A DNA stretch of 63,022 nt, filler included, from Globobulimina sp. (Eukaryota), in the NCBI GenBank assembly GCA_003354225.1. It is 48 parts of 48 records of this genome, joined end to end, with 100 filler letters (N's around TTAATTAATTAA, not from the genome) between each part and the next. Parts side by side here need not be neighbours in the genome. Positions count along the whole stretch, not along the records: positions 27,629 to 28,843 come from PIVH01020812.1; 47 more parts are not named here. One strand, written 5' to 3'. The notes beneath the pieces were generated by a model. That model searched no databases. It had not been told where the DNA came from and was given only the letters and a program-made list of their open reading frames with translations. The position numbers and the translations under genes were made by a program. Position 1 is the stretch's first letter. Each line of letters starts with the position of its first letter. This document shows positions 1 through 63,022 of this stretch, in pieces.

Positions 1-1
1 T

Positions 2-241
<240 letters not shown>

Positions 242-401
242 TTAATAGAGAATGGTTGGTTGCAAAAAACTTTTTTTTTTAAGATAAATAAATCTTTTTG
301 TCATCAACAAAAACCGACAATTTAAAGTGTTGGATATCAAAATTCTAATTACAAACAGCCAGATTACAAACACAATACAAAGATTGCAAAACTATATAAT
401 A

Positions 402-625
402 TTAATAACCATATTTTTCATTTAACCATGTCTTTCCATCTCCAGTTTGATTCGCTGGAGGCACAAACGTAGAATGTGTGTCTTGTACAAAACCGGTATC
501 ATTATCATCATATAGAGGCACATCAACATCTTCCTCCTCATTCTTCCTATCAACTTTGTTCATATTCTCTGCATCTCTCATTTTAATGAATTTAATCTCG
601 CAAAGTCTGCTCCATTTGGGGCAAT
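402..625 (-). CDS. Kanadaptin (SLC4A1AP)-like C-terminus; upstream part appears frameshifted or degenerate
   Basis: Ends ...FVPPANQTGDGKTWLNEKYGY-TAA(402-404), matching the kanadaptin terminal motif WVPPxxQxGDGRTxLNxKYGY. Confidence 0.7.
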
Positions 626-998
626 TTCATACTTTTATCAATATCAGTTCATCATATTTTTACTTTTACAACTTTTGATACAATCATAACCTCGCACCTT
701 CTCATTTGAATCATAATTATTGTCGTCATCATCAAATCCAACATATCTCGCACTGAGTTGCCTATTTTATCTGAAAATTTTTGCCCTCAACTTTTCAATC
801 TTAATACATTGGGTTTGACTCAATCCAGTGTCTGATCGTTGTGTCGATGACTCGATAGCAATGGTATCGATTGCAAATTATTTTTACACTTTCTAATCAT
901 TGTTGTTATATTATATTTTGTTATAACTTATCCGTTATGCACTCAAATGTGTATTCAATATTGCTTTAGGATCATAACTATTATTCCAATATTGCAAG

Positions 999-1216
999 TG
1001 CTGACTTTGTACTTTTTTGTTTGAGTTTTTTCTTTTATTTGTTGTGATTGCATTTGCTTTTCATTGTTTGTATGGTTTGAGCTAAATCTATTTAATTAAA
1101 TTCATGGATACCATATTTTTACATATTTATAATCATTATCACATCGGGACACCAGCTACAGTGTTATTTGCAATTGCTGACTTTGTACTTTTTTGTTTGA
1201 GTTTTTTCTTTTATTT
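999..1216 (+). repeat. 42-bp exact direct repeat (999-1040 and 1175-1216)
   Basis: tgctgactttgtacttttttgtttgagttttttcttttattt occurs twice; second copy ends at the contig end. Confidence 0.9.
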
Positions 1217-1316
1217 NNNNNNNNNNNNNNNNNNNNNNNNNNNNNNNNNNNNNNNNNNNNTTAATTAATTAANNNNNNNNNNNNNNNNNNNNNNNNNNNN
1301 NNNNNNNNNNNNNNNN
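1217..1316. other. Artificial contig spacer (first of 47)
   Basis: N44-TTAATTAATTAA-N44 recurs about every 1315 nt; contigs between spacers are 1214-1216 nt. Confidence 0.99.
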
Positions 1317-2370
1317 TATTTTGAAAGGATTCAAATTCTTGCAATACTCTGACATTATGATTAAATAATAAAATACAAAAATTATCAGCTTTATCAATAT
1401 GATTTAATACCAAGTTAATTAAGCAATGTTTAGCAATATCAATCTTATTCGATAATTCATTATCAATCATATCGAGTGAATCCCTGCCCATATCATTGGT
1501 AAATGGTGCTTTCATACTGCCAGAAATATCCAAAACGATCATTAGGTTTAATTTATTTCTTTTAAATTCATCACTTTTTATGTTTGAGTTTAAACCAACG
1601 GAGATATAATAATCTTCTTTACATTTGGCATAACAGTATGAGGGATAAAATAAATTATGATCATCATCATTATTGTCAGAACCCTCTTTTTGATGATTTA
1701 TATTTTTGAAATAATAATCATAAAATAGGCCATTATATGTCAATGATGATTTGTTTGGTGCTATCTGTTTTTTTATACAATCGCGAAAATTATTAACATC
1801 CTTTGATCCACCAACACTAAAACCCATTGTTGTTGTTGGTGCTCGCCAGGGAACGGCACCAGTTATTTGACATAATATCGCAGAACATTGTCTTGCTGAC
1901 TGTAATTTGTATAAAGCTACGGACTTTATCGGTTTTTTATGGATTAAATATTTTTCATCAAATATTGGTTGTGGATATCCATCAAAAATCATTTCGTTTA
2001 AAATTTCTAATACCAACACTATATTATCATTGATTTTCGAGGAGGTTAATGTCATATCGTTTTTATTTTTGTTAGGTCCGATAAATTCTTGTATGGTATT
2101 CATTAATTCATATTCAAATGATAATATATTGAATACATTGATGTTTTTACCAGTAATAATACATATTATGATATCATTGTATTTTATGAATATGAATGAA
2201 TACATATTTATTATTTTAACACATTGATTATCATCAATATCGTTACGATTTGAGGAAAGTTGTGATTTAAATTCAAAAATAGCAGAATCTAATGGGGAAG
2301 GTTGGTGTTTGTAATGTTGTGTTATAATTGACTCACATTTTGAATTAAGAATTAACAGACTGTGGAACAT
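1317..2370 (-). CDS. Adaptin mu-like longin domain fused to a VWA-domain module (3' truncated)
   Basis: MFHSLLILNSK...FIFIKYND...DNIVLVLEILNEMIFDGYPQ...QITGAVPWR (mu N-terminus and linker), then MGFSVGGSKDVNNFR...YNGLFYDYYF...LNLMIVLDISGSM (VWA MIDAS DxSxS). Confidence 0.8.
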
Positions 2371-2632
2371 GTTTAAATTTAAGTCGTGAGATTTGCTTTG
2401 AAATGAGAGTTGTTTTGCAGCTTCATATTGAAATATTTTCTGACAATTTCTGTCAGTTACAATTATCATTTATAGAAACACTCATTTCTACAAATTTCCC
2501 ATTCATTCTACGTTGTTTGCAGACTTTTCCTTNNNNNNNNNNNNNNNNNNNNNNNNNNNNNNNNNNNNNNNNNNNNTTAATTAATTAANNNNNNNNNNNN
2601 NNNNNNNNNNNNNNNNNNNNNNNNNNNNNNNN

Positions 2633-3848
2633 GAAAGCCATATATTTTGGAATATATTTGATTGATCGGAGAGTGTGAGAGCGGATCCTGAGCAATAATA
2701 TGATTCTCATTATGCCCACCAGTCTGACATAGCGGTTCCAAACCAACTAATATTTCTCGCAATGTTTTACAAATCGCATAATTCCATTTAGTCGGTAACT
2801 TGCGCCACGAATCAAATTCTTTCTCGATGATATATTCCAACTTATTTTGTCTTTTTATATAATATTCATTTGGCAATGACTTATATTCCAACGTTGCCTC
2901 TTGTAATGATGCTGGAATATAACCGATATTCGTGTCATTAAACAACGCTTTCCACACTTGTTTGTTCTCAAACTCATAGTTAAATAATTGCGACGATGGA
3001 TGAATATCTGCGCACTGTAAGTTTGCGTAAATTTGATGTGAATTGTAAACCATTGATATATGATACAAATCACAGGCAGGAATATTCCCGCTTACTTCCG
3101 GAACATTGTATGCGATGCCATTGGACGCGTCATATAATGTAACATTTTGTATGCAAATATTGCCACAATGTTTCAGAATCGAATTTCGTCGCAGCACATA
3201 CATTGTATTGTTGCCATCCGGTATGCCTTTACCGACTGCAATAAATGTGGACCATCCACTATTTGGATTTTGCGCATCGTACCACATAAAATAGCACGCC
3301 AATAAATTTGCATGTTCCTCACAATCGCCACTGCCCAGTTTCAGGAAATCCGCATTGGTCATCCATATGTCGCGTGCGCCGGGAATTAAATGTATATCGC
3401 AAATGTACGGTATGCAGGACACGAAACGAATAAACAGCTCTGGTGTTATCTGCATTGGCGGCTCAATGCAACGCAAATAGCGACAGATTAATTGTGCTTC
3501 ATTCCGGGCATTGGATGCGAATATTTGTAATTCGGTGTGTTTCTTATTGCTGGCAATGGATTTCATCCATTCAATGCAATACAAATAAAACTCCTCGTCA
3601 CTGCTCTCGTTGTTATTCAATATCCAGTCATAATATATATTTTCATTGAATTCGTCGAAGGGACTCAAGATGGGCGGATCCAATGTGACAAACAAGGAAA
3701 GTAAACTGGCTTCGTTCACATTCTTTGTGTATCCTAATAAGATCAAAGGTACATTCAATTTGAAAAATCCTTCGATATTCTTATTCAAATAAACAGTGGA
3801 AAATGGTATTTTGATGGTGCCCAAATATCTTTTTTCCTTCCTCTGTAT
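2633..3848 (-). CDS. CC2D2A: CC2D2A/MKS6-like ciliary transition-zone protein, C-terminal region (partial)
   Basis: LGTIKIPFSTVY...VPLILLGY...LSLFVTLDP...FVSCIPY...FLKLGSGDCEEHANLLACYF...GIPDG: end of C2 domain plus transglutaminase-like domain of the CC2D2A/CEP76 family. Confidence 0.85.
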
Positions 3849-3948
3849 NNNNNNNNNNNNNNNNNNNNNNNNNNNNNNNNNNNNNNNNNNNNTTAATTAA
3901 TTAANNNNNNNNNNNNNNNNNNNNNNNNNNNNNNNNNNNNNNNNNNNN

Positions 3949-4776
3949 GCTATAAAGAGTTATAAATATGATGAAAATGCATGGTTATATTTATTGAGAA
4001 GTTCAAAAGGTGATAAACCAAAAGTATTTAAAATAAAAAACAAGCAAAAAGCTATCTATACTCATGCGAATAATGGCCCAATCTATGGAAATGGTCATGA
4101 TATAGTTATTTGTAACAATGCCAATACCACCAACAGCAATACGGTAAAGTTTGGTGTTGGATATGAAGCGGCAACTGATGGTAATCAAATTGCGGGAGCC
4201 ACTTCTTTCCAAGTGATTGATTATGAAGTATGGCAATTAATTATTCCACGATTTAATAGGATGGAATCAAGTGTTTTGAAAGCACAAGAATTAGCAAAAT
4301 TAGCTGAATGGTTGAAACAATCTGGAAAAAGTCAATATAGATTGTTATTGAGAGGAAGCACAGATGGATTTACTGCTAATGTTTTTCATACAAAATGTGA
4401 TAATCAAGGCGCAACATTGGCAATTATTCAATCAGCATCAAATCATGTGTTTGGTGGATATACGGAAAAATCATGGGTGCATACTGCTGCGTATCAACAA
4501 GATGATAAGGCATGGATATATTTATTAAGAAGTTCAAAAGGTGATCAGCCACAAAAATGGACTCCTTCAAAACAAAAAGGAAATGCCATTTATAAAAACA
4601 ATGATCGTTGTTGTATGTTTGGTTCTCATGATATTTATATTGCAAATGGATGTAATACAAATACCAGTTCAAGCTCAAATCTCGGAACTTCATATTCTGC
4701 CGACAAAGATCAAACTAAATTAGCAGGATCTAAGAATTTCAAAGTCACTGAATATGAAATATGGAATGTATTCTGA
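3949..4776 (+). CDS. Tandem TLDc-domain protein (5' truncated)
   Basis: LLLRGSTDGFTANVFHTKCDNQGATL...VFGGYT...FG..DI.I...LAGSKNFKVTEYEIW, preceded by the end of another TLDc copy (GPIYGNGHDI...FQVIDYEVW). Confidence 0.92.
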   Translation, partial: AIKSYKYDENAWLYLLRSSKGDKPKVFKIKNKQKAIYTHANNGPIYGNGHDIVICNNANTTNSNTVKFGVGYEAATDGNQIAGATSFQVIDYEVWQLIIPRFNRMESSVLKAQELAKLAEWLKQSGKSQYRLLLRGSTDGFTANVFHTKCDNQGATLAIIQSASNHVFGGYTEKSWVHTAAYQQDDKAWIYLLRSSKGDQPQKWTPSKQKGNAIYKNNDRCCMFGSHDIYIANGCNTNTSSSSNLGTSYSADKDQTKLAGSKNFKVTEYEIWNVF

Positions 4777-5264
4777 TTTTTATTCTTGTAAATAATTGTC
4801 AGTTCAATTGATTTATTTCATTTGTATTGACGTTGTAACAGTTTGTTTAAAAATCAGTGTTACTGCTGCTTCGTCAGCAAATTAAAAAATGGTGAGTTAT
4901 CTATGGAACTCATTTGACGCGCAAGAATTCAAACAATTATCATTTATTTTGTTTAATTTTCTTTAATTGTTGCACAACTTTCTTGATTCTTTTTTTCCGC
5001 CAATTGTAATATGTCACAATATCATTATTCTCAGAATTCTCATTTTTGTGAGTTCTTTGCATCAATGGTTTCATCATAGCGTCATAATTCAACGCAGCAA
5101 AAAACGCAAAAACCTGTCTTGATTTATTATTTTCTGGGATCAACAGCAGCCAGGGTTGTACGTCNNNNNNNNNNNNNNNNNNNNNNNNNNNNNNNNNNNN
5201 NNNNNNNNTTAATTAATTAANNNNNNNNNNNNNNNNNNNNNNNNNNNNNNNNNNNNNNNNNNNN

Positions 5265-6480
5265 GCGCAGTTTAAATAATAAATCTGAAATAGTTCGTAC
5301 TGAGCCCTCAATTAAATCTCCATTGGAGCTCAAAATCCAACAGGAGGAAATTAAAACGAAACATAAAAAAATAGATCCCATCATAAATATTAAAAAATTA
5401 ATTAAATCCTATGACAAAAATGTCATAAATAACAATGCTAAACTTTATAGCGAAAAAAATTTGGAAAAAATTACCAAATTTTTAAGATATTTATCAAAGA
5501 AAACGACGGCCGAAACAAGACCGAAATCCAATAGGCGCAGTTTATATTTAAAAGGCGCACCTTTTGGAGCTCGTGTTAGGATTTGCCTTTTATCAAAGAA
5601 AACGACGACCAAAATGAGGACAAAATTTAAAGGGCGCAGTTTGTATGTAAACGGCGCACACTTGGGAACTCAGAATAGAAGCTTCCCTAGTAAAAATTTT
5701 GACATGGGCAATTATATTAAAAATAGTGGTTTAAACCTTTTAAATCAAAAAAATTTGGAAAAAATTGCCAAATTTTTAAGATTTTTATCAAAGAAAAATA
5801 TGACCAAAACGACGACCAAACTAGATGAGCGTCGATTGTATGAAAATGATACACATTGGGGAGTTCAGAATAGAAGCTTCCTCCTTAGTAAGAAAAGGAG
5901 AAAAGGCCAAAGTAAATTTACGAAAAGGCCTAACATTACTAAATTGATAACAACTACAAGTACTATTACTAATGTCCCAAGGGAACCTAAAAAGGGAACC
6001 CAAGGGAATATATTAAGTTACACCCCTCAAAATATTGACAAACCCGAAGCAGACCCATATGAGGTTGGCAGTCAAGGGTATAGGGTAGGGGATAGTAATT
6101 TGGATAATTTGGAAAAACGAATAATTGATTTAAAGGATAATGTGGTAGGAGTAGACAATATTAATAAGAGTAATATACTCACTCCACAACATATTAGCAA
6201 TGATTTATCAAGATTGATCCCCCAAAATACTGACAATCCCAAAGCAGACCCATATGGGGTTAGCAATCAAGGGTATAGGGTAGGGGATAGTAATTTGGAT
6301 AATTTAGAAAAACGAATAATTGATTTAGCGGAAAAACTAAAAGATGAAATATTAACTAATAGGTCCGAATTGGAATCTGAATTACATAAATGTGGGCGTG
6401 AATTATATCATGGTATATCATGTATATGTACACCCTTCGACACTGACTTATCAATTATGTCATGCTTCGATTATCATTTA
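5265..6480 (+). CDS. Lys-rich hypothetical protein with internal repeats (partial)
   Basis: Long open frame; duplicated KNLEKI.KFLR.LSKK and PQN.D.P.ADPY.V..QGYRVGDSNLDNLEKRIIDL. Confidence 0.5.
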
Positions 6481-6580
6481 NNNNNNNNNNNNNNNNNNNN
6501 NNNNNNNNNNNNNNNNNNNNNNNNTTAATTAATTAANNNNNNNNNNNNNNNNNNNNNNNNNNNNNNNNNNNNNNNNNNNN

Positions 6581-7004
6581 TTTTTTTTTTTTTTTTTTTT
6601 TTTTTTTGAAGTTTGCTTTGTTCCCATGTTTGTACGCTACCCTTCGTTTTCCAATCCTTCATCACATGATCCATATTTAATAAACATAATTCTGCAACAC
6701 TTTGTTCAATGTAATGTTTTAACCCTTGACGCATATACATATTCAAAAAAATGCCATATCTATTAAATTGATGATAACCAAATGAATTTATCTGTTCTGT
6801 TACTTCTTCTATACACTCTTCATAATATTCGGCTGGTTGTATGTCGTTCTGTTGTTTATATTTATCATAATTCTCTTCAAACTCTCTGTATTTTTTCCCA
6901 ATTTCTATCCAACGTTTGTATATTTCTGTTGTTTCTTTTTTATGTATGTCATGTGCATCTGTAATAATACTGACAGCATTGGAAAGCAAAGCATTGGATT
7001 CCAT
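6581..7004 (-). CDS. Hypothetical protein running into a poly-A tract
   Basis: Open frame of about 140 codons ending in an A-run (T at 6581-6607 on plus); no motif recognised. Confidence 0.45.
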
Positions 7005-7042
7005 GCAAATACCACTTCACTAAAACAGAAAATCACAAAACC

Positions 7043-7796
7043 ATGGGTGCCATTGAAGGTGGTGAATTAACTGATTCGAGCACCAACTCACACAATAACG
7101 ATGAACAAAAATTGGACACGGATTCCGTCGAGCAAAAAAATGCAGAAATATTATCCTTTATAGCATATTATAGAAAGGATCCAAATGTACCACACTTACC
7201 TGTGGTTTTTATAAGAAATAAAAACAAAATTAAAGCATTCTCAGATTCATCATTTTTCAGCAAAATATATTTATCATCAAAACAAGAATTAATAAATCAA
7301 CAAGTAAGCAAACCATTTGTCATTGGAGCCCAAAAATATGAAACAGACGCCGATATATGCTCATTGGAAACAAAAATAAATGAAAATGAATACAATTATG
7401 ATGCAAAGGAAGAACAAAAACAAATATTTTATGAATTAGACAAACAGATTCCTATTGTCGGTGTGCGACTATTCCATGGACGAATTTTATCATTTAAAAC
7501 AAAAAAACAACAAAGTCTCGTTACAGCAAAATTCATAATGAATTCACAGGACAGATTAAAAATATATTTGAATGACACATATTGTTTTATTGAAAACAAA
7601 ATCTTTTCCAGGCATTTTATATGGAAAACTGATTTACAATTGTTGGTTACACAGTTTATGAGCCATGTGATTAGCAATAAAATATCGTCATTATTTATAT
7701 GTTTTAGATATCACCAAACATATTTTATTCAAACATTTCCTGTTTACGGTGAATCAATTGATGCTTTAAAAAATACAAATATATTTTTGACAGTAT
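7043..7796 (+). CDS. Hypothetical protein (3' truncated)
   Basis: About 250-codon open frame with A-rich leader and MG start. Confidence 0.55.
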
Positions 7797-7896
7797 NNNN
7801 NNNNNNNNNNNNNNNNNNNNNNNNNNNNNNNNNNNNNNNNTTAATTAATTAANNNNNNNNNNNNNNNNNNNNNNNNNNNNNNNNNNNNNNNNNNNN

Positions 7897-9112
7897 TCAT
7901 CTGGCCACCACGCATCGTTATAATTAATATTGTCATTCCCTTTTAATTCTGTTGGCGCATTGAAATCAAAAATGATATCTTCCATTAATACATATTTGCC
8001 GGCCTCGGTTATGCGATATGTGCCATGCTCGAAATCAGATTGATATAAATAAGTTGGCTCAGTCTCTGCCTCTGCATCAACATCAATAACATCAATAATA
8101 TCACTTTCATCATCTTCTGCTTCAATGACAGCCATAACACTCATCTCAATTCCATCCAAATTTGCAGGCTTGACACACATACAAAAATTACCATTGGTTC
8201 CTAATGATGGTTTTCTTTTTGGTAATATCTCGTCCGTTGTGCAGGTGATATGATTCGACCGTTTACATTCTGAGAATGCATTTGGTAATGTCTGTGCAGC
8301 CAACGCGTCCCGAATGGTAAAACCACAAAATCCATATCTCCAATCATCACTTTCCGCCACTTCGTCAAATACAGTCGTTTCATCAATATTATTTAGACCA
8401 TTATATACTGTCTCAGACACCCAATATCCACTGTGTTCCTTCCCATCCGTACTACAGATATTACACTCATACGAATTATAGTCCATATCGCAGGCAATCC
8501 GGCCAATTGGTAGTTGCGTGCAGCCATTGGCCACAGGGGTCATATAATAAGCAGACGACAATGGATACAAAGCATTTAATATATGGTCTTCGTCACAAAC
8601 ACTGCAATCTGGAGACACAACAAATGACTCAATGTCAATGTTCTCCAAACCAACAATCCACTCATTCCAATTGACGTGATCGTCCCTCTCCGGCCCCAAC
8701 AAATAATTATGATACATACGTGTTGAGGATAGATATTGTAACCACGTGTCATCTCTGTCAATATCCACAATAAAATAAGAGTTGGATAAAATGCTGGTTA
8801 CCGGTTCTAAACCATTGCCAAAATCAACTGTATACTCTGTCGCTGGCTCTGTTTCTGTTTCTGTTTCTGTGTCTAAATACTCGTTATTTGAGCCATAAAT
8901 GACTTGCAAATCCGCATATAATTGTTCTTCAAACACCACCTCTTTATAATTCATAAATGGCCCCCAAAAGCCGCCTTCGTCCGGCAGCCAATCGTACTCA
9001 CTCTCACTCGTTAAGTCATAATTACTGGCAAACCAACTCGGTAACACATCAGCAACATTTTGTAATTCCTTTTCTAATTTGCTGAAAATATATGGATATG
9101 CCCCACTTAAAT
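7897..9112 (-). CDS. Acidic, Cys-containing probable extracellular protein; C-terminus resembles the start of a beta-helix domain (partial)
   Basis: Open across the whole contig; ends YLYQSDFEHGTYRITEAGKYVLMEDIIFDFNAP. Confidence 0.6.
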
Positions 9113-9427
9113 NNNNNNNNNNNNNNNNNNNNNNNNNNNNNNNNNNNNNNNNNNNNTTAATTAATTAANNNNNNNNNNNNNNNNNNNNNNNNNNNNNNNN
9201 NNNNNNNNNNNNCATTTTGAAATTTGTGAGACACTGTCTTGTTGTATTTTCTTTTCATAGTTTTCTGCAATAGTGCTGATTGTACTTCCCATACGTGATT
9301 TCCATTATAGTTTTCTGCAAGAAAGAAAGCCATCATTATTGTGGAACTGTTATTTTCATTTATGTAAAAGATTTTGAGTTGAAGTTTTTGTGAAGATAAA
9401 ATTACTTCTTGGATTTGTTTGTTGGCC

Positions 9428-10260
9428 ATGGATAACTTCTTGGAGGTACGTAATGCGCAATTTCTATTCCATCCTTGTGTATAATGCGATTTATTTTAAC
9501 AAAAGTGTCCTATTTGTTGTGATATTGCCACCAAAGCAGTTGAGAGTAAATGTTGTAATAAAATATTCTGCGAACAATGCATCAGTGAATTAAAAGAGAG
9601 GTATATTATTTTGTTTTTCTTGTTTCTGCAGATTATCCTATCATTTTATATAAATATAAATACAAACATAACAGCTATGGAAGCAATGTCGAATGTCCTT
9701 TATGCCGCCATAATAGCATTCAAACCAAAGAATCAGTATTAGCGCGAAGGATGATAATGGAGCTTGCAGTCGATTGTCCAAATAAATGTGATTCAAAAAT
9801 ATTTAAAACTGCATTGCAGTCTCATTTAAAAGTCTGCCCAAATTCTGCTGTAAAACAACCACATTACAATAAGATAAATGATAAGAAAAATAATATCCAA
9901 AAACGAATGCGTAGATATCAAATGAAGGAATTTATAAAATCAAATGACGACAACAAACATGGATCGGACTTTGAACAGAAACCAATAAACACGGAGCTGA
10001 AGAGAACAAAACTAAAAAATGCAAAGAAAAAGAAAAACAAATATGCAAAGAAAAAGAAAATAAGGAAAAAACGAAAACATTCATTATCAGACACATCCTC
10101 ATCTTCCTCTTCATCATCCACATCGTCGAGTGCTTCCTCTTCAAATTCATCATCGTGTGAATCAAGTTCAAGTTCAACGGAAAGTTCTTCCTCAAGCTCG
10201 TCATCCGAATCAGCGCTTTTCAGCGCCAGAATATGCAACAAGAAAAAATTACAAATGTAA
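9428..10260 (+). CDS. RING finger plus TRAF-type zinc finger protein with Lys- and Ser-rich tail (3 exons)
   Basis: Exons 9428-9445, 9506-9600, 9675-10260 joined via GT-AG introns give MDNFLE-CPICCDIATKAVESKCCNKIFCEQC...CPLCR...CPNKC...HLKVCP. Confidence 0.85.
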
Positions 10261-10528
10261 AAAAAACTTGAAAAAGCGTTCTACTTTTTTTGTCGCCAAA
10301 TTAGCACAATATTTATATTTTTAGTGTTAGGAGTTTAATACCAAAAACAAGTGACCTACAGTAGACTGAGTGGACTCAGTGGAGTAAAACTTTTCGGAAT
10401 ATACGAAATAAACAGATGCTAACCAAGGNNNNNNNNNNNNNNNNNNNNNNNNNNNNNNNNNNNNNNNNNNNNTTAATTAATTAANNNNNNNNNNNNNNNN
10501 NNNNNNNNNNNNNNNNNNNNNNNNNNNN

Positions 10529-11537
10529 CGTCATTATACCAACAAGATTTCAACCAAAATTGCATACTAACAATGAACATAATGAATTGGAAAATTGTTT
10601 ATTATTTGTTTTACATTTTAGTGCTCCTCCATATATATTTTTTAATTATTGTTTTATTGTCAAAGAAAAAGATATTTCCGATAACGATAAGTTAAAAATG
10701 AGAATGAATGATTTACAAAAAGAGAATCAATCATTAAAAAATACCATAAAGGAATTAATAAATACTGTGAATACTCAGCAACAGCAAATCGACCGATCAG
10801 TACAATCAAATAATACTAATTCTCAAAGATTACAACAATTAAGAACAGATTTGAAGAACCAAGCAAATACTCAAACAAATGCAGTACAAACACAACAACA
10901 GAAAATCGACCAATTGGTACAGTCAAATAATACGAATTCAAATAATTATAATGCAGTAAATCAAAGATTGCAACAATTAAGAACAGATTTGGGGAATCAG
11001 GCAAATACTCAAACAAATGCAGTACAAACACAACAACAACAAATAACTCAATTATCACAACAATTGCAACAATTCTTCGACGAAAGGAAAGTCTCTGAGC
11101 CTGATGTTAGATTTGATCGATTTGATTCACGCTATATTGGTATAGAAGCAAATGGGAAAAAAATTAAAACAATTGGTCATGAATGCACATATGTTTGTAC
11201 ATATTCATCAACAGGATTTAATTCAGGAATTAGAAAATGGAAAATAAAAATTACTGCAAGAACTCATGGAAGTACTGAATATGTGGGTGTTGTAACAACA
11301 ATATATAATGGACAACAATGTTATAGCAAACAAATCTGTACAGATGGTGGTATTTCCAGTGGTACTGGATTGGCAAATGGTGATATAGTCGCAATAGAAT
11401 TGAATTTTACAACGCTAAAAATCACAATGTTGAAGAATGGGAATGCATTGAAAACAGCAAATATTGTTGGTGGACAAACATATTATCCTACAATTCAAAT
11501 TTGTGCTTGTCAAAACCAAATTGTTGAGGTTGTATAA
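10529..11537 (+). CDS. Coiled-coil repeat protein with C-terminal SPRY/B30.2-like domain (5' truncated)
   Basis: Duplicated QRLQQLRTDL.NQANTQTNAVQTQQQ; C-terminus GFNSGIRKWKIKI...VGV...GDIVAIELNF...TYYPTIQI. Confidence 0.8.
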
Positions 11538-11844
11538 TGTAATATTTAACGATGACTTTTAATAAAACACAATTCACTTTTTAGCTGATAACCGTGATTT
11601 TAAGATTTTCACGAAGTAAGCTAGTCATCGTTTAAGTTACATCTTCTTAACTCAAAAACTCTGACAAAAAAAGGGAAGAATGTCAGGTTTAATAGTTGTT
11701 ATTGAATATCTAATACGTGCTATAATAAGAAAGATCAATCCACCNNNNNNNNNNNNNNNNNNNNNNNNNNNNNNNNNNNNNNNNNNNNTTAATTAATTAA
11801 NNNNNNNNNNNNNNNNNNNNNNNNNNNNNNNNNNNNNNNNNNNN

Positions 11845-12653
11845 TATATCATGAGATCTTTAACAATGCGAGTATCAAACAAAAAATTATGATGTTAGCA
11901 AGACGGTCAAATAAAAGCATGGCTTTTTTAAATAATATTATTGGAATTGATTGGTTGAATGAAATGAATATAAACAATAACGATTTAAATTTATTGATTA
12001 GAATATTATACGGACTGCCATTAATTGAAAAAAATAAGAAAATCATTTGTAACCAATGTCACAAACACGTACATCATGAAAATGTAATTGAACATATGAA
12101 TAAATGCAGATTTGGACCCAAAGCACATCATTTTAGACATGACAAGATTGCATATTATCTGTATCAATTATTTGACGGCGAATTTGGTAATGTTGAGTAT
12201 GAGACGAAATCGAGAAAAAGCGGGAAAGTAAAAGAAAAGCCCGATATTTGGGTACGTAACACCGTGGAATATGAGAAGGATAGACACAGCAAATTGATGC
12301 TGGACGTCATTATAAGCGATATATTCAGTGACGAGAATAAGAGAAATACAGAGAACGGCAATATTACACATTTTATGGCCGGAAAAATAGGAGAAAAAAA
12401 GAAGTTGGCTATATACGAAAATCGATTCGAATCGGATTTATTAAATGGATTTAAATTTATACCATTGGCATTTGATAGTTTTGGTGGAATGAGCAAAAAA
12501 GTAAAGCAAACTTGTAACGCAGCATTAAATTACAAAGCAAATAGATTAAGCCACGATATTATGATTGAAAAGAATAATTTTTATGCGAAATTTTCAATTT
12601 TTATTAAGAAAAATATGATTAAATCATTGAAGAATCATTTTATAATACAATAA
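11845..12653 (+). mobile_element. Non-LTR retrotransposon 3' end with zinc knuckle and restriction-like endonuclease (CRE/R2-group type)
   Basis: CNQC..x..HMNKC, RHDKI, KPDI...LDV, K..K...Y, FIPLAFDSFGG. Confidence 0.85.
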
Positions 12654-13160
12654 ATTATATTAATAAGTGCATTCTATAAATTGGTACATTTTATTTGTAA
12701 TATCAATTTAAAATACATATTATTTCTTTTCTTTTTAATTGTTTAAAGAATAAAATCACTTATTTTATGTTGTATGTTATGTGTTGTTGTGTATATAACG
12801 AAACCTTTGTGTTTTTGTTTCGCGATATACATAAATGTTTGACAAATTTTGGTAAAATGTCGTGTGGCATATTTAAATTTAAAATTGAGCGCAAGAAGTT
12901 GCTCGTTGAATGAAAAAAAAAAATGTTTTCATGTTATGGCAGTTTTTGATATTTTTAGACGTGCTTAAATATGAAATGTTTGTATGGCCATCGAATGAGA
13001 TTTTATTATTGCTGACTGTAAATGGATTAGTATCTGTAGGGAGTGATTATTTTTGGGCTCNNNNNNNNNNNNNNNNNNNNNNNNNNNNNNNNNNNNNNNN
13101 NNNNTTAATTAATTAANNNNNNNNNNNNNNNNNNNNNNNNNNNNNNNNNNNNNNNNNNNN

Positions 13161-13919
13161 AAAAAACAAAGCGATCATAATATATATAGCAATACACAAA
13201 TAAAAATAAAAAAACATCGAGATTTGAATAAAATAAATTTAGAGTTAAAAGAATTAAAAGATTTTGTCAATGATTGTAATAAAAATATATCAAATTATAA
13301 AACGTATTTAGATGATTTCAAAAAAAATAAAAGAGACAATTTTAAAATAAATCAGAATAATAATTCCCATTTCAATCCATTAACAATGTCCTTTCCTTCC
13401 TATCACAATAACATTAATAATAAATCTTCAATGTCGTTTATTTCAAATTCAATGCAACATTCACGTTCACGGTCATTAAAATCATTGAAATCATTCAGTA
13501 AAAATAAGCAAAGTGAAAATGAAAGAAATTTAAATGTGACAAATGAGCATGGTACAAATGCAAATTTGAGCAAAATTGATATTGCAAATATTACACCAAA
13601 GAAAACGCCAAAAAGAAAACTATTATAAAATGTCAGTAACAATACTGACTCAACATTGCAATCTTCGTTTGTCTCAATGGCAAATATTGACACTCCAATA
13701 ACCATTGATAATAAACGTAAAAAAACGAAAAAATATTCAACGCCAATGCCGATGACGCCGACTCCAATGCCGATGCCAAACATAAGTAAAATAAATATCA
13801 CCCAACAGGATAATCAAGATTATGAACATGAACATGATGATATGATTGATAATGATGAGGACGAGGACGAGGATGAGAAACAACACATTCATAAAACAAA
13901 CAGTACCACGAGTTCTTGA
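13161..13919 (+). pseudogene. Low-complexity Asn/Lys/Ser-rich coding region interrupted by one in-frame TAA (13626-13628)
   Basis: ORFs 13224-13628 and 13656-13919 share one frame: KRKLL*NVSNNTDSTLQSS. Confidence 0.55.
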
Positions 13920-14476
13920 CATTATATTGCATTTTTTTTAATGTGGATCATTTTGATTGTGTGATATGTTTTATATATTTAATTGGGACGTAATTGCTTA
14001 ACAAATCATGAAACAATTGCAAGTTTCATTTATCTTTAATAAAAAGAGTTTTTTCACACAAATATATTCAAAGATATGGAAATCTGAAGATTTTTATACA
14101 TCATATTTAGAGAGTTCACCATTGCAAATATTTGAACATATTTCCTTTCTAGTTTCTGAAATGCAACTGTTAGTTTCAGAGAATACTTTTAAAGGATTCA
14201 CTATTAATCATTTCCGGTATTCAAAGGCTTTCAAGTCAAAGGATGTGATACCGATACGTATGCTGGAATATTTTAAGAAGGACTTTACTGACAAATCTTA
14301 TCGTTTCACAAAGTATCATCGCAGACATTACTTGCTTATGAACCGCAATTAACAAATATAAATAATGCGTTTTTGCNNNNNNNNNNNNNNNNNNNNNNNN
14401 NNNNNNNNNNNNNNNNNNNNTTAATTAATTAANNNNNNNNNNNNNNNNNNNNNNNNNNNNNNNNNNNNNNNNNNNN

Positions 14477-15680
14477 CCCAGGCATCATGATATCTAGTAG
14501 TATAAGATCTATTTTTTGGCCACTTGACAAAATGTGGTCTTGTCAAAATATCAGATATCTGGGACTCTGAACATAATGGCTTCCTAACACCAGAAGCCAT
14601 AATAAACAAATTAATTGTGAAGCAAAACTGGATCATAGAATGGATGACGATTAAAAAGTATATACCAAACACCTGGAAACATGTGCTCAGTGGTGATGCT
14701 ATAATTCCAGTCCCACGAAATGTGTTAGCTTTGAGTACAAGTATTGCATGTTATAACAATAAGATTTTTGTGAATGAAAATGAAATTAAATTGATTAAAA
14801 AATTAAAATCAAAAGACTTATGCAACCATTTGAACTACCCAAATCATTATCCACATGCAATGGATAAATGGAATCAAAAACTGGGAACCAACCTAGATTG
14901 GCCACTAATTTTCCAAATAAATACAACTGCCATTAAAAATCGTAAACACCTTGATTTGAACTGGAAAATTTTTCACAGAGCAATATTTACAGAAGATAGA
15001 CTAAAAAAAATGGGCCGTTCAAATGGTATATGTAAATTATGTTCTAAAGAAACTGAGGATATTCTCCATCTTTTCTATAACTGTGAGACAGTATTACCAT
15101 TGTGGCAAGAGATTACAAACATCCTAAACCAGGAAATAGAATGTAACATAATTCTTGATCATAAAAACATATTGTTTGGACTACCGGTTGGTATAGATTC
15201 CACAGTGAACTTCATTTATAACTTTTTAATATCCACAACAAAGTGGATAATTTGGAAACATAGAAACAATGTTGTCTATGGGAACAAACCTAGGCAGGCA
15301 GTTAATCAGCTCCGACATTATGTCTTAGCTGACTGCAAATCTGAGATAGACATTATCATGAAATCAACAAAAGTAAATAAATTTAACCAACAGGACTTGG
15401 AGAAACTATTAAGAATCACAAGCCAAGTGTAATACTGTTTCACATACATATTTAATATGTGTGTATGTTTGTAAGTATGTATGTATAAATGATTGGATGT
15501 ATGAACTTGTATCTGCGAAAGTATGAATGTGATGCTTACCTCAATTTATATTATGTATACATTGGTGCTAAAACTATAACTATTTTTCAATGTAATATCA
15601 ATTAAAATTATTCACTTATCTGTATTTGTAAAATGTCAAATGAATAAAGATTTTATCTTATTAAAAAAAAACAAAAACAA
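14477..15680 (+). mobile_element. L1/Tx1-clade LINE 3' end (zf-RVT domain, 3' UTR, A-rich tail)
   Basis: WKIFHRAIFT...CKLC..ETEDILHLFYNC...KWIIWKHRN, stop at 15432; AATAAA at 15643-15648 then A-rich tail. Confidence 0.85.
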
Positions 15681-15792
15681 TAATTGTCTTGANNNNNNNN
15701 NNNNNNNNNNNNNNNNNNNNNNNNNNNNNNNNNNNNTTAATTAATTAANNNNNNNNNNNNNNNNNNNNNNNNNNNNNNNNNNNNNNNNNNNN

Positions 15793-16020
15793 TAAAATCT
15801 TTCTTACGCCAAATCTATCGATCAATATACCGAATAGTATACAAAAAACAATATTTGGCCAAGCATATAATGTCATTAATAAATTGTATTGCACAGCATT
15901 GATATCATACCAATCCATTACTTGATCTTGGATTGGTACCAATATAGAACGATTTAGAGCACAGCCAATTTGATTTCCACATATAATCACACAAATAATC
16001 CATCGATACCATTGTTTCAT
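15793..16020 (-). CDS. MFS transporter, MFSD1-like N-terminus (3' truncated)
   Basis: QYNLLMTLYAWPNIVFCILFGILIDRFGVRK, containing MFS motif A (G.L.DRFG.R). Confidence 0.8.
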
Positions 16021-16884
16021 CGTTAAATTGTTGTAAAAGTACGCACGCCGTATATCAAAATGATACCACAATTCTCACGTGACAATTCTCAAAGTAAAAC
16101 TGAATTAAAATTATTAAATTATCAGCATTTGAAATATTTCTAAGTACGCAGTGAACGTAAATCATGGAAGAAGGAACGTCATAAAATTGTATTAAAGCCA
16201 CAACAAATAAAACTAGTATATATAAATTATGGTTTTAGGGTTTCATGTTTTTTATGTTTAGAGGTTTGTAGGTAATGAAAGAAACATAATCGGATTTTGT
16301 CGGACCTACAAACAATGAAAGCAATGCATTAGACTAATACCAACTAAGTTCGGAACCTTAACATGTTTAATAATAATAAAACCCATGTTTAATAATAATA
16401 ATAAAAACATGCATTAGACTAATGTTAACATGTTTAATAATAATAAAACCCATCTTTGTTTACTACCGAAGGGCTTTAGCTGCAAGCGTTCTAAAAAGTG
16501 ATTCTTATCCCTTTGAAACATCTATCAAGATATATATATATATATTCAAAAATTCATTTCAAAATTACCTCTTGCATAAAATAATTAAAATTATTATACT
16601 CATAAACACCCATAAAAAGCATAGGGAATCCATAATACAGCATAATATATATATTTGCGACATTGTCAAAGTTTATTTTTTGTTATTGGGATTGTACAAT
16701 AACACTTTTATGCTTTCGGATTTATTATTGTTTAAATCTGACTGTATTTATTTATTTAAGAATCATTTTGTGTTTATGATTCGCGTTATTATTGGTGTTA
16801 TATATATGTTATTTGTTTTTTTCACGTATGTTTTCCTGTATGGTGTTTGTGTTAAGTGTGTGTAAGTTTTTTTGTGATTGATTA

Positions 16885-16942
16885 GACTGTGCCCAACTAA
16901 GTTTTTTTCGAGACCGTTACATTTCAAGTCTACTTATGTCTA
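16885..16942 (-). repeat. Dispersed repeat family A, diverged copy
   Basis: Reverse complement tgaaatgtaacggtctcgaaaaaaacttagttgggcacagtc closely matches 55310-55351. Confidence 0.8.
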
Positions 16943-17246
16943 AGAGGATTGCTTGCCAGCAGCGTGGATTAATAAATAGTCCTCACTCTATTGCCTCTAC
17001 TGTCTCTCNNNNNNNNNNNNNNNNNNNNNNNNNNNNNNNNNNNNNNNNNNNNTTAATTAATTAANNNNNNNNNNNNNNNNNNNNNNNNNNNNNNNNNNNN
17101 NNNNNNNNAGTTTATCAATGATATAAAGAAGCAGTATTTATATATCTTCGATTGTATGGTATGTCATAATAATATGTATAAATAACATTGTTTGCAGGTA
17201 TGTTGTTTACTTCGAGTAGAGATCCATATTTTGCAGCTCTTTCTTC

Positions 17247-18205
17247 ATGCTCGGTATACAACAAAAAATCACGATTGGTGTATTTGGTTTATGGACGTTG
17301 CCATTTGGTTTAAATAATTTTGGTTTTCCTGCTCAAAATTTATTAGATGAACAGCAGCTTGCTGGTGATCCATTGAATAATCCTTCTGCAGCTGGCAAAT
17401 GTTTAAGTGCCTGGTTGCCTATATATCAGCAACAATGGTATCCACCAGGAAATCCTTCATTTCCTGGTCCAATTGCTGCCATAAATCTTGGTTCCGTATA
17501 TAATCTCACAAATATATGTGTATTCACTCAATATGGCACATGGAATATATCCTGGCGAATTGTAGAAAAAAATCCATATAATTCACAAGCGATCTATCAG
17601 TTTACATCAAATATTAACGGAGGTACATGGGAGAATCATTGGAATTGCATTAATTTCACATGCATCACAAAATGTATATGGACAATTTATCACATTATCT
17701 TTATTCAATCCGCCAGAGACTAGTTTATTAGAGCTGGTGTTCTATGGTTCAACCAAAAACAAACCATCTCAGCAGACAAAAAATTATAAATACATTGGCG
17801 ACCCAACTCCTTTGGGATTATTATTAGGCACAAATGGTTACGGTTGGACACCAATTGGATCAGGTATATATTTCGCAAATGTGCCAAACTTAATGATACT
17901 GCTAACGGCTTCATATATATATGCATCAAATACGTAGTGCGGGAGTATGACGATGGGCATTCACCGAAGGTGGTACAGATAAAGCATATGTGGGATATCC
18001 TAACAATCAAAATAGATTTGAATGTGTTGCGCAAGGTGGTTTTTGTTTGGATGAAGTATATGCAAATGCTACCAAATATAATTTAAATTGGCATCAATGT
18101 CTACAGAGTACTCCCGGTGATTCATTAAATAAATTTGCATCGAAATTAGTATCTATTGATAAAGATAGATATGGCAAGAAATTTAGAACAGGCTCAATGC
18201 AATAA
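17247..18205 (+). pseudogene. Frameshifted gene for a probable secreted glycoside-hydrolase-like protein
   Basis: Four overlapping ORFs read as one protein: ...PLGLLLGTNG / VREYDD / GYPNNQNRF...LDEVYAN...QCLQSTP; family assignment uncertain. Confidence 0.4.
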
Positions 18206-18423
18206 ATCTAAAACAAGTACAACTGAAATATACTGTTGTATGAGCAAGTCTACAAATACTGCTTCCATTTGACCCTATATTGTTTCTATCGGACAGTATA
18301 GAGCTGTCATATGACCGTATATTNNNNNNNNNNNNNNNNNNNNNNNNNNNNNNNNNNNNNNNNNNNNTTAATTAATTAANNNNNNNNNNNNNNNNNNNNN
18401 NNNNNNNNNNNNNNNNNNNNNNN

Positions 18424-18700
18424 GTTTTCGGTATCTTCCGTCCGAATAAAGGGATCAATAAAACTATCCAGAGTATCAATTTCAATGTTGTATTTATCAG
18501 CTCCACTGACATTAGTCCACTGAAAGGTTAAATTAGTGGGCAAATTTTTGGTACTGTCCTCAGGAACAATAGCTTCAGGAACAGTAAGAATAGTAGTAAA
18601 ATTACGACTCGTTGCCCATGAACTATAATCATCATCAATATTTTTGCTTCGAACACGCCAATAATATTTTGTCCCAAACCACAAACCAGATGCCAATAAT
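18424..18700 (-). CDS. Bacterial-type fibronectin type III repeat protein fragment
   Basis: SGLWFGTKYYWRVRSKN...SSWATSRNFTT...PED...NLPTNLTFQWTNVSGADKYNIEIDT...F. Confidence 0.75.
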
Positions 18701-19638
18701 GACAAAGATGGAGACTGGGCACTAAATAAAGGTATAACATTAATGGGATATACTAACAATGCGCAAAACGAAGGAAATACCTTATTTGAAGACGAAAACC
18801 ATGCAAAATATAATGACATCGAACCAGAAATGAATTTCAAAATGGATGGAAACACAACAACGATTATGATGGGCTTTGCTGATGAAAACGAACTAATATC
18901 TTACAACAATAACAATATTTCTATTGAATGGCTATTACAATGTCTTGAAACAAATCAATTATTTGCAAATCTAAATAAATTACAAAAACAACACATCGCA
19001 TATAAAATGAAAAAAAGATATATCCACAACAATGAAATTGTCATTCACCAACATTCAAAGCAATATAAAAACGCTTGTTTCTATATCATAGAAAGCGGAA
19101 AATATATTGCATTGATTGATGATATTAAGGTGAGATCGTGGCATGTAAAAGGAACTATATTTGGAGAATTAGCATTGTTTAATAACACACCACGCGCCGC
19201 AACCATTAAATGCATTGATATCCATGGTGGTTTTGTATGGTATTTGGATAAATATACATTTAACATAATTTGTGATGAATATAATGATATTTTCCATGTA
19301 AAACAAAAGGATAACGGTAAAATAATATGGTTATTACAGTGCATTGAAGAAAATGATTTATTTAAAAACTTAAATTTCATGACAAAAAAGAACATTGTAC
19401 GGGCAATGAAATTAATTAAACCAAAAAAATATGAAAACATCATATTACAAAACTCGGTACGTCCGCAGACAGTGTATGTGGTGGAAAATGGCGAATATTT
19501 TGCAATTATTGATGGTATGCGAGTAACTTCATGGAATAGAGGAGGCATATTCGGTGAGTTGGCGTTGTTGTATGATAAGCCAAGAAGTGCCACCATACAA
19601 TGTGTGAGCGATAATGAGGTGAATAAATTATGGGTGTT
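18700..19638 (+). CDS. Tandem cyclic-nucleotide-binding domain protein (PKA-R/PKG-like), partial
   Basis: Two phosphate-binding cassettes FGELALFNNTPRAATI and FGELALLYDKPRSATI. Confidence 0.92.
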
Positions 19639-19860
19639 NNNNNNNNNNNNNNNNNNNNNNNNNNNNNNNNNNNNNNNNNNNNTTAATTAATTAANNNNNN
19701 NNNNNNNNNNNNNNNNNNNNNNNNNNNNNNNNNNNNNNAAAAAGGAATTTGATAGAGTTCGTTTTTTTTTCTTTTTTTTTGGGTGTGTCTATTCAATTTA
19801 GAATCTCGTCTCACGCCACTGATATTGTGCAAGGAGAAAGCAACTAAGTTTTAATTAATC

Positions 19861-20583
19861 ATGGCACAATTTGTCAACACTCAGTACATTCCATCGTCAA
19901 TAATCAATACAATTTATAACTGGACGGGGATAACATTAACTTACCAATGGACCTGTACTTCGGGGTTAGCCTTGCAAATGATATGTGGCTATTTCCTTGG
20001 TTTTATGATGTGTCTGGGTCTCTGCTCATTATTTATGATTGACAAATACAGTGAGTCATACTTTTTCCCATTTGCGATGTACATATTCTTTTCAGCATTG
20101 TTTTACTTCATGGAATTTATCTGGCATTCGTTGTATCATCCGGACACATTAAGTGTGTCCGCATTTATTTTATTCAATCACAGCAAAGAATTTTATTATG
20201 CCTTAATTGGATGTTTTACTGAATATTTAATTGAATATTTCTTTTTTCCGTCGTTAAACTTATTTGGAATATTCAATTTAATCGGTTTAGCATTGGTTAT
20301 ATTTGGCCAACTGCTGCGCAGTTTGGCTGAGTTTACAGCGGGTTCTAATTTTACGCATTTAGTGGCTGTGGAAAGGAGAAAGGAGCACCAATTGATAACT
20401 CAAGGAGTGTATCAATATTCGCGTCATCCATCATATTGCGCCTATTTTTACTGGGCAGTCGGAACGCAAATGTTGTTGGGAAATCCAGTGTGCTCAATTG
20501 CATATGCTGTTGTTACATGGAAATTCTTCGACGCACGAATTGAATATGAAGAGTATTTTTTAGTGCAGTTCTTCAAAGACGAG
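19861..20583 (+). CDS. ICMT: Isoprenylcysteine carboxyl methyltransferase (STE14/ICMT), last residues missing
   Basis: Multi-TM; AGSNFTHLV...HQLITQGVYQYSRHPSY...YWAVGTQMLLGNP...FFDARIEYEEYFLVQFF. Confidence 0.95.
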
Positions 20584-20953
20584 CTCAAATTCTTGGGTCA
20601 TGTGATCTCAAGAGAGGGCATCTCCCCGCAGTTAGAGAAAGTAGAGGCGGTGCGTAGCTGGCCCAGACCCACATCTAAAAAGGACCTCAGAGGATTCCTT
20701 GGGTTGGTCGGGTACTACTCAACTTTCATCTACAACGCTGCTAATGTGATGAAGCCACTGCACAACATGACTAAGGATGACGGAGTCGTGCCCGCCACAC
20801 ATGAGGAATGGGAGTCAGTGCCGGAGGCCTTGGCTGCTTTCGAGGGCTTGAAGGAGAGAATGTGTGTCGCACCAGTGCTGGTACTGCCTAACTACAAGGC
20901 CGCATTAGAGGGCACTCAACCATTCCTAGTGCAAACCGATGCAAGCGAGGCAG
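20566..20953 (+). mobile_element. Ty3/gypsy LTR retrotransposon pol fragment (end of RT, connection, start of RNase H)
   Basis: FLGHVISREGI.P...KVEAV..WPRP...DLRGFLGLVGYY...AFEGLK.....PVLVLP...PFLVQTDAS; clearly GC-richer than the ICMT part. Confidence 0.92.
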
Positions 20954-21053
20954 NNNNNNNNNNNNNNNNNNNNNNNNNNNNNNNNNNNNNNNNNNNNTTA
21001 ATTAATTAANNNNNNNNNNNNNNNNNNNNNNNNNNNNNNNNNNNNNNNNNNNN

Positions 21054-22097
21054 TATTTTGGCTGGTTAACGGCACCTTAATATGCACCGAGGCCCGCTCG
21101 CCACAGCCGATATTGGTTGGGCACGCAGTTAAATATCCCAATTGCGCATTGTACGCAAACTCTAATTTGTCGTTAATGGCAGCCACGGCTTTCTGTAAAC
21201 GAACAAACACCGCTTTAATATTCGCGCCTTGCTGCATGGAAATAATCCGTAATTGGTCCTCCTCGTTGACCCACACTAAAAAGGTCTTGTTGGTGTTGAA
21301 AAAAATGCCGCGGCCAAAGGGCCAGTCGTTGTTAATTCCCGCAGACTCCAAGAAGCGGTCACCTTTTTTGAACAGGAAATGGTCGGCGACCAACTGTTTG
21401 CGGGTATCCTCATCCATGTTATTCAACGGATAATATTTACCTATGTGTACATGTACAAATGAGTGCGCATTTGCGTATATTTTTTTATATAGAAAATATT
21501 TAAAAGTGTGTATGAATACCTTTTAAATCATCGTCCTGGAATCCTTCTAAAATGGCTTTGATTTTGGCCTCAAACTCGAGGGTCTGCACTTTGCTCATTC
21601 CGCCGCGTAATGGGTATCCCTCCACGTTCCTGGCCACACGAACTCGCGTGGAAATAATGAATTTGTTATCGGGATCTAAATCCGCTGGGAACGCGTCATC
21701 GAACGCAAAGTTTTGCTTTGGATGCGCGAAACCCTTCAATGATTTCAATTTATGATAATCCATAATCATGGGATTGAGTAAATCCGCAAATACCACGTAC
21801 GCGTCGGCATCACTTGCATATACACCAACGCCGGAATCTAAATTATCGATTCCGGAGCGAATACATGATCGAAAATCACAGCCTTGTTTGGTTTTTTTGT
21901 CTTTTAAGGCAGCGAAAATATCGGCGGTTAAATATCTGGGGTGTGTATAGTGGCAATTAGGAGGATAAAGCACATGGGCATAGCTACGAAAAGCAGAAAC
22001 AAAACTTTTTTAATAATGATTTTGCATCTGATTTTTCTAATTTTGCATATAGATCTTCCACCGATTCAAGTTTTTGTTCGTCTTTTTGTTCGGCCAT
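21054..22097 (-). CDS. Arginine kinase (phosphagen kinase), 3' truncated, 2 introns
   Basis: Exons 22097-22006, 21935-21520, 21440-21054: [51 protein letters not shown]. Confidence 0.95.
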
Positions 22098-22568
22098 TTT
22101 GCAACTTATATGCGCGACAAACTAATTACAATCTGACTAAATATAAACTGACTTATAAACAAACTGAAGTGTGAGGAGAAGAAGTTGGGTTTTTGGGTTG
22201 AATAAATTTAAAAGTTTTTAAGTTGAAGCTATATATATAATTATCTAGAATGGGTTGTGGAAATGCAGNNNNNNNNNNNNNNNNNNNNNNNNNNNNNNNN
22301 NNNNNNNNNNNNTTAATTAATTAANNNNNNNNNNNNNNNNNNNNNNNNNNNNNNNNNNNNNNNNNNNNAAAGATAACATTTTATTAATAATGTTAAAAAA
22401 GTTTTTTTGTTGCATGATGAAATATGAAATGTTAATTATACGATATATTAGTTTATTATGCTTGCTTTAGTCTACGCGATTAAATAAAGTTTTCGTTTTT
22501 AACATTATATGAAAAACCTTAAAATGTTCACTAAGAAACCAATGAATTCACTAGATGAGCGACTCTTT

Positions 22569-22599
22569 TAACATTATATTTTTAACCTATTTTCCTTCC
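22569..22599 (+). repeat. Second copy of the terminal inverted repeat of the MITE at 44016-44204
   Basis: taacattatatttttaacctattttccttcc is 29/31 identical to 44174-44204. Confidence 0.75.
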
Positions 22600-22800
22600 T
22601 AAATGTTCGTCTCATGTTATCGCCTCGATTAGAAACTGTAAATAAAGATCGTACTGTATTATAAATAAGGATTAGACGAACATTTACTTAAGCTTTTTCT
22701 CTAACAAATCACAAATGATTTAAAAAGTTGATCATGAGCAAAATCAAGGTCAAATAGGAAAACTCTAATATACACTATAATTTTTATCCTTAAGTGTATA

Positions 22801-23324
22801 ATGGGTGCAGGATGTGCAAATTGTTATGACAGCGAAAGCAAACCTCCAAGCACCGACACAGATAAACTCAATGATAAATATTCCAAATTGACTAAAAAAT
22901 ATGAATCAGCCTGCGAGGAAAAATCAAATCTAATGAATCAAATACAGGTATATTGAGATAGAAATACACAAACATAAATCCATTATACTCCCTAAAGGTA
23001 TCAACAAACAAATTCAATGAATTAATGAATTCTCAATTATTATTAAATGAAAACTATGAAAACGAGATTATGAAATGGCAAACCAAAGTGTCACAATTAG
23101 AAGACTCACAATCAAATGAAAATGACATGGATGGATGTGACGAATATAAACAATTTCAAAATGACAATAAATCTGAGCACTATCAACAAATAATAAATGA
23201 ATTGACGCAAGAAATAAATAAATTAAATCAAGAAATCAAATTATTACAAATTCAAATTCAAAAAAATAAATACGTTTCATTTCCTGTGCCTGTCAATGAC
23301 AAAATATTAATGAGTAAACTCAAG
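22801..23324 (+). CDS. Coiled-coil protein with N-terminal acylation-type motif (3' end uncertain)
   Basis: MGAGCANC start; GT-AG intron 22948-22997 joins in frame to ORF 23025. Confidence 0.7.
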
Positions 23325-23683
23325 GTATTTATAATACATACTACGCACTGATAAGATGTTACAATTTCAAGTCAAAATCACTCAACGTTCTGTAATAAAA
23401 TTGAAACAATCCAGAAACGTATTTGGTAAAAATATAAAGTATTTTTGTTTCCTCTGTTGAACCTCAAGTGGTTTCACTTTAAGTTACAACATTTTATCGG
23501 CACAGAAATGCGCCATTCTACAAACTATACAATTGCCACTGCAATAAGCTCGAAGTGGCATCCTTGAAAAATAAATTGAAGAGNNNNNNNNNNNNNNNNN
23601 NNNNNNNNNNNNNNNNNNNNNNNNNNNTTAATTAATTAANNNNNNNNNNNNNNNNNNNNNNNNNNNNNNNNNNNNNNNNNNNN

Positions 23684-24260
23684 TCCTGACACATTTCCTG
23701 GCTCTCTTGCATATGGTTTATGGGAAATTTAGCCAACAATTTACACCCTGCTTTTCTCACATTTATATCAAATTTGCGTATTGCACACCAATATGTTTGG
23801 ATAATTATAGCTCGTCCCAACACCTTCACCACTGCCTTGACCCGTTCCAGATCACCATACAGTATATTTGCTCGTTCTCCATACATGCAATCATGAGCTA
23901 AAGAACACATTTTACTTCCTTGTCATTTTCTAATAAACTTTATAACTTACCCATTTGATTTAGGGCTACATCTTTTATAATATTTCCCTGGCTATCACAG
24001 ACGACCTGACAACCATAACACAGGTGAGCATCTTTTATTAAATCGGGTGTGCCTTCTTCTAATTCCTTTATGGTATGGAATAATAGTTCTTTTGCCGTCT
24101 TTTCTGGGGTACATGCAGTCAAGTCTACAGAATAGTCCATATCCATAACTGGTGGTGATGGTGATGGTGAGGTCTGGGAATAACCGTAATTGTCAACGTT
24201 ACTACTGGGTGAAGAGGGGGTTGGGATATAATAAGAATTCTGGTGATAATAGGAAGTCAT
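23684..24260 (-). CDS. Hypothetical Cys/His-motif protein with one intron (3' truncated)
   Basis: A 53-nt GTAAGT...TTTAG intron (23900-23952) joins HLCYGC...NQM to AHDCMYGE. Confidence 0.55.
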
Positions 24261-24639
24261 CTTCTTCACAATGATGTAATATTGCGAAAATGTGTGAGAC
24301 GGATGTTAATTTGGGTTGATGTACCCGGTGGGGTACTATAGAAAAATATTTCGCTGACAATATACCTTAGTAGGTTAAAGTTTTTCTGCGCAATCAGATA
24401 GGTCACAACTGACGATATACCTTAGTGGTTATTCTACACTATATATATATATATATTGAAATTTAAAGTAAAAACACAAGAGAGTTCATAATTCAACAAA
24501 TTTTACTTCCTGGTACAAATATTATATGTTTGGAATGTAATCCTAAATATTAGTCCAAACATTCACTATCTTTTCCTTCACATAATTCTCTGTGCCATCC
24601 AATTTTCACCATCATAGTATAAAGATTTGGGTTGTTCTG

Positions 24640-24708
24640 ATGTAATTTTATATGTTTCATCAGAGGCTTTTTGGTCATGTATGCGTTTCTACAGTTATCA
24701 CATTTAAA
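24640..24708 (-). pseudogene. Isolated C2H2 zinc-finger remnant
   Basis: FKCDNCRNAYMTKKPLMKHIKLH (Cx2Cx12Hx3H) with an in-frame stop just upstream. Confidence 0.5.
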
Positions 24709-25306
24709 ATTTTTCCTTCATTCCCAATAAGTGTGATACTTTTGTCAATGGTCCGCAAAACTACCTTTTTTCAGATAGTGTCATGGTCATGCTGGCTGAA
24801 AACACCTTTGCGGAATGCTGCAGACCCGAGGTCAGAGCGGAGTTCGAAGCTCATCACGACAACTTTTTTGTTCCTTTGGAAGGTCCAAAAGCGAAGGANN
24901 NNNNNNNNNNNNNNNNNNNNNNNNNNNNNNNNNNNNNNNNNNTTAATTAATTAANNNNNNNNNNNNNNNNNNNNNNNNNNNNNNNNNNNNNNNNNNNNCA
25001 AAAAACTACGTCATTCTATGTCATCAATATGTGCTATAATATTATTAATACGCTGAGCACGAATTGAATCCTCATAAATACGGCATGACGAAAGTATTGA
25101 TAATAACATCATTTTTTTAAATTTAGTTTTACAATCATTGGAATTCTATCTTGAATGATGTCAAATGGTCATCGAAATTCTTGTTTTTAATGGATACGAT
25201 GAAACTTGATTTGTCGAAACAATTTAACTGTTCTGCAAACAGATGGGTTATTATCAAAGATGGCAAGGTCTTATATAAAACACCGATATTTCCATCCACA
25301 AAACAT

Positions 25307-25944
25307 ATTTTGAAACATTGTTAAAATTGTTCATTAAAGCAAACTAATACTGTTTCAATTTTATTCCCATGAGTGATAACCAACTCTTTTGTTTACTGTT
25401 ATAACTATTCGAATGTCACTTATACGTCAAAAACAAATAGCATTTTTTCTATTGCAAAATCGGAATTACGTATAAATATTTTCTCTTATTCATTCCCATC
25501 AATTGCAAGATTTAAGTTTATATTGTGGCAATCGAACAATCACTCACAACTATTGAGCTAATTTTAATTGTGGCGATCGGACTTCAACCACTGCAGTCAC
25601 AACTATTGAGCTAATTTTCATTATGGTGATCGGACTTCAACTTTTGGAGTTGATTGCTCACTAGTTGTGTCTGCAGTGTTTTGGAGTTGATTGCTCACCA
25701 CAATGAAAATTAACTCGATAGTTGTGACTGCGCAGTGCAGTGGGTTGCGATTGATGGGAAATTAGGAATAAATTGATCCGATTTTGCAACAGAAAAAATG
25801 CTATTTGTATTTAACGTTAGTGACATTCGAATAGTTATAACAATAAACAAAAGAGTTGGTTATCACTCATGGGAACAAAATTGAAACAATCTTAGTTTGC
25901 TTTTAATAATGGCCATTCAATCATTTTTAACAATGTTTCAAAAT
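25307..25944. mobile_element. Foldback-like element: about 300-bp imperfect inverted arms with central tandem subrepeats
   Basis: 25307-~25640 is the diverged reverse complement of ~25641-25944 (attttgaaacattgttaaaa; ttcccatgagtgataaccaactcttttgttta). Confidence 0.85.
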
Positions 25945-26313
25945 CATTGATACCATTTTTTACTTGAAACTCGATTATCGACACATTTTCTTCTTTGTAG
26001 AATTGTAAAATTGATTGTATTTCGTGATAATGTGAGTTGATTCTCTGTTGTAACACATTTATGTTATCATCACTCCTTTTCTCTAATATTGATCCGCATA
26101 AATCGCAAATATTCTCATTGAGTGGTTTTAAGGCAATTAAATTGCAGTGATCAGTTTGAATATGAAAGTCATTGTAAATTGCATTACATTTTATATTTGA
26201 ACATGTTAATCTTNNNNNNNNNNNNNNNNNNNNNNNNNNNNNNNNNNNNNNNNNNNNTTAATTAATTAANNNNNNNNNNNNNNNNNNNNNNNNNNNNNNN
26301 NNNNNNNNNNNNN

Positions 26314-27247
26314 ATGATATCAAAGATTCAGCAATCATTTAGTTTATCAAACAATGCGGCGAATGCCCCAAATTACTCCAAAATAATCCATCAAAGACTT
26401 GAAAATTTCGATCGTATCCAAGTACAATCAACAAAATATACAATTTATGATATCGCAAAATAGAAAAATAGTTCAAAATGAACTGACACTAAATTGATAT
26501 ATTATTTGTTGATTATACTGCAAGGAAAATATTTGTGAGATTAAATATAAAAATGTTGGCCAAGTACTAAGTGATATTGATTCTGTTTGGAAGAGTATGT
26601 ACGCATTGACATCAGCTCAAACACAACAAAACAAACAACATGACCCAACGAGTGATTTTATAACATTTGCAGCCAACTTAGAGTCTGAATTTTACACTTT
26701 ATGGGTACGTCTAACATAATATTTTCACTGTTAACGTTGCCACAAACAATAAATTAATTTACAGGATCAATTTGAACAATTATTGATAGAGCAGGGTTAT
26801 TTGAAAAACGATGTTCCTTTGTCATCGACAAATTTGTTTACGAAATTAAATAAAAACGCGTCGGTGGTAAATGATAATGGGAATACAGATGAATTGGATG
26901 GCAAAGTAATGAATAGTTTAACGGAGGATGCAAACATTAACAATGAAGAAGAAAATATGGAGGATCAGGGTTTGAAGGAATGGTTAAAAAATACTGTCGA
27001 ATTACCGCAATATTATTCTATGTTTGTATCGAATGGTTTCGATGATATGTCATTTGTGATAGGTGTTATAAGAATGGATGATTTGAAGGAAATGGGCATA
27101 AATAAGATTGGTCATAGGAGGAAAATATTGGCCTACGCAGATAGTCCGGATAATAAAAAACGAAAATTGGATGCATATGATAGTGGTGAAGGTGAAATGT
27201 ATAATGACATTACAGAACCAGCAAACAAAAAACAACGTTTAGATTAG
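26314..27247 (+). CDS. Divergent bromodomain-like region plus SAM domain protein (2 introns)
   Basis: Introns 26422-26524 and 26705-26764; APNYSKII...KYKNVGQVLSDIDSVWKS...AANLESEFYTLW; SAM WLKNTVELPQYYSMFVSNGFD...DLKEMGINKIGHRRKIL. Confidence 0.75.
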
Positions 27248-27628
27248 ATAAGAACTTGCATTGTCTTGAGTTTTAAGTTCTTATTTGTCGTTATTTATCC
27301 GGTGACGCAGTCACCGTTATCCATTCCGAAGAACAAAATAAAAATATTCAAACTCATCTGAGTCATTCTCAATCTGTTTTTTGGTTTGCGTATACAAATA
27401 AAACGTTTTTCGTAGGTTTGCCTAGTTTGCCAAACCCAAACCATATAAACACAAACCAAAACCAAAAATATGCACAAAAGCAAATATGCACAAAACAAAA
27501 AATATTCACAAAACAACAAAATATGCACNNNNNNNNNNNNNNNNNNNNNNNNNNNNNNNNNNNNNNNNNNNNTTAATTAATTAANNNNNNNNNNNNNNNN
27601 NNNNNNNNNNNNNNNNNNNNNNNNNNNN

Positions 27629-28219
27629 ATACTATTTGCATCCAGATAGTTAGAGGTAAATGACAATGGCATTACTTCATAAAGCAAAACGAATTTTAAA
27701 AAAAATCAACCTAATTCCATTCATCTATGTAACCTCATTATTAGGTACGGTTCAAATCAGTGCCACAGAATATGAACATCGCATTGGCTCTTTTGGTAGT
27801 AGCATTTCAGAAGTCACGCAAAATTTGGCAGGTAAATGTGACAGATTACAAAGTAATTTAAAATTGAATGTGATAATGTGATGTTAGGTGAATATGCATT
27901 GGCGGAGCAATATTTGGAGGAGTCATTGTTGATGGACCCAGCAAATATTGAAGGATATATAGCGCTGTCGAAGATATATAAAGATAGCAATAGTTTGTGG
28001 TATCAGTATTTAGCTGAGAGAATATTGCGTATTGCATATATTTTAAATCATAAGCATCCGACTGTAAGAAGGAGATTAATTGAAATATTTGAAGAACAGG
28101 GAAGGAATGATTTGGTTGAATTGGTGCAAAAACATCAACCGTTGCCAAATATTGTTGAAATGACAAAGGATGAATTTGATAAAGAACACTCTGATGATAA
28201 GAAATCGGGGTCTGATTAA
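27629..28219 (+). CDS. TPR-like repeat protein C-terminus (1 intron)
   Basis: Intron 27832-27887 joins the two ORFs; GEYALAEQYLEESLLMDPANIEGYIALSKIY. Confidence 0.7.
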
Positions 28220-28448
28220 TTTTGATTTATGAGTTCATATCGCCGTGAGATTGGTTGCGTTTGTCTAGTTTATGATTACTGCATAGACATCTTTTTTCAA
28301 TAAGGGGCTTAATATAAATTGGGACCTAGGCCATCCTTAATTGCAATAGACTAGTTTAAAGGAGCGTAACAGGTCCCATGTCTAGGGATTCTTAACTGCA
28401 ATATCATGGTACCGCATTTAATTGATGTTCCGATCATCCATAGAAAGC

Positions 28449-28456
28449 AAAAAAAA
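28449..28456 (-). terminator. RNA polymerase III oligo-T terminator
   Basis: T8 on the minus strand starting 2 nt after the tRNA discriminator base. Confidence 0.75.
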
Positions 28457-28457
28457 T

Positions 28458-28696
28458 TGGTTCAGGCAGGATTTAAACCTGCATCTATGCGTACTTTTAG
28501 TATTTCTTGAATTGTATTTTGGAATACTTACCAGAGATTGAACAAGCAAACATGTATGTTATCGAGTTTAATAACATATTTAGTGAATAGCGCAAATCGG
28601 TGGGGGGTTTAAACTCAACATCAACCGAAATCAATATTGAGGGAGACGGCATTAGAACCGTAGACGCACGCTCTATCAATATTGAGCTACTGAACC
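28458..28696 (-). tRNA. tRNA-Arg(ACG) gene (or intact-looking pseudogene) with a 164-nt intron at position 37/38
   Basis: 5' exon 28696-28658 GGTTCAG TA GCTC AATATTGATA GAGC G TGCGT CTACGG; 3' exon 28493-28458 T ACGCA TAGAT GCAGG TTTAAAT CCTGC CTGAACC A; all four stems pair perfectly. Confidence 0.85.
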
Positions 28697-28943
28697 TAAC
28701 CATATATGTTTTGTTGTTGAATATTGCCTATCCGTATTGTACTATAAATACAATCAACATTAAAACTTTTATGGAATTATTCATTTTTATTTTTTATTCT
28801 GAATTTTTCAGCGTGGTGTGACGAAAAGAGTGACTCAAATGTTNNNNNNNNNNNNNNNNNNNNNNNNNNNNNNNNNNNNNNNNNNNNTTAATTAATTAAN
28901 NNNNNNNNNNNNNNNNNNNNNNNNNNNNNNNNNNNNNNNNNNN

Positions 28944-30039
28944 GTCTGTGGATGACACTGCTATAAAAATATTAGCCATATTGACTAAAATATTAGTGTT
29001 GAAAATACAGTTCGAAGATGATAATCTTTTGAGATCACCGCTGAGTATCATCGACAAAAAAGAAAAGAAGTACAAAGTGGTATTTCCACAGAGTATGCAA
29101 TTTCTAATCATTGATGGATTCCACTTCTTTGGCTCCGAACATGTGTTAGATTTCGCGCAATGCGGCAATATCGTTGGTGTTTCATTTAAGAACTCAACAT
29201 TTTCTCAGTGGATGTGCAATTTTAGCGAGGAGTTAGACAATGATTTGATCCGCAATACCATCGATAATCACATATTATGGCCGCAGAATGAGAATAATAT
29301 TCAATGTGTGCTATTAGATGAAGGCTCCAATGATTACGAAGGTGTTTGGTGGAGATATTTTACATCATTTCAGTCCTTAAATAACTGTCCAAACATAAAA
29401 TATTTACGCTACACCAGCACGCCGCGATTATCTACACAGCATTCTCCATTATCGCCTCCTAATAATTCGACAATACTGTCCATGGATGCTAATTCCGTAA
29501 AGAATGTATCACCGATCAGATTAACACTAAATAAATCCGAAACGATAGAGGTGCCACAAACGGAAACAAGCTTAAATAGCAGCAGTAATAAAACAGACTC
29601 AAACACGTCTGCTGTATCAAGCAATGTATACATACCGACGGCTGCTGATTTTCGGATAAATAATCCCTTTGCACAGTTATCGCCAAAATCATATAAGTTT
29701 CCATTGTTTAAATCGTCACTAATTAATATTAATTCGATTGGCGAGAATGATGATAGAAATATGCTCATTTTAAGTGATGAAAATAACGATGGCTGTTTAT
29801 GGAAATTATTGTTGAAAAACAAATATAAAAATGAGGAGGAGAGTAAAGAGCAGATTGAAATCTATGAAAGCTGGTTTGCAATGAATATATGTAAATGGGT
29901 TTATCATTTTGGCTCAAATACAACAAGTGACACTTTAGCAGCATTGGATACTGACACAGTCCGCGAATCTTTTCGTTCATCCATTCAACCCATTGATTTA
30001 GAAAATTTCTTTGACACTTATTATAGTGCGGATCTATAA
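28944..30039 (+). CDS. Hypothetical protein (5' truncated)
   Basis: 363-codon open frame, Ser-rich middle, no family recognised. Confidence 0.6.
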
Positions 30040-30446
30040 ATATGAGAGCAGTACATCTGTTTCATATATATGTATCTCTGTACATCTAAGATATGTATAT
30101 ATGCAATTCAGAAACTGCTCTCTATAAAAAAAAACGACACTGTGTCGCTACACTTTTTNNNNNNNNNNNNNNNNNNNNNNNNNNNNNNNNNNNNNNNNNN
30201 NNTTAATTAATTAANNNNNNNNNNNNNNNNNNNNNNNNNNNNNNNNNNNNNNNNNNNNATTTGTATTGAAATAATGAGCACATTTGGAAAAATAACCAAA
30301 AACAAGGAATTGAACCTAAATAATTTGACGACTTGCAGCCAGTTCTGGGCAAATCACTCTCCTGTAGTCGCCCTTGCGGTCGCTGTGATTAGTATTGCTG
30401 ACTCAGATTTGCAGCTGAAATATTTCTCAAAACTCTTTCAACGAGG

Positions 30447-31473
30447 ATGATGGTCCAAGATGTGACTATAAATATTAATCCTGACATCAATATAGATAAT
30501 GAACCAGAACCTAATTTGGTACGCGCAATGTCACCGCGATTAACTCCATCGTCGAAGAAACAAAACACTCCAATACGAGCACTATCGTCAATATTCAACA
30601 ATAAAAAAGCATTGGTATTGGCAGAAGAAGTTGATAAAGAATACAAACATAATTCAGCATTTCCTGAAAAATATCAGTATTCTGGTTACTTATCAGCGCG
30701 AACAGCTCATCCTATATCGTCACAATGGAAGCGGCAATATTTTGTATTATCACATAATTTTTTATTTGGTGCAGACACTAAATATTCAACTCAATTATCG
30801 ATATGTATACCGTTGGAAGGATCAAATAAAAAACTTAGCATACAATCATCTGATATGACATTTGAATTAAACAAATATAATTTTCGTGCAGGTTCACCTC
30901 AATTATGTTCAAAATGGGTCAAAAATATTGAAAAGGCCTCCAAGTTAAAGATCCGCGATTTATATAGATTCAGATATGAATTAGGTACGTTTCTGTATGT
31001 TGTTATTTACATTTATGCGTAGAAACATTTGTTGACTAACTTACGTTTATCAAATCATGTACAACTAACTTTGTTGACTAACTACATGTGTTACTTAATA
31101 ATATTAAGATTATCAAATCATGTCAGATATAAATAATCCGCAGCAATTTGCTCAATATTCAGCTTATTCCAATGCTTTTAACCTTTGTGTACATAAAAAG
31201 TATTTAAACTCTAGAGCATTACAGACATTTTTGCGCATATTTGCAATGAATATGTAATCACTAAACATGTTAAAACAAATGTTTTTGTGTTTTTGTTGTT
31301 TTTGGTTTGTAATATTAAGGTTGCTCCGCATCGTCAAACACAAAAGATAAAGCAACAAAACAAAAAATAACACACAAAGAATATGCGATAAAAATAATGA
31401 ATAAAAAAAAATGCACTGATAAAAAAACCTTACAGCGCGAAATCCAAATCCTTAAAAAATTAAAATCACCCTT
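30447..31473 (+). CDS. PH-domain protein kinase (CAMK-like), kinase domain truncated
   Basis: PH: YSGYL...WKRQYFVLSHNFL...FRA...KWVKNIE; intron 30985-31319 joins YRFRYELG to ...EYAIKIMNKK...LQREIQILKKL. Confidence 0.8.
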
Positions 31474-31844
31474 NNNNNNNNNNNNNNNNNNNNNNNNNNN
31501 NNNNNNNNNNNNNNNNNTTAATTAATTAANNNNNNNNNNNNNNNNNNNNNNNNNNNNNNNNNNNNNNNNNNNNTTAGTATAGGATCAAATACTTCATCTT
31601 TTTGTTTTGGTGGCACTCGTAAGCACAAATGTTCATACTCTCCCAAACTTTATTTAGTGCACCACAGTTCCAAACTTTCATATCATTTTCGATCTTGCCT
31701 TTAATATTATAATGTAAAAACAGCAAAATCATGTTTCAGATGTACAACCTTTCAAAAGCTCGACAGTTGCAAGGGGATGTTGTTTAACACATTTATCAAT
31801 AAATGCTCATTAATATTTTCAAGCTTTTTGCAATTAATACTGAA

Positions 31845-32789
31845 TTATATCTTCTCAAGCATAAAATAATTTTTATTTTCGTTTGTGGTATGACTTGTGT
31901 CACAATCTGCGTGTACAGTCAATTTATCACCTTTTTTAAACTCACGAACTGTGATAATTATACCACAGAAGTAAGCAGCACCATATCCATTCTCTATTTG
32001 ACTTCCATTCAAGTATAGATACAGTTGATGATAGCTACTTGAGCTACATGTATTACTATACGACAATGATACACTAAGTTTATATAACCCTCCAATTCCT
32101 ATAACTATCGTTTTATTACTATCTGCACGTCCTACCATTCCGCGTATGGTTGATGGCGCAGATTCGATATCCCATGTTCTGTGCAGAAATTACAAACAGT
32201 TTTAAAAAACATATAATAATTTAACAAACACACATAACATTGGATTCGTTTTGGCACTGCCACTATTTCTAAACTGTGCAATGCCAGTTTTCACAACTTT
32301 CAATAAATCAATTTCATACTGCATATCAGCAATAATATCGCGTAAAATATCAACCTCATTCCGCTCTATTTATGATGTTTTTGGTTAACGTTATGAAAAA
32401 CAACATGAATATATATGAATTTATAAATAACTTTGTTCAAATAATTTAAAATTATATTCAGCAGTAAACCATTCCTGATCCACTGCCACTGATATATACA
32501 ACGCATATCCTTTAACATAGGATTTTGATAATTGCCCAAATGATATTTTTTTATTATTTTCAGCGTCTCCAAAACCGATTTTAAATGTTAAAATTGTTAA
32601 ATCAGATTTGGTGCCATTTTTTGCTTTGTTTAATAAAACAATTATTTTATCTGTGGACTGTTTTAAGTCCATGTCAAGTAATGCAGATTTTGAGAATGTG
32701 TTACTGAATGATCTTTTTGTTTTGGTATCTTTCATCATCAGAAATATTGAATCATCCGCTGCACGAAATACGCATCGATAGTGACCAAN
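31845..32789 (-). CDS. Head domain, short coiled coil and C1q/TNF-like beta-sandwich protein (2 introns, 5' truncated)
   Basis: Spliced reading ...FEQK-RNEVDILRDIIADMQYEI...TNPI-TWD...GGLYKLSV...LYLNG...FKKGDKLTV...YFMLEKI*. Confidence 0.6.
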
Positions 32790-33122
32790 NNNNNNNNNNN
32801 NNNNNNNNNNNNNNNNNNNNNNNNNNNNNNNNTTAATTAATTAANNNNNNNNNNNNNNNNNNNNNNNNNNNNNNNNNNNNNNNNNNNNTTTCTATGGCTA
32901 TTATCTTTTGATATTGTTTCTCAAAATGTCGAACGGATTAAAAAATGTAGACCTTCGGAGTAGGGGGCAAGGAAATTGATTTCTTAAAGTTTTGAAGAAG
33001 TATAATTTAATTATACTTCACTTGAAAGGTTTTCACAGAATAAGCATCGTATTACCGATTAATTAATTGCTTAAACATCCCGGTGAGACTGATTAGATAG
33101 TGGACAATTTTAAGTTAAAAAC

Positions 33123-34103
33123 ATGGCTGAAGAGGTGAAAGAGGAAGAAGCAGAAAGCAAACAAGAGAATAATTCAACCACAGTCCCGATAGAATTGCTT
33201 CTGCCACCACTACCATTGCATGATATATTGGTTCATCGAGAAAATATGGATGAAAAAGAAATTAAAAAACAATTGAATATAGGAAAAGAATCACGGAGAC
33301 AATTGCAAAAAGGGAAAATTGATTCATTTAAATCACGACCTAGCATGATTGTAAGTGATTGGTTGTTTTTAGGAAATGCTCGCGATGCATTTCAATTGGA
33401 TTTGCTCAAAGCTTTGGGAATTACACACATTTTAAATGTTACGCGAGAAGTTTGTAATTATCATGTTTTAAATGAAAAATATGCAATAAAATATGCCCAA
33501 TTAAGTATCGATGATCATACCTATAATGCATCACTTTCTGTTTATGATTGTTTGGAAGCAACAAAGGCATTTATTGATGAATGTAATCCATTGAATAGCA
33601 TTTATAATAATAATGATATTCCAAATAAGTGTTTGGTGCATTGCGCCGCCGGAAAAAGCCGAAGTAGTACGGTGATAATTGCCTATTTAATGTCAAGTGT
33701 TGTTGATATGAATGAAAATGAATTGAAAAGAATTGAATATATTCGGCAATGTTTGGCTGATAACAAATTTGTACATACAATGAAAGATGACATGACGTTT
33801 ATGATGGGACCCACTTTTAAAATATTTGCGGAGATTGAAAAGCATTTAAATGAAATACAGAAACAGAAATTGGATGAAATCAGAACCGAATTATACAATC
33901 ATAAACATCTCAAATTAAATGAAGCGTATTATTTTGTGAAAAGTTGTCGTGAATTAATTAGTCCAAATATTGGCTTTTGTGCACATTTAAAACGATATGA
34001 GACATTATATCAAAATGGACAACAAACTATTTGCGATTTACCAGCATTTACAGACTGGGATAATGACACTATAACGATTTGGAGAGGTGCAAAGGAAAAA
34101 TAC
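33123..34103 (+). CDS. Dual-specificity protein phosphatase with an insertion after the P-loop helix (3' truncated)
   Basis: WLFLGN...LGITHILNVT...VHCAAGKSRSSTVIIAYLM...AYYFVKSCR..ISPNIGF. Confidence 0.95.
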
Positions 34104-34203
34104 NNNNNNNNNNNNNNNNNNNNNNNNNNNNNNNNNNNNNNNNNNNNTTAATTAATTAANNNNNNNNNNNNNNNNNNNNNNNNNNNNNNNNNNNNNNNNN
34201 NNN

Positions 34204-34262
34204 GTTCCATTGATCTGTTCCGTTTATGTGTTCCATTGATCTGTTCCGTTGGTCTGTTCCGT
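34204..34262 (+). repeat. Short tandem repeat (gttccattgatctgttccgtt units)
   Basis: Two full units and one partial unit at the contig start. Confidence 0.7.
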
Positions 34263-34383
34263 GAGAAACGAATAGAATATTCCATCAATACTTGAAAATC
34301 CATAACTCGCAACTCTTTTTGTTAGTAGATTGTACAGGAAAATCTTCATTTTTCTGCAAAAAACTTACTTTGCTTTATTACAG

Positions 34384-35146
34384 TCAACATAAAAAAGAGT
34401 GGGAAGCTAAATTAAATGAATGGACGTATTCAGTCAACAAACAATATGATTGTGAAGGAAAAGTGCGTCCCCGTCAAGCTTTAAGAGAGTTAGAAAATGC
34501 ATTGTCTAACACAGATGCAATTGTGTCGACCGATATTGGTAATATATGTTCTGTGGCAAATAGTTATTTACGGTTTTCCAATGAGAAGGAAGCCTCCTTC
34601 TTAGCAGCAATGACATTTGGTAATTGTCAATACGCACTCGGTGCAGCAATGGGTGCAAAAGTCGCCAATCCAAACAGAGCCTGTGTGTCATATGCAGGCG
34701 ATGGAGCATTTGGAATGTCATTCAATGAGTTATTGACCTGCGAGAGGGAGAATATTCCGATAACGGCTGTTGTATTTAATAATGGCCAATGGGGCGCAGA
34801 GAAAAAAAATCAAGTTTTATGGTTTGGTGATCGATATATTGGAGTTAATTTAGATATGAATAGTAATAAATACGTGTCATTCACAGACATTGCTAAAGCA
34901 ATGAATTTAGAAGCAATCAAATGTGTAAATAATGATGAAGTATATGATGAAATGAATAAAGGAATTGATAAGCAATTGAATAAAAATAAAACAACAATTA
35001 TTGAAATTATGTGTACCAAAGAATTAGATGATCCATTTCGGAGAGATGCGATGAAATTACCCAACAGATTATTAAATAAATATAAACAAACCAATCAAAG
35101 TTCTGAATCACAAACTGGACAACCAATTGATATTAGTCATGTGTAA
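34384..35146 (+). CDS. xsc: Sulfoacetaldehyde acetyltransferase (ThDP-dependent), C-terminal part
   Basis: PRQALRELE, STDIGN, FGNC.Y, ThDP motif GDGAFGMS...VFNN, and Xsc-typical QWGAEKKNQ and PFRRDA. Confidence 0.88.
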
Positions 35147-35903
35147 AATAAATATATACGTTCTTCTAAACCTGGAAACCGTTTTATTGTCGCTTTTCTT
35201 TTTAGTTTTTGGTTTGTTGTCATTTTACTTCTTGGAAAAAAAAAATGTGTTTATCAGCACTTATTAATAATTAAAACTTTCGTTGAAACAAAGTCGCGTT
35301 AAAAATACAATCAACATCAAAAATAAATATATATACTAACATCATCAATCCATGGAAAATATTAGATGATGCTTCGAATTACAAACGCAGAGCAAAATAT
35401 AAAGTGTATAAATATTTTNNNNNNNNNNNNNNNNNNNNNNNNNNNNNNNNNNNNNNNNNNNNTTAATTAATTAANNNNNNNNNNNNNNNNNNNNNNNNNN
35501 NNNNNNNNNNNNNNNNNNTAAATTAAATATTCGTAAAATATGAATGTGATTAACACAATTTATAGTAAAGAAAATAAAAATTGAATGTAAATAACAACTA
35601 ATTTCTTTACAAATGGTCCAGCGGTTGCCGCTGGTTTGGCATTAAACACTACGATAGTTTTTAGCAACGAACGTACGAAACATTTAAAACAAACTCCGAT
35701 AGTAAAATTATCAAAACACAATTCAGAAATTAATGCATTATAATGCAACCATTATAATAATATCGTTAAAACGGAAAGATTAATTTAAAAAAATTGTAAA
35801 AATTGCGTGAAACGCGTTCATTTTGTATTTGTTGCAATTTAACACACACAAAAAAAAAGAAACCCACAAAAATGATTAAAAGATTAAATGAGTGATATTA
35901 AAA

Positions 35904-36733
35904 TTAATGATGAGTAGTTTTTGAATACGAATATAATGAATGAATACCACCTTCTTGCTGCGCTGCAGGCGATCTTATTTCAAATCTAATCGTTTCTAAT
36001 TTATTTCGTTTATATTGTATCGACTTAATATCTCTGACCCCAATGTCTTGAAATCCATGTTTAACGCCACCAATTAAATACGGCAAATATCTTTTCAATG
36101 ATCCTTTATCCACCACACTGCCAGTCACGCCTTGCGCGATTGCAATCGTATGCGATTTCCGCTTATTATCATGCATTATATGCGAAGATTTTAAATTTGT
36201 GAAATACCGATCATCCGAGCCTTTTTTCATGGCCTCCAATGAGCCCATTCCTCGGTATTTCTTCAATTTAATCCCGTCTTGATAGAAATATTGACCTGGC
36301 GCTTCTTCTGTGCCTGCTAACATTGACCCCATCATTACAGAGGACGCCCCCAATACCAATGCCTTTATAATATGCCCGGTATTACGGATGCCACCATCTG
36401 CAATCACAGGCACATTCAACTTATTGCTGTAATTACTCACATGGTACACTGCAGAGGCTTGCGGCCGACCGCACGCGGTCACTTCTTGCGTGGTACATAT
36501 TGAACCTATACCCATACCAACACGCAATCCATCCACACCACAAGAGATCAAATTATACGCTTGCTTCACAGTCACCACATTACCTTAAAATAAAAACACA
36601 CTCATTTTAGCTTACTAAAAAAAACTTTACTAATTTCACGCACTCTGTTTTTTTATCCCCGTGTTCAAAAATAAAAATAGCAAACAAATACCTCCGACAA
36701 CATCAACTTTTGGCCATTGTTTCTTGGCATATC
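35904..36733 (-). CDS. IMPDH: Inosine-5'-monophosphate dehydrogenase, 3' part (intron 36584-36691)
   Basis: [43 protein letters not shown]. Confidence 0.97.
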
Positions 36734-36833
36734 NNNNNNNNNNNNNNNNNNNNNNNNNNNNNNNNNNNNNNNNNNNNTTAATTAATTAANNNNNNNNNNN
36801 NNNNNNNNNNNNNNNNNNNNNNNNNNNNNNNNN

Positions 36834-37673
36834 TTGGATGAAATAAGAAATGAAATGATAAGAATTACAAGAATGGATTTTCATATTTCAAAGATTGTTC
36901 GAATGATAAATAAATTACAAATTACCCGTAAAAAAGTATGGAAACATGGAATTCATTTCAATTATAATAATGTCATTGTATATAATTTAACATTGCAAGT
37001 AATGGGTATACGGAAAAGCCATTTAATATTTGGAGATGAGTCATATTTTAATGATAGAATTGCAAATAGAAAATATGGACGAAGTTTGAGGTATTTTTGA
37101 TATTTTTACTTTAAACTATTAACTATAATTGATATTTATTCAGAGGTTCAAGAGCCAAATATCGTCATTTATTTTCAAAAGGACAACGGTATGGAATTTT
37201 GGCTGCACGGAATGTTTATGGAATGTTGGTGTGGAAAATATTGGATGGTATATAATATTTTATATCACATTTACAGTTAAATTTTATTCTCAACATTTTA
37301 ATAAATAGAAAATACGAATTCCCGTCAATTCATAGAATTTGTTATTGGGCATGTAATACCATTAATGAATCCCTTTCCTGGCCCAAATTCAGTATTGGTT
37401 TTGGACAATGCCAGTTATCATCACAACTCTGGCTTGAAACAAATATTGGAAAGGCGTGGTATCAGGCTGTTATTTTTACCGCCTTATGGTTCATATTTAA
37501 ATCCAATAGAATTGGATTTTAATACAATGAAAACATTTATTCGTCGACATTATTTGGTGGCGCGTCAGAGACCATTGTATGTATTATATCGCGCATTAGC
37601 CAGTATAAGAAATGTCGATGTAACTAATTATATGCGCAATGTTGGTTATTTTGATTATATTGTTGACAGTTAA
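36834..37673 (+). mobile_element. IS630-Tc1-mariner (DD34E) transposase with two spliceosomal introns (5' truncated)
   Basis: IFGDES; introns 37091-37143 and 37248-37308 restore the frame; VLDNASYH...FLPPYGSYLNPIE with 34 residues between D and E. Confidence 0.9.
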
Positions 37674-38790
37674 TGTTTGTAATATCATTGTTTGTGTTTG
37701 TTTGCCATCTTTTTCACCAACAAAAAACCGTCAGAGTTGTTAATGTGCGAAAATGCTTCAGATCACGGTGTTGTTGCTATATAGATATAATAATAAAATA
37801 AATATAAGTAAGTAAGCAAGTATTGTACATGTCAAAAATTACAAGATAAAATATACAATTTATTGTGGCTCAGGCATTGAATTATTTGTTGTTTCTGAAT
37901 GTGCATAATGTTGATATGAATATGGCGTTTTTTTCCCTTTCGGAGGCATTCCTAACACGGGCATTTGCGATAATATATTATTATTATTATTTGGTGATTG
38001 CATCACATGATTTTGAGGCATATTCATATTATTCTATCCAGGCAAAATNNNNNNNNNNNNNNNNNNNNNNNNNNNNNNNNNNNNNNNNNNNNTTAATTAA
38101 TTAANNNNNNNNNNNNNNNNNNNNNNNNNNNNNNNNNNNNNNNNNNNNCCTTGATTGATTGTATTTTGCTGGATAAATAAAACATATTTTCAAGCATGTC
38201 TTTGTTTTATGATATCATCATAGCAGTGCATAATCAATACAAAAACTACAAAACTATTATTACAATTACAAATAGCTAATAGGAAAGTAGCGGCCCCTTT
38301 AATCTATGTAACTCAAATCAGCCACTAACGATTAGTAACTAGGGAACCATTATTAGTAGCCATTGACTAATTAGTTTAACCAAACACCCCATCATATGCG
38401 AACATTGACTAATTAGTTTAACCAAACACACCCATCATATGCTAACAATGGATTAATCAATCTCAAAAAGCTATTAGGTAATTAGCTGCCCTTTTAATCT
38501 GTCAAATTCATTTTCATACCCATTATCTAATTAATGTGATTGTCACTCATGGAAAACGAATTACACATATCAATTAGCTTTGATCACTTTTTCAGCATAC
38601 GAACCCACACATCATATGCCATGCACTCTCATCCTCATCCTTGGTTTGGTTCATCTCATACCCTGTATTGGTCAACACTCTCATCAAATATGTTACAATA
38701 GAACAAAGGTAAACGACTTAGAAATCACATAAGCCTATGTCATAAATGGATGGAACAAAATGGTACCCCTGTAATGCATTAATGATGCCT

Positions 38791-39150
38791 TTAACCGTTC
38801 ACATCATTACTTGGCACCTGGGGGCTGTTTCTTGCCAGTTCGACTTTGACATTGCTTTTAGCGGCATGCCAAAGATTGAGATTATTAGGCATTTCTTTAC
38901 ATTTTAACAAGGATTTTATTCCCAGCTTATTGTCCACTTGTTTTACGCCATAAATGGCAATATTAGTTATCGGATTTATCCAAGTGACTACCACACCCAT
39001 CCAATGAAACGCGCATACAGAACAGGTGAACTGCTGATGATATTTATTGGTAGGGATGCCATAAAACATGAGGGTACACAGACTATTTATTGTCACTGCA
39101 GCTGTGAGACGCTTCTGCCAGGCCAGTTGACCATTGGCCATTGTGTCAGC
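38791..39150 (-). CDS. GPCR-like TM6-TM7 fragment, resembling nematode serpentine receptors (possible pseudogene)
   Basis: QKRLTAAVTINSLCTLMFYGIP...WINPITNIAIYG. Confidence 0.45.
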   Translation of the reverse strand, partial: ADTMANGQLAWQKRLTAAVTINSLCTLMFYGIPTNKYHQQFTCSVCAFHWMGVVVTWINPITNIAIYGVKQVDNKLGIKSLLKCKEMPNNLNLWHAAKSNVKVELARNSPQVPSNDVNG

Positions 39151-39834
39151 CACGTTAAATCTACACTTTTGACACAACAAAATAATATTTATGCTGAATA
39201 ATGTTTGATTATAATATTTTACTGTTTCTATAGTGATCACTTTTGGCATCCTTTCCTTACTCTTGACTTTTAGTTACATTTTGCTCTCTGTTACTTGACC
39301 CGGTGGTACCGACTGAGGCCGAATCTGGGAATTGGAACAATTGACATTTCGTCGAGTGATTGTNNNNNNNNNNNNNNNNNNNNNNNNNNNNNNNNNNNNN
39401 NNNNNNNTTAATTAATTAANNNNNNNNNNNNNNNNNNNNNNNNNNNNNNNNNNNNNNNNNNNNGGAGCATGAAACAAATACGGATATTATTGCTTTACCA
39501 TATAGCATATCAGAATCATTTAATTATTAATTTGAATTATTTACAATCGATTGGACGCATAACATCTGGGGAAATAAGCGATCGTTTATTACAAATATTG
39601 TATGACAAATTCTGTATTATAAATTCTTTTGTAATTCGATTTATTGTATACATATATGCGTTCTTTTGATTGACGGTGTTTAATTAAGTATACACAAAAC
39701 AAAGACAAATTTTAATATTTGCATTGCTCCTTAAAAAATTATACTTCCAATATAGGAATGTGAGTCGTGTGACGGCAGCATGCTTGTTGCTGTAAAATTT
39801 TTTAAAAATAGAAAAAAACATTTAACTTGGCCTA

Positions 39835-40678
39835 ATGCAGTCGTTTGCGGCAGTGGACGAATTTGATGAAATGTATGAAAAATCAATCAGCGTTACACCA
39901 GTAACATTTGTTGATACAGAACTAGCGGAATCATTTGATTGTGCGATATGTTATGAAAAGTACCGAAATGCAGTGGCTGTTTGTGATGATCAGTTAATTG
40001 TATTCGCTCCAAATTAATATTTAAATTAATCTTTAATTAAATACAGCATTTATTGCCAAGCATGCATCAATGCATTGGTTGCTAGCTCTGGCCCAATATT
40101 TAATTGTCCGACTTGTAGAAGAAAATGCAATCAATTTGAAATTAAAAGAGTCAAATTTATAGATCGACAAATTCAAAACTTATTAATAAAATGTCCAAAT
40201 CATGAAATCACTCCGATTAAAGCGGTTTATTTAAAAAAATTAGTGAAAAAAAAGAATGCAAATAAAAATAAAAATAAATCACGGAGCAGATCGAGGTCGC
40301 GGTCGAGATCAAGAGAGCGCGGACAGGAAATTGAGGAAAAGAAAGTAAATACGACGGATAACACAAATAATTCCGAGGAGAGATTAGCATTTTGTGGTTG
40401 GACAGGAAAATTAGAGAAATTAAGTGAACATATCTTGGAATGTGCCTATGAGGTAATACGTTGTGGTGAATGTAATGAGTGCGTAGAAAGAGGAAAAAAT
40501 GAATTTCATAATTTATTTGAATGTGAAATGTATCCAATCGAATGTGAGTTGTGTCATGCTTCGGTCCCTCGGAGTTTTATGAAATATCATAAGAATAAAG
40601 TATGTGAAATGGCAATGGCAAAATGTGGATGTTGTGATGAAGAGATAAAACGAATAGAGAGTACCGATATCAATCTGC
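39835..40678 (+). CDS. RING plus TRAF zinc-finger protein with an RS-repeat insert (intron 39993-40046, 3' truncated)
   Basis: CAICYEK...CDD-HIYCQAC...CPTCR...KCPN...RSRSRSRSRSRER...CGWTG...HILEC...C..C. Confidence 0.88.
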
Positions 40679-40778
40679 NNNNNNNNNNNNNNNNNNNNNN
40701 NNNNNNNNNNNNNNNNNNNNNNTTAATTAATTAANNNNNNNNNNNNNNNNNNNNNNNNNNNNNNNNNNNNNNNNNNNN

Positions 40779-41923
40779 ATCGTATTAATGATAAAGAGAT
40801 ATTACATCCAACCGGAGGGCAATGGGGAAGCATGAATATTGATAAGCAATTTGTAGCATTATTAATATTGATATTTGGAGCCCAAACAATCAACGAATTC
40901 AAACAGTGTTTTGCCGGAATGTGGATCCAATTAAAAGATAATTTTTGTAACGGTTCAAAAGCCAGTTTTTATAATAATAAGCAAAGAAAAAAAGAGTATC
41001 ATCATGTTACATTACCTTCGCATTTCGCCAAGTTTATAACGGAGAAATATGGCAATGACATTGGTAAAGTTAACGAATTGTTGCGCAATAAATCAACGCA
41101 ACTGTTTAACAAAGATAAGTATTTGAAATGGGAGCTTATTGGCTATACAACCACGTCATTGGCTGTGCATAACAAGATATTCATAGATTTTTTGTTTGAG
41201 CAAAAGTCAGTAACGCCGATTATCAATCATTTAACAGAAATATTGTACAATAATGAGGAGATGCGGCAGTGTAAATATATGATATTAGTGGGTGGCTTAG
41301 CAAACAGTCGATATTATCAACAACGAATATACAATGCGTTTGGTCGCAAAAATAACAATAAAATCAAGATAATTATACCGGAAAAGGCGCAGTTATGCGT
41401 AGTTGAGGGAGCTGCGAGAATGGGTTTGAATCCATATTATATTCAAAGTAGAAAATTGGCGAAAACGTATGGAATTCGTATTGATTATTTAAAGGATTCC
41501 TTGGCGAATATAAATGAGTATGATGAGGAGTTTTTGAATGATAAAAACAATCTTTTTATATGTAAACATACGCAGAAAGAGTACGTAAGAAATATATTTT
41601 CTGTATTTGCATCGTCGCAGAATTCGATAAGATTTGATGATGAGCCAATTGTACAGTCATATTTTCGAAGACATTTGGAGCAAAAAAAAATTGATATTAA
41701 AATATATTCATCTACAAAAACTAAACCGTTACATGTGTTGGAAGAGGAAATGGAATTTGTTGGAGAAATACAATTGTTGTTTAATACAAATAGGAAAAAT
41801 CAGACAAATGAATTGGAAATACTTATTGAATTTTGTTTTAATGATACAACACTAAAAGTATTTGCTTATCCGAAAAATCAGAAAGATATGAAACAAAAGT
41901 ATCCAGTCACTTATTTACTATAA
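40779..41923 (+). CDS. HSP70-family HSPA12-like protein, C-terminal part
   Basis: GGQWGSMNIDKQF, ILVGGLANS.Y, VVEGAA, SRKLAKTYGI. Confidence 0.85.
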
Positions 41924-42458
41924 TATTTAGGAATAAATTAGGTTGCATGTAAATTAATCAATAATCATTGTCAATATTAATATAAATAATAATNNNNNNN
42001 NNNNNNNNNNNNNNNNNNNNNNNNNNNNNNNNNNNNNTTAATTAATTAANNNNNNNNNNNNNNNNNNNNNNNNNNNNNNNNNNNNNNNNNNNNCCTACAG
42101 AGTTAAATTTGAGAAATAGATGCGTTCCAATGCTTCAATCGGATCTCAAAAACTGGAAAAATAACGTTTTATATGCGGATGATGAATCAGTGCTCGTTTG
42201 TGAGCAGATGTTTGAACAATCCATCATCGAAATCACTCATATTTCACATTATTCCATCGAATTTGTGTTGAATATATCCAACACTGCCTTTTTAGGTATT
42301 ACCTATTCATATATACAGTGGTCCATCTCTTATTGTCCACATTCTAAATATATGCACATACAAATGTACAGTTAACAATTTTGTTTATATTTAGAATGTT
42401 GACAATAAGTGAGAAACCACTGTAATATAAAATAATTAAAATCCCATAACCAAACCTT

Positions 42459-43308
42459 TTGCCTATACTGTATATTAAAGATGAAATGGAACATAAAACA
42501 GATGTTTCTGCACAGAATTATTATTTCGTGGCAACATATCAACAATCTGAATTCCAAAAACATATGGATGAGTTTATAACCATTGGCATAACTTCCAGCA
42601 TCTCTTACACTCAACACACTGTTTTATACAATTTCTATGTCGATGATTTCGTCCATGATTTATTTAAAATTTTATCCAACACCGCATGGTACGATAATAC
42701 CTGTAAATTATCAGATAAATTATTTTATGAAATAGCTCAATATGCCACGGATTGTATACGTCCCATTCCATACATTTACAGTACCAATGATGAGATACTA
42801 TTAAACGGCGGTCAACTTCACGTATTTTTAACTGGTAATTTAAAGCCAGAAAATGATATCTACGCTGCAGCCGAACCAGACCTAGCTATTGATGATAAAT
42901 TAGAAATTATAGCTCAAACCATGACTGATTTGGGTCGACAAATATATAACGAATATAAATCAAATAAAAACGCTCAAAAAATAAAATCTGAGTATGATAA
43001 ATGGAAAAAAGTATTTAGAAAACGAGAGGATATGTCACCGGGCGATATGTTTGAGTTAGAGGAGACATTGGAGGCTCATCAAAGAGAAAGGTATGAAGCA
43101 CGGGACAGCATTCATGATATCAACCAATTGAAGCATTTATATTTTATGGATCATAATTTTAAGCTTAAATTTGGTGCCAAAAAGAAAAAGAAAAAATCCA
43201 AAACAATGCATCTTTCTTCGCCGAGAACAATGAATCTTCCTTCACTTAAAACTTTATTTTCCTTCGGATCTTCTTTGAAAAAGAAAAGCAAGAAACATAA
43301 AGCAGCCA
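42459..43308 (+). CDS. Hypothetical protein (boundaries uncertain)
   Basis: About 280-codon open frame; no family recognised. Confidence 0.5.
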
Positions 43309-44015
43309 NNNNNNNNNNNNNNNNNNNNNNNNNNNNNNNNNNNNNNNNNNNNTTAATTAATTAANNNNNNNNNNNNNNNNNNNNNNNNNNNNNNNNNNNN
43401 NNNNNNNNCCCCTTTAAAAAAAAAAAAAAAAAAGTGGTCATATTGAAATTTTTGGTCATAGCGTGGCATATTAATGTTGTATCAATTCATGTTTTTTCAT
43501 TTCAATTAACCATTCCTCAATCAACAGCATTGAAATATTATTAAACGGTTTGAACTCTTTCTGTAAAAACTTGGCTTTATTATTGCTTCGTGATCGCGTA
43601 GTGATATTGTATTCACTTCCTTTGGCTTTGATAATATCAATAATATCTTTTCTCGTCCATTGTACAATATTTTCTATTTTTTGCCTTTTCTTGCTCTGTA
43701 AAATTATTTGAAACTGAATAGAAACGAATATATATTGTCTGACATTGTATACATACTCTCAATGCATAATCCATGATATTTCTTGCCAAGTCGCGCGAGA
43801 TTCGGTTGAATCAGTTCCTGTGATAGGATAACTGATTTCTAACGTTTGTTTGACAAAGATTAGTTTGACGTCGGTGCTTTCAAAAGATTTGCAAAAAGTT
43901 TAAAAACAAATGAAGTGTTGACCAGCGCCAAAACTTCACAACTGTGTGATATTTCTTAGTCATTTAGTCAGTTATATGGTTAGTTATAAAGGTATTTATA
44001 TGATTTGGTATTTTT

Positions 44016-44204
44016 GGAAGGAAAATAGGTTAATAATAAAATGTTAATAGTTCCCGATGAAACACAACCTTTAATTTTTATTTTGAATAATCTGTAAAAA
44101 ACTGTAAATTCAAAGAGTTTGCAGTAAAAAACAGTAATTTCAAACTGAAAAGCAAAAAGTTAAATGTTACCTTTAACATTTTATTATTAACCTATTTTCC
44201 TTCC
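44016..44204. mobile_element. 189-bp MITE with perfect 32-bp TIRs and 8-bp target-site duplication
   Basis: TIR ggaaggaaaataggttaataataaaatgttaa at 44016-44047 and its reverse complement at 44173-44204; gtattttt at 44008-44015 and 44205-44212. Confidence 0.92.
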
Positions 44205-44723
44205 GTATTTTTTTGATTTTTTTTGATACAAATGGTATGTAAATGAAAATTTTCAATTATATTATTTACATAGTCCTTTATATAAACAAAAGTCATTTAT
44301 ATACCAAAAAAAAGCCATTTACATAGGCTATTTATATATCATTTATATAGTAGGCAAAACAGCTCTATATAGCGATTTATGGGGGTTGGCATTTATACGA
44401 AACACACTCATTTATATGCAAAAAGCTTATTTATATAGGCAAACAGCTTATTTATATAGTATTTATATGAAGTGATCCAAGAATAGCTCGAAATTGTTTT
44501 TTTAAAATCTAATAAATAATGGCGATTTAGAATATGAAATAGATGACGACCAATATTTTGCTATGACAATCGCAGAATTGTTGTTATGGACATTAGGCTC
44601 AGTAGTTATTGGAATTATTATTTNNNNNNNNNNNNNNNNNNNNNNNNNNNNNNNNNNNNNNNNNNNNTTAATTAATTAANNNNNNNNNNNNNNNNNNNNN
44701 NNNNNNNNNNNNNNNNNNNNNNN

Positions 44724-45900
44724 TCGATTATAAAGTTAATGGAATGAAGGATTTAATGATTCTGACCAAAGGCAAAAAACAGGGCGATTCAGAGGCAAAA
44801 CAGTTCCTTGAATGGATCCAAACAGTTATTATATTTTTATTTTCTGTGAATGTTGTGTGGATTTTATGTATTACCAAAGGTATATGATCCGATTGAACGG
44901 GGATATTTAAAAGAAGTAAAATTTACAATTTATATCAATTCAGAAAATCAAACTAAAGTTAAAATTTTATTTTTTTTATCAACACAAAAAATTTCATTTC
45001 ATTATGTCAACAAATTATAATTAGAAATTGATTGAACAGTATATTTTTAAAATAAATTGGCACGACGATGGTTCTGCATCGATGAATTTATCAATCAATG
45101 ATAAACAACAAAAATCACGAAGAATGAGAACAAAAAATGATATAAAACGTATGTTTATGTATTTTGAATTGGAAAAAAAATCAAAACAAACAAAAAAAGG
45201 TGAAAGTCGATATTTATTTTTACAAATGTTTTTTTTACAAAATGTATTAAAACCAATCCCAGAGTCACCGTCATATTCAATTCAATTATTTTACAATGAT
45301 TCATGTCCAGCCACCTATGAGCCACCCGGTGATTTTAGAATAGCCACAAACAAAGATACGTATGTCACGGACTCAGAAGTGGTGCAAAGAGAAATTGGCA
45401 AAGTTGAAACTGGATATAATGATTTTAGCGTTCAATTAAAAACTACCAAAAATAGATTGGTTCAAGAAGACAATGAGAACAATGACGATGACGAGGAAGA
45501 TGAATATGAATGCGATGAGAGTGAGAGTGAAAGTGAAATTGAATCAGATTTTAATGAAAGTTCAGATGAGTCAGAGGCAGAGATAACAGCTTCTAATAAA
45601 AATAACACAAATAATAAGAACCTAAAACGAAGATTAATATTACATTCCAATTCACCGAATCCATTTCAATTGCATGCATCGCCACGTTCAGATGGTTCAG
45701 ATGGATATTCATCAAATGAGCCACCAGCAAAAAAGAGAAAAATATTAAGTGTCAAAACTAATCGAATTACAAATCAACCAATTATTACAAAAGAAATTAT
45801 TGCAAAATGGATCACTCAAAATCCGAATAAAGATATTAATGATTTACATAATGTTTATCCAAGTCATAATCTACCGACGTTGTTGAGTTTAGTTAATTAA
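44724..45900 (+). CDS. HOP1: Meiotic HORMA-domain protein (HOP1/HORMAD-like), 5' truncated, with introns
   Basis: Spliced reading LEWIQT-VYDPIERGYLKEVKFTIY...IEQYIFKI...LKPIP...LFYNDSCPATYEPPG.F...IGKVETG, then an acidic disordered tail. Confidence 0.75.
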
Positions 45901-47770
45901 TTGTGTTTCGATGCTTTTTTTTTATGCTTCGGTTCAAANNNNNNNNNNNNNNNNNNNNNNNNNNNNNNNNNNNNNNNNNNNNTTAATTAATTAANNNNNN
46001 NNNNNNNNNNNNNNNNNNNNNNNNNNNNNNNNNNNNNNAGCTGGGTATACAGGTCCTGTAATTATTCTTAGTGAGCAAGTCATTCTCAAGACAAAAAGGA
46101 CATGTGTGGACAGGATGGACATGTATGGACAGGTGACCAGAAGCCAAACGAAGGTAAATTCTAGGTTTTTCTCGTTAGCACTAGATCGAAAGCAGTGGCT
46201 ACACTTATATTTGTTGTACAATCAACATATGCTGGAAATTATGACTGCTAATAAGTTATCTCAATAGCAGTCCTTGCTTTCAAAGATATTCCAATCCTTA
46301 TCTTTAAAAAGACAATAAGGTTTTTTTATGATATGAATACCTCATTTGACTTCATCTACGAAGACCAATTTGTTGGCCTATCATTCAACTCTTGCTGCAG
46401 TATGAAATATGTCTGAATGACGTGCTTTGGCAGCATAAGTAAGTCGCTATGTGGATTGAACGACGAATATTATTTCAAGTGCTTAATGTGACAAGGCTTT
46501 GAATTTAAATAACTAGTTAAAAAGCTATTTTCCAAGTTTAACGTTGTTCATAAATAATAGTGAAACGAGACGCCTAAGTTAAATGAGCGTTTTTATTGGG
46601 ACAGGGAATTTCTTTTGCATCTTATCGATCCTGTCTGCTCTAGTTTTCACTAATTATAGTCATCCCACGGATTCGCTCACATTGATGTGTAGTTGTAAAG
46701 AGGATGGCGGCTGTTTATACTTGTTTGCCTGACATAGGACAACTGAGCTCTTTTGTGTTTATCATTCTTCGGATAATGTATCTATATTACATTTAATTTT
46801 TTCAGGTCTGTTATTAATCGGTGTATAAACAACAGAAAGAAAGAATTATTACCCCTTCTCCCGATGGATATGGTTGCAACAATTTGGCTCTAAATTTTTG
46901 GCCATTTATTTCGTACAATCACAAACGTCGTCTTCCATCGAAATTATTGTACTATATTATGCTAGATTTAAATGTTATCCGCCATTAATAGGCGTCTACT
47001 CTCCAACGAGAGCGAGCGATTAAATTCTCTTGTGATTTTGAGGAATGAGCCTCAAATAATAAAATAAAATTTTTAAAAAAAATAATTTATTCGTGTTGGA
47101 TCCATTTTATATAGTACATTTGATAGTCTGAAAGTACTGAATAACTTAACTTTCGTGCATATGAAAAAGAAAAGTTTTCGGCTGTATTCCTTGAATAGAA
47201 AGACATGATTGGACAGCCTGGTGTACGATAGAAAAATTAGCGTTTCTCTTAACNNNNNNNNNNNNNNNNNNNNNNNNNNNNNNNNNNNNNNNNNNNNTTA
47301 ATTAATTAANNNNNNNNNNNNNNNNNNNNNNNNNNNNNNNNNNNNNNNNNNNNACTACTACTACTACTACTAAACATAAATCACATAAATTATGGGTTCA
47401 CAATACATTTATATAAATTACTGAAATTGTATAAAGTATATATTTAAAATTCTTCCTTATTAATTATATTCTATCCATTTTATCAATTTTTCAAATTTCA
47501 AATTGTCAAATAATCAAAATATCTTGTTTTTCAAACTTTTGCGCCAAAATATCTGTTGTTTTTCAACCATTATAAACCATCATACAATGATCTCTGATTG
47601 ATGTACATTGAGAATACATACCGCTGTCACGGGGCAATTGCTTTCAGAGACGACATTTGGGCCATGGAGGAGTTAGCGGTACTGTCAAATTGTCAAATCG
47701 TTTTTGTCAATTTGTCAAAAAAATAGAGACCAAACCCTTAAATGAATGCTGTTATTTGCAGGCTTTCAAA

Positions 47771-48448
47771 TCAGCCAAACTCAAAGCTCACAGCAATTGC
47801 CATTCCAACAACATAGGCAAGAAAAGCAATCATTTTTTCATGAGTCATTTCAACGCCCATTATTTTTAGTGGTTCATCATAAGAATCCATTCTCCGAATT
47901 AACTCATCAATCAATTGAACCACGTCCCCATTGCCATTATTATGAATATCGATATCATCGATCACAACATCATGACATAACAATTTAATTTTCAATGCTG
48001 ACAACATTCGAGAATGTTTCAACGTACATTTATTGCTCCCACTTATTTTGTAGCTGCATCCCATTATTATTGCTGGCCACGTCATGCCAACTGCAACGAG
48101 CACCACTTCATTGTATCCAAAAACGAAATCTTTTTTTGTAGACCACGCCAATAAAATTGCCCACGATGTGATAGATCCGGCCAACAGACTAAAAAAATTA
48201 ATTTCGCCCCATCCATAATAAACGGGCATCACATAATTTTCATAAAAACGCCTTAAAACCCACCACTTTTCAATGGCCCGTTTGGATAAAACTCCATCTT
48301 TGCAATGTATCGGAATGGAGAGCGCAGAAACGATATAATAATAATCTGCAAATGGCAGATACATCCAATAAATCATAATGTACCAAAGACAAAAAGCTAA
48401 GCCAAAGACGACAACATTATAAATATAAAAACACATCAAAAACGGCAC
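47771..48448 (-). CDS. Multi-pass membrane protein C-terminal half, GR-like/PHTF-like terminal segment
   Basis: About 4 TM segments; ends LIDELIRRMDSYDEPLKIMGVEMTHEKMIAFLAYVVGMAIAVSF. Confidence 0.55.
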   Translation of the reverse strand: MPFLMCFYIYNVVVFGLAFCLWYIMIYWMYLPFADYYYIVSALSIPIHCKDGVLSKRAIEKWWVLRRFYENYVMPVYYGWGEINFFSLLAGSITSWAILLAWSTKKDFVFGYNEVVLVAVGMTWPAIIMGCSYKISGSNKCTLKHSRMLSALKIKLLCHDVVIDDIDIHNNGNGDVVQLIDELIRRMDSYDEPLKIMGVEMTHEKMIAFLAYVVGMAIAVSFEFG

Positions 48449-48731
48449 CTTTTTTGAGGAACAGAAGTGTGGAGCTTTTGTAGTTGTGAAACAGATTTGC
48501 GGCAGTCTAAAAACTTTTCCGCAAAACTGTTCTTATGGTAACATTAAATGCCCGACATTAAATGCGCANNNNNNNNNNNNNNNNNNNNNNNNNNNNNNNN
48601 NNNNNNNNNNNNTTAATTAATTAANNNNNNNNNNNNNNNNNNNNNNNNNNNNNNNNNNNNNNNNNNNNTCGGATTAATCGAATTCAAGTTTAGCCATATT
48701 TATATATCCGAATTAATATATACATAATATA

Positions 48732-49493
48732 ATGAATATGAAGGGTGACAGTATAATATTTCGTGATATTAAGAAGCGTTTTCTAGCATTGTACTGTTCC
48801 AGTTTTCTAAAAGGATTACCCAAATGGGCTACAAAAATGGCAAGAAATGAGTATCCAAATTTTACACAAAGTAAAAAAGATATTGAGTATGGAGTGGATG
48901 AGTATCATACGGAAATTGCTGATGTTGATTGGAAACAAAAATCCGCATCAAATGTAATGGCAGAGATGAATCATGCAACACCATATCCAGTCGTTGAATA
49001 CTCGACGCCACAGCAACAGCAGCGCCATATCCATGAATCTCAGATGGTGCTCGATGTCAAACCATATCCATTTGTTGAATATAAAACATATATTTTTTGG
49101 GATGCGATGGAAAAACAGTTGGAATTTAATGGTATGCACTATGAGAATGTTGAAGTAATTATGAATTTTTTGCAAAAAAATCGTTATAATTTTAAAAGAG
49201 TAATTAAAGATATCAGTTATGATAAAGCTTCAAAATCAAGATTGGTTTTGTTTTTAAATGATGCGTTTAATAGAAATGCATTGGATTTATTTAATATTTT
49301 TTATGCAACAGTACGATATTTAGCGAAGGAGAAAAGGATTGAACTGGATGTTGAGAATAAAGGCAATAAATGGTGGATTCTCGCACAGCAAATTGATTTG
49401 GTAACTAATGGTTTTATTAGGATATATATTTTCGTGCCAGTTCCAAATGAAATGATATTTGCGTGCTCCAACTTTCATGGATATATGTTATAG
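48732..49493 (+). CDS. Hypothetical protein
   Basis: 253-codon open frame; no family recognised. Confidence 0.5.
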   Translation: MNMKGDSIIFRDIKKRFLALYCSSFLKGLPKWATKMARNEYPNFTQSKKDIEYGVDEYHTEIADVDWKQKSASNVMAEMNHATPYPVVEYSTPQQQQRHIHESQMVLDVKPYPFVEYKTYIFWDAMEKQLEFNGMHYENVEVIMNFLQKNRYNFKRVIKDISYDKASKSRLVLFLNDAFNRNALDLFNIFYATVRYLAKEKRIELDVENKGNKWWILAQQIDLVTNGFIRIYIFVPVPNEMIFACSNFHGYML

Positions 49494-50045
49494 ACGTTAT
49501 AGTGTATAAATACAGAGCCTTTTGCCAGATTGTGTATATTTCCAGTCGCTCTCCCTTCATTTTTCTCTGTTAAGAGGAAAAATGTTAAACTCTTGCTTTG
49601 TTTTAACACCACACTCAATGTCGACGCAAATATCTCAAAACGTAAATGATGGCATGGATATCACCAAGGTTTTATGTGAGTATTTGGAGGAATATGGGGA
49701 ACTCCCAACTCATGCTTCTACACTAGTCAATTATTCAAAACATACAGTGACATGGTTGGATGCGCACGAAATAATCATTCAATACATCTACGAAGCTGCA
49801 AATAAATATAGTGAATTTAATGAAATATATTTAAAAATAATATCCAACAAAAAAGCACAACAAGAATTACAAGATGCAATTANNNNNNNNNNNNNNNNNN
49901 NNNNNNNNNNNNNNNNNNNNNNNNNNTTAATTAATTAANNNNNNNNNNNNNNNNNNNNNNNNNNNNNNNNNNNNNNNNNNNNTAAAAAAAATGCGTGTTT
50001 TGTATAACTAGCCATTCAGTGCAATTTTGTATAACAAGAGAAGCA

Positions 50046-51197
50046 TCACCGCATTGAGTAAATACCGATCAATTCAACCATAGAAAGCATACCATTTAAA
50101 TATTGCGCAATAGGCACAGCCACATCGTCTTTGAACAATGGCTCTAATATATTTCGTGTAGTAAAGGATATATTAATTTGATGTTCCCCGTTGTCTGCAA
50201 TAAATTCATTATAAATATTTTCTGCCATCGAATGAAAATATTCATAAAATTGTTTATCATTCAAATCTTTCGCTTTCTTTTTAATATCATAAATACCCAC
50301 TAAATAATTAAATTTCAGTGAATATATTTTTGCCCAAAACGGATTATTATATATATCATCCATATTAATGTGAATATCCTCTGTTTCTTCTTTTTCTGTC
50401 TTATTTGTAATATGTTCAATTAAAATATGTCGAAATACTATTACACGAACCAAAAATAACAAACTTTCCAATGCAAGTACAGATGTTAAAAATGTGACAA
50501 ATTCTTCAAAATTTTCTTTACCGGAATTTAAATATTCATGTAATGATAAATTATTATCTTCTTTGGCATTTGCAGGTAACTCAATCTTTGATAAATCAGC
50601 CATTTCATCAAAGTCATTCCGCCAAATGACATATAACGGTATGCACACAAATAAATGCACTGTAATTAGACCAACCAAAGTAACAAAAATACCATTAAAA
50701 GCAACAGAAATTGATTGAAAAATATAAGGTCCAACAATTTGCAAAATGAGTCCAATAATTATTACATACGTCTCTGATAAACAAAATATTGCGCCATTTA
50801 ATCGTTTATGCGATTTGAATAACATTACCGCAGAAAAAAAGATATATATTATCCAGAAAGATAATCTTATGATAGCAACAACTTTAGAATAGGAATAATA
50901 TGCAAAACAAAAGAAGGCAGTTTGTACGAATATAATTGCCACTATAATTTTTAGGGAATGTTTTTTGCAAAGTACAGTAAATGAATATGATGTATTTATA
51001 CTTTGCATCATTAAATGTTCCGCATTTGGTTCAGGTGAAATTATGACGGATTTATGTTGATAGCGAGTTTTTGATTTAATTGATTTCTTATATATTAATA
51101 ATAGTCGATAAATTATTAACGTGTCTGATAAATATGCTAAGCCACCGGCCATTGATCCTAATGAAATATATAATATTTTCTGAATGCGCTGTACATN
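50046..51197 (-). CDS. Multi-TM protein with C-terminal RGS domain (partial)
   Basis: At least 4 TM helices, then FEEFVTFL...ALESLLFL...AENIYNEFI...EHQINIS..TR. Confidence 0.85.
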   Translation of the reverse strand, partial: XVQRIQKILYISLGSMAGGLAYLSDTLIIYRLLLIYKKSIKSKTRYQHKSVIISPEPNAEHLMMQSINTSYSFTVLCKKHSLKIIVAIIFVQTAFFCFAYYSYSKVVAIIRLSFWIIYIFFSAVMLFKSHKRLNGAIFCLSETYVIIIGLILQIVGPYIFQSISVAFNGIFVTLVGLITVHLFVCIPLYVIWRNDFDEMADLSKIELPANAKEDNNLSLHEYLNSGKENFEEFVTFLTSVLALESLLFLVRVIVFRHILIEHITNKTEKEETEDIHINMDDIYNNPFWAKIYSLKFNYLVGIYDIKKKAKDLNDKQFYEYFHSMAENIYNEFIADNGEHQINISFTTRNILEPLFKDDVAVPIAQYLNGMLSMVELIGIYSMR

Positions 51198-52610
51198 NNN
51201 NNNNNNNNNNNNNNNNNNNNNNNNNNNNNNNNNNNNNNNNTTAATTAATTAANNNNNNNNNNNNNNNNNNNNNNNNNNNNNNNNNNNNNNNNNNNNTGTT
51301 GAATTTAATTATTGTTTTTCAATTAAGTTGTGCAGATGGCTAAAAATAAGATAATTCGTTAATTCACCTCCACAAATATTCACGATTATGACTACAGCCA
51401 CAGTAGCTGCATAATTATAAGCCTGCATTCTGTGTCTGATGACCAAGATTTTTTGAAAGAGGAGCAACGCGCAGCAGAGTCAGATAACTGATATGGGAGT
51501 AAGGGACCCATTTACTCTGAGGATTATTCTTTACAAAATCTTTGACACGAGTGACAGGAATGACGCGCAATATTGCGATTAAATCATGAATACATTCTTT
51601 TGTCTCTACGCTCTCTTGTAACAAATTTTGGTAGAAATGAAGACTATTATGTCTGAGCATTGTGCAAGGATATAAATCTCTTAGCTTACTACTCGTAGAA
51701 AGCAGTGCAAATAGCCGGTCCATCCCCGGTCGGTAGGATTGGATGAATTGGATGAGAATGGAAAGGGAAATTTTTGATTATTAGGGGGTAAAAAATTGAT
51801 TAGGTATAGGACCCATCCGAAAACCTAGGGTATTATTTTTGAATTTATTCGGCATAAAATCCAAAAATTAGGGCATTATTTTTAGTTTTTTCGAGTTTGA
51901 AAATTCAACATCAAAAAGTCAAAGTTTTTTCGATTTTTTCGACAACACATTTTAAATACACAACATATTTTTTATGAAACAATACACAACATATTTTTGT
52001 ATAGCTCAATCAAGTTCTTCTTTGTCACTACTTTTTTGAAATAGTCCGATGGTTCCGTCTTCATAGTCTGCTCTTACCACATCATCGTCAGATTTTATAG
52101 TCATTAAGATTGGTGGAAGAATTGTGGCTATTGAACCTAAAGAGCTACCTAAAGATTTTTCTTTACGCAAAACAATTTCAATTATTGCTTGGAATTCATC
52201 GATCTCTGGCGAATATATTAAAAGGTCATGACATAATTGTATTGCGCGAAATATGTTATGTCTTACAATTGCAGAAGTTATTCGTTCTCTGTAAACATCA
52301 ACTAATAAATGAACATTTTTCGCATGTCAACTGTTCCTCTGTACTATATAAATGCCAAAGATCTATTTGGTTGACACACTTTTGATTGTAGTAATAAATA
52401 TCATTTGCAAAAAGAACTGAGCAGGTAACGATACAAAATAATAAAAACCTCAAAAACCTCAAAAACCAGGACGGAGGGACTAGAAAGTGCCTTGTGACAA
52501 ATTGCAAGCANNNNNNNNNNNNNNNNNNNNNNNNNNNNNNNNNNNNNNNNNNNNTTAATTAATTAANNNNNNNNNNNNNNNNNNNNNNNNNNNNNNNNNN
52601 NNNNNNNNNN

Positions 52611-53645
52611 AATCTTTAATATTTCTGGATTCACCAAAGTCGCAATATTCGCTACATCATTCACCAATTTCCAGGCACTTTCCATCCACACTCGAACCGC
52701 CACACATTTGCACGCCTTTTCCTTACCAATTTCTGAATATATCTGCCATGGATTGGCATCCTCAAAATACGCAATCACAAAGGACTCACAACATTGCCCA
52801 TCCTCAATCTGTGCGCGCGTCACATTCAAAAACCATTCATCTTTATCCGTCTCGTCAGAGTTCGCAATCACAGTCCATTTATACTTCGAAGCTATTAATT
52901 CAGTGATCCCCTCACACGATAATTGCTTCTGTTTCTTATGAGCATAGCACGAATCATACAAACTGTTAAATGTGATGTTATTCGGTTCAATCACCATAAC
53001 CTGATAAGACTGCCCCAGTCCATAATTACTGCTATGCGGCGCACACGGAATCATCTCAAATTCCTCATAATATCTCTCCAAATGCGCGTCATTTATAATG
53101 CAATACGGCTCTAAAAACATCACATTCGCATAATCTATCAATGAAAACGCGTGTACTTTGCAGTAATAATACGGGTACACATCGCTATGATTTATAGCGA
53201 TGCAAACATCCCAAAAGGACAAAAATACAGAATAGACATCGATTAATTTCCCGCGAGAATCGAAACATTCATACGGGAGCATCAGGACTCGCTCCATTTT
53301 GCAGCCAAAGTCTTTTAAGCTGAGACACAAAAACAAGGCATTGCTGTCAGTACAGATTACAAAGTATGAAATACGACAATAAGCATACCGCAGTCCCAAG
53401 GTACAACAGCAAATAATGAAGGCGTCATCTTTGGGCAAACAGTAACTGACATAGGCACCGCTTTTCTTGCCGCTATGCGCCGCCTCCTTCACTGCTGGAC
53501 GCCGCATATCATTCAATGCCAAATCATTTGGGGCATCTGGCCATGAATTACCATCATCGCCATACAAGTCCGCATCGTCTAACTCGTTTTCATTGATCTC
53601 ATTCCAATCATACTCGTTATACTCCCTCTTCCTATACAGCAACAC
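52611..53645 (-). CDS. Hypothetical protein (partial)
   Basis: About 345-codon open frame; no family recognised. Confidence 0.55.
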
Positions 53646-53924
53646 CGAATAACTCCGACATTATAAATAAACACATATAGCACTTAACTGATCCACAGCT
53701 GAGAAATCCAATGGTTTCCGGTGTGGCTTTGCCTTTTTTTGTGTGTATATATTTTTGTCGCCAGTCGTAGCATCGCGTTGCGTCTCATAATAATCTGAAT
53801 ATTTATATTTATCTGCATAATCGGNNNNNNNNNNNNNNNNNNNNNNNNNNNNNNNNNNNNNNNNNNNNTTAATTAATTAANNNNNNNNNNNNNNNNNNNN
53901 NNNNNNNNNNNNNNNNNNNNNNNN

Positions 53925-55138
53925 TAAATTTACTAACTCCTACGGGACCCGCTGTCGCTGTGCTAACAGAAACAGCCGGTCCTGGACCAATCAACTTTTA
54001 CTACAATTACCCGCTATAGCGAGATTCGCTCCGCTTTTAGTGAAATATGATCAAGCGCCGCATCAGGTCGCTGCAGCTTGCCGCTGTTGGAGAACCTTCC
54101 CAACAGTCTGGCAGTCTCTACCCTTGCTGCAATTACCTTAGGATTCACCCCAACCCCGCCATTGATATTCTTTTTGTTACGTGTGCTGGGTGAAGGTGAT
54201 GTATTGATTATGAATATTTTCGTGAGCATCGACGACTAGAGAGGGGTCGACTACCTACCGAATGTGGCTCCCCACTACCATCACTTGTCCAACAAGAACA
54301 AGAAGACCAGTAAAAACAGCAAGACGCAAGCGCTGCTGTACAACCGGAACCATATCAACAACAACAACAAGAAGTTCAACTTGTGGCCACGCGTTTGAGA
54401 GAAACCAAACAGCATGAAGATGATATTAATCGACAACGAGATGAAGCCGCTGATCGACCAGAAAGAAACAGCAAGATACAAACACTGCTGCAACCATCTA
54501 ACTGACGACAATTGTGTGACAACTACTGCAAGCTCAACGCTGCTTAGTTACTAGCATGCCCACCTTGCAGGAAGAAGCCATCATAAGGAACTTTGCAAGA
54601 CATTTGCCCATCATCCTTGCATCAACGACAACCATGGGTAAGATGATTTCAAGTCTACCCACAGGTCCTTTGCCAAGAAGAATTGTGCCAACGGCCGTGC
54701 TTGATCAACGCTCCTACACTCTTAGTCCATCAACCGGGGTCCTGGTCCTTCGGAAGCCAAGGAGCCTGATAATGGCCCCAGGAGTGCGTACAACCGGCCA
54801 CTGGTGACAAAGAATTCAACCAAGATCCGCAATTCACTCAAGAAAGAAAAAGAAGTTACTTGGGAAGAAGCCGATGAAGATATCCTCATCGACTGAAGCC
54901 CGTTAAAAGGAACTTTATATCTAACAAGAGGGAGCCGAGAGCTCTTGAAGTAAGAACGCCATCTTCAACTACCAGAAGATCCGGAGGGAGATGACCCCCT
55001 CCCTAAGAAGATCAGATCTGGAACCCATCGACAATGGTCCTCTTGAACCTGAATCTGTCCTTGACGATCAGCAACAAGACAATCTACCAAAGGATCAGGA
55101 GCCAGAGACCGGCTCCAGTTAAAAATCGGGGATGTCAC
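53925..55138 (+). mobile_element. Possible degenerate LTR-retroelement region
   Basis: GC-richer, stop-riddled coding-like sequence ending in purine-rich aaaaatcgggga followed by TGTCAC (PPT/LTR-like start). Confidence 0.3.
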
Positions 55139-55258
55139 NNNNNNNNNNNNNNNNNNNNNNNNNNNNNNNNNNNNNNNNNNNNTTAATTAATTAANNNNNN
55201 NNNNNNNNNNNNNNNNNNNNNNNNNNNNNNNNNNNNNNATACGAAAATAATTAGTGGG

Positions 55259-55351
55259 AATCATATTTAGGATCGCCAATCTAAAAGACAAGTGTAGACA
55301 TTGGAGACATGAAATGTAACGGTCTCGAAAATCACTTAGTTGGCCAAAGTC
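55259..55351 (+). repeat. Dispersed repeat family A
   Basis: 55259-55337 is identical to 59221-59299 (79 bp); its 3' part also matches 16885-16942 inverted. Confidence 0.92.
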
Positions 55352-55475
55352 AATTCAATACAAAAAAAGAGTGCCATACAAATTACTTCCTTTTTTATTT
55401 TAAATATGCATTCGCCTATTCTATGTTTTTTGTTATGTATCACTTCACTTTCAAGCAAAAACTGTAATAAATACA

Positions 55476-56452
55476 ATGTCTTCACAAGATCCAAATTCGA
55501 ACGTACTTAAAGACGATCTCTCTACCAAAGAAAGTGAAATAGAATCCAGCCAAAATGAAATGTCCACTTGTAAACTGATCATCGCTGTATTTGGTTCATC
55601 AATTGGGAATCTATTGGAATGGTTTGATTTTGCAATGTAAGTATTTTTGTCTCCCATATCTTGTGTACAAACCTCATTAATCTCAAAACATGCAAACTAA
55701 AGGTTTGGATTGCTTGCAGATGGTACTATATTAATATACATATTTACTGCAATTTTATATTCCAAAACTTTAAATCAATAAAACAGAAATCGGAAAGAAT
55801 TTTTTTCCAGGCACAAATAAAGGAATACAAATATTGGATGCCTTTGCTATATTTGCTGGAGCATTTTTTATGAGACCGTTAGGTGGTATGCTGTTTGGAT
55901 ATATTGGTGATAAATATGGTCGAATTATAGCATTACGAATATCTTTATTCATGATGGCTATCCCTACATTTTTAACGGGCTGTTTACCCAATTATGCCAG
56001 CATCGGAGTACTGGCACCCATATTACTAACATTATTCCGACTGATCCAAGGAATATCTGTGGGCGGCGAACTCACGGGCGCTGTTACATATATTTTAGAA
56101 GTATCCCCTCCGGGACGCAAAGCTTTTTATAACACACTGGTTATGGTGAGCGGTTCGGGCGCTTTGTTAGGTACCATATTTGTTGGCATTCTGCGGAATG
56201 TATTTAGCCAACAACAATTGGATAGATTTGCATGGCGAATACCATTTTTATTTGGTGTTTTTGTGGCTGCCACAGGTCTTTGGATGAGACGCGGATTGCA
56301 AACAAGCGAAGAATTTATGAGGAAAAAAGAGACTGGAAATACATTGCATAATCCAATAAGAGAAGTTTTAACAAATCACAAATTAAGCATACTGACAATT
56401 ACATTGCATGTCATGTTTGCCGCAGCCGCTCACTATGCAGTCTGGATTTGCA
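55476..56452 (+). CDS. MFS metabolite:H+ symporter (ProP/MHS family), 2 introns, 3' truncated
   Basis: IGNLLEWFDFA...FFP...FFMRPLGG.LFG.IGDKYGR...RLIQGISVGGE...WRIPFL; introns 55637-55702 and 55723-55786. Confidence 0.92.
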
Positions 56453-56552
56453 NNNNNNNNNNNNNNNNNNNNNNNNNNNNNNNNNNNNNNNNNNNNTTAA
56501 TTAATTAANNNNNNNNNNNNNNNNNNNNNNNNNNNNNNNNNNNNNNNNNNNN

Positions 56553-56891
56553 GAATTGATTGAGTGCAGTGATACATTGTTGCAAGTTGTTATCATTATC
56601 GCTTCGGAGAAGCAAGGCGTGCTGAATTGTATTCGTTTCATCATCATAGCCTTTCAATATTGATATTTCGGTGGATGTTCTATTAGCAATATGCGGTAAT
56701 ACCATAGCTTGATGTTCATTGAATATCTCTTCGTAGCCATCATCAACGGTATAATGATGTTCTTGTGGATGATAGTATTTTGTTCCGACGGCTAAACTGC
56801 TGAAATGAGCTAACCGATTGTAGTATATATTGATTTGTGAATATAATAATTGAGTATGACTGTTGCTGTTTAATTTGCGGCATTGTCTCAT
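56553..56891 (-). CDS. Hypothetical protein with a basic, targeting-peptide-like N-terminus (3' truncated)
   Basis: Open frame to the contig end; N-terminus rich in R/K/S and lacking acidic residues. Confidence 0.45.
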
Positions 56892-56941
56892 GCTGAAAAA
56901 CTTCTTTAGTGCCACTGTGCCAGTGATACCCCATTGTTAAA

Positions 56942-57559
56942 ATGGCAATGGCACAAATAGAGTATGGAGTGTTGGATGATGATCACGAGGTAAAAAAACA
57001 AAGCTTTGATGGGGTAGCAGCAGATCAAAATGTATACATTCCCAATACAATAGAGAATGCTCCAAGAGCACAAAGTGTAGAGGAGATATTTCCGCATGTT
57101 GTACATTTTAAATTGCGATTGAACGCAGCAAGTAAATGTTGTTGCTGTTTTAATTGTAGTTTATTGACTGCGTCGCGAATATGGTTAGTGATTTTTGCAT
57201 TTGTAATTGTATTAATGTTAGTTGTTGAATTTCATCTTAGTGCCATAGTGTCAGTCGACAGCTGGTATCATTATTATAGTATGTTTAAAATTTTATTTGA
57301 TGTATTCGGCATGTTCATGATCGGCTATTCCATTTATGGAATTTATTACTGTGACGCACAATCATTATTTCTCTGTTATGCATATTTTGTATCAGCATTG
57401 ATTTTTGGAGTGATACATGCCATTTTATTAATAGTTTTGGGACAATATATTTATTTGTTGAGCGCAGCAACAACAGTTTTCATTCTATTGGGAATTGTTG
57501 AGACTTTTTATAAAATTTATTCATTATCACAATCTCATTCATTTTCTTATATGCTATAA
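56942..57559 (+). CDS. Four-TM membrane protein with a Cys cluster before TM1
   Basis: KCCCCFNCSL followed by four hydrophobic segments; complete ORF. Confidence 0.75.
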   Translation: MAMAQIEYGVLDDDHEVKKQSFDGVAADQNVYIPNTIENAPRAQSVEEIFPHVVHFKLRLNAASKCCCCFNCSLLTASRIWLVIFAFVIVLMLVVEFHLSAIVSVDSWYHYYSMFKILFDVFGMFMIGYSIYGIYYCDAQSLFLCYAYFVSALIFGVIHAILLIVLGQYIYLLSAATTVFILLGIVETFYKIYSLSQSHSFSYML

Positions 57560-58199
57560 AATTTATTAATATGCTTCAAATGTAACTTAACTGAATCAAG
57601 CCAGAAAATTGAGTGTTTTGTATGTCATTATAATTAATGTATATCTCTATTCTTTATAGGTGTAAATGAGCTGTTCATGTACAGACATTTGACACCAAAT
57701 CTCTTATTTATTATTTGCTTTTTGTTAAACGCTACTGTCGTGGCGCAAAATTCAACGACTAACCGCNNNNNNNNNNNNNNNNNNNNNNNNNNNNNNNNNN
57801 NNNNNNNNNNTTAATTAATTAANNNNNNNNNNNNNNNNNNNNNNNNNNNNNNNNNNNNNNNNNNNNACACCACAATTTTGCATCATTTGTAAACCCTAAT
57901 TTATGTTGATCTGTATGTTATTTTTGTTTATGATATGTAAAGGTTTAATAAATCGGAATATATTAAATTGTTACGAGTTTAGGAAGGCAAGGAATACCAT
58001 TGGATCTTTTTAATTGGACCCATTCTTGGATGGTTTGTGGTAACCCAGTTCTATTTGCAAAATATCGGCCAGGTAATTCTTTGGCAACCTCTGAGGGGAA
58101 ACTACCCATTATCTGCCAACAAAAATGTGTAAAAAGATTTTCCGGCAAGTTGTGCATAAAAACCCAGCTGTTTGCATGGCGTCACAACATATTGTACAG

Positions 58200-59018
58200 A
58201 TGACGAGTCACTGCAATCCATACTCACACCGCACCTATTTTTTATTATTTATATCTTTATTACAAATTGGAGTCAACCCAGCAATTCCAACCAAAAATAA
58301 ATATGAGACAGACAGTGACACATTTTGGATGTCAACCTCTAAGTTCACGCCAATCCAAGGCTCCTCGTATGCTGGTGTCAAGCGACGAAAATCCATGTAT
58401 TTGAGTCTTAAGTTTGAATATTACGGAAAAACTGCATGGGATAAATGGGAAAACATATTAAGAATTGGCGAATATGGCTATGGGAACGATTCGGGATGTT
58501 CTGAACATGGAAACCGATATCCTGCGCTGTTTATATTACCATCAAACAATGGATTACAAATATCATTGAGTGATGCACTAAATTGTTGGTTTGTGGTTGA
58601 GCATAATTATAATTTGCAAGAAAACATTATCTATTTTCTAACTATAAACTACAACCAAACCTATTCAGCCATATCGATGTCTACGCTCAATGCATCAAAC
58701 AATGATATCATTGAACCACTGCGCATCATAGCAAATGCCTCGCGCACCAATGACGACACATTGTTGGGCAGATTTATGGATATCATTATCAGTGATCCCT
58801 TAACCAGCGCAGCAAATGTATTGTTATTTGATATTGTAGTCATTTCCTATGACGATATATTGACATTTCCAGGCACTACGAACGTGCCCACAACAATGCC
58901 ACCGAGACCAGACGACAATGATTTTGGTGTAGAAGTGACAGTGGCTATGGATTACAGCTCAAATAACACGAATAAGTCAGATACGGATGAAGTGATTAGG
59001 GAAATACTTTCCCTGTAG
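58200..59018 (+). CDS. Probable secreted protein with a beta-sandwich domain and Pro/Thr linker
   Basis: Hydrophobic leader; WENILRIG...GCSEHGNRYPALFI; PTTMPP linker. Confidence 0.6.
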   Translation: MTSHCNPYSHRTYFLLFISLLQIGVNPAIPTKNKYETDSDTFWMSTSKFTPIQGSSYAGVKRRKSMYLSLKFEYYGKTAWDKWENILRIGEYGYGNDSGCSEHGNRYPALFILPSNNGLQISLSDALNCWFVVEHNYNLQENIIYFLTINYNQTYSAISMSTLNASNNDIIEPLRIIANASRTNDDTLLGRFMDIIISDPLTSAANVLLFDIVVISYDDILTFPGTTNVPTTMPPRPDDNDFGVEVTVAMDYSSNNTNKSDTDEVIREILSL

Positions 59019-59220
59019 ATTGGTTAAAAAGGATTTGGTTTCAGAATATCCTTGCACTGCTGGAAGATGGTGGTTCCATTNNNNNNNNNNNNNNNNNNNN
59101 NNNNNNNNNNNNNNNNNNNNNNNNTTAATTAATTAANNNNNNNNNNNNNNNNNNNNNNNNNNNNNNNNNNNNNNNNNNNNGATTCGTCGTAGATACTTTT
59201 ATACGAAATTCCCTCGTAAA

Positions 59221-59299
59221 AATCATATTTAGGATCGCCAATCTAAAAGACAAGTGTAGACATTGGAGACATGAAATGTAACGGTCTCGAAAATCACTT
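59221..59299 (+). repeat. Dispersed repeat family A
   Basis: Identical to 55259-55337. Confidence 0.92.
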
Positions 59300-59370
59300 C
59301 GTTGAGCATATTCAATTATTGCATTATCTGAAGTAAAAGTTGTGCTTGCGAACTAACTGGCATTTTGATC

Positions 59371-60357
59371 ATGTCGTTTACCAGAAAAGAACTAGAATTT
59401 GTTTATAAAAAAACAAAATTGACAGTATTTGGTTATATAAGACACATAGAAACATTGCTAAAATCCAGTGATACTCAATTATTCAGCAATATCCCTGAGT
59501 CAATTGTAATATTATGCACATTTTACTATTTTATTAAGAATGAGGTTGTTGTAAAAGTTGGAATGTTGGGTGATGCTGAAACCGGGAAAACTGAGTTAAT
59601 GGTAAGATATGCGGAGGGCAGATATGATGGAAATTTTATGGAAACTTTGGGTGTAAATTTTATGGATAAGACAATTGAGCTGAAAAATGTGAGTGTGACC
59701 ATATCTATATGGGATTTAGGAGGACAAAGGTTTGTTGATTCAAAAGCAGTGCAATTAATATTTAAACACGTGCACAAAATATGAATTAAGGGAATTTAAG
59801 ACGTTGATGCCTTTGATTTGTGCAGATGCCAAAGTAATACTATTTGTGTTCAATTTAACGCAAAAACAATCCTTATTTTCTGTGAAGCGGTGGTATAAAG
59901 AAGCTAGGAAAGAAAATAAGGTATTTATCATTTTATTGCAATATAAATTTCATATAATTTCATTTCAAAACAGATTTTCATGCCATTTTTAGTGGGGACT
60001 AAATACGATTTATATAACGAATTAGGAGAGTTTCAGAAACAAGATATCACAAAACAGGCTCGGAAGTTTGCTGCAAAAATGCATGCTCCGTTGATATATT
60101 GTTCTGCCGCACAGTCAATTAATGTTAAAAAAATATTTAAAGTAATTCTTGCCAAAGTTTTTGATTTGAAACCAAAAATAAAAGAAACTCATGATTGTTT
60201 AAGGGAGGCATTGATTGAGTTTGAAAATAAGAAACCAAAAACATCTGAAAAAGTAAGAAAAAAAGGGAAAAAAATACAGAAAAAAGACAAAGATAAGAAG
60301 AAAAAGAAGAAAAATAAATATAAAAAAAATAAAAACAATGATTCAAAAGAGGATTAA
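59371..60357 (+). CDS. SPG1: Spg1/Tem1-family small GTPase with an N-terminal extension and Lys-rich tail (2 introns)
   Basis: GDAETGKT, ETLGVNFMDKTI, IWDLGGQ, LVGTKYD, ITKQARKFA..M.APLI.CS...SINV.KIFK..LAKVFDL; introns 59730-59790 and 59922-59973. Confidence 0.9.
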
Positions 60358-60494
60358 ATGTAGAGATCTAGGCGTTGTCTTTCAACAACACATANNNNNN
60401 NNNNNNNNNNNNNNNNNNNNNNNNNNNNNNNNNNNNNNTTAATTAATTAANNNNNNNNNNNNNNNNNNNNNNNNNNNNNNNNNNNNNNNNNNNN

Positions 60495-60986
60495 AAAATA
60501 ATACATATCAATTTCAAAATTAATTACTTTTTTATATTTCACTAATTGTAAATGCTGTTTTGATTCAAAATTTCTCTCAAATATTTCTGTATTAATTGTT
60601 GTGACTGTATTTGGATCATTACATCCAATAAATACAGGTCTTGATACATTTTGTAATGAATTATGATCAATAAATGGTAAATAAGAGGCACATTCGCCAA
60701 TAAGTGGATATGGTAAATCATTTATTGATAATTTTGTTGGCTCTTTTTTAGATTCAATTTCTTTTAATTGTTTGGCGTTTCTTGATTGGATTATTGTTGA
60801 CATAATTTCTATGCTTTCTGTTAATTTCGTATTATTTGCATCGGTTTGCATTTGTTCATGAAAAGAATGAAATAATGCTTTTAAAACAATTCTTCTTATG
60901 TTTAAATGTGATGTTTTAATAAATAAATCAAACTCATTTTGTAATAATGTATCCGCGAGCAACCGAAACCTAATTAATTGTTCCAT
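60495..60986 (-). CDS. F-box-like domain protein (3' truncated)
   Basis: SINDLPYPLIGECASYLPFIDHNSLQNVSR. Confidence 0.65.
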
Positions 60987-61017
60987 GGTTCTTAGTTGAA
61001 AACTGCTTTCAAAAGAA

Positions 61018-61708
61018 ATGATGTCTGCGTTAACTTTAATTGATTCTTTATTGAATGCAGTGAAGAAACCACAATATATACACCAATCCGGCAAAATGGT
61101 TCGTGGCAAACAATCAATATATAATCCATTGCACAACAATACAAAAACACTGCGCATCATTTCATGGAATATATGGTTTGACAAATATAGAATGGAAAAA
61201 AGAATGCACCATATTATGGATATAATTAATGATTCTAAACCTGACATCTTTTGTTTTCAAGAAATAACAAACGAATCACTTAAATACATCACCAATCATA
61301 AATATATTAAAGATTATTACCTCTCATCAAAGATTATAAATGATTCTTATGGCAATATTATATTCTCCAGATTCCCAATATTAAAAAGAGACGTATTAAA
61401 ATACAAATTTTCAAATATGTCAAGAAAACTGGTCACAGTTAACATAGAAATAAATGATGAATTGTTTACAATCTGCAGCACACATTTAGAGTCTTTAAAA
61501 AATAATCGACCACAAAGAATATCTCAATTAAAGCAATCTGTGAATTATATATTGAACTGTAATCATGATACTGGAATGGATAAACCACAGCATTTCATTT
61601 ATTGCGGAGATTTCAATGAATGCGGTACGATGAATGACGATGTGTTACCGTTTCCAGATAAACAATTTAAAGATTGTTGGGTTGATTATTATGGTGATAA
61701 ATACAAAC
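61018..61708 (+). CDS. Exonuclease-endonuclease-phosphatase domain protein, TDP2-like (3' truncated)
   Basis: ISWNIWFD, PDIFCFQE, MSRKL, STHLES, R..QL, GDFN. Confidence 0.88.
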
Positions 61709-62360
61709 NNNNNNNNNNNNNNNNNNNNNNNNNNNNNNNNNNNNNNNNNNNNTTAATTAATTAANNNNNNNNNNNNNNNNNNNNNNNNNNNNNNNNNNNN
61801 NNNNNNNNTGCCTATCAAAAAAAACAAAATATTCAACTACACTGTGTTTACATAAAAAGCAGTGGCTAATTAAACAGTAAATATACTGTTTGCTATTTGT
61901 TTTTTCAGAGAAAAAAGTGGAAGTGGATATTGTTTTTTGATAGGCAAAACATGGGGTACCCAAAAATGTTTTGATATGCCTTTTTTCTGTGAAAACCTTT
62001 CAAGTGAAGTATAATTTTTTTATTATATTCCAATTTACCAACGTGATGTTCTTAAAAGAAATGTGAAGAAACATCCATGCCATCATTGGGATATAATTAT
62101 GCATATATTAATGTGCAGAAATAGAAGAAAGAATTTCTATTAATTATAATGTACTAAATCTACTAAACAAACATCAGAAAGGATGCAATATTATAATATG
62201 ATAATAATAGCACCATCAAACAAGCACAAAATAAATTATTATTATTATTACAGAAAAAGAAAATGATCGAAGGAAAGAGGAAAGGTAAAATAAATCACAA
62301 TTAATAATCGATATATTTTTCAAACAATAAATACAAAACACAAACTATTAACATACAATT

Positions 62361-62708
62361 CTACTCAGTAAATCCGTCAAAAGTTGTTTGCGCACTTTTT
62401 GCTCGAAATACTGGTGGTTTTCCTTCATATGTTTCCTTTTCATTTGCTTTTGCTGTCTGCTTATTTTGTGAATATTTAACATTCGAACGGCTCGATTTTT
62501 TCCCTGGCTCAACGCACATAAATTTAATACCCAATTTTAGTGCAATTGTAAAGGCTCTTTTTTTTTTACCATTGAACCGTTTGGCAAATTGTTTCTCGAT
62601 CACTTCAATCAAACACTTTGCCACTAATTTTAATGTCCTCTCCTCGATATTGTGCGCTCTGTGCTTTGTGCCAATTCGTAGCATTTGCAGCACAAAAAAT
62701 TGTCCCTC
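62361..62708 (-). CDS. Globin-like domain, C-terminal F-G-H helices plus tail
   Basis: MLRIGTKHRAHNIEERTLKLVAKCLIEVIEKQF...F....KRAF: proximal-His pattern L..IG.KH. Confidence 0.6.
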   Translation of the reverse strand, partial: EGQFFVLQMLRIGTKHRAHNIEERTLKLVAKCLIEVIEKQFAKRFNGKKKRAFTIALKLGIKFMCVEPGKKSSRSNVKYSQNKQTAKANEKETYEGKPPVFRAKSAQTTFDGFTE

Positions 62709-63022
62709 TGCATGGAAATGGTTTTGGCACATGCATTGAAGTCTTCAAGGTCAAACTGATCTCTCTTGCCGTTAAGGGACATTTGATGGGTGCCTGTCCA
62801 GTCCCCTCTTGGGTTGTAGCTGTATGTCATGTCGTAAGCGGGAGACAGGGACCATTGCCCGGCCTTGTTCATTAGAAAAGCAATATTTTTGACATGATCA
62901 TCCTGGTTTCTGGCGACGATATTGAACGCCATGCGTCGGAACTGTTCTTCAATATCCTCCATTGACAGGTCGAGTTTGCGAATAGTTTGAAAAGCCTGTT
63001 CGTAAGAGTAGGCACCGGCCTT
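62705..63022 (-). CDS. hipA: Bacterial HipA-family toxin kinase, C-terminal fragment
   Basis: YSYEQ...EQFRRMAFNIVARNQDDHVKNIAFLM...W.LSPAYD...HQMSLNGKRD; GC-richer than the flank. Confidence 0.92.

Follow-up and report, generated by a model that had tools for sequence, protein, structure and literature searches.

The window analysed here, 63,022 nt of DNA from Globobulimina sp. with filler included, contains a tRNA-Arg(ACG)-type gene on the minus strand (28458-28696) whose two halves are separated by an insert of 164 nt. The split cloverleaf is real and lies well above chance. What the analysis shows is its anatomy, its non-randomness, that further versions occur and how conservation is distributed between these. 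Our preferred reading, to which we assign a probability of roughly 0.45, is that of a genuine nuclear gene of the tRNA-Arg(ACG) type with a protein-spliced intron at the canonical position, longer than any in the catalogued range of 6-133 nt.

Anatomy and detection of the split gene

All features described here lie on the minus strand. The 5' exon of 39 nt (28658-28696) comprises tRNA positions 1-37, the 3' exon of 36 nt (28458-28493) comprises positions 38-73, and the intervening sequence of 164 nt (28494-28657) occupies the 37/38 site. These limits were read from the sequence and agree with the cloverleaf and the intron placement of ARAGORN, which returns c[28458,28696] i(40,164) with the settings -i0,400 and -i0,1200. 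The 5' exon contains the acceptor strand GGTTCAG, the D stem GCTC/GAGC with its 10-nt D loop (AATATTGATA), the anticodon stem strand TGCGT and the first part of the anticodon loop, C32 U33 A34 C35 G36 G37 (CT-ACG-G). The anticodon ACG occupies 28659-28661, as found both by reading and by ARAGORN. The 3' exon continues with U38, the anticodon stem strand ACGCA, the variable region TAGAT, the T arm GCAGG-TTTAAAT-CCTGC with its loop at 28471-28477, the acceptor strand CTGAACC and a discriminator A. A single A (28457) separates the discriminator from a run of eight T residues (28449-28456), which begins 2 nt past the discriminator. T runs terminate RNA polymerase III, and this T8 run, read from the sequence, is a likely terminator of that kind.

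Since the D loop holds two extra bases, the intron that ARAGORN places after gene base 39 follows tRNA position 37. The intron boundary can be slid by one T with the product unchanged. When the two halves were joined by script, ARAGORN folded them into a standard 75-nt cloverleaf with stems of 7/4/5/5 bp, a 7-nt anticodon loop and Watson-Crick pairs throughout (21 of 21). The residues U8, A14, A21, U33, G53, T54, A58 and C61 are all present in the gene. So are C35, G36 and, in the register of a 10-nt loop, an A at position 20, all three of them arginine identity elements. The sequence-only reading had described minus-strand tRNA-Arg(ACG) halves 164 nt apart, four perfect stems, a break at the canonical 37/38 site, a T8 tract behind the gene, a D loop without GG and a T loop reading TTTAAAT. 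Each part of that description is upheld by the sequence, and for the split itself and the site of the break also by the intron mode of ARAGORN.

Detection depends on allowing introns. Default ARAGORN finds zero tRNAs in the whole window, while the intron mode finds exactly one gene, tRNA-Arg(acg) c[28458,28696], a result unchanged with introns of up to 1200 nt; the locus is thus the only long-intron tRNA candidate in the window. That default scanners can miss long introns, as had been noted, is confirmed here by a gene called in intron mode only, and the scan with extended intron length that the sequence-only reading had proposed for the assembly recovers this gene when run on the window. On scaling the thresholds, ARAGORN kept the joined form up to 115% of default and the genomic form up to 105%; with -rp it raised no pseudogene flag on the joined form. 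The intron mode was also run on simulated DNA, 30 sequences of 60 kb (1.8 Mb in all) from a first-order Markov model of the window. It gave 0 matches at default thresholds and 3 matches at 95% thresholds, and the tRNA-Arg call is therefore not due to permissive settings. At 95% thresholds the program also calls a poor tRNA-Leu within an ORF at 17277-17766 of the window. A run with -mt returned 93 calls, many of them straddling N masks, which we took as noise.

Rfam at gathering scores finds nothing in the window, and the unspliced locus has no match to the tRNA model. At E values of up to 10, a search of 28230-28843 assigned no ribozyme intron, snoRNA, tRNA or other family to the insert; four matches in this interval at E >= 0.7 were set aside as noise.

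The 164-nt insert and its fit to splicing and transcription

The length of the intron, which the sequence-only reading had called unusual, exceeds the 6-133 nt given for eukaryotic canonical-position tRNA introns in the accessible part of a 2014 review (PMC4090602). The same part of this review gives 11-129 nt for archaeal tRNA introns. About 64 nt is called unusually long for a tRNA intron of a green alga in the available sections of another paper (PMC13578239), and a 113-nt intron in Drosophila tRNA-Tyr was missed by tRNAscan-SE 1.3 according to an excerpt of a third (PMC8450103). The literature searched, most of it outside subscription journals and supplements, describes no intron of more than 133 nt in a nuclear tRNA gene of a eukaryote.

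The insert has a GC content of 34%. On its transcribed strand TTTT is absent and the longest T run is 3, while AAAA occurs twice. The absence of TTTT, which the sequence-only reading linked to avoidance of RNA polymerase III termination, is weak evidence for read-through by this polymerase, because TTTT is lacking also in 18% of shuffles of the insert and, among the 164-nt stretches of the window, in 24% overall and in 13% of those with similar T content.

A similarity search with the insert within the window returned self-matches as the only full copies. The best non-self match spans 26 nt at 56654-56679, with 88% identity to intron bases 18-41 (E = 0.002). According to the sequence-only reading, an insert matching a dispersed repeat, together with a lack of spliced reads and an intronless canonical Arg(ACG) gene elsewhere, would point to an interrupted pseudogene; in the window there is no second copy, and in the public runs the insert lies next to exon sequence wherever contigs reach its boundaries. 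A repeat search and direct reading found no terminal inverted repeats at the insert ends, and no true target-site duplication around the insert could be read from the sequence. The TACG present on both sides of the insert stems from the anticodon ACG and the stem strand ACGCA.

A 12-nt sequence, CTCAATATTGAT, occurs once in the intron (28630-28641) and once in the D arm (28675-28686); the repeat search found the two copies to be 100% identical, and their local alignment score was reached by 0 of 500 shuffles. Since the core of the repeat, TCAATATTGA, is a palindrome, the unconstrained fold (-59.9 kcal/mol, z = -3.99) pairs one copy with the other, and the D arm is lost. Such pairing between D arm and intron would compete with the mature domain and would pose a risk of misfolding. 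We considered and rejected a decayed tRNA inside the intron: beyond the 12-mer, the collinear likeness of a D-like and a T-like part is not significant (53 of 1000 shuffles), and the T-like part alone was matched by 110-279 of 1000 shuffles; in another shuffle set the count was 75 of 500.

When the four tRNA stems are enforced, the fold predicts a 5-bp hairpin between anticodon and intron, in which intron bases 8-12 (GCCGT; 28646-28650) are complementary to A34 C35 G36 G37 and the first intron base. Anticodon-intron pairing is described as typical in reviews, to go by the accessible part of one of them (PMC10485636). The proximal pair is absent: position 32 is a C, and its partner would be an A that lies in the intron 3 nt upstream of the 3' splice site. 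The pair between position 32 and the intron is conserved and critical according to the part of the review available (PMC10485636). The constrained minimum-energy fold contains no bulge-helix-bulge motif (two 3-nt bulges and a 4-bp helix); it places the 5' splice site within a helix and the 3' splice site beside a 1-nt bulge.

The elbow also deviates. Almost all cytosolic tRNAs carry G18, G19 and C56, the last of which also belongs to the core of the B box used by TFIIIC. In the tRNA-Arg(ACG) gene, positions 18 and 56 (the latter at 28475) are both T, and the conserved elbow bases are not matched. Set against the B-box consensus as we know it (GGTTCGANTCC), 10 of 11 positions fit and T56 deviates. 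An A19:U56 pair, which had been suggested as a possible lineage-specific replacement, is available in one register, but a G19:U56 pair fits equally well. The TTTAAAT loop with its T56, though atypical, has probably long been present in the family and is then no sign of decay of the 28458-28696 copy, since the contigs of a second locus, described below, list no difference in this loop.

Judged by its sequence, the locus resembles an ordinary intron-containing tRNA gene except for intron length, isotype, two elbow bases and the missing proximal pair. Among the features tested for a functional intron-containing tRNA family, we found the cloverleaf, the intron at 37/38 and a terminator-like T8 run with no T4 inside the intron; two others, the elbow/B-box bases and the proximal pair, failed. 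Arg(ACG) genes are usually intronless.

All steps beyond the anatomy, namely transcription, splicing and aminoacylation of the predicted tRNA-Arg, we infer from the gene itself. RNA polymerase III would initiate a few bases upstream of 28696, directed by the internal A box and by a B box weakened by T56, would pass through the T4-free intron and would halt at T8. The acceptor, D and T arms would then fold into the mature domain, from which the splicing endonuclease would measure its distances so as to cut after G37 and before U38, and tRNA ligase would join the halves. Addition of CCA and deamination of A34 to inosine would complete the molecule, and with inosine in this position the tRNA would read CGU, CGC and CGA.

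Genomic setting, further versions and a second locus

The window is AT-rich, with a GC content of 25-41% in 2-kb steps, and is interrupted about every 1316 bases by pairs of 44-N masks. Eukaryotic nuclear-type Pfam domains score above cut-offs in 3 of 10 and 5 of 10 ORFs of two ORF sets; the domains found in the window are CEP76 peptidase-like, ICMT, dual-specificity phosphatase, TLDc, cNMP-binding, HORMA, zf-RVT and TPP enzyme. One neighbouring gene has GT..AG-like intron boundaries. The best protein relatives of the ORFs searched are 58-83% identical. For the ICMT-like ORF they stand at 70-72% identity, with fungal matches at 38-45%. The Xsc-like TPP enzyme is 83% identical to a EukProt entry and at most 58% identical to proteins of marine eukaryotes, and an Atlas search with it returned bacterial TPP clusters only. 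Two related proteins were found for the CEP76-like ORF.

Pattern searches were extended to metagenome and viral contigs. A 25-nt pattern from the 3' exon had 0 matches in either set, and a 20-nt pattern from the D arm had 0 matches in viral contigs. The one metagenome match of the D-arm pattern (L001) was judged to be due to chance because it lies in coding-looking DNA of a contig without a tRNA.

Of the 11 public runs listed, 9 contain part of the 1215-nt stretch around the gene, and none is on record as RNA. Four (X1, X2, X7 and X8) were compared, all as assembled contigs. By the size of their contigs X2, X7 and X8 look transcriptome-like, the kind of run not being on record. Positions 27629-27792 have no contig cover in the four runs. 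No joint across the insert is reported in the contigs of these runs, and thus neither a spliced form nor an intronless copy with identical exons was seen; assembled contigs cannot reliably show a 75-nt tRNA and cannot show the absence of a joint.

Contigs of X1, X2 and X8 contain at least two further versions of the exon-intron unit, one represented by records 6 and 13 and the other by records 7, 12 and 22, both unlike the version in the window. By these contigs, the tRNA-Arg gene exists in a few closely related versions. Across the other versions, 57 substitutions fall in 685 covered intron nucleotides. All listed intron differences lie within 28531-28632, and the first 25 and last 37 intron bases show none. 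In record 12, the 102 nt of mid-intron sequence hold 17 differences and the remaining 75 nt hold 0 (p = 5e-5).

Only two exon differences are listed, at 28661 and 28665. The first, A34 to G in X8 and in one X1 contig, changes the anticodon to GCG, which is still an arginine anticodon. The second, G30 to A, occurs in one low-depth X1 contig, the same that carries the change at position 34. A comparison of exons with intron gives p = 0.001 when up to four unplaced differences near contig ends are ignored and p = 0.14 when all of them are put in the exons. Exon conservation against intron divergence among the versions is therefore suggestive, as the contigs are not independent and their ends are shaped by the assembler.

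The upstream flank is covered by a single X1 contig, which lists three differences and a 5-nt gap. The gap, at 28693, corresponds to the loss of one unit of the tandem GGTTA|GGTTC just upstream of base 1 and leaves the acceptor strand intact. A contig of X8 spans the 5' exon and the intron and stops about 10 nt upstream of base 1, to which we give no weight, as contigs cannot show RNA ends. A search that allowed up to 3 mismatches found no match in the window to the upstream exon of the X2 and X8 contigs.

A second locus is present in contigs of X7 and X8. It matches 28458-28489 only and diverges on both sides, so that the likeness ends at the predicted 3' end of the tRNA and, on the other side, no more than 4 nt from the predicted 3' splice site. 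Both flanks are unrelated, and a T6 run follows some 15 nt downstream; as far as can be read, the 30 bases available upstream form no anticodon arm. Boundaries of likeness that match predicted exon ends would be expected of a functional unit, and this agreement we regard as the strongest argument for real exons.

About 90 nt downstream of the gene, at roughly 28322-28365, lies a very abundant short repeat. In X1 the summed contig depth is about equal on insert and exons, and the neighbouring repeat is covered far more deeply, depth being a rough guide.

Alternative readings, known systems and significance

A chance cloverleaf in AT-rich DNA has in its favour the permissiveness of the ARAGORN intron mode, with its poor tRNA-Leu and three simulated matches at 95% thresholds; set against the empty simulation at default thresholds, four perfect stems and halves that are conserved in contigs of other runs, its probability is very low. 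The main rival, less probable than the preferred reading, is that of a non-functional tRNA-derived copy, or a small duplicated family of such copies, with an insertion in the anticodon loop. Its clean stems would then be due to a recent origin or to gene conversion and not to selection. This would agree with T at positions 18 and 56 and the weakened B box, with the lack of both a proximal anticodon-intron pair and a bulge-helix-bulge, and with several near-identical versions that include changes at positions 34 and 30. Rfam detects no tRNA in the unspliced locus, the genomic ARAGORN call is kept only up to 105% of thresholds, and repetitive tRNA-like elements of fungi are reported to mimic tRNA genes in the part of the paper available (PMC8450103). 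Against a non-functional copy stand 21 of 21 intact stem pairs beside a mid-intron region that differs by up to 17 in 102 nt, an insert that, with 74 junctions to choose from, sits at the single canonical one, and T8 directly behind the gene. Likeness to the second locus covers exactly the 3' exon and does not reach into the sequence around it, and no poly-A or LINE-like tail, target-site duplication or terminal repeats were found. The fungal elements have identical 50-bp flanks according to the same excerpt (PMC8450103), whereas the upstream flank here varies in the X1 contig by three differences and the 5-nt gap.

Two further origins of the locus appear less probable still. The gene might be a NUMT-like relic, copied into the nucleus from an organellar tRNA-Arg(ACG) of mitochondrial type and given its insertion later. 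Many mitochondrial tRNAs have AT-rich loops that lack G18 and C56, and organelles and bacteria usually have ACG as their arginine anticodon, both of which suit such a source. Nuclear copies of mitochondrial tRNAs are on record, as stated in the accessible portion of one report (PMC7722341). Nothing organellar was noticed in the flanks, however, where the neighbours are of nuclear type, one with GT..AG-like intron boundaries; the additional insertion would have to land exactly at 37/38, a terminator-like T8 follows the gene, and only the 3' exon is common to the second locus. We consider this origin improbable. The remaining explanation, a working tRNA gene recently broken at 37/38 by a small MITE-like mobile element, is in our view very improbable. 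It could draw on the abundant repeat about 90 nt downstream, from which small repeats may be taken to be active in the genome, and on the 26-nt stretch with 88% identity to intron bases 18-41. It conflicts with the absence of a second insert copy in the window, of terminal inverted repeats and of a true target duplication, with a depth in X1 that is, as a rough guide, similar over insert and exons and far below that of the neighbouring repeat, and with versions of the insert that diverge in the middle only.

Comparison with known systems places the locus closest to its description as a tRNA gene with a canonical intron where anatomy is concerned. With the yeast intron families and Drosophila tRNA-Tyr it shares an intron one base 3' of the anticodon, a full cloverleaf in the mature domain, a possible anticodon-intron pairing, a T-run terminator, several copies with related introns and a length of intron that eludes scanners. 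It differs from them in the 164 nt of its intron, the isotype Arg(ACG), T18 and T56 and the lack of a proximal pair, and splicing is here predicted. Archaeal bulge-helix-bulge introns are likewise spliced by proteins, often lie at 37/38 and can exceed 100 nt, as the available part of the 2014 review states (PMC4090602), splicing again being a prediction for the gene described here. Some archaeal introns host box C/D RNA, whereas the insert contains no snoRNA or other Rfam family; also unlike archaeal introns, it shows no bulge-helix-bulge in the constrained fold, and the surrounding genes are eukaryotic.

Tests for a tRNA-derived repeat or SINE found no other copy in the 63-kb window, few versions in the four runs and neither tail nor duplication. 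What the locus does have in common with tRNA-derived repeats and pseudogenes is the presence of more than one near-identical copy, deviations at universally conserved bases and one copy with a changed anticodon. It differs from them in its few versions, the lack of a tail, the perfection of all stems and an upstream flank that is not identical in the one X1 contig covering it. Like the group I and group II introns of plastid and cyanobacterial tRNA genes, the insert interrupts the anticodon loop and is longer than 100 nt; in contrast to them, it matches no ribozyme family and lies in a nuclear context. Group I and group II introns are usually longer than 164 nt.

Should the locus be a dead copy, it would count as an ordinary pseudogene and have little importance beyond that. 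If it is spliced as the preferred reading of a genuine nuclear gene predicts, its intron would be the longest at the canonical position of a eukaryotic nuclear tRNA. The gene would then offer a natural experiment on the limits of the spacing between A box and B box. It would also probe how well the ruler of the splicing endonuclease copes with an intron that is both large and structured, with the lack of an anticodon-intron pair and with an elbow that departs from the standard. Default scans (ARAGORN without -i, Rfam models) can leave such an isoacceptor unannotated in little-studied eukaryotes, and isoacceptors missed in this way would distort analyses of tRNA repertoire and codon usage. The lineage may have an overlooked class of long-intron tRNA genes, a suggestion based on one Arg gene family.

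A wider and more speculative reading, which we regard as doubtful, is that CGN arginine codons are read in this lineage by a small nuclear tRNA family without G18 and C56, whose introns of about 164 nt, at the canonical position, are the longest reported for eukaryotic tRNA and are spliced without a proximal pair. If so, the splicing endonuclease and TFIIIC would have relaxed or altered recognition, and the sister version with the anticodon GCG would add a wobble usage unusual for a eukaryote.

A short abundant repeat downstream of the tRNA gene

Depth of the assembled contigs from X1, one of four public sequencing runs, together with the points at which contigs enter or leave the element, marks a short, extremely abundant repeat at 28320-28379, with a core at about 28322-28365. 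In X1, contig depth sums to about 1415 across the repeat and to 5.7 across the adjacent gene. The positions 28322-28332 and 28365-28368 are where many contigs, from all four runs, enter and exit the repeat. By reading, we found 8-nt inverted arms, TGGGACCT and AGGTCCCA (minus strand), which are unlisted in the automated repeat search, being shorter than its minimum length. Because these arms enclose a 44-nt core, the element looks like a miniature palindromic repeat. It lies downstream of the Arg(ACG)-type tRNA gene (28458-28696, minus strand), at a distance of about 90 nt.

Likenesses within the tRNA intron and a second tRNA candidate

Within the window, bases 18-41 of the 164-nt tRNA intron (28494-28657, minus strand) match a 26-nt stretch at 56654-56679 that includes the motif TCAATATTGAT (88% identity, E = 0.002). 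On sequence similarity, this may be a chance likeness or a vestige of the source of part of the intron. The final 38 nt of the intron (28494-28531, minus strand) start with GTAAGT and end with AG, termini that resemble those of a miniature spliceosomal intron, a likeness that is probably coincidental in AT-rich DNA.

At 95% thresholds, ARAGORN also proposed a tRNA-Leu(taa) gene at 17277-17766 (plus strand), interrupted by an intron of 397 nt; the candidate has several mismatched stems and sits inside an open reading frame (ORF) at 17247-17723. The same thresholds gave three comparable matches in 1.8 Mb of simulated Markov sequence modelled on the window, and we therefore judged the candidate a false positive.

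Possible intron boundaries of the TPR-like gene

Contigs from two further runs, X2 and X8, exit the window at 27884, within a TPR-like gene (27878-28219), and continue into identical loose sequence, while an X1 contig departs at 27832. The window itself reads CAG|GTAAAT across 27831/27832, and across 27887/27888 it reads TTAG|G; judged by these motifs, both positions look like intron boundaries of the gene. The upstream exon taken from the contigs gave no match in the window when searched as a 22-nt motif with up to three mismatches allowed.

Masking and protein-coding neighbours

The window contains 94 runs of exactly 44 N (4136 N in total), forming 47 pairs with 12 bases within each pair. 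The pairs recur about every 1316 nt across the whole window (for example 1217-1260 and 1273-1316); the runs are a regular mask and not assembly gaps. Most long ORFs are cut at about 400 residues by this mask, which could hide further small genes.

The ORF at 19861-21009 (plus strand) carries an isoprenylcysteine carboxyl methyltransferase (ICMT) domain at residues 143-235, and its C-terminal part, in the same single open frame, resembles reverse transcriptase and RNase H proteins of the Ty3/gypsy type. One of these proteins is 94% identical along an aligned stretch covering 21% of the query. The ICMT gene is thus probably adjoined here by a fragment of a retroelement.

The C-terminal part of a thiamine pyrophosphate (TPP) enzyme resembling sulfoacetaldehyde acetyltransferase (Xsc) is encoded at 34292-35146 (plus strand). 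The named organisms with matching proteins, at 58% identity or less, are a jellyfish, a ctenophore, a dinoflagellate and marine protists, a set that hints at marine eukaryotic origin. The best relatives of the enzyme are eukaryotic (83%, 75% and 71% identity).
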